The translations under genes were made by a program, and so were the position numbers. A stretch of DNA of 64,000 nt, from positions 10,788,001 to 10,852,000 of the forward strand of contig NC_135762.1 in NCBI RefSeq assembly GCF_052425735.1, given 5' to 3'. This DNA is from Oculina patagonica (lineage: Eukaryota). Shown in pieces: positions 1 to 64,000 of this stretch; positions within the stretch are counted from its first letter, which is position 1, and each line of letters starts with the position of its first letter. The notes beneath the pieces are model-generated. The model searched no databases, was not told the DNA's origin, and saw only the letters and a program-made list of their open reading frames with translations.

Positions 1-541
1 TTGTAGACTTGCACCAAGTTGCCCTCTTGTTGTTGTTGTTGTTACCATTTGCAATTTGTGCTTTACATAGAACTATACCTTTGTTAGCAATCACAGTACC
101 AAGTTTAGTTTAGTTTTGTTTGGTTCTCAAGGGTCAAATTTTTATCCATAGCGAAAAAAGATAATAAAATAAAACTTTTATTTAAGTGTCGATTTATTTA
201 GCCCAATTGGGAATCATATAACACGAGGTTAAGGTTTTGGTCTATACAGGTCGTATACAAAACATGGAACACCCCGGTAGATCTGGTGCAGGGACCAGCC
301 CGGACCCCATGTAACTGCCTTATTTCCAATAAGCGCCCTCCTTTGAGCTATCAAAATAATAAAAAAGCACCCTGGATGTCAAATCGAATGATTACGATAA
401 TTTAGGAATAGCACTCGTCCGAACTTGATCACGTGCAAATAAAATCAGTTGTGAGTAGTTTATATAAGCGGCACTGGAATCGGGTCTTTATGCCAGTCTG
501 GAAGTCTGTGGGTTAAAAAGTAAAGCGGTGTCATAGCTTAC

Positions 542-3500
542 CATTCCATTCTTCATTCCTGCCTTCTTCTCGGCATCTGTACATTTCTTCCCAATCCAAA
601 CAAATATTCCACTGCTTCCGCAGTCCAGAATAAAGCAATCCTGGAAGAAAACTAATTGTTTACATGAATGCTTTCTTTCTTTTACAGTTCTAACTGTCTA
701 TCCTTTACTTGAAAATAAAAAAAAGCGTTAGCATTGACTCTTAGAAATAGAATAAATGACAGCGAGAACGTAATAAAATGAAAGCACTAGTCGATAAAAA
801 TAACAAGGCAATACTTTCAAAGCCACAATAAATCTCGCTGTACTGGTTTAGGACAAGACTCGCGTACCTTACAAAGCCAAATAGATTATAAAATGGGAAT
901 TTTCAAAAGTAATACGACTTTTTTAATTTTCACAAACATGTTTCGACGGTACATCCGTCATCGTCAGTGTGACGGTTATGAAAGTTTACAGTGATTTAAA
1001 ACGTGCCTGTTACAAATCATACGTTACATTGCGTTGAAAAGCAATACGCTAGATAAATTTTGAAGTTAACGGAATTAAAAAGAAGCGCGCGCGCGTGCAG
1101 CTATAGGGAAAGCGTCAAATTGATGTGTTTGACCTGTTGATTAAGGTCCGGCTTTTCCCACTTGATGTACATAGACTCCTTAAGCTTAACCTGGTACTTG
1201 GTAGGTGCAGAGTCTAAGATCTTGAAGCAGTCTAAGTTACAAGAGGTACGGCATGACTCTGAAGCCTGCAAATGCTTATAAACGTGAGAGGTTCTGTCCG
1301 ATGACAAGTGCTCGTGCACGCGCGTGGAGAAATGTCGGCTTGTTTCGCCAACGTAACAAGCATTACAGCTTGCACAAGAAAATTTGTACACGATGCGCGT
1401 ACGGAGCCTGTCAGGGAGAGGATCTTTCACGTTAAACAAGTTCTTAATTTTAAAAGTAGAATAAACAAATTTGATGTCTATGGGTTAACAGAATCGATCG
1501 ATTAGCTTGCGCACCCTTTGTTGGATGTGCAACACCCGAAAAATGCCCGATGTAGGGGATCTTGAAATAGTGCTTGGGCAACTCCTGTTGCTCGACACCT
1601 GTTGAAGGGAACAAATTTGTTTATTCTACTTTTAAAATTAAGAACTTGTTTAACGTGAAAGATCCTCTCCCTGACAGGCTCCGTACGCGCATCGTGTACA
1701 AATTTTCTTGTGCAAGCTGTAATGCTTGTTACGTTGGCGAAACAAGCCGACATTTCTCCACGCGCGTGCACGAGCACTTGTCATCGGACAGAACCTCTCA
1801 CGTTTATAAGCATTTGCAGGCTTCAGAGTCATGCCGTACCTCTTGTAACTTAGACTGCTTCAAGATCTTAGACTCTGCACCTACCAAGTACCAGGTTAAG
1901 CTTAAGGAGTCTATGTACATCAAGTGGGAAAAGCCGGACCTTAATCAACAGGTCAAACACATCAATTTGACGCTTTCCCTATAGCTGCACGCGCGCGCGC
2001 TTCTTTTTAATTCCGTTAACTTCAAAATTTATCTAGCGTATTGCTTTTCAACGCAATGTAACGTATGATTTGTAACAGGCACGTTTTAAATCACTGTAAA
2101 CTTTCATAACCGTCACACTGACGATGACGGATGTACCGTCGAAACATGTTTGTGAAAATTAAAAAAGTCGTATTACTTTTGAAAATTTCTACATTTTTGC
2201 TGCTGTCTCGACCAAAATGGGAATTAGTTTTAAAATCGAACAAGATTAGTTTCGGAAGCGAACTAAATAAATTTAAAACAAACAAAAGGTGTAAAAAAGA
2301 AATAGGACTAAATATGAATAATAATAAGAATAAGATGCGTTATGGCACTTATTCAGTAAAGCTACACATTTAACTTACATATGAATCCAGATGCTCTTTT
2401 TTCAGAGGAACTTCATTCACGGGTGTCATTTCCAGCGTTCCGCTTTCGTCGGATACCCTGCAAAGAAACCAGTTTTATATTCTTGCTGTCTCTCCCTTGA
2501 CCACACCAAAATGCTTTATATTACGAATAGTCAGCGATTTGATTTTCTTCCATGTTGTGACCTGACAAGTTTTTTGCCATCTTCACAGTAGCCGTGAATG
2601 AACTTCATCACGAAATCCACGCAACACTGGTCTGTACCACATTTACACCTTTTAGCAACATCAATATAGTGTATTGCATTTATGAAAATTTTATTGTGAA
2701 TTCCTTTGAACTTTTGTAAATCCTGAACGTGTTTAACCAAAGTCGCGGCCCGCCAGTGGCTCATTTGAATTCCAACTGATGAAGGCACCGCAGTCTCGAA
2801 ACACCCGGCCGTTTGCAACACTCTTAGCGCCCAACAAAAACGCACAGGATGCATTTTATCTACGCGAAAAGGGCACAAATCGCGTTTAAAAAAACCGCTT
2901 GGGCGCGCAGGCAAGAACGTGCAGTAGGTGTAATGCTAAGCGTGTTGATCACATACTGTACCTGTATAGCGTGACGCTTGTTTGACTGTGTTTCTCAAAT
3001 GCGACGTCATCACCTCCCTCTGAAGCGTCCTTGACGTCACCACGTGATCCAAGAGCTTCAAAAAAGTTGTTTTCGTCTCGGTGATCTTTGTTCTCATCTA
3101 AGAGCACGGATTAACTGTTAGAGTTTAAAAAAACTGAGCTGCAAAGTGTACATAAAAACGCTTTATGTTTTTTTTGCTGATTTTAGGAAGGGACGACGTT
3201 TCTTCCGTACCTACTGCAACATGCTACCTCTTACAAATTCATTAATTCTCTGTCCAACATACATTTTTTTCCAGTGCGAATGGTAACTCTGATGTTTACT
3301 CGAAATGAAGCGGGTTACGATCAATAGGATAATATATTTATTTCACCTATGATAACAAGTTTTGCTTTTCCTCCCCTCTCTTCGTCTCTTATTCGTCTTG
3401 CAACTTCAATTCCCTGAAACAAAAGACCAGTAGCAAACGTTTAACTATACAACGTTAGTTCTCTCTCACTTCTGTTCGTTCTGTCAGATTCAAGATAATA

Positions 3501-6500
3501 CATGTGATGAATGCCATTCGTAGATCAAACTTGGAGTTATGTACAAAAGTGAAAATTGATTATTACCTTCATTCGCTCTGTTCTGCTGCACTGAGACCCG
3601 TTCCAGCAGTGAATGGTCATTCCTTCGTCAAGAATAAACACATCGCCTTTGTTTAGTGACGTGTAGTGGAGCTCGACCTGTGAGACAGAATCAGCTACAA
3701 CATTGAAAACTGCCAGAGGTGTAACCCTTCATAGACACTTACACGTCTTACACGCTCAAAGGGGAAAGAATTTGTAAGTAAGGCCGTGACTAATTACGAT
3801 TGCGAGGATGGAAACGGATATGAAAATGTTAACAATATGAAATGTTAAAAAAAAAACTGTTGTACACTGACCTGTGATACGCGCACGTTTCTCTTTCCCT
3901 TGACATGAAAAAGCCGCTTCTCATAAACACCTCGCTGTACTTTTCTGAATCCAGAATCTACACCACCTTCCAGGTATCTACCAAACAAGTAATAAAATGT
4001 ATTTAATATTGCATCAGTCATCACAATTTCTCCAGTCTTTTCGGTAGAAGCTACGAATATCTTCTGGAAGATCCGATTCGTTTCCGGAATTGGAAGTTCT
4101 TAGAAGATCTTAGGATTTATCTTCCCTGACCTGAGGAGGCATTCCTTCATTATAAACACTTTTTTTTACCTACGTGTGCAGGACGACCCAGGACTAGTGT
4201 TCGCCATCTACTGAGAGGACCGACTCTCCTATTTACTTCATTCTGCAGATACGTCAGTTAAGTGATATGAGTTGATGCTTATTCCAATATAAACTTCGTA
4301 AAAGTAAGAGTTTTTTTTACTTACCTTATTCCTTTCGGAAAATAGTTCAAAAATTTCCTTGATTCGTGATCCTGAACCTTACGAAGAAAATGAAGACCAG
4401 AAGACAATTGTCATACTCATGATTTTGGCAGAGAATTTCCATTTCTAGCTTTATATGAGAAACAGTGCCTACCACTCATCCCCCCTCCAAGGGCTTGGTT
4501 AGTAGAAAGATTTACCCTATGCGTGGAACGTGCTGGCCTAATAGTTAGCACTTTGGACTTTTGAGCGAGCGATGTAGGTCCGAGGTCTGGTTAGTGTTAC
4601 GTTGTGTTCTTGAGAGACCTTTTACTCTCACAGTGTCTTTCCACCTCTGAGTATGAAATGGTGTCAATGAGCTGGTAGAACGACCTGTCAAAAAGCTGGG
4701 AGAGGGGGGGGGGGGGGGACAAGCGCTGGACGCATTCAAGGAGTGCAGTAATACTGTTTGTCGCTTCATGCTACAGAAGACCCTGATAAGCTCTGCAATG
4801 TAGGCCAATTTCTCCCGAGCGCAAACTTAATTGCTAAGATTGAACCGGTTTAAGCAGACACTCGTAAAGTAGATCTTCTCTCTAGTACTACAGTCATCGA
4901 TCTACTGAATCACTAAAAGCCTTTCTAATGTACGTATACACTTCTCTAAGGTGGATACCTTTCTAAGGTAGATAACTTCCTACTGTGGACACGTCCCTAA
5001 GGCAGACAGAGCGGCTCCACGACGTTTATAAAGAGTTGATTGGATATAATACTGAAAGCTTTCCGGGCTTTTAATAATTATTCCCGTACCTCTCTGTACT
5101 GTACTGGTCCACCGCCAAGACTATCATCCAACTCTACTGTCTTATAAGCAGCCACACCCTGTTCGTCCTGCAGTTAAGAAATATTAATAAACATCTGTTA
5201 CATGGCCGGGCTATGCAAACTTAGGATTCAAGCACGATAGATAATCACAGCAATGCATCTGTGACACATCAATACGCATTACACTGAAGCATCTACTCTT
5301 TAAAAGAAAATTACACAAACAGAAACTGGGTACGGATTTGAATAGACAGCTCAGTACAAATAAAATCAATTATAAGATTGAAAAAAAAAAAAAAAAAAAC
5401 AAATGAGAAATTTTTAGTTTTGGTATGGTTATTAAAAAGAACAACGACAACGACAATAAAAAATGAAAATAAAAGTACCTGAGAGGTGGTAGAGCCAAGC
5501 CAGAAATGTATATCCCACTCTAAATGAGATTCAACTTTTCTGGTCTAAAATAAAATAAAGTTTGAACGGAAACAAAAATAAAATAAAAATAAACAAACAA
5601 ATAAACAAGAAAAGCTGAAAATAAACCATAAAAACAGATTGATAAACAATTACACTGAAGTCTTGTAAGCATAACTCACCGATAAACAAATATACGAATC
5701 TCCTGAGTAGAACGTACCATAAGTTTTAACATCTTGAGCAACAACTTTCAGTTTCTATAGCAAATGATAAACAAAATTCCAAGAAGTCAAAACGACTTTT
5801 TTCTTCGTATAATATTAGCTACAGAAGATTAAAGCCTGGTTTTCACTAGCGACGCAAGCACAAGCGCAAGCATAAGCGCAATCACGCAAAAAGGACAAAT
5901 TTGATCCTTGTTCTTGTGCTTGCCGCAATTACGTGTAGTAGTTGATATTTCTTGACATGAGCAGTTTAGATGTATTTCTAGCGAATTCAGAAGGCCCAAA
6001 TATAAAAATGTCTCGGAGAAGCATGCCCCGGCCCCCTAGACGGTTTGTGATCATAGCATCGCTTTTGGTGGGCTCTCTCAAGCTGCCGCTTTTCCAATTG
6101 CTCCGACCCCCCGTCCCCCCAGTACATGAACGGCTGCAACAACTCTGCCCGCTAGAACAGTCACGAAAATACGTACAGGACTGACCGACACAACTTGAGC
6201 CGTAAACACATCTAGTGCTGCAGCAGACTCGATTCACACCGTAATAATTCTTGGAAGTACACCGATCGCTTGCACTAGCGAGAAGGCAATCATGACAACC
6301 AGTGCCGCGTATCTGAAGAGAATATCTAAGGAGAAAGCTGCCATATTTAACTCTCTCGATCCACGGCTTCCTTTCCTTCGTATTGTTGTTCTTATTGGGT
6401 TTCAAAAGTACAGCAAGGGAGGAAAAAAGAGAGAGTTGGTCTGGGAACGAAGTAGAAGAATCAGTAGAAGGATTTATTGCTGTGGTCACGTTATGCGTGA

Positions 6501-9117
6501 CTTCTGGGTAATCGTCCGTTCCCGATTTTAAAGACAAAAAAGCCTGCAAAAAAGATATCGAATAATTGCTACCTCTTTTAATACTGTAATACGACGGTTC
6601 TTTTTCTTATAATATTTAAAGCTAATTTGTTAAAGGATGACCCAATCCAAGAAGGTCACGGTATAGCATTTCAAACGAGCATTTCTCGCCTAGAGTGTCT
6701 ACAGTTTTAGGTGGTAGACAAAAACGCAGACCCCTTGCCTCCGTCAAGGCTCGATGCGAGTAGTTGAAGATTACACTATCGAAGCTCAAATTTGATATCT
6801 GCAGTATTCCATATCTGCGTTTCAAATTGTTAAATTTCCGTTCAAGCGTTAACATAGACTTAGCTTTCACAGTCGAGCGAATGTGGCCGAAATCAAGCGG
6901 AGAAAAAACAGACTTGAGGGTCGCCAGGGCTGATTCATAGGACTTTTTACTTAATTTCAAAAAGCAACAAGTCCTGCTTGAGGCGACGACAGGCTTTGGT
7001 ATCTTGAAACTCGCGTCTACTCAGTTTAAAATCGAGGAACTTGGGGAAAAAATGGTAAGAGATTATGTGAACAGGATCTTTTACGCTTCAACAAAGTCAC
7101 AAGCTTTTCCAGAAATACCGGTATACATTTTAAAATCGGTAATTAGAGCGTTCGACTAGTGAACGGAAGGTCGTGGGTTCAAGTCTCATCTGTGAACTCA
7201 GAATTTTTTCTGAGCTCCTCTCTTATAAAACACACGTCATTTCCATTAAAATTTAATATACCCGGTGTTAAATGAACATATCTTTGATAGAAACAATTCA
7301 AGCCGCGCATTAATTATGAGAAGCAACAGAAACAACTTTTAAATTATCAAATATTTCTGTCAATTCACAAGAATAAATGGAACCTACAAGGCAAGTGAAT
7401 TTCAGGAGTAGCCTCGCTCGCCTCGCCAAAGCGAGGTGAGCGAGAATCCACGCGTGTATGTCGCATTCGAGCGATAATCCACGCGTGCACCTCGCATTTT
7501 GCGCTGTGAGAGCCCAATGCAAAAATGGCAACTGATAGATGCCTCGTATCTGTTTCGTGGTTAATATCATGAGGTTGTATGAACTGCTTCGCTTAACTGC
7601 CTTCTTTGCTGAAAAGTTTGGAGATAAATTAAAGGGACATGCCTTGTTACATCATTCAGTTTTACACGGGAAACGTTCGATTAAACGCGTGAGCAACGTT
7701 TCACATTTTGAGTCAGTCGGGCATGCTACACAGTTCAATCGAGTTCCTCAGCGAATTCTAGTACTTGTGTCCCGTTTCACGGGTAAAACTTCAATGTGGG
7801 CCATTAATTCTACTTTTTTGCCAGAGATATGTCTCACGACGTAAACACGAAATTATTTTATTTCTCGCCCTCGAAGTTACAATTCCCACGTACAATGTTG
7901 TTGTCAGTTTTGAAATACGAAAAAATACGCATGCAGTGTAAAAGTTTATTTGTTTGGTTTAGAGAATAAATTTCGTCATTCTTTAAAAATAATCCTAGGG
8001 TTTTTTACGTTTTTGGTGATGACAGCCTAAAACGGTTCGTTTTTTAATGATAGTAATAAATATTTTATATGCACAAGACAATGAAAGCTCGGCTGGAAGT
8101 GTTGCATTTTTAAGTATAAACAAACGGTCTGAACATGAAGCTTTTTTCCGTATGCTTAGCACCTGTTGAACACAGCAAATGAATGCTAACTTAACAATTT
8201 TCAACACATTGCACTTGACGGCAACGCTCTAAATAAAAAGACAAACACCTCATTGGCAAATTTGTTCTTGTAAAAAATTTTACTCTTCGGCTTATAGTTC
8301 CTGCTTCGCGTTATAAAAGGAAGGTTCCAGATTCGATGCATGTATCACGTAGCGAATATCATTTCGTGCGTGATAACGTTAACTTAACCCGCGCTTCCCG
8401 CATCCGACACACAAAAGAGTGAAATATTTTATGTATTATTGTCAAGCTTTAATATAATCGACGTTTTATTGTTAAATTTACCAGGAGATAACCTTTGCAA
8501 TAATTACAATATGGAAATGCGATGACTATAGCTAAAGGAAAAACTGTAGTCTTTCAATTCTCTGTACCTCGATTTTTTTGCACCATATTGAACGACGGAA
8601 TTATAACTATTATTACTGCTTGTAAAAGTTAGACCAGACTGTAATTATTAAATATTATTTAAAAAATAGAAAAACTGACACCATCCTAAGTGAGCGCCAG
8701 TTTTAGGCACGACTCTTGTTTGCAATAACTGAGGTTCAATATAAGCGGTTTTATAAATTAAGGTCGGTATACCATAGTTGGTAAAATGAGATAATCTCTG
8801 GCGCCGAAAACGATTTTACTGACAGGAACGTTTTGTCTGGCAAGCTATTTTCAAATGATTTATTTTTATGAGCTGTATCGACCATGGAAAGCAATAGAGT
8901 TTTGTAGGAAAAGTAAAATTGTGTGTGAGTTGTCCATGGGACATATTCCTCTTCATATCTTGAGCCCTGAGCAAGTCCATAAGCCGCATCAATAAAAACC
9001 GCAAAGAAAAATATTATTTGCTGAACATTAACAGCAATTATTATGACTAACCTCAATTCTCCATATTTCCATGCCAGGCTTCTTCCCCGCTTCGAGGAAA
9101 GCGTCATCGACTCCCAT
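542..9117 (-). CDS. Gelsolin/villin (advillin-like) actin-binding protein; 5' part of gene, 11 coding exons (~312 aa, gelsolin repeats G1-G3), continues beyond left edge
   Basis: GT-AG exons in consistent phase: 9052-9117 ([22 protein letters not shown]), 5680-5754 ([19 protein letters not shown]), 5479-5544 (..[13 protein letters not shown]), 5090-5167 ([26 protein letters not shown]), 4325-4377 ([18 protein letters not shown]), 3872-3977 ([26 protein letters not shown]), 3567-3677 (..[17 protein letters not shown]), 3347-3413, 2962-3097, 2379-2457, 542-640 ([19 protein letters not shown]). These are the diagnostic gelsolin-repeat motifs. Villin versus gelsolin cannot be settled without the C-terminus. 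Confidence 0.95.
930..972 (-). ncRNA. Minimal type I hammerhead ribozyme (mirror copy; sense to host pre-mRNA)
   Basis: Exact reverse complement of 2113-2155. Confidence 0.88.
1101..1439 (-). pseudogene. 5'-truncated PLE GIY-YIG endonuclease domain (left copy)
   Basis: ORF track 112 aa with IVYKFSC..C..YVGET.R...R..EH motif; no RT domain upstream. Confidence 0.88.
1612..1984 (+). pseudogene. 5'-truncated PLE GIY-YIG endonuclease domain (right copy)
   Basis: ORF track 1574-1984; translation identical to the left copy from FNVKDP to the stop. Confidence 0.88.
2113..2155 (+). ncRNA. Minimal type I hammerhead ribozyme (PLE 3' end)
   Basis: TCACA-CTGACGA-T-GACGG-ATGTA-CCGTC-GAAA-CATG-TT-TGTGA. 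Intact CUGANGA/GAAA/UH core, stem II GACGG/CCGTC, stem I TCACA/TGTGA, palindromic ACATGT stem III, GUU cleavage triplet. Confidence 0.88.
4533..4830 (+). mobile_element. Degenerate tRNA-derived SINE (MetaSINE-like) in gelsolin/villin intron
   Basis: A-box-like TGGCCTAATAGTTAG, central GTTGTGTTCTTGAG..TTTACTCTCACAGTGTCT motif, 3' GTCGCTTCATGCTACAGAA; the 3' part resembles 32310-32900. Confidence 0.6.
6121..6344 (-). pseudogene. Frameshifted, truncated fragment of a secreted cysteine-rich protein gene nested in gelsolin/villin intron 1
   Basis: ATG 6344 gives signal-like [26 protein letters not shown]. The Cys-rich [34 protein letters not shown] follows in a different frame and is cut off at ~6121 by a G-rich repeat fragment. 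Confidence 0.55.
6622..7110 (-). mobile_element. Decayed Penelope-like element ORF N-terminal fragment
   Basis: ORF 6622-6960 contains [36 protein letters not shown], resembling the N-terminal domain that precedes PLE reverse transcriptases. Confidence 0.6.
7138..7215 (+). mobile_element. tRNA-derived SINE head
   Basis: TTAGAGCGTTCGACTAGTGAACGGAAGGTCGTGGGTTCAAGTCTC: tRNA-like, with a B-box GGTTCAAGTC. Confidence 0.55.
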
Positions 9118-11521
9118 TGAAAATACAATAAGTAAAATAAAAACAACAGAAAAACGGAATAAAAATTAAGGCTCTTTAAGCCGCTCGTGGCTTTATGAAG
9201 ATGCGGAACGAGAATTTCGTGTATTCCTACGTTTAAATTCGAGTGTGTCTGTTGTCCGAGCGACAAATACGACATAAAGCTTGTTGCAGACAGAAATTTA
9301 AATAGCTGTGTTATTGAAGAGATGGCAAATTAAATGATGGTTGGATAGCAAAGGCTCCTCATTGGAGGCCCGAGTACACGTGTCGCAATTTTTTGGCAAA
9401 GCTTAACTCCTTTGTTTTGGTATAAATTAGTTAAGACGGCTCATGTTTATGTACATTTCTTATTCTTATCTTAAAAGCGCGTTTAAGCTTCAATTTGTGA
9501 ACGGAAATTTACGTTAAGAAATTGAATTAAAATTCGATTTTGAAAGTTATTTAATGTGCGTCTTTGGTGCGCACGGGACGGCTTTTTGGGAGAAGAAATT
9601 TTCATCGCTGCTGGGTAAAATAGAATATTCATGACGTCGTTAAATTTTAAATTAGCAGTGATACCCGTCGCAGTACCTTCGAGAATGAAAATTTAAATAC
9701 TACTCGATTATACTTTGGTAACAGATTAAAATATTCTTGTTTTGCGATCTGACAGGCGTCACATAAAAGCTACGGTTTGTTTTAATTAGAATAAAATGTT
9801 CTTTTTGCAATTAATTTTCAATTATGGATTTCGAAGAGCATTCCATTTTCCGTTTTGTTTTGCTATTGCAGCTATTGCTCTTTCCTGTTTTGACATCTCA
9901 CGAAATAAAACAAATTATTACTGTTTATAGCCCCAGCGCATGTCTAAATTTTATAAATTATTAAACAAATTATCGCTATGCTCATTATACGCCATATCGA
10001 ACAACCTATATAAGCTTGAAAATATGAGAGACATTTTTATGTTTTGGCCAAATACACTTTTACGGAAATGCGCCTAATATTCGTGCCGTAAAACCTTTAG
10101 ATCAGTTTGGGTAAGAAATAATCGGAGTTTTTCGTTCGCCAACCTTTGTAAATATTTTACACTTTCGACAAGCCGATGCCGCCAGCCAATGAAACACAAA
10201 GAACTCTGACCGGTGGCGTCAACTTGAATAGGACAGAATTTCGCGGGAAATTAGACGCACGTCAATCAACATCTCTCTTCACTCCTGCGTGGTTTGCGTG
10301 CGTAATTTTGTACTCAGGTCTTTTTTCACAAAAGTGAGAAGTTCTGGGTACGAGCTCTAGATTATGTTTTGCGGAGAGAAGATCGGAAGCTTCATGAGAA
10401 CAGCGAGAACAGAGCGGCAAGACTTGAAAGAACAGCCTCAATCAACTACCAATGCGTTAACAGCTGACAATCAACCTGCGCTTTTCCTAATAGCCACAGG
10501 CGATCTCTTTTCTTCGCTTCTTGGACACTCCCGTCATTTCCTAGGTGACGAGAGTACTCAAGAATTGCCGCTATCGGTCACAAACTTCTGCTAACTGACC
10601 TCTTTCGTAAAATAATGGGCACGCACCCCTTGTAAGCGATTACTTGGTCATGGTCCAAGCAACATACAAAGACTGTACTTTTCACCAACCTCGTACCCAG
10701 CGCCATCTCTGCTTTCAAGATAGCGCCTTGAAAGCAGAGATGTCCCTGGGGACGAGGTTGCATTTTTCATCTCCCAAAAGCGGACACTTCTCGTGTAAGT
10801 GAATACATTTTTCTGGTCAAAGGAGTCTGCTTACCGGAGATTCTAATGGGTAGTTGCTCGCAAAACAACTGGCGACAGCGCTTATCAAAGAGGTAAGCGT
10901 TGTCAAAAGCTCGACGGTATCGTTAAGGACGTTCGCGCCAAAATTTTTTACTCGATAGATTTCTTTCATTTTTTTGGTGCGGTCAGATAAGGAGTTACTT
11001 GTGTCAGAAATGCAAAAAAAAGTTGGGGTTACCGACTTCGTTTCAGAGAAAAAGCGTGTGGAAAACTACTCTGATTTTGAAAAATTGGCGCACGTAATTT
11101 AGCATGGTTTACAGGGTTTAAAGTTAAAAATATCAAAGATGAGTAAACGGAGGCTAACGATCTTAGTCACATTTTGTAGAAGTGCGTCTGTTGCATAAAT
11201 AATTCCTAGTTTTGCCATCTTTTTTGTAAAATTTAACCCTGAAAAAACGCATTTGAAACTGTCGTACGGCAAAAAGGAAAGCACAAAAAATGGAAATCAA
11301 ACCGTCAGTGTGACAAAAAATTCAAACTTCCACTCGATAGATTTTTTTCATTTTCTCGCAAAACGTAGATATTAATTATAATTAACAAGTGATCCATTAA
11401 GAAAAAAGTAGGGGTCACCGACCATTTAAGGTCATTTAAGAGAGCAAATTACAAGCAAAGCTAGCGGAACGGCAACTCACCCTAAATGTTCTTAGAAATT
11501 TTACCCAGCGCGCGCGCTCGA

Positions 11522-11870
11522 CAAAAATAAGTGTTGTTCACACTGAGAGGACATGTAGCAGGGACGTGTAGCGTTGACATGTAGCTGCGACAAAATCACA
11601 ATGTGTACACACGCAAGAAAATGTAGCGGGGACATGTCGCAGCGACATGTCCCCTCGTGTGTGCTGATATTTTTTGGCGCGTGCAACACGCATTCTTGCA
11701 ATATTTTTTCCCTGCAACATGTTGCACGCAGTCCAACGAGTTGAAATCCGTGCAACATGTCGCAGGGACAAAACTGCTGCAAAATCGTCCCTGCTACATG
11801 TCCCCTTAGTGTGAACAACACATGATTTTGTCGCTGCTACATGTTGCTGCAACATGTCCCCACGTGTGCT
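11522..11870. repeat. Palindrome-rich interspersed repeat (MITE-like)
   Basis: Recurrent CATGT(A/C)GC(A/T)GCGACA motifs; inverted arms GTTGTTCACACTGAGAGGACATGTAGCAGGGAC / GTCCCTGCTACATGTCCCCTTAGTGTGAACAAC. Confidence 0.65.
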
Positions 11871-14800
11871 GAGATCTTTATGATCCTTGGAAGTGGTTGT
11901 GAAGAAAACAACGGCCATAACAAGACCGGTGAATTAAAAATGAACCCAAATTCTTTTTATCATGAAGACGGTCATTTTCAGTCATCAAACAAACAAAAAC
12001 TATCAAGACTTGTAGCACCATTTAAAATAAATTCCCCAACTCCCCCTCACCGAGTTTTTGCAGGGATGGCGAGTAACAGCAGACCTTCCTGTTTGTCAAT
12101 TTGTCTCCAGCCTCAAGAAAATAAAAGATGCACAATATATTGGTTGGTTGTCTTGCAATTTATTTTCATAACGATAGTAGTGGCTCAAGGTCACAAGTTT
12201 TATTTATCAATGAAATCAACCTAGCCTAAATATCCATAAAAGATGAAAACTCTCAATATAATTACATCTTGCACTACCCTTTAGCTACAGAACGATTTAA
12301 GCTACACATCAATAGAACACACCACAACTAATCTACAGGAAAACACGCTGTGTTTCTAAGCATGTCGAGTCTCGTTTCCAGGTACCCTCGTTCGAATCCC
12401 TCTGCAGGTACAAAGTGTCCTGGAAACTAAAATAGGCCTTATTTACCACAGCCGCGATATTTGATCTCTGATTTTGGCACAAATACTTGATCATGGGGAA
12501 AACCAATTTTCCAAGAATTGTTTTCAATGCTTGCCCACTGGCAGTCGGCATAGCTAATTCGTCTTAAAAACGTAAAACCATCTTTGCGACTATGGTTAAT
12601 AAGGCAAATTCGATCGCATTTTACGATACTTTTTTTAATCAATCGATCATCAAAACTTGCTCTACTAGCAATCGGCATGATATTTCTCCTGGTACTACAC
12701 CAATTGAAAAATAATCTTGTTTATGGTTGCAAATGAACTGATCGTCTGCATGTACTATCAAATTCTTTCAACTGGTAATATAAGAAATGTATGGAGGTCA
12801 TTAAAGAGAATTTGTATGTTGACATCGTTGGTACTTCTGTGTTTCATTCTAGCATCTATCTCATGGTTAGGAGAAATAAGATGACAATCACTCGTTAGAG
12901 CAGCTACAAATTAAACTAAAATTTACAAATGTTGGATGTTAAAAACTTGTAGAACTTCTTTAGTCTTGTAATATTAACGACAAAAATCTTGTTTTTACTC
13001 CTAATATGAAGTAATATTGAATGTGGGCGGCGATACAAACCATCGCACCACCAAATATACATAATTGCATTATTTTACTATTTACGAGTAACACTACTTT
13101 ACAGTCTCCTTGAAAAGGAAACATTTAACTGTTAGCTTTACTGCGGCAAAGATACTTTTGCTTTCATACACAGCGGACTTCCCATACCAACTACTTTTTA
13201 ACCGTTTTGTTTGAATTTTAGTTAATGGAATTTCACACTTAAGTACAGATTTAAGAAGAATTATCTTTGACTTTTAAGCCAACAGGACTCTGAACTCCAG
13301 AGCAATTTTTTATGATTACAAAGGTAATCTCCATCACAATTGTCCGAGAGAATTACACCTTTCTTTTCTTATAAGAACATAACTGCCCAGTGTTCTTAAC
13401 CTGGCCCCAGCTGTTTCAAAGCCGATGAACATTAATCCGGGATTAAAAAGGCAACCAATCTTTAGTTCAGTAGTTTGAGATCAAGCAAAGTCAAAACTGA
13501 AGGCAAAAATACCGAACTTAATAGTTAAATTCGCAACCAATGTTAATCCTGGATAAACTCAGTTTATCCTGCCTTTTGGAACCGAGCAGTGTTCTTTAAA
13601 TCCATTTACCACAAGAAAATACACAATAAATAGATAGCAAGTTTTTGTCAGCAATAATAAAATGTGTAGCAAATTAGTGATAAATTATACCAGCATAGCA
13701 AAAAGTGGGAAGAAATCATAAGTTGATTTTAACATTAACCTTTATTTCGAAAGACCTAGCCTCACGCTAAGAAAAAAAAAATACCCGTTCCGTTTTGACA
13801 TTGGTGGAAAAATTAGCGTAATTACAAGGAGCCTGCAAACAAAGATTTACACGTAAAACCACTTGCAGAAATTCGTCTGCCTTCACACGCCAATGCGTGA
13901 TTTAAGTATCTTAACTGAAGCAGACCAATGGTCATTATATTAAAAGCCTTATTATTAAAATACTTTCTCTATCTCTGAAGTGTCTTTCTACCTGAGTGAA
14001 TTAATATTAGGAGCTTTCTTAGAACTTGAGGCAATTTTGTACACAGAAAAAAATTTGACTTATATAATTACCATGCATAACAGAGATAATTCCAAAAGAA
14101 CCATACAGAATGACATAACACAAACACAGTGCTACAGACTAAAATACCGATATTGGCTGTTCATTCAATGTCTCAATCCAGATGGACTTCCCTCTTTTTC
14201 TCTTGGTATATAACAAGATAAGATTCACTGCACTTCTTGATAGGAGGCCAACCATTCCACTTTTCCACCTTTGACTGCGTTTAAAGTCACTTTGAGTCTT
14301 GTGGCACGGCGCTTTCCGTCGTACACCGTCAGAAGAACTATGGCGTTTTCAGCAGATTCACCGTCTCAAAAGTCTTTTACTACTCTTAATATCCAATCAG
14401 AAACAGCTCAAGCCAGTGACTGGGAAAGCTGTCGAGTCAGCTGGAAGTCACGACGAAAACCGAACTCTTTTTCAGACCAAAACATTTTTGTTATTTGTTC
14501 CCGCGTTAGTTGTGTTACCAAGACATTATTTGAAATTTTACAAAACCTATCTCTTAACGAAAATCCTTTATTTCGAGCAAGCAAATAATTAATTATAAGC
14601 CTCCTTCACCGCTGTAATTTGGGATGTCACGCATCGGTTCTTTGTAAAGTGTTGCGTGTCGACAGAAGCGATGCGTGACGACCCAAATAACGTCTCGACA
14701 AGTGACTAACCGAGCATAGACCCTGATGATGAAGGCATGGAGAAAAAATAAAATAAAACGGAAACACCCAGAAATTACACTTTGTGTGAGAACAAATCCT

Positions 14801-15152
14801 CCCTAAAGCGGACATCTGTTTGTTAACAGACGGGAAGTGGTAAGGGGGGGGGGGGGGGGGGAATTGGTACTATATCACAAGGTCACGCGCCTTATGACAC
14901 CCAATTCTCCACCAAGGGAGGTTTGGAATTTAATTTAAATGTTAAGCGCCCCAACTTTTCCGAGTTACACGATCCAAATTGCGTATCGTTTTATCGAAAA
15001 GCCGAAAACGGAGAGACGTTCGTTCTCGTTGATTGCTTTCCTACGTACGCGCGAAACTTTAATACCTATAAATACAAAGATTATTGTTCGGTGTTGTTTT
15101 AAAAACAGCCATCGGACCCAAAGCGACATTTTCCTGGCAAGCCTCCTCGCCG

Positions 15153-18100
15153 TTAATCTATTTTCACCGTAGAGTAAATCTTTCTGACGAAGGCACTCGC
15201 CCCGGCGTATCCAAATGTACCTGTGAAATACAAACACATCAGTCAAATAATTACCAAGTGAAACAATCAGTGGCGAGCACGACAAAAGTTGTGACGTAAT
15301 GTTGCTTAGCAACTGTAATGACATAATGCGTTCTCGAAGTTGAGAATCTGAGCAGAATTTCAAAAATATCGACCGTGCTTTACGGGCAAATTAAACTTCA
15401 GACGCCTGAAAAGGGCGCAAGAAAACAACCTTTAGTTTTTGTGCAAGTAAACCTAAATATTTTTAAAAGTTAAATACAAAAAATCAAACGATTCTCAAAC
15501 TTCACTCTAGGAATTATGAAGTCTTTAACATGGGGAATTCCTGTTTACTTCTAAACTGGAGGATACACAATGTAACTTGGTTATTGATAATTCCTGAGAT
15601 GTACATGTACGACACATAAGTCAAAGTAAATCGAGCTATTATCAAACTTACCACACATGATTCCGAGGCCAACACTGAAAAGAGCCATGTAACCAAAGTA
15701 AAAAGTCGTCTGAAATAAGCCGTACATTCTGAAAAACAAAATACGAGTGTCAGTAATTTTCCTTCTTGTTTTGTACAGGCGTGTGTCTAAATTTATATCT
15801 ATTAATGAATGAAAGGGCTAACTAAAGCGATTTTCGATCGAGTGACGTAAAACAAAAACCAAAGTAATCACTCTGGCCAATCACAAAGACAATTCAGTGA
15901 ACCAATCAAACTCAAAGTAAACATGTGTAGCCAGCGTGGAGCGCGCAAAAACGTGTGTGAGCCAGTCATGATTACTGATTGGTTTTGGATTTACTTCTAA
16001 TTGGATGAAAAAGTGGCGCGAGTTTTTAAACCAATCACTAAGCTTAGAAACGCAAAACCAAAGCAAACTTGATTTACTTAGCACTTACTTGGTCTTGAAG
16101 AAAAAGTAGTAAAACGAGTAAAGATACACGTAACCAGCTGTGGAGGCAGCTGAGAGAAAAGCCGTCCATTGCCTGCAAGAAAAACAGGAATGAGTTAAAA
16201 ATCTTGATACTATTTATCTTGATACATAAGCCATGTGCCATGCATAAAACGGTACATTGTAAGTGAAGCAGATGCTGCACTGATTCGATAAGTTTCTTCT
16301 TAAAAACTCTTTCGATATCATTTCAGAACATAATTATCTAGAAACAGGTGGAGTTTGAAACATCCGGGAAAGACGCAGAGCGCACTTGCTATTGTTGTGC
16401 AAGTGAGGGCTCTCAGGCTGAATTCCATCCATCACAACTGCACGAAAACGGGGCTTAGTTGACAACTATTATTCTTAGGCGAAAGAAACAGAAAACATTT
16501 TATTCAAAACAGCTCTGCTCTAGTACGATGGTCAAGTACGGGAAAGGTTGAGAAGGATTATTAAGGCGATCATCAAACATCTACATTGTAAGCTACAGGT
16601 CCCTTATTAGTTGTAATTGTGTGACTTACCATCTGTAATCTTCAGCGTTTAGAAGGAAATAAGTGCACACAATAGTGACACACACAGTTACAATGGTCAG
16701 GATAAGGAAGACCAGCAGCATAAAGCCAAACACATAGTAAATCTTATATGCCCAGAAGGACGTGAATATGAAGTACCTGCCGAGAAAGTAAGCAATGCAT
16801 TAGAGTTACATGTAACAAGTAAATAGCCTGAGGAAAGGGATTCAATGCTGGATTTAACCTGAATGTTTAACCCTTTAACTACCAAGTTTCTGTGACTTTT
16901 TAAAGGTTTTTTCTTGGCTTAGACATTCTGTAGAACTTCGTGATTGCATATAAGAAGTTCAAGTAAAAATGTGTGCTGTTTCAAAACACCGAGGGCTCAA
17001 ATTTTTATTGTGACGTCAGTAGTCGACCGTTGCTTTATTCGTAGGCGAGCTGTTGGGCTTTGATTTGGCATGTTTTGTATTTATAAGTGATTTTTGGAGT
17101 CATTTTTCACTGCAGAAGCCCCCAGGCTGGCATCATTAAGCTAGAATGGTGGGTAGAGGCCAGCGTCTGAAAGAAACCAGAGGTGAGAGATGATTTTGTC
17201 TTGATTGGAACGCTTTGGCTTTTAAAGCTATGAAAGTTATCACTTTGCCAAAAAAAGCAATCATTACTATCATATGTCCAGATATGTAAAGGCTAGAAAT
17301 TTTTTAATCACTGCTGGTGTTTTTCGTACAAATTTGTACGATTGGTACTTAAAGGGTTAAGTCACATTTTGTTGCCCATTGGATTAGATCTGAATGGGGC
17401 TAGCTCACTTTCTTAAATAAAAATCTGACTAGAACATGCATCTTTGGTTACAACAAAGTACACTAATCAACCCCTACCCTCCCCCCCCCCCCTCGCAGAG
17501 TCATCCCCTTCCTCAACCCCCTCTCTACCTAAAAACAAGAGATCTATGTCAGGGTACAGAGACTGAAATGTTCTGTTATATTTTACCGTAAAAACCCGCA
17601 GATAAGCCGCACCTTTTTTCCAGAAATTTCCGCTCGAAAGCGGGGATGCGGCTTATCTGCGGGAACATTCGGAAAAGGTGCCGTAAATTTTCGTGAACTG
17701 ATGCTAATTTATGGAAAATTATGTAAATTAATATAACATAAAACTACAAGAGAGTACCGTTCATTGCTTTTGCAAGTTTGACAGCTCCTACTACTGTTTG
17801 CAGTGTCGACAATGGCCTATAACTTTAACAGTAATATTGATACTTTACGAGCGAGAAAATACCACGAGTATTCACGAGTAAGATGGCCAATTGTTTCTTT
17901 CTCATTTTGCACTTTGATGGAAAATTTGTCGAACTGATTACGAAACTCTCTTCATGCAACGAGTTTATCTCCAATAAATGGCTCCCAAATCTCTTTAATT
18001 TGTCAATATCATTGCCACGAAACCCGAACGCCTCCATCGCCATCTTGTTTTGCTTTACCTTCTCGCCCTAGTCCCATATTTCGCGTCCGATCAAATGCCT

Positions 18101-21100
18101 GGTTACTAAGCTACGAACGTTCGGCAAACGCAAGTTCTTGTTGTTGTGACACAAAAATCTATGGAAAAACTGCATTGAGTGAAGAAATACCTGTCAACAA
18201 ATGCCAGAAGAAGATCACCCATAATATGTCAAAGTTGGTTTTCATTATATTAAAGAGCTCAAATTGTGGGTAAGACTGAAGTATTTTCTGTTTCAATGTT
18301 CATTGAGTTTATATTCGATGAAGAAGACTTCCTAAAGACTCAACTTTGGAAATTTTGACTCGACTTTGGATTTTCTTAATTTACTTTCAAAAAACTTTTT
18401 TTCCAATATTTGAGTTGTTAAACTCAGGGTGCGGCTTATCTGCGGGTGCGGCTTATCCGCGGGTGTTTACGGTATCTTTATCTGCTCTCTTTGGGCACCT
18501 TTTTTCTTAACTGTGAGAGCGACATTGAAAATCCAAGCCTAAAATTGCTATACCAGTGGCCTACATGTGAAAGACTGTGTCTACAGAAAGGACATATAGC
18601 TGAGCATTGTTATCGGTTGTATATGTAGATCAAAGTACCCCATTACCCATACCCTTTTCACTCCCACCCAGAAAAAAAGCTGATTGGTTGTTTCCCATTT
18701 TGAGTCTGTATACTGTGTGCAGGACTTACATTTCAATGAATATTGATCCAAATGGCAAAACTCCTCCGAGAATAATAATCACCAGTGGCTCCATGAACCT
18801 AAAATTAACAGAAACAACATGAAAGTGTTAGCTTGACCAAACTCAAACAGAAACCTTCCTTGCAACATAACTTAATCCCAAGCAATCACAGAAACAATTA
18901 CACAACAACAGCTAAAATCCAAAAAAGATAGCCAAACTGAAATAACAGTATTTCTAAAACATCAGCTGCACACATACTTGAAAAAAAGAAAGAAAAATTT
19001 GATCTGGTAAAAAAATCTTATCTTACCACTTTTTCTCTGGTATAGGTCTTGGAACTGTGTTCACTCTACAGGGCACATTTGGAGCACCATTCAGATTTCT
19101 TCCCAACACTGTTCCCACCAGGGTTAATGGCAGGATTACAAAGATGACAATGCTTGTAACAGCCACCTGAATGGCGTGAAAAAAACAAAAATTGATACAA
19201 ACCAATACTGGTAACAAACAAAAGCAACAAGAACACAAATATTATGGCTTTTGAAAGATTCTTGATGAGAGGCTATCTTTGAAGGCAAGAATACATGTAG
19301 GCACCAGCTACAACTTAAACTGAAACAGCTCAGCCATCATGACAAACAGAAGCGTTTCAATTACATTTTGTAAAATAACTTTGTGAATTTATAGCACAGT
19401 TGTACAATGTAAAGCATTTGCACTGGAATTGTGATGATCACGGGTTTGAATCCTCTTGAGGACCAGCTGACAACCTCTTGCACCAGTCTTTAAGTTGTTT
19501 AAGAGGTTTAAGTTGTTTTTACGTTTTTTCTTAGTCAGGTGTCCACAATTAGTAGAGGGGACTTTTCCCCTCAGCTAAACATTTTTAGACACGGAAATAA
19601 AGTTTATTATTATTATTATTATTCTACAACTATTTCTCTCCTGAAGTGTTCTTCTGCAGTTCAAATCACAATTTTTGTGGCCTGTCTGCTCAAATATGTA
19701 CCAATATTGTAAAGCAAAACAAGGGTTAAATTCTCTAACTCACCATTGTGGCAAATGGGATGGCTCTTGATGCATGATAATAGATGGCAATGAAATTGAT
19801 CATGAAAGCTGTTCCACAAACCAGGAGAGGAAACAACACAGCACTTAACGTCATCTGCTTTATCCACTGTCTCCCTGCAGAATAAAATAAATTTGTGACA
19901 TTGAATATGTCAGTGAGCATTTCATTATTTTGCTGAACTGCACTACATTGCAGTGACCCCTGCTAGAGCTCAAATTGCTTGGAAAATGGATTCATTTATC
20001 TATTCTTTGAACAACTGGGGCCAAGCTTAATACAGTGTAATAATTCCACTGAAAAGTGATACATGCAAGGATGTAGCTAAGATTTCCAACAGACAAAATT
20101 TTCTTCTATTTTTTACATCCCTGTATATGTATCAAAACAAAATACAATGTAAACCACATTTAACAAGGTGTTCTGGAAATGCTAATGCTAATCAATTTCT
20201 TTCAGGAAGACACAGCATCCACAAACCTCCTTGTCTGGCATAAAGACTGCCACCCATGAAACCATTGACAGGGGCTGTTGCAGCATACACAAATATTGTT
20301 GTGCTTAGAATGGAGCCACGCCTTAAAAAAATCAACACTGGTGTGTTAGAAGGGACTAGGCATGTACATGAGCAATAAAAGACATTTAAATCAAATCAGT
20401 TTCAAAGCAAAGGGACAGAAAATAATGTTAAGGAACAAGTTCAGGCTTACGAAGTGTAAAGGTCTCCCATGATGGTGAAGAAGATGACACAGGCAGCAAC
20501 ACTTGACAGATGATATCCTGTGCCGATCAGGCTAGTGAACAACAAACGGTGTGATGCTGGCCTAAACACATCTCCGTGAACTTGCTTCCAGCCATACTCA
20601 TCACCAAGATCCCTCTCCTAAAGAGCAACACATAAAACATATAATTATGTTACACTACATGCAATCTACTGCATGTTTCAGTGGCGTTTACTCTCTCTTA
20701 AAGAAATTAATCATTGAATTCCTCAAAAGCATTTTCTAGTAATGAATATTCGAGATTGCCTTGTTTCTCGATCATTGAGACTCTAAATTAGTGTCACTCA
20801 AGCTTCGAGATGCGAAGATCGAGTTTCGAGGATCGACTTGATACAGCCAACTTACATTTCAGCAGTACTGTATAGTCAAGCCTCTATATAACGACAGCAA
20901 AGGAACAGGGAAGAGAGTTTGTATTACAGAAGTATAGTTTGTGTAAATTTTTGTCTCTTTCCGACCAAGTCAACTGCTCCTATTGGCCATGTTCGAAACG
21001 AGCAGGGGACTGGGTACAAATATTCAATATCGATTGAATCGAAAAATGAACCCTGTTTTCTGAAAGAGCATCCAAAAAGTAGTAACTTAGCCAATTTTGA

Positions 21101-24100
21101 GAGTTATTGGTTTAAACACAAAGGCATGGTACTCTTTTAAAAATCGTTAAAATAAGAGAGCTTAGTATGGATTGGATGGACAGCTGTCCCTCCAATCCAT
21201 ACTAAGCTCTCTTATTTTAACGATTTCTAAAAGTGAACCATACCTATGCGTTTAAACCAATGACAATCAAATTTTGTAAGTAAACTAATTTTTGGATGCT
21301 CTTTCAGATGACAGGGTTCATTTTTCAATTCAATCGATATTGAATATTTGTACCCAGTCCCCTGCTCGTTTCGAACATGGTTAATTAGGGAGGTGTCCAT
21401 AATTATTATACATGTGTTTGTAATGAGAGGTTTGACTGTACAGACTGTACATGTAAGCACTGCAAACCAATTGGAAGAAGAGAGCTGACCTTCTTGTAAA
21501 AAAGAAATCCATGACAATCATAAGGAGAACTTTTCATCTGGGGATTTAGACAGAAAAAGTTATCAACATTCTTACCATGTCATCAAGCTCGTCATCTTTG
21601 CTGTATCTTGCATAATCTTTTCTGAGAGTTCTCATTAAAATCATGGAGACAAGACCAACAAGGAAGATAACCATCATGAATGAGTTGAAGATTGAGAACC
21701 AGTGGATCTGAAATGAAATGGGAAATTCTGTAAACAAATTATATCAAAAATAAAATGTTGTACCACTTGACTCTGATAGGCCAATCAAAAACATGCAGAA
21801 GAAATTAAAACACAATAAAACATTTCCATTACACTGTTGGTATAACAAAACTGCTGATTAGTGCAGTAATCGAGTTTTGAACTTAAGGCTTAAAGTACAG
21901 TGTTAGGTGCAGCTTAATTTTACAATTCATTCTAGCCAATCTTCATAATTTGTCTCATTCTCCCTAACGTGTTTTTCTTTTGGTCTTGTTTAACCTCTTC
22001 ACTAAAAGAGGTTTTTTAACTTCAGAGAATCAATACATGTACATCGCAATAAAATTACATTTGTATTTCCAAGGATAGTACTTATAACAGATCAAGTTGC
22101 ACTTTTCTTACTCTGTGCTGGAAGAAGCTTGGATCAAGATATTTGTCATATCTTCTTTCAAAGGGTACCTTCGATTCTGTCCATTTTACCTAGGAAAAAA
22201 GGAAATAAGAATACAACAATGTTACAAAAAATAATATTACAAACTTGTTAAGAAAAAAAATACAGTTCAACCTACATGTTATAAAGGAAGTAAAAGCAAT
22301 TGCATAATAAAGTCACATACAGAACGCAGGTACAGCACTATTCTTATGTCTAGCAAAAATATTTTCTGCAGTTATCAAGAAGCAGACAAACTGTATCAGG
22401 TCCAAAAAGCCTACATACATGTACATGTGTGTACGTACTTGTGCATACATGTAGATGTTGGCATGTATTAAATGTATGTAATTACAACTACACACTGTAC
22501 ATGTACTTGTATCTAACAGAATACTCCTATTAAATATACTTGACATACATGTAGATAAAATAAATAGTAAACATATGTTTACCTCATATGTGAAGCTGAG
22601 TTTTGTATCAGGAACAAGCTTGGCTTTAGATTCACTTGTCAGGCTCACATCTACAATCTGATCATTGTTATAACTGATGTCAAGCTTCTTGTGTGTCCAG
22701 ATGTAGAACTCATCTTGACTTTCACCAATTTCACCCACAATACCTGAAAGAAGACAAAGAAAATTAACTATTTTTTAGAAGAGGAGAGAGGGGGATAGAT
22801 TACAATTTAATGTACATGTAGATGTAATTTAAGAAATAAACCAATTCAAACAAGAACACTTACCCCAAATTGGCAAATCATCTGAAAATAAAATAAAAGA
22901 ACATTTAGTTCTACAGTGTAGATCATGTGACATGACTGTGTAATTTCAAGAACTAATTTAATTTCAAACCTACATGCATTTACAATTTAATGTAGCTATC
23001 TATGAATTTAAAAGTGACAAATACCCTCTGCTTATTAATTTAGACTTCCATTTCTCAATGGCTAAAGCTTCAACGAATTTGAATTGGCAGGTCGTTGACA
23101 TGTTTCCATGTTTTCATGTCAACTTCATGAAAATAAAATGGTACATGTACTTTTTTGTAGCATTTTATGCAAATAGGGAATTTAAATTACAAATATTATG
23201 CAGAACATAGACCCAATGCAAATATGGCGGCTGTTTATTTTCGGCTCCAAGAAAAATCATTTGTCAACAAAATTAAATTACTCTAGCTTAAAGATAAAGT
23301 CAAACTAAATCAGTGTATGAAGTTTAAAGGCTATACTTTCATCTAATGGGAAGTTACAGGGGCATTTATATTGCCAAAAACATGAAAACGAGGCTAGGCA
23401 GGACAGGGTGACTTTTTCCATACAATTCTCTTAAATTTTCATGAGTTATAACTTTGCAACCACTTAACCCAAAACACTGAAACTTCTCAGAATAGCATAA
23501 TAGTTCATATATATTTAAGAAACTTGACCAAACAACAGAAGTGAATGACAACCATTTTTGCATAAGGTCTATTGCCTCAGCATAGAGCTCCACAAATATT
23601 ATTTTTAATGGCCAATGATTTTTAAACAAATGAATAACTCATACCTATGTACATTTGATACCAATAATGATTTTTCACAGCATACACCAAGGCATCATGA
23701 AACTCTTGGCTTAGATCCATTGTACAGTACTCAAGTGGTGGGACATTAACTGAAATTTTATGATTATTGCACATTGGTATGTTAGCAGTATATTCTTGTA
23801 ATGACTTGTATTTAGCTAACTATCAACATGAAATACATGTATAATGCTGCAAAATTGACTGCAGTGGCAAATGTGAAAAGTTGACAATGCAAGCATCACT
23901 CCTTCTTGTGATGACTGGAGCATTCGAGTTAATGTTCTAACAAAGGCATAAAGCTCAAAACATCAGCTTACACCTGCTTTCAGTGTTCCGTGCATAGCGG
24001 CTATCTTTTGACATGCTAAACAAACAAGATGGATAGAAATCCACCATTAACAGCCCACTAGCATGACCTTTTAAACTTGTGGGCTTATTTGCATGAAACA

Positions 24101-26440
24101 AACACCAGTAGGCATCGGTTCTAATTAGCTCATTTTAAACAGCACATCGAAAGATGATGTCGAAACTTGGATGTCGAAAAATAGTCGCTATGCATGTCAC
24201 ATTGAAAGGGAGTATAAATAAATTTGTCCAGCACCAAGTTTTTAACATAAAGTATAGAGCTTTACTAGAGTTTCCAGAGTGCAGGAGTGTTCAAGCCAGA
24301 AATCCCTTCCAAGAGAGGGTTTTCTGGAACAACACAACAAAGAAATGAAAACACAGCTAAAAAAATTACCTTTAAAAGAAATGTCAATGCCACTAAAATC
24401 AAGTTCAACTCCTTGAATAGCTTCACCCAACGTCTCGTGATAATGGCTGATGTCTTTCTTGGTCCCTTTACAAAACGGCAGTGAGAAATATGTGTATGTT
24501 TCCTGTCTGTTGTGGTACGGACCCACTGTGTTCATCCAAAGCACCACCTCTTCGCCATCCTGGTACTATGAGGAATACAATATACATTGAAAAAAGGCTA
24601 TGAACAATCAATTTCAATTATGGTTACTGCGCCTTTCGATTACATGCAAACTCTGCTGAAGTCACCAGTTACGTTTTTCGCTCCTGTAAATTATCTTAAT
24701 GAACCTCTTGAGAAACAGAAGTTCTCTTTAGCCGGTTCAAAAGGTCACGCCCCTAGGTTGTGATTGGAAGATTTTGATCTGTTTTGTTTTTTTAAGGTTA
24801 GTCGCATGTCACCATAATAAATATTCATTATGATTGATGGCAGCGAAAAATGCTATTGTTAGTTGGGCTTTGAACTTGAGAGTTTACGTGTTATTGAAAG
24901 GCACAGTGGCCCAACTTTTCCAATGTCGCATTGGTAATTTGCTCAAAGTAACTGGAAACTTTCAATTCAAATCAGTACGAGCAAGTTGCCAAGTTTTCCC
25001 TTCTCCGCACTTTGTAAATATAATATACAGCACAACAGATTTACTATGTTCAACATCATGTATGCTTTGCACTTATGAATAAAGTTGCTAAGTTCCGTTT
25101 GAATTTTGCCAGCTTCCAGTTTTCCCACATAAATTCAGATAATGCAACCTCTGGATGTGTCAAATTTCAAGAAACAATTGCTCAATGGTAGATTGTTTAT
25201 CAACTGACTGCAAGAAATGAGCAAGAGGTTGAGCTCAAATAGCATGAGTTGAAACTGTGATTGGGGAGGGGGGGGGGGGGCAGTTGCAGGTATTATTAGT
25301 GGAATTTTTGCATATATGCATGTAAGATAAAGGGGCTTATTTTTATTTCACTTTAACCTGAGATGTACTCTTTGTAGATGTATCGGTAGTTTTTTCAGAG
25401 TTCATGGTAAAACAATTGTGTATGTGTCTTGCAACAGTCTTTGGTTCCTAAATCAGATTTATGTGCTATCTATAAGTTGAACACATAAAAAAACAATAGA
25501 GGCAATAACTGGATTGCTTTCAACACTGACGATGCATCTTGCATTGTACATGAATTACGATCTAAATATTTTGCAATTAAAAAATCGCAGAAAAACAACT
25601 GTGATAAGACCTCCTTTAAAAGTTATCTACAGTGTACATTTGGGTCTAGGCAACAGCAAGAGTTATTAACTATACTGCCTATACATTATCCCTTCATCTG
25701 TAATTTACTGCATGTTTAATACATGTACACAAGTGAATTACAATGAATTTGTTAAACGGATTTAGTTCGGTTGTGATACTTTATGTTGATTCTACGAGAC
25801 TATAATTTTTCGTTTGTACCTCCATGTATCGTATACATTGAGCATTCCGTAACTGCTCTACGACACTTCAGATATTCAGTAGAATAACAACTAAAGACCA
25901 ACAGCGAAATGAAGAAAAGATCGAACCACAATTACCGTAAAGCGTAAACAAACATTGTTTTACCAACCCAAGACTTTAAAACGTTATCACAGCAAAACAG
26001 AGACGTTAAATGTTGAAGCAAGGATAAACACCAGATTTCGAAGGTTTACCCTACTTGTTAACAGCAATCGGACAACAACACGGAAAGGAAAACTTGCATT
26101 AAAGCTCAATCCATACAAGGTAAATTCTGTGCTGATGTGTCAATTTCCCTTTAATTTCATGATCGTTCGACTCCCGAATTAAACACACAACAGCAAATTA
26201 AGAACGATCAGATCCCAAAGACGATCCAAAGTCTTACTAAAAAAAATTCGAGTGCTTTAACATCGCCCATAAATAGCACAACAAAGCAGATACGGATAAG
26301 CTCGGTTGGAGAGCACATAGAAGATCAAGATTCAAATATAACTAATATTGACCTACTTTATGGTTATGTTCGTCTCCCGTGATAGCTTCCAGGCTCAAAA
26401 TAACAAACAGAAATAACACACAGTTCTTTCCAGATGTCAT
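15153..26440 (-). CDS. TM9SF3: Transmembrane 9 superfamily member 3 (nonaspanin), 16 exons, ~583 aa
   Basis: Exons 26357-26440, 24370-24565, 23645-23749, 22864-22881, 22583-22743, 22112-22189, 21576-21707, 20451-20617, 20227-20321, 19744-19874, 19027-19166, 18730-18798, 16630-16776, 16089-16172, 15652-15728, 15153-15220. All GT-AG, phases consistent, 1752 nt in total. Motifs: signal peptide-DEHNH, [51 protein letters not shown]-terminal KIYSTVKID*. Confidence 0.97.
15825..16075. repeat. Interspersed repeat family (copy 1)
   Basis: AAAACCAAAGTAATCACTCTGGCCAATCACAAA...TTACTTCTAATTGG..AAAGTGGCGCGAG; second copy at ~31358-31762. Confidence 0.7.
16871..17356. mobile_element. piggyBac-like MITE in TM9SF3 intron
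   Basis: TTAA on both sides; TIRs CCCTTTAACTACCA / TGGTACTTAAAGGG. Confidence 0.82.
17586..18472. mobile_element. Tc1/mariner-pogo-type non-autonomous DNA transposon
   Basis: TA TSD; TIRs CCGTAAAAACCCGCAGATAAGCCGCACC / GGTGCGGCTTATCCGCGGGTGTTTACGG. Confidence 0.82.
20985..21382. mobile_element. Foldback (near-perfect ~395-bp palindromic) MITE nested in another MITE (~20871-21440)
   Basis: Arms CCATGTTCGAAACGAGCAGGGGACTGGGTACAAATATTCAATATCG... mirrored around the centre GGACAGCTGTCC (21178-21189). The outer element has TATAGTCAAGCCTCT / AGAGGTTTGACTGTA ends. Confidence 0.82.
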
Positions 26441-26519
26441 ATTTTCAAGAAGCAGCTACATACAGGACAGGATGGCTCCTTAATCACTGGATTGTAAGTG
26501 GAATCTAACCCAAGTTTTA

Positions 26520-26660
26520 GTAATGGCGGACGCCGGAATAACAGCGGCTGCAAAATGAGGGACTGGGCGCCAAACGCCACGTCAAGGAAAAGGAACGCAA
26601 TGACCTCTGGGAGAATTTTGCACTTGGACTGAAAGACGGGCGAGGGTGGAATTTTTTTCC
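26520..26660 (-). promoter_or_regulatory. TM9SF3 proximal promoter (GC-enriched; YY1-like AATGGCGG; UPRE/CREB3-XBP1-type GCCACGTCA)
   Basis: 80-220 bp upstream of ATG 26440; AATGGCGG at 26522-26529, GCCACGTCA at 26576-26584. Confidence 0.5.
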
Positions 26661-27027
26661 AAAGAGGTTAGGGCTCCAGTTCTGGGATTCCGTTAAAAAA
26701 ATGAAGGGCTTCAAGAAAGAAAGGCATCAAAGCACTTGCAAGCAAAAAAAAAGAAGAAAAAAATCTGCTCCTCTGGGACGCCAGATACATTTTGTACCTC
26801 CCCTTGCACGATCCATGAATCGGATAGAAGGGCTTGTCCGTTTTAGAACCAGTCATATTTTTTAACCTTTATATTAAAAACCCTTTCAAGTTCAGTGGTT
26901 CTACAATCAACGTATACTATTTGTTCAGCTGTCATCGGTGGAATTCTTTTTTCTTTTGGGGGGGGGGGGGGGAAGGTGACTGATTTGCGCGTTCCTCTTT
27001 GAATAGATAAAAAATCTCGTAATTTAA

Positions 27028-27260
27028 GGGACGGACCATTATTTTTTTGGAGGGGGGGGGGGGGGGGATAAAAAATATTGAAAAAAAATGTTTGCAGGGC
27101 CTGGAAAGACAAAATAAATTGTTTGCAAAAACGATATGTATAATAGCAAATAGTTAGAATTTCGAAAAAAATGTTTGCAGAGGTGCATAAACTAAAAAAA
27201 AAAAAGTTTTCAGACGAAAATTTTTCATCCCCCCAACCCAAGAAAATAATGGTCCGTCCC
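27028..27260. mobile_element. PIF/Harbinger-like MITE
   Basis: TAA TSD on both sides; TIR GGGACGGACCATTATTTT / AAAATAATGGTCCGTCCC. Confidence 0.82.
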
Positions 27261-28392
27261 TAACGGGTACTGTTGGTCCAAGCTGCAATACAGTAAGTCC
27301 GTTTAAATATCTATGCATTTTTGGGGGCTAGAGGGAAAAAGCCTCACGATTAGTACTACCCTAGTTCCAGAGTTTTTCTCTTCCCTAACTGAGCCTATGG
27401 GACCGAGGGTAGATCAATACCTGCAGGATGATGAAAACTTAACGCAACTTCTCCAAATTATGCTGCGGGCAAAAATAAAAATAAAAAAGCTGGTCCCCTT
27501 TAGCAGATCTATACGTCATAAAAATTAATTTTGCTAAACAAATATTTTATCAGGTATATTTGCTTTTATTTCTGAACTCAGGGAAATTCGGTGTTGGACA
27601 CTGCATTTCCATACAAATACTATAGCTTCGTACAATGAACTGAACTGGTTTATTAACCTTTTTGACACTTATTTATAAAAGATTAAAACACCCCGTTGTA
27701 CTACCCTGTACTACGGTTGACGTGCTTTCCTGTGACTATTGAATACACAGACTTCGTTTCTTGATCCACTTCTGACCGCCGCGTAGTTTTTGTGGCGATT
27801 GCAAGTGTTTCATGAAACGACGTCTGTTTATTCAGGTTTAACGGCCCACAAGACAGGTAGATTTGATCAAAGAGAAGCGCGAAAATGGACGCTTTTTCTC
27901 AGCAGAAGGAGCGCTTTCGTGGTTTCACCGCTCACGTGGCCTTATTTTGCCCTCTACCCAACAGAGCTGCTATTTACAGTTGTAGACCGCCTCGGCCGCG
28001 CGAGCATGAGTTCGACTAATTGTATAATACACGCTTGGCAAATGACATGCAAAGTAACAAGCTTTTCTTTGAATAGAATTTCTACTCTAGACGACACTAT
28101 TCATGCCAAAAACATTTTTGGTTCAGTGTTTGGACTATATTAGAATTTTCAAGCTCTGATAGAACAGAGCGGGAAATTGTCATTTTCTTAGTTCGTCAGC
28201 GTGTTGCCTAGCAACACGATCCATCCTCGCCACAAGTCGCAAACCAAAGATTCAACTTCCGGCGGAAGTGTGCTATCATTGTTATATCATTCACTGGACA
28301 ACAAGAGTTCACTACTTCTCAAGAACTGGTCCATCTAGGATATGTTGTCGACGTCCTGACTCGTTCCTGCTTGTAACCTTTTCCATGTCTCT

Positions 28393-31300
28393 TCACTCGT
28401 CTTCCCCACTGGCGTTATCACTTTCTCCACTCTCATTCCCTTCCATCGCGCCTGGTTCATCTTTTTCCTGTTCAGTCGAGTTCTGCGTTCCTTTCGCTGA
28501 TTTCTGACCTGAATTAACTCGTTTCTTGGCAGACTTTTTCTTTTTTGTCCTATTCTTTTTCTTCTTTGGTTCGTCAGCTGCTAATTGAAGATCACAAAAA
28601 AGGTTTACTACTGGTTTATTAGGGTGCATAATTTATAAACTGTATGAGACAATCTTTCTTGACCTTAACAGTGTATATGTATCATTGTTGTGGATTAAAT
28701 TAATCCTTGGTTTAAAATTTCGCAAACCAGTTTGATTTTTAATTACTTTTGTTTTAGATTACGATAACGAATATAAGACAATGAAAAACAGAAATTAACC
28801 TGGTTTGAAAAAAATTAAACCAAAGATAAATTTAAACCACAACATATAACCCAATTTTCGGCACTTCCTTAAATTAAGATTGTCCTACCAAAACAAAAAA
28901 CAAAAAACAAAAACAAAACAAAACCTACCAAAGGGTCAAGTGCAAAAGGGGAGGGGAAAAACGCGGGACCTCAACGTGATTTTGGTGTTGGATCCTAGCG
29001 AAGGTATCGTATTAATTACATTTTTAAACCAAAATACCTGAAGTGCTTGTGGTTCGTCTGTCAGCCTTTCCTTTCTCTTTTTTCTTTTTCTCCTTTACGG
29101 GTTCTGCAGGTTCCACAGCCATTGCCTCAGCCGTAGTTTCAGCCTTGGCAGGGGCCGGCTTTCTGCCCACGACAGTCAAGCATGTTGGTCTGCCAGGGAC
29201 TTGATACCTTGCCACGAGCTTAGCTTCTTCTTCAAACTGTCAAACAGAAGGAATAAAAAATAATAATAAATAAACTGTAGTAGCTTGCAGTGCAGCCATC
29301 ATGCTCAGGGTGTCAATTCTCCCTATTGATTCTCACACTTTTCCTTCAGTGTTGGTTTAAATAATTTGACAGTACATCAAGGCATTGTTCTAGTTGATCA
29401 TTTTCTGTATTCTCGTTACCTGTCTGCTTGAAAATGCATTGTTATTGTTAGGAGAAATTACAAGTTGAATTATTAGACAGCCTCGCCCGATGAAAGCCTC
29501 CGCTGGCATGCAAAACCTTTGATTCAGGCCCCGTCCACACTGACCCGGGTAAATTTGAAAACGGAGAAATTTGAAAATGCCGCGTACAATGTTTTCCGTC
29601 CACATTAACCCACTTAAAAACGATACGCTTCATCGCACGTTGAGTCACAACGCATGCACAGAGCTATTGTTAAGCTAATTAAACCTTTTGTTTTGACAGA
29701 GAATACATGACTATTTGACGTCAGCGTTTCAAAAAGTCCCGGTTTCGCCCGTTTTCATCGTCCACACTACATCACCTAGCCGGCGTTTTCAAATTTACCC
29801 ACTTTGGCGGGCGTTTTTTATAAGTCTAGTTTTCGGTGACCGAAAACGCTGTTTCAGTGTGGACGGTTAGAACCGGGAAAAATAGATGCGTTTTCAAATT
29901 TACCCGGGTCAGTGTGGACGGAACCTTAGGAAGGATTTCTTTCTAAATACTGCAGTGCAATTTTCCAGCATTTTTGAAAGGTTGCACTGCTTCAGGTTTA
30001 ATTTGAGATCACGGCTCTTTTACCGACCGAACTTGAGTTTCTTTTTAATAACTTGTGCTGCACATCATAACTGGAAACCATTTCAAGCATCACCTTTTTC
30101 GATTTAACAATTAGACTTCGAGTCCGAGTTTTCTATGAGCAACAGTCAACTCTCGGCAACAGTCCAAAAAATTGCAGTCCAAAACATACAATTTTATGTA
30201 GGAGATAAATAAGCCCCGCTCTTCCCTGCTACATTATCAAACCCTCCCCGGACTTTCAGTTAGTTATATTCATTAGGGTTGTAAGTTAAATAAAGGTTGT
30301 TGAATAACAGAAGAAAATGTGTCAATCATGAAATAAGTATTCTTAGGCCAAAAATCAAGAATAATTTTTCCATTAAAGAGCAACGCACGCTCAATAGCGT
30401 TCACCAGCAAAAACAATACAATCAGGGTTCGTACACTTTTTCAAGCCAAAAATTGAAGGACTTTTTTATGAAATTAACCTCAAACCAAGTAAAATGTTTG
30501 TGTTGAAAACTACCTTTTCGGAAATTTCAAAGCCTTAAAAGCATTGATATTTTTTCAATCTTGTTCAATAAAAAAAATCAAGGACTTTCAAGTACCGAAA
30601 ATCAATTTCAAGTACTTTCAAGGCCTTGAAATCGAACTCCTGAAATTGAAGGGTTTTCAAGATGCGTACGAACCCTGTTCAATGAAAGAACCAATCAGAT
30701 TCACGGAACACAGCAGTGCCTACTAAGGTGAGTCAGTATAGATGGCGGTGCAGTGGCGGCGCCTCTTTACATGGTACGACATTCGTAAACATTGCCTCAA
30801 ATAGCAAATAACTGACATGCATTTGTCCTTACGTTTTCCGGATTGAAAGCCCAGCCTCTTAAATCTCCATCAGATGATGTTGAAAATAACAGCAGACGCC
30901 TAAGATCCTCTTTCAACAAATCTTCAGTCATGGAAAGATCTTTTACCCTGCAAAGTGGGCAGCGTTAACTCAACAATACTTGCATTTAACAAAACAAATA
31001 AACAAACACTACGTAAGAATTTTACTTGTGCTTTCCGGAAGCGTTCTACGCGCTAAGACGTTCTTTTGGCTCGCCACGCAATCGTTCCTCGCCAAATTAC
31101 GCGAAAAGCAAAAGAACGTCTGCGTGGGAAGCTAGCTTTCCGGAGGATGAACATAAAGCTAAATGCAAAGAAGAAAGCTAAATATAAAGGTTAAACTAGC
31201 TTTAAAAGAAACCACGGCAATCAGTAAACGCTTTGCCTCTGTTTTAGAGAATTGCCAGTTGTAAGGAGAAGTGAAAGAACAAAGGATTACTAATTTCCAC

Positions 31301-34300
31301 TAATGAATACTTTACTTCATTATTGGGAAGAATTACTTCATTATTGACCTGCCTTAAGAGCAGTTTTCAATTGAGCGTCGTAAAACCAAAACCAACGGTA
31401 ACCATGCACTCTGGCCAATCACAAAAGAGACAGACAATTTAGTAAACCATCAAAACTCGAAGTAAATACATGTAGCTGGTGCGAAGCGCGAGAAAACGTT
31501 TGTGAATGAGTCACGATTGGCTTTGGTCTTACTTCTGATTGGCCGAGAAAGTGGCGCGAGGTTTTTTTAAAAAAAAATAAATAAAAAAGAGAGCGCGAAC
31601 GGGACGTGGGTACCTATGCGAGGGCTTCCCGACATAAAAATCTATTATTACTTATTTACTGAAAATATATTAAAAATTAATTTTAAACCAGTCACAAAGA
31701 GTAGTAATGCAAAACCAAACCAAATGCGAATTATTTTCGCTGCCCAAGTGGTAACCGCTCTATAAAGTACAAACATGCACAGTACACGTGTATCACCTGC
31801 TTGCATGTCCTTTCACTGTCTGGAGACACTGTTCCTTTTCAATGTCCAGAATTCTTATCCCTTCAAATTCGCCACCTGCAGCCAGGATATTCTCCTAGTT
31901 GGGGAAAAATACACGCCACATAAGCACCTAATGATAAAATTGCCGGAACGTAATAAATACACTTGTAGTATCAGAAAAGGTATATGCTTGATTTTTTTCT
32001 TACTGAGAGAAACTCCAAGGCTAACACATATCTGGAAAACTCCATTGTAAAGGACAAGGCAGCTGTCTAAAAAAGTCAAAATAATATTTAAACAGTTAAA
32101 CCTTCAAATCTCTTGGTTAACAATAACATTCACCAAATAGGTTTACTACAGAAGCATTATTTATGTCATGACGCATTTTTTCCTTGCACAAAATTAATGA
32201 GGATAGTTTTTAGAGGATAGTTTTTTCCTAACCCCAAAATGTAAAACGAAGCACATGTATGATCAAGAACAAAACTTCCAGTAATTAGCACCAAGGCCAC
32301 AAACTGGTGCATGGGTACCAGCAAATTTAATGCGGGGGATAACCCTGCAGTGGACTACCTTATTGTTACTTATTTTCGCGTGCACTTAAATTTCGCGATT
32401 TGGCCAAAAAAATAAGATTACGGGAACTTAATTTCGCGAGAAATGTCAACTGATACTGATCTACATTAACAATCAGTAAGTCTCAAAATTGGTCCAATTG
32501 ATTTAATTTTCCACTGCAACAGTTTCCAATGACATTGAACAAAACCAAATAACAAAACAAAACTTTAAAAACAGTTTAACATGTTCCTTTGCAACAAAGT
32601 AGAGCTAGTTTGACGACTGTACCAAGGTAATTAAGTAGTAAACTGATATCAACGTTGAATATTCATAACGAATTATATAGAAGGGTATTAAATTTCGCGT
32701 CGTTATTTTTCGCGAGGACCTTTTTTCGCGGGTCTTAAATTTCGCGATTCTTTGAAAATCGCGAAAATCGCGAAAATTAAGTCCCGCGAAAATAAGTAAC
32801 AATAAGGTAGCATTCCATCCAGGAGGGAGTAGAAATAATCGCAGTCATTTAATGGTACAGAAACCAGGACAAGCTCTAGCCCGATGGGCCAGTAGGCCCA
32901 ATCACAGAATTAGCCTTCCAAGCCAATGCACACACAGTAGCATTTTTTTCTAAATTGACTTGTTTTAGAACTTATAAAATAGAAAGATACATGTAATTAA
33001 TCATGCTGCAAAACACAGATACATGTACTTACTGCAAGTTTGTAAACAACTACTTTTGTTCCAATGGCCACAGCATAGCTATCCCCTGCAGGCGACCACT
33101 TCACAAGAAGTGCAGCTACAAACACAAATAAGTAAACCAGTTAAGGCACGGCAAGGTTTAAAAGTTCACTTGCACTTTTTTGGTGCTGCTTTACCCCATA
33201 CCAATCACTTGTTATAATTGTAACGTCCTGCTATCTGTCTACAAACAAAGCATTCAGATCATTGTTGTTGTTGTTTTTGTTCAGAATTCAAGAAGAACCA
33301 GTGAATTGTTTACTACTTCTAACTTCTGATTATTGGGTGTGAGACTCATATGTGTACTGGCAGGTTGTCCACACTACACCACCTAGCCGGCGTTTTCAAA
33401 TTTACCCACTTTGGCGAGCATTTTTGATAAGTTTCAGTGTGGACGGTTGGAACCGGGAAAAAAAAATGCGTTTTCAAATTTACTCGGGTCAGTGTGAATG
33501 GAACCTCGGCTAAATAATCAGCTAAATCACAGGGAGACAACTAGGGGAAAGTGTTATAATTGTAACGTCCTGCTATCTGTCTACAAACAGAACATTCAGA
33601 TCATTGTTGTTGTTGTTTTTGTTCAGAATTCAAGAAGAACCAGTGAATGGCAAAACTTACATCAGCGAAACAAAACGTAATTTCACAGTGCGGAAAGCAG
33701 GCACGAGAGTAAGACCCATAACTCGGAGCCAGCCTGCCACCTCGCAAAAAATCCAGACCACAAATACACATGGAACATCGCGTTCACGGAAAAAACAACT
33801 TTTTGACGCAAAATAATGGAAGGCCTGTTGAATGCTTGTGAGGAACCAACTTTGAATAATAAACAGGTGCACTGTTTTATCGCCAAACTGTTCCCCCTCG
33901 GGAATTACATAACAACACAAAACCAAGCTGAATGTAAATGTTCATTTAACACTGATGATGACCTTCGAGTCGAAAACAATTTGTTTTTAAGAACTTTAAT
34001 AACTTTTATCTCTTTTTAGCCTTTTTTAAAATTATTTTATGAGCAACATTATGACAACCAGTGAATTGTTTACTACTTCTAACTTCTGATTATTGGGTGT
34101 GAGACTCATATGTGTACTGGCAGGTTGAAAACTTTGATCTCACACCTACCCATGCCTACAGGCCAATTTCTTATGCCAAGCTCAGTGGAAAAGATGAGCT
34201 ATTACAGCCTTTAATGACACACTTTCAAAAATGTGTAAACTCGAAACAACACAAGTAAAGAAAAGTCCATGTAAATGATGGTACTGTACTAAGTTATCAA

Positions 34301-37300
34301 CCCGATTTCTCTGACTTACCTACCTTATTATAGGAAATGTACGATACATGTAATTAACGCGAATTTCAAAAATTAGCGTTAATTTAATGTACCTTAATTG
34401 AAGTCATTGTTAATAAAAAACACTCTATTTTACAGCATTGTTATTTTAAGACACCTTTATTTCCTGGAAAGTTATATTAACAGGTCATCTACTTCTCCGT
34501 TAAAGCTGCAGGGATAGCAGAGGCAGTGGAAAGAGCCAGGACGGGATGTATTCCATCCCTGGACCCATGCATTGAATATTAGTCACTTTTTGGTCTGTTT
34601 AAATATCTTTGTTGTGTATGGTTTATCGGAATTAAACCTCAAGTTCTGATGTTGGACGTTCATGTTTTGTCTTTGGAATAGCGCACCTTGCTACAAAGAT
34701 TACTTCGCAACAAATTCACATTAATTAACTGCATGTAAGCACACACCACACAAGAATTCGTGTTAATTATATTACGCGTACATTTTGTTCGCGTTGTTAA
34801 AATGCTTCGTTATATTCCTATAATAAGGTATATTAAGAAGGGAAAAGCACTGGTGACAAGACAAGATTGTGTTTGGAAAAACAAATCCTGAGACTGGGAC
34901 CCGGGAACCTTCAGAACATCAGTATTTTTATTTATTCTTCTGAAAACTTTGTACACTTTTGGGTATGATCAGGTCATCTTAAAAAAACCTGGGACTCCCA
35001 GGATAACAATCTCATGCCTTTGACTAGGAAAAAGTTGGCAGTTGTCTCCAAATAGGAAAATTAATTAGTAATCATGTGATAGTACAGTACTTGCACTAAC
35101 TGAGCGTAGTAAATGAGGACATACTGGACTTTATGAAACCATAAACTTTAAAACAGGACACAAAACATGTACTCTGTACCCACATGTAGGAATGCATTAT
35201 TACCTTCTTTGATATTAGTGACATATGCTGATTTGCCAGTCACAAGATTCCATGTTCTGTTTAATGGATACATTAAAAACTCATTAATAATTCATAAAGA
35301 AAATACAAAAGGAATTAATGTTTAATGAGTGTCTTTATATCTGATAAAGGCACGGCTAAACTTTACGTCCAATTTTCTAGGCCAAAATAACCCCAAATCT
35401 AAATATTAGTGCAAGAATGAGTTGATCTACATCAGAAGATTTTTAAGCCGTTCAATAAATTCGCAGTTCGTGTTTTATCAAGTCTAAAACACTCGGCTGC
35501 ACCTCGTGTTTTTAACTTGATAAAACACTGCTGCTTATTTATTAAACATTACATAAACACAACTAATCACCAGTTACAACTTGTCCTGTAAAAACTTCAT
35601 AATGAAAAATATCTCTTACATGTCAGAGAATCACCTTTTACAATAAACAAATAGACATCAAAACTACTATTTCAAAGTAAAATAAAAAGCAACATAATAT
35701 AAACCTTAATGTCTTGTCCTTAGCAACAGAAAGTGCGAGTCTTCCAGACGGATGAACAGAAACCGAATTTACATGACCCCTGAGAAAACAATAAACAAAA
35801 TGCCCAGATATAAATATTACTTACACTGTAGTTCAAAATGTTGTGTATTACTAAAAGTTCCGCTGGTGAAAAAAAATTCCGTTAGAATGTTGGAAATAAA
35901 TAACTGACACGATGTTGAAATAAATTGAAAAAAAAAAAAACAAACACTTAAGTGACTGTATGGAATGCATTTTAAAGGAGTTAACAACAAAGAGCAGCAA
36001 CAGTGCCAGTGGTAAGAGGTTGGTTTGGAAGTGAATGCAAAGTAGTGCAGCATGTCATTCATGTGGTGTACCTTATTACGTGACATTTTCGCGACACGTT
36101 AATTTCGCGAATTTAGTGATTCCAAAAAAATCGCAAAATTAAAGTGACGCCAACAATAAGTGTCGCGAACATAACATGACGTCAAAATTAAGTGACTCAC
36201 ATTATGTCAACAATCAAGAAAAAATAGGTTAAGAACCGCTGAATTATGAAGGAAGGAATTTTCAATGTAAATGGATGTTGTCGTCATTTGACTCAAGAAC
36301 AATAACTTATGCATGTACAAGCATGACCTACTTGTAGACATTGTGAGAACTGCTCTGTTGTTGCTATTGCTGAGAATAAGTCTCACTCTTGCGTTTTTGT
36401 TAATTTTGACGTTATTGTTTCTTTGATTAAGTTGTTTTATTTAATTCAAGGGTGTGTTAAATAATATTGCCAAGGAAATGTAAATTGTGTCTTACCCAAA
36501 AACGCGAAATTAAAGTGTTTCAAAATACAAATTTTTGCAAAATCGCGAAATTTAAGTGTCGTAAAATATGCGCACCTCAAAATCGCAAAACTAACATGTT
36601 GCAAAAATTTCATGTAATAAAGTATGTTTCGACAGCATGAGGAGTTTCCAGCCAGCATTGTGTGCCAATTAAAAGCATTCTTCATCTAGCTCTTTACCCC
36701 TCCTCTTACTTTTTTTCCTTTTCACTGATACTCCAGTGTGATGGGTGTATGTTTTCATTTTCCTTTGCCGCGGACAAAAAAATAATTATAAATATAATGA
36801 CAGACACAGCTAACTCTTTTCAAATGCATCTGTACTTGAATACCATGGACTTGAATACCATGGCTGGGTTGCAGCATTGTGCCAGCCGTGGGGGTGTTAT
36901 TCAGTCTAGGGGCTGGCTGCCAAAAGTGAAAGCCCTTGGATATTCCAGGCACCTAACCTATATTACAGGTTTACAAGTGATGCAGTTGTCATTAAGGATT
37001 GCTTTATCCAGCTGTACACATACCTATGTCCTTTTAAAGTTTTTAGACAGTCCCATGTGCGGCACTCCCAAACACAAATTGTCCGATCCTCACTGGCACT
37101 TAACATGTGAGTGTTATTATGAAATGCCAAACAAGTTATTGTACCTGTAACAAAACAAAAAAAATTATCTGAGTGTGTAGAATGCAGATTTACTGTCTGA
37201 AATGAAAATGTCACTACAGGTTCAACAGTGAGTTCTGTTAGGCCTGGTTTGCACTTTTGAGATAAGTGCAAGCACAAGCATAAGCGCAAGAAAATGTTAT

Positions 37301-38445
37301 CAATCAATCAATCAATCAATCTTTATTTCGCTCTGCAATTAAGCCTAATTACATGTCTTTGATACATTTATTATTATTAAATATGATAGAGTAGAGCAGG
37401 AACTCTCGACAAACCCTTGCGGGCTTAACAAGGAGAGCCCCTTATATGCTTTAGGGTATAAAAAAATTAATATATAATCAACATGTAAACAGCTTGTAAA
37501 ACTATTATACTTAAATATAGGAAGGTTGTTCCAAATTTCACACCCTTTAAATTTAATAGAATATTAGTTTGTACATCCCGTTCTTTGTGGATTTTTGAAG
37601 ATGATCTTGTATTATGGCTATGGAAATGATCATTTGACTTGAAAAAATGGCTGAATGTTGCTGGAAGTGCTTGCGTAAAATATTTAAATACAAATAAAGC
37701 TATGGCTTCATTGTTCAAATCATCAATTGGTAAAATAGATAGATTCTTAAAGAGTGTGCATGGAAGTGAAATAAATACAAGCATAAGCACAAGAAAAATT
37801 AAGGAACATGTTCCTTTTTCTAATGCTTGCACTTCCCCTTATTTCCCTTGTGTAAAGCTCAATTCACAAGTGGGACCCAGGGTGAATGAGCACAATTCAA
37901 GCACATGCACAAGTTTTGGCGATTGACATTACCCCTATCATGCAATTTCATGAGAATTTCTAAAGCACTATGCTTGCTTATCTCGTTTTGTGCTTGTGCT
38001 TACTACCAGCGTGAACATCCTTGTGGTTAAAGATGAATTACAGTCCGTACTGCGCAATCTCGGCTGCAATGTTTATGTGAGCCTCACAAACAAAGCAAAA
38101 CTAAAAATTACGTGACAAACTTACCTGTTTCTTCATTATTAACGCCAGATATCCTTGTAGAACAAATAATAACAAGTAGAAGAACCTTGACGCTATTTCA
38201 AACCGACGTTTCAGCTCATCGGAAGTTCTTGAACGAAGCGAACTGTAATGGCGGACTAAAAAACTTCATGTATGCTGTCACCGAAGTGTAACGTTTTAAC
38301 AAATTCAAAACAAAAACGTAAACAAACCCCGAGTCTGCGCAATACGGACTGGAAATCAGCTTTAATGCTCGGCTTGTGCTTATCACAAAAGTGTGAACTA
38401 GCCTTTAGTGTTTGTCTTTTAATTGGTGGGTGTGTGTTTGTGTAT

Positions 38446-38476
<31 letters not shown>

Positions 38477-41400
38477 GGGTGTGGGGGGTGGGGCACCTAC
38501 ATGTACTGAAGAAAAGAAAGAGAGATAGAGGGGGGATTGTTTTAAATCTCTTTGGTACAGAATGTACAATGTAATTCTCACCCTCATGTTGCATCAAGGC
38601 ACCCAGCTCTCTGTGATCCTTGAGATTATATAATCTAAACAATAAATGTCGAATAAAAGTGTAGTGTGAGTGTTGTGGTTTAAATTTATTCTTGGTTTGA
38701 AATTTATTTATTATCGTAATCTCAAACAAAGAAAATAAAATATCAAACTGGATTATACAATTTCAAATCAAAAGCAAATTTAAACCACAAATATATAAAA
38801 TTAATGTATTATTTTATTAGCTTTGGTATCATAGTACAAAAATTACTCCATTTCCTTTTAAAATACAGTACACCATGAGCTCACTACTGAAAACAGAGAC
38901 TAATTAACATAATATGAATAATTTTATCAATCTTGAATCAGGCAAATTATTAGCATCTTATCTTTGAACTTATGATGCACATTCTTCAGTAACTCAAGAA
39001 TTTTTCGCAGGTTTCTAAAAAATAAATATAGAAGCCTGCAAAAAACTCTTAAGTAACTAAAGTCACAAAGCAATGTTTACAAATGACTCAAAATCCTACT
39101 GCACCCAGTAGAAAGTACACATTGTTAAATCATTAGCCCTATTTCTGTAAAAAAGTAAAGCCCATTTGTGAGCATTATAAAAAACAATACGATTGAATCC
39201 CGATTACTCAAACCCTCAGTAACTTGAACTCCCGCTAACTTAAACCTTTTTCTATTCCCCTTCAGGTCATTTTCTTACTAATTTTACCCTTGATAACTCG
39301 AATTCCCGATATCTCGAACCCTTTTCAATTTCCCCTGAAGGTTCGAGTTATCGAGATTCGACTGACTGTATTTCAGCCTCCTGTAACTCATCAGCAATGA
39401 ACACTATAAACAAGTTACTGGTAACCCACTTCAAACACCCTTAACTGCCTGTCTAGCATGCATGTCTAGTGTGAAAGATGTGCTCTCCATTCTCCCCAAA
39501 CTCCCCTAAAAAGTATTATTTCCAAACTTCTGTCATTGTTTTAGGCCCAATAAAACCAATCAGTGTATTTGTCAGTTCATAGGAGGTAGTATAAACCCAG
39601 TGGGAGGGGGGTGGGGGGGTACTCTGGATTTCAAGTGAGGGGATGTTCGAAGGATTTTTTTGGGTTTGAAATTTTTTATTTCGGGATTTTTTTAGTAGGA
39701 AAATTTGGCAAGTATGTTTTTGGGCGGCTTGATTCAAGTATGGATTTTTGGGGGTATTAAAAACAATCTCAAGATTCGTGGTATTGCCTTGGCCACATTG
39801 TTCCGCAAATAAAGTACAAACACTGAACCTGTTTCTAATGTTTTTCTTTGTGTTATATCTTCAGATCATTCCCCCTTTCTGAAAAATTTAATACGTCAGA
39901 AATTTGGCATGGGATTTTCCCCCTCTCCCCCCCCTCCCCCTCCCCCGTTTTCAAGCTGGATTTAGACATGTAATTAATACTTGATACACAACTATTAAAC
40001 CATTCTTCTTCAACTAAAAGTTGTTCTGGGATTCCACCATGTGTACAGTATGGTATTTACTGCACCAATGGTTAGTTTTTCTCGCTCCTGAAAAATTTAA
40101 TTTATGCAACAGCACTGCAAACACTCAGGAGTCAAGAGATTAATAAATACAGCATCAAATAAATATGCAATGACATGAGTAACATTATTCCTGGTATTGG
40201 TCGGCAAAGTAAGCAGTGCAGTAGGAGCTTTCTATTTAGTACATTACTGTATCTATATGTTCCCCCAACCCCCAGGGGGGTACTCCGGCTTGTAAATGAC
40301 AGAGATGATCGAAGGATTTTTTTGGATTTGAAATTTTCGATTCCGGGATTTTTTTGGGTTGGAAAATTTGGCAAGTATTTTTTTGGGGTGACATGATTTA
40401 AATAGGGGATTTTGTGGGTATTAACAACGAACTAAAGTGCCTTGGCACGGCCTTGGTGTATTTATTTGGTATGATGTATAAACAAACACGAGCGTTCAAT
40501 TTCTTATGGTTTTCTTTGTGTTATATTATTGCCACTCCTGGCAATTTAGGGGTAAATTGACAAGGGATTTTTTGGGGTCATTTTTGGTCCAGGGATTTTT
40601 TTGGGTAATGTTGGAAGACTTAGGGATTTTTTTGGGTCCTGAGTTTTGCCTCCATTCGATCATCCCCGTCATTTACAAGACGGAGTACCCCCCCCCCCCT
40701 GGGCCCCAACCTCTCCACTCCTACTAATGCTAAGCATTTCTGATCTGAGAGAGGGTTTCTCTAGTGTGATAGTCCAAGTGAAAGTGGTCGTAGAAGGGAT
40801 TGTTGTTGGAGACTGATGCTTCAACAACCTGAGCAGAAGTCATTTGAGTCATGTGTATCAACTACAGTGGGATCCTGATGTCTCAGGAACCTCCAAGGGA
40901 AACAAAAATTGGTTTGAGAAAATGGGAATAACTGAGTGAAGCAAATCCAAAAAAAAATATTTTTTTGCTTGAGCTTCAGTAAAGGGAGGTTCAATGAATC
41001 AAGCATTCGAGAATTCCGGATTTCCAGTACTTTGTAAACCAGTTAATATCAGCTTTAAACAACAGTCCTTTTCAACTCTAACCAGATGATCACACTGAAC
41101 AAACTACTGAAACTGGTTTTAAAACATTTAAACTGCATATATATTTCTGAGAAGTTGACAGGAAACATTTACTCCGTAAAAACTAAAATCTTAAATTTAA
41201 GATGTTTCGTCTTACCTCATAACCAGATCAACAGCTGACGTAATTTCTCAGCTATTGTTTTGGTGCTGTGGTAAGACGATACACCTGTACATCTTAAATT
41301 AAGATTTTAAAGGGTCCCCTATACTTTTTACGTGAAGCGTGATTGAGGCTATTTATTTGCTGTGAAACATGATTTGGGCTTTTCTCTTTTCATGATTCCT

Positions 41401-42365
41401 AATTTTGAGATCTTTTTATGTGCGTGTGAATGCAATTTTTAGCTCCAACATGACCCGTGAACTAAGAGTTGAGTTAGACGTGAACGTGAATCATCTTCTT
41501 TTTCATGATTTTTTTTTTAATTTTTTAGGTAGTTCTAGTAAACATTTATCTTCGTTTTAGCTCTGTGGTTGGGATTGGGACTTTTGTCAGCTATTTTGTC
41601 ATGCGTGTTATCTTGACAGGCACAATATCCAGTCTTGCACCTTCTGAGCGTAACAGTCTAAACAGGGATCGCCATGATTTTTGCGTGAACATGAAAACAT
41701 TTTAAGAATTATTCGTGATGAGTGAAAAGCCAAATATTTTTACGCAATTCCATTTCACAGAGAGGTATAGGGGACCCTGATTTTAGTTTTTACAGAGTAA
41801 AATTCATTTCTGAGGGGTGAAATCTGTGGGCATCTTTTGAGTATTTTCTGTAAGAAAAGTAAATCGTTGTTCTTTTTTCCTCCTGATAAAACATAACTCA
41901 GCTATTTTCCAATAGGAAAGAGGATGACTGTTTCTTTGTTGTTTGTCACCCTGAAAATAAGAGGGGGGGGAGGGGGTGGGGGGCACGAATTGCAGATCCA
42001 CACTTAATTAACATTTCTAGTGCATGTGAGAATCGATCATTTGTTTTGACTTTTCATTTCCTTTCGTTTCTGAGGTTAACAATATGAGATTATCCTTACC
42101 TTATCGTTTCATCAGAGCTACCAGTGGCAAGAAATTGACCGTTATTGGCAGCGCATTTGATACAGCCCGCGTGTTCTTTCTCGGCGAACCTGGGTTTTAG
42201 CCTATACTGCTCAAAGATATACGGAAAAGGATCAAACTAACAACAAAAAATCATTTCTATAGGTTTCATTTTGAAAAACGTTTTAGTTACCTCAAGCTCG
42301 TCCTCTCCTAAAATAACGTCAAAACCAACAAGAACTTGTTCATAAGTACCCACAATGACCTCCAT
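28393..42365 (-). CDS. PAK1IP1: p21-activated kinase-interacting protein 1 (MAK11-like WD40 ribosome biogenesis factor), 12 exons, ~409 aa
   Basis: Exons 42291-42365 (MEVIVGTYEQVLVGF), 42100-42206 (..FLATGSSDETIR), 38582-38634 (LYNLK..ELGALMQHE), 37024-37144 (GTITCLAF..HMLSASEDRTICVW..WDCLKTLKGH), 35705-35779 (VNSVSVHPSGRLALSVAKDKTLR), 35204-35256 (TWNLVTGKSAYVTNIK), 33033-33115, 32004-32066, 31797-31894, 30833-30947, 29038-29236, 28393-28580 (Lys/Glu-rich tail). Phases consistent, 1230 nt. Confidence 0.93.
29527..29925. mobile_element. PIF/Harbinger-like MITE
   Basis: TIR GGCCCCGTCCACACTGACCCGGGTAAATTTGAAAACG / CGTTTTCAAATTTACCCGGGTCAGTGTGGACGGAACC; partial related copy at ~33367-33506. Confidence 0.78.
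30423..30677. mobile_element. hAT-like MITE
   Basis: TIR CAGGGTTCGTAC / GTACGAACCCTG; no clean 8-bp TSD. Confidence 0.6.
31358..31762. repeat. Interspersed repeat family (copy 2, with internal insertion)
   Basis: Similar to 15825-16075 (CTCTGGCCAATCACAAA, TTACTTCTGATTGG, AAGTGGCGCGAG). Confidence 0.65.
32358..32807. mobile_element. Tc1/mariner-type MITE inserted into a SINE 3' half (~32310-32900)
   Basis: TA TSD; TIR CCTTATTGTTACTTATTTTCGCG / CGCGAAAATAAGTAACAATAAGG; removing it rejoins SINE sequence CCCTGCAGTGGACTA|GCATTCCATCCAGGAGGGAGTAGAAATA. Confidence 0.82.
33649..34055 (+). mobile_element. Second Penelope-like element 3' fragment (decayed GIY-YIG + hammerhead-like motif), 11-bp TSD
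   Basis: Frame-broken KTYISETKRNFTVR / HNSEPACHLAKNPDHKYTWNI / MEGLL..EEPTLNNKQVHCFIAKLFP; flanked by AACCAGTGAAT at 33638-33648 and 34056-34066. Confidence 0.78.
33948..33985 (+). ncRNA. Minimal hammerhead-like motif at PLE 3' end (weak stem III)
   Basis: AACA-CTGATGA-T-GAC-CTTCGA-GTC-GAAA-ACAA-TT-TGTT: core and stems I/II present, at the same position after the GIY-YIG stop as in the 2113-2155 element. Confidence 0.62.
36071..36622. mobile_element. Tc1/mariner-type MITE
   Basis: TA TSD; imperfect TIR CCTTATTACGTGACATTTT / AAAATTTCATGTAATAAAG; internal AATCGCGAAATT repeats as in 32358-32807. Confidence 0.68.
37298..37775 (-). mobile_element. CR1/L2-group LINE 3' end, nested in a Harbinger-like MITE
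   Basis: LFKNLSILPIDDL..LPATFSHFF..HSHNTRSS resembles a LINE ORF2 C-terminus; on the minus strand AATAAA is followed by a (GATT)n tail (37298-37327). Confidence 0.7.
40271..40703. mobile_element. MITE with CCC..GGG termini and (G)nTACTC subterminal motif
   Basis: CCCAGGGGGGTACTCCGGCTTGTAAATGAC / GTCATTTACAAGACGGAGTACCCCCCCCCCCTGGG; related copy at ~39597-39950. Confidence 0.7.
41311..41778. mobile_element. hAT-like MITE inserted into a small palindromic element (~41168-41802)
   Basis: TIR AGGGTCCCCTATAC / GTATAGGGGACCCT; 7/8-matching TSD GATTTTAA/GATTTTAG; outer arms TTTACTCCGTAAAAACTAAAATC / GATTTTAGTTTTTACAGAGTAAA. Confidence 0.7.
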
Positions 42366-42900
42366 GTTGGATTAATGCTTGGCTTTGGAGCCGCGCCTCT
42401 CTGGGCAGAGAAATCGGATCGGGAGCTGGGAAGGGAAAAAAGGGGGGGGAAGGGGGAAAACGAGGAAAGGGCTGGGGGGAGGGGAGGGAGAAACGGGGGA
42501 GGAAATAATCATTTATATAGCACAACGAAAACTACTACTGGTTTTACCTAATGGCTGGACTGAAGAACTGCTGCTAGAAAGACATTAGTTTCTAAAGAAA
42601 GTGTTGTCCTGCGTCGCCAGGCAAGTGAAACAAGTTGATCATCAAGTTGATAAAAGCAAATAAACCACCGTAGCGAATTTTGAATAGCTAACGTCCCAAA
42701 AGTTATCTACAAGTACTTGGTTTATCCCCTGGCATTTTACCCGTTTCGGGGACATCACCGCTTCGTCGTTAGCGCTACCTATCTGTTGGATTGACAAAAA
42801 AGGAAGGAATTCTCTGGGTACGAAGGAAGTCACGCAAGATCTCCTTGCGGTGAGTCACGTCCTGCTAGTACCCAACAACCTGAACCGTGACTTAACCATT

Positions 42901-43084
42901 NNNNNNNNNNNNNNNNNNNNNNNNNNNNNNNNNNNNNNNNNNNNNNNNNNNNNNNNNNNNNNNNNNNNNNNNNNNNNNNNNNNNNNNNNNNNNNNNNNNN
43001 NNNNNNNNNNNNNNNNNNNNNNNNNNNNNNNNNNNNNNNNNNNNNNNNNNNNNNNNNNNNNNNNNNNNNNNNNNNNNNNNNNNN
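42901..43084. other. Assembly gap (184 N)
   Basis: Run of n. Confidence 1.
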
Positions 43085-44332
43085 TATCGGCAAGTCTAAA
43101 AAATTGATCCGAGGGTTGAAAAATTATCTAAAAAATTAAACAATTTTCTCTGAAAAGACGTTTCAAGCATAGTTTTTTGCCAACAAAACAATACTTTAAA
43201 CAAGACCCTTTTCGTTGCATCCGCTGCATTCATTGAAGATCCGGTAGTTGGGTAAACTCTTCGGTGATTTTCAACTGTTTGAAAGACGTTACCAGGACGC
43301 GAGCATTCTAAACTGGGGATGGTCGCATGATACAGTTGAATGAAGTTGAAGTTGAAGTTCTTTAATGAAATAACCGCCAAATATAGTATTTTTAACGAGT
43401 TTGTATTAATCAAAATTTTATTTTGTAACACATTGATCCTCTTTTTCGATCAACTCTTTTTTTTTTCAAGCTATGTTTAGACATGAAACTTTATTTTCCA
43501 AATGATAAAATCGCATTTTTGTTTTATTTCTGATACTACTTGTAATTTCTCAAGTGTAAGTAGGTAATGCCATGTATTTTTATGGAAATACCTCAATAAA
43601 TTGTTGTTGTTGTTGTTGAATGTAGATTTCTTTAGCATCCCTATAACGCGGACCAAAAGCCGTTTCCCTTAGATCAGTACTTCCACAGTTAAACACAGCA
43701 GTTCCATCCCCAGATTTCTCTTAACTGCCAATCTCTCGAGCCAATTTTCTTTTCCCTTGGAAGTTTGAGAAATCGGAATTTCACTGTAATTGTGAGACTT
43801 ATTTTAGCCAGTGATGTGACAGAATCCATATTTTTATAAGATTATTACATCTTATATGCAACGTGAACTTGTGGAGTAACTGTTATATACTTGGCAAGTT
43901 TTGAAAATCATAGAAAAACTTTCTCAAAAGAGCCATTCAACAATATGCGAATAAATTACTCTTCAAAGCTTATATCATAAATTATGCATGTTTTAGTAGA
44001 AACACTTTTATACAAGCAATTAAAACCTCTTTTTGCACACGCTGAGAAAATTCCAAAGGCGAAATTTTCGGTGTCATTTTTTTCGTTACGTCCTGAATAA
44101 TGTACACATATTAAACAGCAAATTACTAAAATTCTGGCAAACAAGCGGAAGGTGAGGAAAAAGGTCACTTCAAGAAAGCTGTGTTTTATCCTCTTCTCCG
44201 CCTTCCGCCAAATTCTTAAAACGATTCAAATCATCTCTTTAAAATCGCCACACAATCTACAAAAACCCTAAACACTATATACAATTTAATACTAAACTTT
44301 TTTACATTCGATTAAAACACATGTCACGTGAT

Positions 44333-47300
44333 TCAAACTCGTGAGCACGTGCAGTCCTGGGGAGAGCAAGATCTTGCACTCCCGCCTCCTAATATGGAGG
44401 TGGACGACGATCCTATTCTGTCAGCGTTCGGCGACAGAAGGCTAAGAGAGTTCATGGGTGGACTGTAAGGGCCTGGGATCAAGGAACACTGTTGATCAGC
44501 CATGTCACACTCGGTGCACATTGGGTAGCACCCTCCCAGAAGCGAGTGACGTATGTGTGGTAAGCTGTTTATTTTCTGGTGGCGACGCCATTTTGCACGG
44601 CGATTGGAGAACCAGACCTAAAAAACAATTTAAAAATGAAATACAGTTTAGATCACATTTGTTTTGACAGAACATAAAAAAAGAATGCGGTTGTTTTTGC
44701 ATACAGTTTAATATCTAAAATTTTGTAGCGGTATATTGCTTTTATATATTTGTATATAGCGTAATTACCAGTCTGACCGATAGTTACTATAGCTATTGAC
44801 CAATCAGAAGTCGTGTATCAATTTTAAGCAAGTGTTAAAAAAGAAATCCGTGCGCCTTTAATAAGTTTCCCTTTGTGAACACCAAATCGAGGCCCAGTTT
44901 GGTGCTGATTAATTCTTTTAATTTTTGTAGGTATTTAACCAAATAAATAAAGGAGTAGTTAAAGGTATTTAAATAACGAGGCGCTCCCTCGTGTTTACTA
45001 CAGTAAGCTTGAAGCAAAAATTGCTCTCTGTTATGTGAAACGTTTTTATCACGTGACTTCTCACCTGCACCCGTGCCTCTGACATGTCAATCTTATTTGC
45101 AAGCTCCTCCCTCGTGGCTACATCCGGGTAATGAGACTTTTTGAATTCGTTTTCAAGCATCTCCAGCTGCTCGGGAGCTAAATGTCGTTCTGTTTCGCCG
45201 TATTTTTCTCTTCTGGTTTCCCTGGGAATCATTTCCTTCCTTGCCGCTTTCACTTCCACTGTTGTAACCGGTATTTTCGGAATTGTTTACATTGAAATTT
45301 TTGTTGTCTGTGTCAACGGCATTGTTGTTGTTGTCGTTGTCATAGCTACTGTCATCGTGATGGCTAGTCTCGTGTATGTCGACTTCTAACTCATCCATTT
45401 CCTCGCTTTCATCGCGATCGGTATCGATACTTAGCGGAGCAGGTTTATCTTTTTCCTGTTTTGTGATCTCCTTGTCTGGTGTCATGCACTGCCTTTGTCG
45501 TTGCTCCTCGTCGTTCTCCCCTTTGAGCCTCACTGAATAAAATAACAACAAAATTAAAAGAAAGTGAGGTGAGTATGAAAAATTCCTCATACACGTTCAT
45601 CCAGTTTTTAATTGTCAGTTTTCGCAGCCTTTACTTAATCGTGGCGTCACGGAGGATATAGTTTGCGTGATGCTCCTCCAGAACACGGTTCAGAGGGAGA
45701 CCAAGCTCTGTGGCAGCAAAGCTACCTCCCAGTAGAAATGCTGCCCTTAAAAATTAACTGAGCCCAACTTTCGATAACGATGTGGTGCTAAGTATCAAAA
45801 CGTATCAAAACTTAGGGCGAAAATTTCCTTCCCGGCCGTTTCTTGCCAACTGTTTTTGCCCTATACCTCATCAGGAAGACTGTTGCAGGACTCGCGTTGA
45901 ATGTATCATTTGAGGCTTTCATAGCTTAGAAAAACTATTTCAAAAATTATTTTACCTGCCAAAGTGCTTTCACTGTGTTCCTGGTGACTGTTTCCAATCT
46001 GAGACGAAGTGATAATTGACAGTTCAGGCGGTGGTTCCAGACCCCTCCTCTCGTAGTCCTGAGGTGGGAACTCCTCGTGCTGTGGCATTGTGTGGCATGA
46101 CCAGGGCACACTGGGCTCACAAACAGCGGACCAAGGATGGAAGCCATAAATGCTAGCCAAATGCTGTCTTTCCCGCTCAATCATTGCATACTGTGCAGCC
46201 CTTTCGGCAGCTTTGTTTCTTAGAATGCGATTGATAGAGCTGACACTGGGGGTGTTTTCTCTATCACAAACACCTTCCTCAACGAGGCGATCTCGAATTT
46301 CCCACGCAAAAATGGTCGGGTTCTGCTGCTTGTACTGGACGATTTTGGTCACGACTGGAGGCGTGGCTACCTTAGGCTTGCTCCCTCCTATCGATCCTGG
46401 GCGGATTGAGCCTGTTTCGTAGAATCTGCCCAAGATTTTGCTGACGCAGCCGTGTGAAACCAGAAGTCGCCGAGAAATTTCGCATGGTCGTACACCACAT
46501 GCAGCAAGTTGAACGATCCGATGGCGAATGTAATCCGGGAGGGGCCGACCGTTCACGAATGGTCCTCCGAGCTGATTGATACCACCATGACTTTGGAAGA
46601 GAAAAGGCGCTGCAAAACCAATAGGAAAAATTCCAGAATTAGTCGATGGTTCTTCAATTTAAAGTTGTAAATCTATATAAGACTCTTTCTGTTAACTTTC
46701 TTATATGTTCCTTATAGACTCTGTTGGCGAAAACTGACACACTTCCCAATAATTTTAAATAATATATTTAATTTTAGAGACACATTTTTCACTATTTTAA
46801 GCGAAGATAGCAGCAAATATAAGAGAGCCAGATAAGAATTTGATTGAGTATTTCATCCTCAAAGCTCTACAGTTAAAATGAGTTAATTTTGCTCTGCAAA
46901 GCGGATTTTACAGTACATATCCCTTCCAACTGCAACTGAAAGGAAAGGACTGGTGACCGGTGACTACTTTTGGCGGGAAAAGCAGTGACGTTTGGCACCC
47001 CGCGTTTCCCGCGGCGACGCGGTGACCTTCAACAAACGGACATTTTTGTTCTGGCTGTATAACCGTGTCGCAGAGATGTTAAAGTTTTACATGCTGAATT
47101 TGCCGAGGAATTCTTCGCTTGAACTTACGTCTGTATACACAAGGATAATACAGAGACCAGGAAAAGGTTTGTGTTTTATTCAGAAGCATATTTAACAAAC
47201 GGTTTTACGTGTTAAATGAGCGGCGAACAACTTAAATTTACCGTGCGCTTTTTCGACTGAGTTTATTTTCTTCTGTTTTCTAATTATGTTTTTCCTTTCA

Positions 47301-50300
47301 ACGGAACGGCTTGAAGTGCAGTTATGTATAGCAAAATGTAAAGAAGATGTACCCTAGACGGAAAAAGAAACGCTACATTGAATACAAAGCTTGGAAATGA
47401 AATGCTCTTCATATTCAAGAAGCCATATAAACAATACGTCCCGTTACAGATTTGGCCTGTCACGCAACGCTTCGCCAAATTTGCAAGACTCATGTATCAC
47501 CACTACTCGCGCTGGTAAGTTGTAACGCAGCTATTCTTTTATCCATTTATAATATTCCGCGGATAAGTTTTTCAGAAAGGCGGATTTAGAAACTCTACAA
47601 AGAAGGCGCGCGAATATAATTGATAAACGCTTTGATAAAAAATTTACAAACGTGACATGTCGTGAAGGTCATGTAAACCCAGGAGGGATGGTGAGGGTGT
47701 GCGGAGGGGGAGGAGGGACGGGGATGTATTGCCAAATTAAATCTGTCTCCTATGAGTCTCCTAAAGAAGGCATAAGGGAACTTCATAAAAGTTTTTCATT
47801 TAACTATAATTGAACATTTTATCCAACAATAATGTTCTTCTGCCATAGCAAATCAACGTAGCTAGAAATGACGTTGTAAACTAATCACCGAAAAATTCTG
47901 TATTTTCTAGGGGATTTCTTATTCTGTTGTTATGTCTTTTGCTACAACTGGAATTTTTTAAAAATATAGGTATAGGTTCCAAGAAGCCAGGAAATTTTAG
48001 TAGGAGACAAAACACAAATAAACAAACAATATGTAAATCAATAAATCCATAAATACATAATAGATTTAAATAATTGTTCATCATCGAGAGGTACTGATAT
48101 GCCTATCTTATATTAAAAGAACAATGTGGAAAATCATGCCCCGGGGACGAACCCACGACCCCCGACGGAAGGGCCAACCACTGAGCTACCGAGGAACCAC
48201 GTGGAGGAGTCATTGAGACACATGTTTCGGCGACCTGCCGGACTCAGGGAGCGAGATCGGGGGTCGGGCCGGGCGATCCGCCGGGGGATTTTCCGACATT
48301 TGTTCCAAAGAAGGATCAGAGTTTACCCTCTGATGATGAAACTTGTTCGAAATATGCCGTTTTACGTACATTTAAATAATTGTGGTATAACTTTAATCTA
48401 AACAGGTTTCAAAAATTTGCAATGTATTTACGACAGCAATTTTGCTTTACTTATTTTGTGTTTACCAATTCCTACGAATGGAAATTTGAATAGCAAAACA
48501 TGTGAACCATAATTTCGTTTTGGTTGTGCTTGATGAGCTGGCTAATATAGCCTGTAATTTTTAACGAGTCACTTATGAAGCTTCATTTTGTACTAGAGAG
48601 ATACATTGTTCAAGTTTCAGAATTAATTCGATACCAGCAAGCGATTCACAAATCATTTCAGAAATGTCAGTATCTTTCTTTTTACGATAAACGTGTTCCA
48701 ATTTTGCGGTTTTAAAATTTCTATTCAATTTTAACTTCACTGATGTTTAGATAGTACGCTTTTTAAGATAGCAATCAGATAGACCGACTGTTTAACGAGA
48801 TATCATGCACAGCATACGGTTAATTGGATAGATACCAACCCGTATTGACCTTTTACAAAAATAGCAAAAATTCAAATTCACCACTGTCATTTATAAAATG
48901 GTTATTCGTTTTTGCATATAATCAAACAAAACAGAAACTTAATTATACCCGATAATGATCAGTGTTTGCTCTAATATGTTAAAATGAATAAAAATGAATT
49001 TGTAATTTGCCAGATCTCTCCTTGTATATATTAATAAATGTTGTTACATTTCGTTTCGATTTGGAGAAGCTGTAAACGACCACTGTTTCGGCATTTTTTT
49101 GGCTTCTTTTCTCTCTCTCTATCCGTAGATATAGTGTATGCCAGAAACGGCTTTAGTTTACAGCCAAACAAACGCATCCCAGCAAAAATTGCACACTTTA
49201 CTGAGCAAGATATTTTCTCAAATTTGTGAATTCTACTTCTTTCTTCAACTTTAATTGCTTGGTTTCGTTCTGCTTCATTTCTATTGAGTTTTTCGGGCGT
49301 TCTTGAGTTAAATTGCTTTTCGTTTAATTTTTATTCTCTTTCGCAATGCTCGGTTAATTAGTTTTCTCAACAATTAAGCCAACTATAAATCATTTTTGAT
49401 GGCCCGTGGTCAATTAAAGGCACAAATGGGGTAATAAAAAGAAGAAGAAGCAGACAAACATAACAACGTCTCGCCAAAACGCAGCCAGCAAATCAAGAGT
49501 ATTCATCACAAGCGCGACCTAAATACTCCTTTGAACTACACGATTGCTATTATTTTGTATTCCTAAGGGGTTTGCAAAGTTTCAGTCAAAAAAAGGCGCT
49601 TTGAAATGGGATTTACAGCAATATTTTAATGCTCAACAAGGCAACAAGGTGAAACCTGTGAACTTCCGCGCGATTTTAAGTCATTAGTGGAAGGTTAGCT
49701 TGTGCTTTTATTGGTTTTCAGTTGTGTTTCATTCTTAATTTTTTGTTACTACGAGTTCCTAGTAAATGAAGTTACCTCTTACTGTGAGAGCGAAATAATA
49801 TTTTTTTTTATGCATACTAAGACAGCAAAGCTGTTAAGTGAATCAAGTTGCCTCTTTGACTTGCGGGAAATATACTAAAATTTTACCGTTATAACTTTTA
49901 CGTTAAATTCAGTGTTTTCACAGTCGTCAAAGTCTTTGATTTGTATCCGTATCATTGTCGCATAGAAACGCAGTCATTCTGGAAAAATCCATTCACATAA
50001 GTTGAATTAAAGTGAAAGATTTAAACAAAATACGTTTATTTAACTATACACACGGTATTGAAAAGGGAGAATGCTTCTATTGAAAAGGCGTGACGGCATA
50101 TATTTCGAGACTGAAGGCGCTTTTCCGCAAGCGGGCAGTGTAAAAGACTTGTACAAACAACACAGCAGAATCTTTCAAGGAGAACGAAATGTGCTAGAAT
50201 TTGAAATGGTCATTTTAAAATTACATTTATGTGTACGGATATTTACGTTTGCCAGACAATGCTGTGGTTTCGAGACCACGCTGAGGCTAACAAAAGTCGA

Positions 50301-50677
50301 AGAAACGTTTGTGTACAACACACGAGGACCCAGAAGAAAAGATCAAAACTTTTCTGTCGAACGAGCTCAGTTCAAATCGATCCAACTTGAGAAACTACGC
50401 TCCAAAACGTAGAACGAGCATTAACCGTATCATGTCTTCGCGCAGGAAAACAGCGAACGCAGTTCAAGTGGGCTCCAAAACCTCGGTTTATTTTACTTTC
50501 AATTTCCATGTTGTTTGAGTCAACTAACAAATTGAGTCACAGCGTCTGAAAACAACCCCAGGTTGACCCAGGCTTGTAACTTTAAATACAAAGGCAAAGC
50601 GAAGCTATACGACTGAGCCGAACAGACACTTCGGATTGCATTTTAAGGCAAAAAATGTACCTACCTAGGTGTGCCAT
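44333..50677 (-). CDS. PaxC: PaxC-type paired-box + homeobox transcription factor; 4 coding exons; apparent +1 frameshift at the start of the homeobox
   Basis: Exon 50665-50677: MAHL. Exon 45956-46609: [91 protein letters not shown], a full paired domain. Exon 45065-45532: acidic linker, [11 protein letters not shown] / [37 protein letters not shown]. Exon 44333-44617: [15 protein letters not shown] (S50 homeodomain). Matches the cnidarian PaxC class from memory. Confidence 0.9.
48119..48358. repeat. GC-rich tRNA-like/SINE-like island with imperfect inverted repeat in PaxC intron 1
   Basis: Minus-strand A box GGTAGCTCAGTGG (48178-48190) and B box GGTTCGTCCCC (48143-48153); imperfect inverted arms 48119-48166 / 48255-48305. 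Confidence 0.5.
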
Positions 50678-50919
50678 TTTCGTTGAGATAGGGCTTCGTT
50701 TGCTCGTCCTGTTTTACACTTTCGAAACGTGAAGTCGTAGAGTAACCTAAAACAGTTGGGTGTTTTGATAGATTAGCACTACTGTGTTTAAAGCAAATTG
50801 TGCTGTTCGATCTGAAGTTTTCATACCTTGTGGTCAGAAGGTTTCAACAGCAATTATCTTGCGGTCAAGTTTTTTCGAATGTGACTTGATGCTTGCTCGC
50901 TCCGAGTGATCACCCTTCA

Positions 50920-50957
50920 ATGACTGTTTAAATTCTCTTGTTCACTCAGAATTTATA
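50920..50957 (-). promoter_or_regulatory. Putative PaxC core promoter (TATA + Inr)
   Basis: TATAAA at 50957-50952, about 27-32 nt upstream of an Inr-like CAGTC at ~50926-50922; plausible 5'UTR intron 50747-50826 (GTATGA..TTTTAG). Confidence 0.5.
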
Positions 50958-53900
50958 CCCATTTAAATCTTTTTAAAATCAAATTAAATCAGCAGCATTT
51001 TTTTCTCTCAGCACCACAGCTGTGTGTTTAGGTTATTAATAGAGTCACATTGCAAATCAAGGCTAAGCAATGGGGCCAAGTGGAGAGAGAATACAACAAA
51101 ATCGCACCGAACCGCAGCGCTCTTCTTTGTGGACACTTTCACATGGGATTCTAGCATGCAGTTGCCATCTGTCGTTTATGGCTAATAGAATACTAAATAG
51201 TCAACAGATGGTGGCTAAATTGTTCAACCCACGTGAGGCTCAAGGTAGGTCTGCCTTAATCTAATTACCCCTCCTGTACCAATTTCTGATACACCCCTAA
51301 ATTTCACACCCCCTTTCGCCGGTTTCGTGTCTTACAGCATCACCTTATTCGTGTATCCTGCTCTTGGTGATAGTCTCTGTCACAGCTTGCTGCTCGAGCG
51401 ATTGTTGTCAGCGTTCCTAACGCACGACGTGTGATTCGGCTTTCTGCACTTGAGCGAAATGTACCATTTTCTGGATGATGTATTGAATATAAACAGCACC
51501 TTTACTCCTTTATTGTTGGCACAAAAGATTTAGGCGTTTTATGTAATTTTCTATATTAACTTTTCTTTTATGGTAGAAATGCTATCATCTGCTGCAGATT
51601 CTAGTTTTCCACGCCAGATGAAAGACCAAAAGATCAAAACAGAGCGAGTCGAATGATACTCTTTTCTCAAGGCAGGCCATTACCTTCATTTATTATGCAC
51701 AGAACACAAGAAAGACTTGTTTTGTGAAGACGAACAAGAGAAAATGCATACTTTGACTCAATAATGTGAGCATAGAATTATAGTTTGATGTACCGACTCA
51801 AAGCCATGTAATTAATTTGATGGAAGTGCGAATAGAACCTTTGAAATCCCCTTAACACTCGTTACAGCCTAATGAAAAGATGGGCCAAATGTTAACTCAA
51901 TTTTGTTTGTGCAATTCAAATTGGATACAATATGTCGCTCATTTTTTTTCTAGCCAAAATAATAGTATTTTCTATTTTCTTCGTTGTCCATTTATTCAAC
52001 AGTGTTTTTGAACCGAACTCCTCTTTAAACAAAAAATAATCAGATCGAAAAAAAATTAATTCATACTAAAAAAAACAGTTTGTCTTTAAGCAAGATAAGA
52101 CAGAAAAATACCTTTTCTAAATAACAAAATGCTTTGACATCTTATCTTCAGTTTTATCTTGATACTTTCGAGAAAAAAAATTAGAACTCTGAGAAATTTT
52201 TAACCGTGATGAAATAATATTTGCATGCATGGTGGCATTCCCTTCCGAGAACGAAACATTTTCGTTGTTGGGGTTTTCTCATTAAAATGCCAAATGATCA
52301 TTCAACTCTTAGAAATTAATTTTTTCGTGGTAAATTGCGTTGTTTGCTTTGCAGACCGCAGCGAAATCTCAAAATTGTTACTCAATCTCGAAATTCTTAA
52401 AAATCCTTTGTTGAGTCCCTTGCCACTATGGTAAATTATCTGATTGCTACATAATAAAAAGTAATTAACTACTGTTAATCTATTTATCAAGTGACAATCC
52501 CTTCTCAGCACAGCACGTATCCTTCGAGCAAAATTACCAATTCATCTGTCCAACACGGAATTAAAACCTTCCTTGTGATCGACCTTTGATTTGTTTCGCA
52601 TTGGTAAAAGTCACCCCCGGCACTCAACCGCCGGAAATTGCTCCATTTTAAGCTTCGCACTGATCAACGCAATATTTTTTTATGTCGGTAAACGAATGAA
52701 TAAAAGTTTAATTTTGAGTATAACGCTGTCAAAACAGAATTGTTCTCGAGAAATTAAAGACGGCAAAATATTTCATTGAGCGTTAATAGTTGTGTTCACA
52801 AATGCCAAAGACGAGGGATTTCTTTAATGTGAATCGTGTCGCATTTCTAATGTATCACGTAAGCCGTTTCATTTCCGAAAAGCGGACACAAGCAAAAACG
52901 ATAAGTTATTTTTATCTTATACATGCACGTATTAAAAAAAGGGCGCATCTCCGAAATGTCTTTATTTATCTTTCCTGTTTTGCAAGTTCAACATTATGCG
53001 AAAACTGTGCCCGCTTATCAAAGTTTTCTTTTTATCTTCACCCCTGCTATCTGACACAGTTTAATGGGTAGTGTAGGCGTTGTTATCTTTGGTTGTTTTG
53101 ACGGTTTAAGTGTAATGTGTGGGACGACAAATGAGCACAACAGATGCAGCACGAATAAACCCAAAACTAGCGATGCGTTTGCGCATGCGCATTTAAATGC
53201 GTTTTTACCCTGAAACAGTATGTCATGCTAAGCGTATACAACACTCTCGTCTTTAAAAAACATGTGGTCAATTCTGGTATATGCCATAAAAACCAACGAG
53301 TGATAGTTTATTAAAGAAGCACGATCGTTTTCCTAGACAAAACTTGTCTACAGCTCATTCTTGTACCCTTTTAAAGATACATTTTTTTAATAATTAAGAA
53401 AATATAGAATAAAAACGAAACAGATACATCTATCCTGTAGGATTTTGTAGTAGAATATAATTTAGCTATAAATATATTAACGTGTAAGCGAAAACGACCT
53501 AGCGAAAGTCGTTAGGTCCTAATTACTTAACACGCTGCGTTTTTGCCATTGCTAATAATAATAATGCTTTAATTGTTATGGGAATACTGTCGACATACAC
53601 GGCTAAAATAACACAAATTCCTTTTCTCTCTCGTCGTTCTCTTTTAAATGATTTTGCTTAGCAAATACCAAATCTTCAACGATTTTTAAGTTGAGTGAAT
53701 GAATATTAAGCTATGGCTGATCAGAATTAGAAGATCAATTTTGGTTTATCCTTAGCTTCATTAAATTCCCTTGAGAAAGATATTTGTTTCAGAAATCCAT
53801 TAGCACGTTTTCTCCCATCAGAAAGTCGGAAATTGGATTTTCAATTTCCATTCCGAAATATAATCTATCAAAGAGAACAACAAGGGATACGTGAAATGTA

Positions 53901-56559
53901 AAGAGCAATTAAGGGGGATTTATACTTCATTTCCGCCAACGTACTTAATTTCTCAATCTCAGGGGTGTATGTGTAGGACGTTAATGAATTTGAACCTTGG
54001 AAATCTGTTGATATCCCATGGAACTGAAAAGTGTTATTTGACCTAGAGAAGAGTTCATTTCCTATCAATGTGCGAGTGTAAAAAGTAAACTTGAACTTTC
54101 TTGCGCAAAACCTTTGCCTTGTCCCCACCCCCTTGACAATGAAGTAACAAAAAGACACTTGAAACACACAGTACAAACCGAGTGAGGTTAAACGTCAAGA
54201 GAAACCTATTTTTCGCTGGTCGGTCGCTCGAAAATATCGTAAAGGTTTGAGATCTTTTAAGCTCTGGGATATTTTGGTTGGTTTTGCATCCATCTTTAGT
54301 CATGTATAGGCGAGTTGTCTTATTTTTTTGTGTTATTTGCATTGTTGTCTTTTTCTATAAGCGTTTTTTTTTTTAAAAAAGTTTAGATAAGCTAGATCCT
54401 GAGATCCGTGGATAGAACTCGGATATAAAATAATAAACTTGGCTGCCAACGTGTTCAACCCTGCTAGTGTTTAAAGAGATAATTTTTTGTTCCTAGTAGG
54501 ACGTTTTCTGTCACCATATTCAATCCAAATGCAAAGTGTTTGTCTCTTCAAGTATCTTTCTGATCTGCTATTGATTATTCGTGCCACTGCTGGTTGTTGT
54601 CGTAGAAGCTATATTGACTTAATAAATCTCAAAATATAGTTTTTTTCTTTCGTACAGTTTCGTCTTGACACTTCTTGCTAAGTGAGTATTTTGCATTTTT
54701 TTTAATACAGAGCAAAAAAATAAGGTATTACTATATCGGACATGTTCATTTTCTTCATAGAGCTTTTACTGCGCTTTATAATGTATTTATTAGAAAACGA
54801 GCAAATACAAGTTTAAGGTATCCTTTTGAGCAGCTTTTCTCGACAGAACTGGATTCATGATACGGGTAGCTTATTATTAGACAGAAATTAACTTGATTTC
54901 AGCTAAAGACTAAAATTGGAAGAATATAACGAAAGAAACTGAATTCGTACCCTGCTAGTAAGAATAGGCAGGACTCGATAAAACATAATAGAGTCTACAC
55001 GAATGTTTGTATACTGACTTTTTAAAATTAAAATGCAACGAAGGTCGACTGGCAATTACAAGGTTGTTTTACCAAACTGTCAAGTTTTGCAAACACAAAA
55101 CTACATGTAGCCACGAGATATGTCGAAGGTAAAATGATTCTTGAAACAGCCAGTAAAATCAGATTTTAGATTTTAAAACAGATTTCGTTAGTATGATACT
55201 AACGAAATCTGCCAGTGCCCTGTGATTGTAGTAATTCATATTTTAACCTTTTTTTATGTAGCTGGTTATGTTTATATTACTGAATCGGCGATGCAAGATG
55301 CGGGGCATAAAACAGAAAAAAGAGTCACACATACACAGCGACAGTATCTCATTTTACCTTGGAAAATGACCATGCAATAGCAGTTCAATTGCGAGGTCTT
55401 TCCCGTACCACCTCTTTTTTTTTTCAAAAGATTTGTATGCCTTTTCTTTGAATAACTTAGATAACATCAGCCTCATGGGAATAAAACGAGGACTCGCAAC
55501 GCCTCTCGCTTTGAAAACAAAGCAAAGACACTTAGCATACTCTCACTGATGTCCTCATTAACGACTAGGAGAAGAAGTGGCAAGTCGATAAAAAGAAGGC
55601 GATTTAAATGCGAAAAGAAAGCAAAATAACCGGGGACTTCAACGCAATGTGTCACCACGCACTTTTAATTCGGCAATAGACTGAGTTTCTGAAGCACGCG
55701 GACGCCAGTATATTTGAAAAACTCAGAGAGGTCTTAGAACCGCGGCGTTTGTGTTCTGCCTATCAAGAAATGTAACTGAAAAGCATTAAAAGCCCCATTC
55801 ATTAGACTTCAACTCATTACGAAAACTACTTTACCAGTTTAAGGATGCAATACTATCTAATCTTTTAACTTCACGATAAAAGAAATAAAACAAGCCGAGA
55901 AAAACTTATTTTCCTAAGTTTTAAAACGAGAAAAACCTTTAGGAGACTCCAAGGTAATCCGCTGTTAACAGAAAGTACAACAAGTTAGTAGAATTAAAGG
56001 TGTCTTTTAATATTGGAAACGATATTCTAAAGGCGCAGAAAAGCGTTTGTTAAGCCGTTTCCTATATTTTGCGGCTTCGTAGTGCTAATCCCCTTAGTTA
56101 AGTAATATTCTTTCGTTTTCTGCGGGTAGTTAGCGGAGATTATTAGATCGGGAAACAATACTGGTTGCGGAAACAAAGGAGGTCGTTTTTCAATACAACC
56201 GTCAAAATTATCACAATCTCTTGTTACAGTTATTGACTTAGCGTAAAGACACGGGCCAACAAAACGTCTGAAAACATGGAAGTTTAACTTTGTTACGTGA
56301 CACAGTAAGTCATCTTTATGGCGCGAACGTGCTTGTTTTGATTCGCGACGAAATCATAAGCGTAAAAGCATACACTTTTTAGTGCTCAAATGTAAATAAT
56401 TTCACAACCAATATATGCGTTTAAAAGGGAAGTTCAGTGAAAAAATAACAACTCGGACAGATTTTATTCCGCTTACTAAGTCAATGTTCTCTAACTTGAG
56501 CAAACAAACTCGCAAATTTTGTCTTCGTCTTAGCATCCCAGGTGACGTGTTCCCAGAGC

Positions 56560-57633
56560 CCGTCATCTCATCGTTTCAAATTCAATGTTTTGGTACTTTT
56601 CTCATTATGTATGGCATTTTAGTTGCTTTTTCTTAATCAACTCTCACTTTTTAAAAATACAGTTTTGATAACAATTAACAACTGTATGCCGGTTTTACGA
56701 AGACCTTTTCCTTTAGTTTTTGTCAATGTAAATAAAGCTATATAGTATTTCAGACGTCATTCCATTTCTTATTTTCCCCTGCTCTCTCGTAGACGAAATG
56801 CTCACTTTCAATAAATTTAAGAACTGGGTAACAACCCCTGCCAAAAGCATAACCGCCGTTTTGTTTTAACAGTTTTGCGGCACTTTTTTGTATGATTATT
56901 GAAATTCTTAGCGTCCAACAGCACAAAGGTTTGGCCGGTGGCCACGGCTTTTTCATTCAACTTTAAATCTCTTTTTCTCAATCTGAAAAGAATACCGAGT
57001 TCAGCCCTTAATCTTTCAATCTTTTCAATACATTCAGTTGTTATCACAGGGGAGAACAATTACTTCTTATTCGTCCCAAAGCGTATTCCAGTCATCTCAT
57101 CGTTTGAAAATCAATGTTTTAGTACTTTTCTTTTTATATGTGTGGAATTTTAGTTGCTTTTTCTTAGTCAACACTCGCTGTTCTAAATAAATTTTTGATG
57201 ACAATTAATAACTGTATGCCGGTTTAACGAAGATCTTTGCTTCAGTTTTTGACAGTGTAAATACAACTGTACAGTTTTCAGACATCTTTCAATTTCTTAT
57301 TTTATCCCGCTGTAAACGAACAACACGTAAATTTAAGAAATCAGTAACATACCCTGCTATAACGGATGACCGCCATTTTTTCAACAGTTATGCCGCATCT
57401 TTTTTGTATGATTATTGAAATTCTAAGCGCCCAAGAGCACAAAAGTTGCCCCGGTGGCCACGACATTTTTATTCAACTTTAAATCTCTTTATTCAATCTA
57501 AACTAAAAAGAACACTGAGTGCGATCTCTTTCAATCTTTTTGATACATTCAGTTCTTATCACAGAACAGGACAATTACTTCTTATTCGTCGCAAAACGTA
57601 TTCCTAAATCCTATTCGTCCCAAAGCGTATTCC
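56560..57633. repeat. Diverged ~530-bp tandem duplication upstream of PaxC
   Basis: Units start GTCATCTCATCGTTT(C/G)AAA at ~56562 and ~57091. Shared blocks include AACTGTATGCCGGTTT, TTTTTTGTATGATTATTGAAATTCT, CCGGTGGCCACG and ACAATTACTTCTTATTCGTC. Confidence 0.85.
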
Positions 57634-60426
57634 TTAAACATTTTCGTGTTGATTTATTCGTAACGTTCCTCAGTATTTTCATCGCCAAGACTGGACAAGG
57701 GGTAATTATGACTCCAAAACGTCAAAAATGTTCGATACTCTCTTTGATTCTTATCTTGTGCACCGTTTGCATTGTTTTGTCTGTACGGAAAACTTTGGCA
57801 CAGCGTTTTAGAAAAAGCACTATTAAGTCTATTTATTACATTAAAACATAATATTTCACCTTGCCATCAAGTTATCTTTGTAACACCATTCTCGAGAGTG
57901 GCTTTTTACAAGAATTACGATCCTTTAAGTAGCAGATAGCCTAGTTCGAATATTGCACGTCAGGAACATATGTAGTGAAATCTATTCTACTATTCGAATA
58001 GGCTAAAATTGTTCGAGTCCTTTTCTCAACAGAATTTTTGCGAAGTAACGCCGATTTCAATTGCATTTACACTTCAATAACAACAAAGCAATGAAATGGC
58101 GTGTCAATTTTGAACATTTCTGTTCATTTTGTACATTTTAAAATGTTCAGTATGAAGACGGTCCTATTTCTTTCAAACAGAATTTTTTTCATTGTAAATG
58201 ATACGTTTTCTTACCTAACTTCTTTAAACTCATTTCATTTTCTACTTACAATAAACACTCCCCACTCAATTTAACGTGTTACAATTTCTGCAGGTGTCAT
58301 TGGGGTGAAATTTGAGCAACTGCGTAAAAAGGCTACATACGTAGATGTTAATTTCTAACTCAATTGTCCGGTTGCTTGTTGCTTCTTTATGGTTGTCACT
58401 CTGTTTTACGTTTCTGTACCATGGTAAGTTTCTTAAGATTTAAGAATACTAGCAACATTTTCTGAAGTAGTATATGTAACTTTAAAGTTTAATTATGTCT
58501 ACTTGTTATGTAACTATGATATATGGCTTCGTTAAAAGAGTCTTAAGTCAGGGTCTAAAATCCAAAGATTTTTTTTTTAAGGTTCGGAAAGGTTTCTCGC
58601 CAATGATTCACCGGACGACTTAAATATCAACAAGAATAGTCTTCGTCTGAGAATAGTTTTGTAGTTTTTTTTTTCTTTTAATGCAAGTGATTTGGTTCAC
58701 GGCGTTTTCCCAGGAGCGTTTTTTTATCGGTTTTATCTGTTATACGATCTAAGATGAAAAGAAATATCGAGCTTGTGAAAAGATCTTTTAGATGGATATT
58801 TTAAGCCTTTTAGAAACGTCAGTGCCTGAAGTATTGGGATCAATACAAGTTCAGCAGTTTGCAGTGCATGATTTGTGTCATCTTGGATTCTTCGGCCGGC
58901 TTCTTGAATCTCTAAATAAGTCGAGTGTAAAGATTTACTGTGGGTCTGCCTTCAAAGAAACTTTTGTTTGTATGCGAAGTTAAACTTCAGAACAGTGACC
59001 TCCAAAAAACTAGAGCTTGCATTTTTAGTGAAAGCTTTTAGAAAGAAATTTGCATGACAAATAGTGTTTGTATACTTTGTGGCTCTAAATCGACATAAAA
59101 CGGCTCTTTTCTGACACCAGTGCACTCTACGGATAATATCTTTAAGATAGCTTCCCATTGTTCTCCTTGTCCGCACGTTGCAGGACAATAGGAACTTGTT
59201 TTAACTAAATAGCCCAATAACAATTAGAAAGTGATTAATGCTGGGTAAATTGAATATCACTTTTGAAGACTTTTAGGGTCTTTTTCGAACCCCAGACATG
59301 GAATAAATATCGGTTTTCATTGAACAAAGTAATTAAAAACATAACCAGGTGATGACAACACTAAAAGTCGCACGGACGTTTTTTGGAAAACTCAAGAAAA
59401 ACGGGCTCAATCTATCATTCAGCATAGTTTTAAGCCGACATCGGACGGAAGCCTTACAATAATTAACAATTTATGAACGTTTTAATAAAACGCCATTTAT
59501 CTATGACACTTTTGGTTTTAAAGAAATTGAAAATTAGTAAAACATGTCACATATGATGGAGAGCAATTTCCGTCGTTTTAGTCACAATCACTTTTACTGA
59601 CATTTTTTTTGTAATTTCCATTTTTTTAACTACAGTGAATGTGTTGATGTGGTGCGCTAATGAGAGGTTTCAGTTTTGCCTTGTTTGATCGAACGTAAAA
59701 CAAGCGATTGCAGTCAAAACCATGTCTCCTTTTTCCGGCATAGCAACTATTTTTTTAAACGTCGATGTTTAGCTTTCATGCGTGCAGTAAACACAACGCA
59801 TGTAATCTCGTATTATCGTCAAAGGAAAACCTGCTCGCTGTTATTATCCTCTCGAGACTTCTTTCTAAATATCGCCTATTTGCATATAATTCAGTTGTAA
59901 TGATTATCAACGTCGATACTGTTTTCTTTGTTAAAAGACATTTTGCAGCCGAAGACAAGCAGGCAGTCACAGATCGTCGATACCACCTGCCGGCAAGAGC
60001 TCTGCCTTGCACTCTAGGTGATCTCTTTATCTGCATGATAAAATGTGGGATTGAAGAAAATCTGCTGGGTTCACCCGCCCATGCTCCTTGCGAAGTTATA
60101 ATGGGCCATTAGTCTAAAACTCCCATTTCATAATATTTTAAGCCTGTGTACATTCGCTAGTCGAGAGAGAAGTGTTATTTGGTATTACGTTTAGAATGTT
60201 GCTTTAATATTCCTGTGTATTTTGCGTCTTATTTAATCATTAAATATTATATATTAATGAACCTCTGCCTTTTCATGTGACGTTTTCATTTGCTTAAAAA
60301 TATATATTTTTATTTTCCTGTTCTAAGAATGCATCTAGAAATTCAGGTAATACGTTAACCATTCCTCTGGACGATAAAATCGAAATGAAGAAGAACTTCA
60401 TGAAGTTCTTCTTCATGATCAGTGTA

Positions 60427-60688
60427 CCGTATTTTCTCGATTAAACGCTGGGTACCGAATAAACGCCGGGTCTCCAAGGTGGAATTGAAAATAGGCCCCT
60501 GAGGTAATTATTTAAGGTATAATAAGCTAAAGCTATATCAGCCGGTTACATTTTTGTCAAAGGGAACGAATAAAAATCGTTGTTAAATGAAATTCTGGCT
60601 CGAATAAACTGCAGAAGTCAAATAAACGCCGGGTCTACCAGGCCAAGTTTGTAATAAACGCCGGGAGCGTCTAATCGAGAAAGTACGG
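60427..60688. mobile_element. Tc1/mariner-pogo-type MITE
   Basis: TA TSD; TIR CCGTATTTTCTCGATTAAACGC / GCGTCTAATCGAGAAAGTACGG. Confidence 0.78.
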
Positions 60689-62346
60689 TACTCCCAATTA
60701 CGATGGAACATTTATTTTTATTTCTATTTCAGAATAATCTCGCTAATTCTGGTGTATTTTGCATGGTTTAATTGATAAATACATAAACATACCTCTGTCT
60801 TTTATGAACGCTTTTCATTTCCTTCAAAGTACATTTTTTTCTCCTTTTTTGAGCATGCACTGCGAACCATGTTTAAATATGGCACGATTAGACCTCCACT
60901 CAGTGTAAACCAAAATCAACTTTCTTTTGCTTTATTATCCACTATGAATACAGCAGAAATTAATGAACTTTCCCTGGTCGATAAATTTGGAGTGAAGAAA
61001 ACGTGCCGTGTACACCCACACTCGTAGAGAAAATAAACGGGCCATTAATTTTAAATTAAACCTCTATTTCATATTATTTTCGCTAATTCTTGTATACTCT
61101 GCATAAATATACCTCTACCAGTTATGTAATGTTATTTTCATTCGTTTTAAAATGCATTTTATTCTCTTTTCTTAGCTTACGCTACGAATCTTGTTTCAAA
61201 GAACGCGTGTTAACATGCTTCAACTTTCTTTTGCTTTCCACAAAACAACTAAGCCACACTGACTTATCTGATATAATCTTTCGTTTTACTAAAAAGAAGC
61301 ATTTTAAAGAAGTGTTCTATGGTTCAATGGCGTTAGCAGTAAGTTCAGTTTTACCTCATTTCTACTGTTATTTATTGCTTAAAGGGAATTCAGAAAATAG
61401 ACAATGGCACAGACAACCGACTAATTCTGCACTGAAAGTCTTGGGTCAGATCATAGAATCTATAATTTCTTTAAAAAAACCCGCAAATTCAAGTGCTCGC
61501 AAATTTAAATATCGCTTAACTTTACATTCGCTAGCGGTTTTTTATCAACAGAAAAAGAAGAGGAAAACAAAACGAATTCAAACGAAACGAAACCACATCG
61601 GCCGTTTTCAAAGGCCAGTACAGGACAAATCTCTCTAGTCACGGCAGATTTTTTAGTACGCATCATAATGTTTACCCAGGTGATTATAGGTTTATCGACT
61701 CATTTATTTAAGTCTGGGTAGCTTTACCTAAGTTTACTCGTGTTTGTTGGCTCTCGAGAATAGAACCCAGTTTATTTTATAGAAAAACCTCGTTTTTATT
61801 TTCTGTTTAGCCGTCTACTGTTATGCGTCCCATTTCTATACCCCACGGCTTTAGCGTCTCAGACCTTAAATGCATATAGTCTCTAGCATGAAAACGGCCT
61901 TTGCGGGTTATGGGTTAAAGAAGCATGAATAAAAGCAGGAACGTTAGACAAAATATCATCTCAAACGGCTCTTGTTAGCAATTTTGACTGAGGTGTAAAT
62001 TTAGATGTGGCAACGGTATCGTGAAAAAAAAAAAGGAAAATTAAGAAAATCAGGCACATGCTGTTCTTCAAGCCGCTAAGAAAAGTACCTTTTAATAAAG
62101 TACTTGTTATATGTATATTCTCTTGCTTCGGGGCACATTTCCAGGCTCTTATCAAAACATTGCCTCAATATAGTTATTTTCTAAGTTAATATAATTATTG
62201 AATCATTTCGCGTTTGACGATCACGTGCTTGTTAGTGAAAAGATTACAAATCTCTCCAACCTTTATGACGAAAACGTTCGCATATTACATTTCGTCTACA
62301 AAGGAAAATCGTCAGTAATAACATTGGCGAGACCACGCGAAATTAA

Positions 62347-62709
62347 GGGGACTGTACCACGATTTTTTTCTAAATTAAGGCATGGAAAATGTCTATTAAA
62401 TTCAGGGACATTTCAATAACACACTAAATTCAAAAGAAGGTACGGATGGCCAAAAGCGACGAAGATTAAAATGGATTGCGATATGGGTTTTTGAAATATC
62501 GTTGGGCAGAATAGTTTTTAAAGTTTATTTTGTTTGCTTGTAACTTTAAATTATTACTTCCGGGAGACCCATTTGGTTGTAATGGAACTATGGTTTTGTT
62601 ATTAAGATCCATATAATTAATTTCGTAGCAAACATTACGTTTCATAGCGAGTACTTGGCAAAAAATAAAAAAAAATATATATACTTAGCTCACTCGTGAC
62701 ACAGTCCCT
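62347..62709. mobile_element. Kolobok-like MITE
   Basis: TTAA TSD; RR...YY ends GGGGACTGTACCACGA / TCGTGACACAGTCCCT. Confidence 0.72.
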
Positions 62710-62783
62710 TTAAGGTTGACATTTTTGACCACTCAAACCCTTGTAATCAGATTGTAATGACTCTGAACCCGCCTGCCATCTAA

Positions 62784-62944
62784 GGGCGCGTTAGTTTGGG
62801 AATATTCTGGAATAAGTATATATTCCGGAATCGGAATATATTCCGGCGATTCTGCTCCTGGGAGCAGAATAGCCGGAATGGAAATCCAAGTGTACCGGAA
62901 TACCAATGATTCTTATTCCGGATTGATCCCAAACGATCGCGCCC
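62784..62944. mobile_element. PIF/Harbinger-like MITE
   Basis: TAA TSD; TIR GGGCGCGTTAGTTTGGG / CCCAAACGATCGCGCCC; internal TTCCGGAAT repeats. Confidence 0.78.
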
Positions 62945-64000
62945 TAAGTTAGAATCCTTCTTAGTCATTCTTTTAACCGTGGCGAATCTTTGTACGGCAC
63001 AATCTTTCCACGAGGGCGGAATGGTCGAAGGCTTTGTGATTGAAGAATGGAATCTTAGCTTGAGCAAGCATGTCCACTCCTACTTTGTTCCCATCGCGTA
63101 TTACTTACAACATAAAAAATGTGCGCACGTTGCGGTCTGTGCAGGTGTAGCAAGGGAAGGGACAAGGGGAAGTCGGGCGCATAGCACGATCCAGGCTAGG
63201 GAGTTGGGGGGTGGTAACGAAACGGAATTCGTGCGCTTGGGTTACTTCCATTTAAAAGGCAACCGGGTGACTGTAGTAGCGGTTTTGGGGCTAAAGTTCT
63301 GCTTATAGGGAGTAAAAATCCAAAAATGACCACCGCTTAAGTTATAATATAAAGAATTCTCACTGGCGAGGTCCGATTTCCAACTTTTGACTTATTGCCT
63401 CTCTTCTCTCTTTTCATTTCTTTTGGCTGCGAGTCTCAGTTATATAACAATGTACAGATGATGTAAAAACGTGGCAAGCACAAAAAGTCGTACTTCATTG
63501 CACAAGAAAAAGTCGAGTAGCGTCAACCTCGTTCCCAGGGCTCCTTCCCGGGAGAGGACCCTGGAAACGAGGATGATGTGGCGTGACTGTTGTTTTTGTC
63601 ACGGTTTGAGGTGGTAACAACATGTTTTATGCATTTAAAATTAATTTTGGTGAAACTTAATGTCTTAAACTATACGAAGTAGAAACTTACCTCTTTTACT
63701 TCCTAAAACGAGGAAAAATGACTTGAATTCTTGCTGTTGGTCGCTTCACGACGGACGAATCAGCTTAAAAAGATTTCTGTTGCCATGGATTTTCGCAGTC
63801 ATAATTTGTGTCGTCGCATTAAGCTAAAAAGACTTAATTTAAAAGTCCTCGTCGCATTAAGCTAAAAAGATTGCTTCAGCCTTAACTCATTCGGTTTTCT
63901 TTTTCTTGAGCAATCAATTTCAAATTCATATTCATAGATCTACTTAAATGTTTCCATGGCCTATTTCTAGTTTGACTGACGCATGTCGCTGTTTTGCGGG

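Follow-up and report, generated by a model that had tools for sequence, protein, structure and literature searches.

Positions 890-2225 of the window (the whole stretch of 64,000 nucleotides of Oculina patagonica DNA analysed here) hold a single 1,312-bp insertion, two copies of a Penelope-like element (PLE) arranged head-to-head, together with its flanking duplication. We consider it very likely that the locus records a single, very recent and polymorphic retrotransposition of an active PLE family, encoding reverse transcriptase (RT) and a GIY-YIG endonuclease, into an intron of a coral gelsolin-repeat gene, with the hairpin predicted for the pre-mRNA as a by-product. The structure proposed by an earlier reading made from the letters alone (the sequence-only reading) proved correct, while the function it attached to that structure is unsupported and was partly anticipated in the literature.

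Layout of the insertion and its host intron

A repeat finder returned two inverted-repeat arms (898-1473 and 1612-2187) of 576 nt each, 100% complementary and 138 nt apart, and thus as identical as they had appeared to the sequence-only reading. The same search gave an exact direct 12-mer at 890-901 and 2214-2225. Together with a genome search, these repeats resolve the insertion into the following parts:

890-901, no strand: left copy of the target-site duplication (TSD), AAAATGGGAATT (exact repeat; single target copy in the empty allele; family TSD mode 12 bp)
902-1608, minus strand: left PLE copy, 5'-truncated and tail-less, 707 nt, sense to the host transcript (genome search)
1609-1611, no strand: filler GAA, 3 nt, at the inner 5'-to-5' junction (fits the canonical continuation of neither copy)
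1612-2213, plus strand: right PLE copy, antisense to the host transcript, truncated at its 5' end and complete in its 3' tail (genome search)
2188-2213, plus strand: PLE tail, confined to one arm (26 nt; with the palindromic AATT counted as target, 30 nt starting at 2184)
2214-2225, no strand: right copy of the TSD (exact repeat and empty allele)

Segment 902-1473 of the left copy is the part that pairs with the right copy, and the latter, at 602 nt, has end-to-end matches among other copies at 98-100% identity. The sequence-only reading had joined the two arms at their 5' ends; the head-to-head order stands, but the 138 nt between the arms are neither a loop nor foreign sequence, as 1474-1608 is the upstream continuation of the left copy and is always contiguous with the arm in the other copies found by the genome search. 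Beyond 1608 those copies run on upstream with common coding sequence, and the window copy ends there. The inner ends are unequal (1608 and 1612, with the filler between them), no duplication lies within the insert, and a single 12-bp duplication brackets the whole unit. The locus holds the inverted pair only, a tandem pseudo-LTR being absent.

Taken alone, the 12-mer repeat is not significant, because AT-rich DNA gives other chance 12-mers and further repeats of this length are indeed present in the same 4 kb. We identify it as the TSD, in agreement with the earlier claim, because it abuts both ends of the insert, because 13 of 14 sister pairs of the family carry a similar repeat of 11-17 bp, and because an empty allele was found. 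The palindromic AATT at 898-901 is assignable to either element or target; since the empty allele retains GGGAATT, we gave it to the target, so that the TSD measures 12 bp and the tail up to 30 nt. The extra 26 nt that had been noted on the right copy (2188-2213) do belong to the element, because other family copies likewise extend to 2213. Over 43 family copies the 3' ends are bimodal, falling at 2181-2197 or at 2208-2213. The published PLE tail measures 30-40 bp and sits at one end only (PMC8557442), and it has also been described in PMC11167929.

The insertion had been placed in an intron of a gelsolin-type gene, and this location was borne out by a family match in the neighbouring exon:

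551-640, minus strand: downstream host exon, part of a gelsolin repeat (PF00626, E 1e-6, 28.9 bits; genome scan match 551-643)
641-2378, minus strand: host intron, GT at 2378-2377 and AG at 642-641 (read from the sequence)
2379-2462, minus strand: upstream host exon, first half of the same gelsolin repeat (open frame; no Pfam match on its own)

The reading frame crosses the intron (...LDSY / DCFILD), whose length is 1,738 nt in the filled state and about 414 nt in the empty one. The family scan of the genome places an additional gelsolin repeat at 3570-3689 of the window. Farther along, at 5929-6549 on the minus strand, the list of open reading frames holds a 206-aa frame with a Cys-/Ser-rich stretch.

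The element belongs to an RT and GIY-YIG family

Both arms carry the same remnant of an endonuclease reading frame:

1101-1439, minus strand: C-terminal ORF remnant of the GIY-YIG endonuclease, left copy (ORF list; identical to the right-arm ORF)
1646-1984, plus strand: C-terminal ORF remnant of the GIY-YIG endonuclease, right copy (PF01541, E 8.2e-5; score 23.3 bits, above the 22.6 cut-off)

The arms of the window retain this GIY-YIG part only. A longer family copy (locus L016, positions 290-1870), 97-98% identical to the window copies over the common part, encodes RVT_1 (E 7.5e-11) and GIY-YIG (E 2.4e-4, at 21.8 bits slightly below the 22.6 cut-off) in one frame of 527 aa. Because these two domains share a frame in L016, the Penelope identity proposed earlier holds and the window element is, as judged from its coding sequence, a canonical EN+ PLE with RT and C-terminal GIY-YIG. 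Membership is here assigned from domains and insertion architecture, with Penelope/Poseidon, Neptune and Hydra as candidate clades.

A search of the genome (529 Mb) gave at least 89 matches to the element, up to 100% identical. Because numerous BLAST matches begin at one and the same query position, a unit of about 711 nt was considered as a complete non-autonomous element; this reading was rejected, as other copies continue upstream with common RT-coding sequence.

Two observations concern the source lineage of the insertion. In the left copy, the linker frame containing PYIG (1450-1614, minus strand) differs from the GIY-YIG frame (1101-1439, minus strand), while L016 has both in one frame, and there may thus have been a frameshift upstream of the endonuclease in the lineage from which the window copies came. 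At position 2176 (mirrored at 909) the window copies have C, while most read-derived contigs of the family have T (13,380 of 15,859 in depth in run X1, and 26,241 of 27,548 in run X3), and the insertion therefore stems from a minority sublineage.

The insertion is real, very recent and still polymorphic

Read-derived contigs and an empty allele confirm the earlier proposal of one real and very recent insertion. Run X1 yielded one contig of 1,084 nt over 500-927 and another of 3,213 nt over 2187-2600, neither of which shows a difference; since these short-read contigs span both asymmetric outer junctions, the junctions exist outside the assembly. X1 may be the source sample of the assembly, and only X3, which comes from a different study, is independent. 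The empty allele that had been named as a check was found in X3, where a contig from a diverged haplotype (depth 33.4) runs from 888 straight to 2219, leaving out the insert entirely. The filled allele is present in the same run as a contig over tail, TSD and flank (2187-2414, depth 24.9), covering the right junction only. As both alleles occur in X3 and their depths together equal the local value of 58.3, the insertion segregates. The two arms are 100% identical at this locus, against 92.5-99.7% in the 13 other pairs measured. By these results the insertion is genuine and very young, and it is still polymorphic.

The family inserts by default as head-to-head pairs

Among the 30 loci fetched, 14 further distinct head-to-head pairs of the family were found in the genome. 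The TSD has its mode at 12 bp in the 13 pairs that carry one of 11-17 bp, and the remaining pair (L007) has a 5-bp repeat only. In every one of the 14, one arm is tailed, ending at 2208-2213, and the other is tail-less, ending at 2181-2197. A probable further pair (L016/L023) is cut by the locus ends and was left out of the count. The head-to-head pair is therefore the default product of the family, and no special device operates at the window locus.

Two loci of the set, L003 (G000:C12:7857856-7861460) and L004 (G000:C12:7896894-7900498), carry the same complex PLE insertion at identical in-locus coordinates, 39 kb apart: a full 3' copy faces an inverted copy of which internal deletions have left four short pieces. 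The arrangement appears to be a segmental duplication younger than the insertion. Contigs of both X1 and X3 (window 930-1000 and 2110-2195) join about 955-974 directly to about 2116-2136, and other loci of the family are therefore tiny head-to-head palindromes with arms of about 60-90 nt, hardly more than the hammerhead and the 3' end.

A chimeric long read folded back on itself could in principle have made a palindrome out of a single PLE copy, and such an artefact of read or assembly would account for arms that are perfectly identical; the inner junction (1608-1612) is moreover present in the assembly alone and absent from the listed read-derived contigs, and PLE structures are known to trouble assemblies (PMC8557442). 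However, a fold-back does not explain ends that are asymmetric, one tailed and one tail-less, and that both abut unique flank in read-derived contigs, nor inner ends that are unequal with filler between them, nor the same asymmetric layout at fourteen other loci, and the insertion of a single copy could not put PLE 3' ends against both flanks. We regard this explanation as highly improbable. Even less credit can be given to two independent insertions of the same family, adjacent or nested. The family is abundant and active enough for this, but the two copies are bracketed as one unit by the single 12-bp duplication with no internal duplications, the arms are identical to each other where other copies differ, and the empty allele is without both copies at once.

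What we observed is the layout of the pair, its junctions, the empty allele and the regularity across the family; for the steps that would produce them in one retrotransposition we infer priming on two strands from published in vitro work with a lizard PLE. In that work the PLE protein cleaved and extended both strands, and RT had two internal start sites, one at either boundary of the tail (PMC11167929); in the published architecture, too, an inverted 5'-truncated copy lies alongside, and a single end carries a tail (PMC8557442). At the window locus, the endonuclease would have cut the two target strands 12 bp apart, and both 3' ends would have primed reverse transcription of the element RNA, one from the outer start, giving the tail, and the other from the inner start, giving none. 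Two incomplete cDNAs would then have been joined 5'-to-5' with three filler bases, the product being the 707-nt minus copy and the 602-nt plus copy with a 12-bp duplication on either side.

A minimal hammerhead motif in each arm

The sequence-only reading had seen a minimal hammerhead in each arm, and both motifs were recovered:

930-972, minus strand: minimal type-I hammerhead motif, left copy, predicted cleavage at 935/934 (mirror of 2113-2155; pattern match)
2113-2155, plus strand: minimal type-I hammerhead motif, right copy, predicted cleavage after U at 2150 (core and helices by hand; pattern match)

Read by hand, both contain the full core, namely CUGANGA, GAAA, the A15.1-U16.1 pair and U17. 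In the right motif the core bases lie at 2118-2124 (CUGACGA), 2141-2144 and 2149-2150. Helix I has 5 bp (2113-2117 with 2151-2155, UCACA/UGUGA), as does helix II (2126-2130 with 2136-2140, GACGG/CCGUC), which is closed by G10.1-C11.1; an extra U at 2125 separates position 9 from 10.1, and the palindrome ACAUGU (2144-2149) stands in for helix III. A core-pattern search of the 64 kb matched at the two arm sites only, with 0.03 matches expected. Over about 40 copies, the mismatch rate in the right motif is 0.8%, against 1.8-3.7% in adjacent stretches.

An Rfam search returned no hammerhead family on 1-5000 (E<=1) or on 2095-2175 (81 nt, E<=10), and its only match, tpke11, is sub-threshold and was discarded as spurious. 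The hammerhead models of Rfam need a true helix III. Since these curated models do not match, our claim is limited to a minimal hammerhead (min-HHR) motif, confirmed by hand and with the published PLE descriptor (PMC4209133) and not by a curated model. On the reading we favour, the minimal hammerheads are passengers of the element's 3' region.

The predicted hairpin and the proposed silencing role

As the sequence-only reading anticipated, the intron is predicted to fold into a long perfect duplex: the modelled energy is -1220 kcal/mol with the insert and -75 kcal/mol for the empty intron, with 574 base pairs formed between the arms, and every one of the 43 bases in the sense hammerhead would pair with the antisense arm. 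We regard this prediction as safe. The sequence-only reading went on to propose that the 576-bp duplex, transcribed from the host promoter, could hide the hammerhead, protecting the pre-mRNA from self-cleavage, and could feed Dicer or ADAR, with siRNAs able to silence the whole PLE family; on such a view the locus would be a selected 'trap'. In favour of such a device, besides the strength of the predicted fold, siRNAs would find targets in a family that is active and nearly identical throughout the genome, and siRNAs mapping exactly to rearranged Penelope inverted repeats have been reported in transformed Drosophila melanogaster; those siRNAs, however, were judged unable to silence Penelope efficiently (PMC3681739). 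The protective part is doubtful. The host pre-mRNA contains a single hammerhead in sense orientation, the motif at 930-972 (minus strand), and PLE minimal hammerheads are described as dependent on dimers, the single motif being without detectable cleavage and dimers weakly active (PMC4209133). There should hence be little self-cleavage to neutralise, and 'self-neutralising' probably answers a problem that does not exist. Against selection for a trap, the head-to-head layout is what the family makes by default, and an allele that is newborn and polymorphic has had no time for selection and bears no sign of it. We therefore find a selected trap very unlikely.

Two RNA runs from a differently labelled coral ('organism B') were uninformative on the locus. 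The small-RNA run X21 (75-nt raw reads) had 0 reads mapped and is no test of it. The polyA run X24 gave six reads, all on the repeat and none on host exons; these match the PLE arms at 95-99% or better (1068-1209, 1494-1635 and 1920-2203). As the six polyA reads match the arms, the PLE family or a close relative is transcribed in the 'organism B' coral, and the family may be shared between coral species.

In our preferred reading of one recent retrotransposition, the perfect hairpin of the pre-mRNA is an automatic by-product of the insertion mode and not a device; for the host gene it is most probably neutral or slightly deleterious. Some by-product siRNA or editing is plausible, and a function for such siRNA is unlikely. 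The wider idea that newborn PLE pairs in expressed introns of corals at once supply, from host promoters, siRNA or ADAR substrates directed at the still-active family they belong to is one to which we give little credence; if true, the PLE's own insertion mode would seed its silencing, and the window locus would be a natural test case. The siRNA-trap idea is not new for Penelope and is unsupported by the data here. A search of the endo-siRNA literature gave nothing on PLE hairpins of cnidarians in particular, and a 2026 retrozyme preprint has no bearing on inverted pairs.

What the locus does document is present or very recent activity of a PLE family in a stony coral, with one insertion still segregating. 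It can serve transposon annotation, as a population marker, and as a natural locus where filled and empty alleles would allow a test of the siRNA-trap idea.

Comparison with known systems

Hairpin-RNA and endo-siRNA loci, with the Drosophila Penelope siRNAs (PMC3681739) among them, resemble the window locus in that a long inverted repeat, if transcribed as one RNA, could likewise give Dicer substrates directed at the element family itself. They differ in that the arm length and perfect identity of the window pair reflect age and not design.

The hammerhead motifs agree with the PLE min-HHRs of Cervera and de la Pena (2014, PMC4209133) in type I topology, core bases and the G10.1-C11.1 pair, and share a very small palindromic helix III, from which activity in dimeric form is implied. 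Helix II, as read from the letters, has 5 bp here, whereas in several published families it has 6-8 bp.

With regard to integration, the two RT start sites of PAc (Poseidon of Anolis, PMC11167929) match the two 3'-end classes found here, about 30 nt apart, and cleavage and extension of both strands fit the inverted pairs. The evidence there is the biochemistry of a lizard element, while here it consists of genomic footprints in a coral, and the fourteen sister pairs fit the model of two start sites and two-strand priming drawn from that biochemistry.

The closest likeness is to the canonical EN+ PLEs of Evgen'ev and Arkhipova (2005) and Craig et al. (2021, PMC8557442), which have the same RT and C-terminal GIY-YIG and a hammerhead in the terminal repeat region, and which show the same heavy 5' truncation, adjacent inverted 5'-truncated copy, tail at one end and TSD of variable length (PMC8557442). 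There is no difference of kind, the tail of 26-30 nt being at the lower limit of the 30-40 bp published; the insertion is of an ordinary, well-documented sort and opens no new mechanism.
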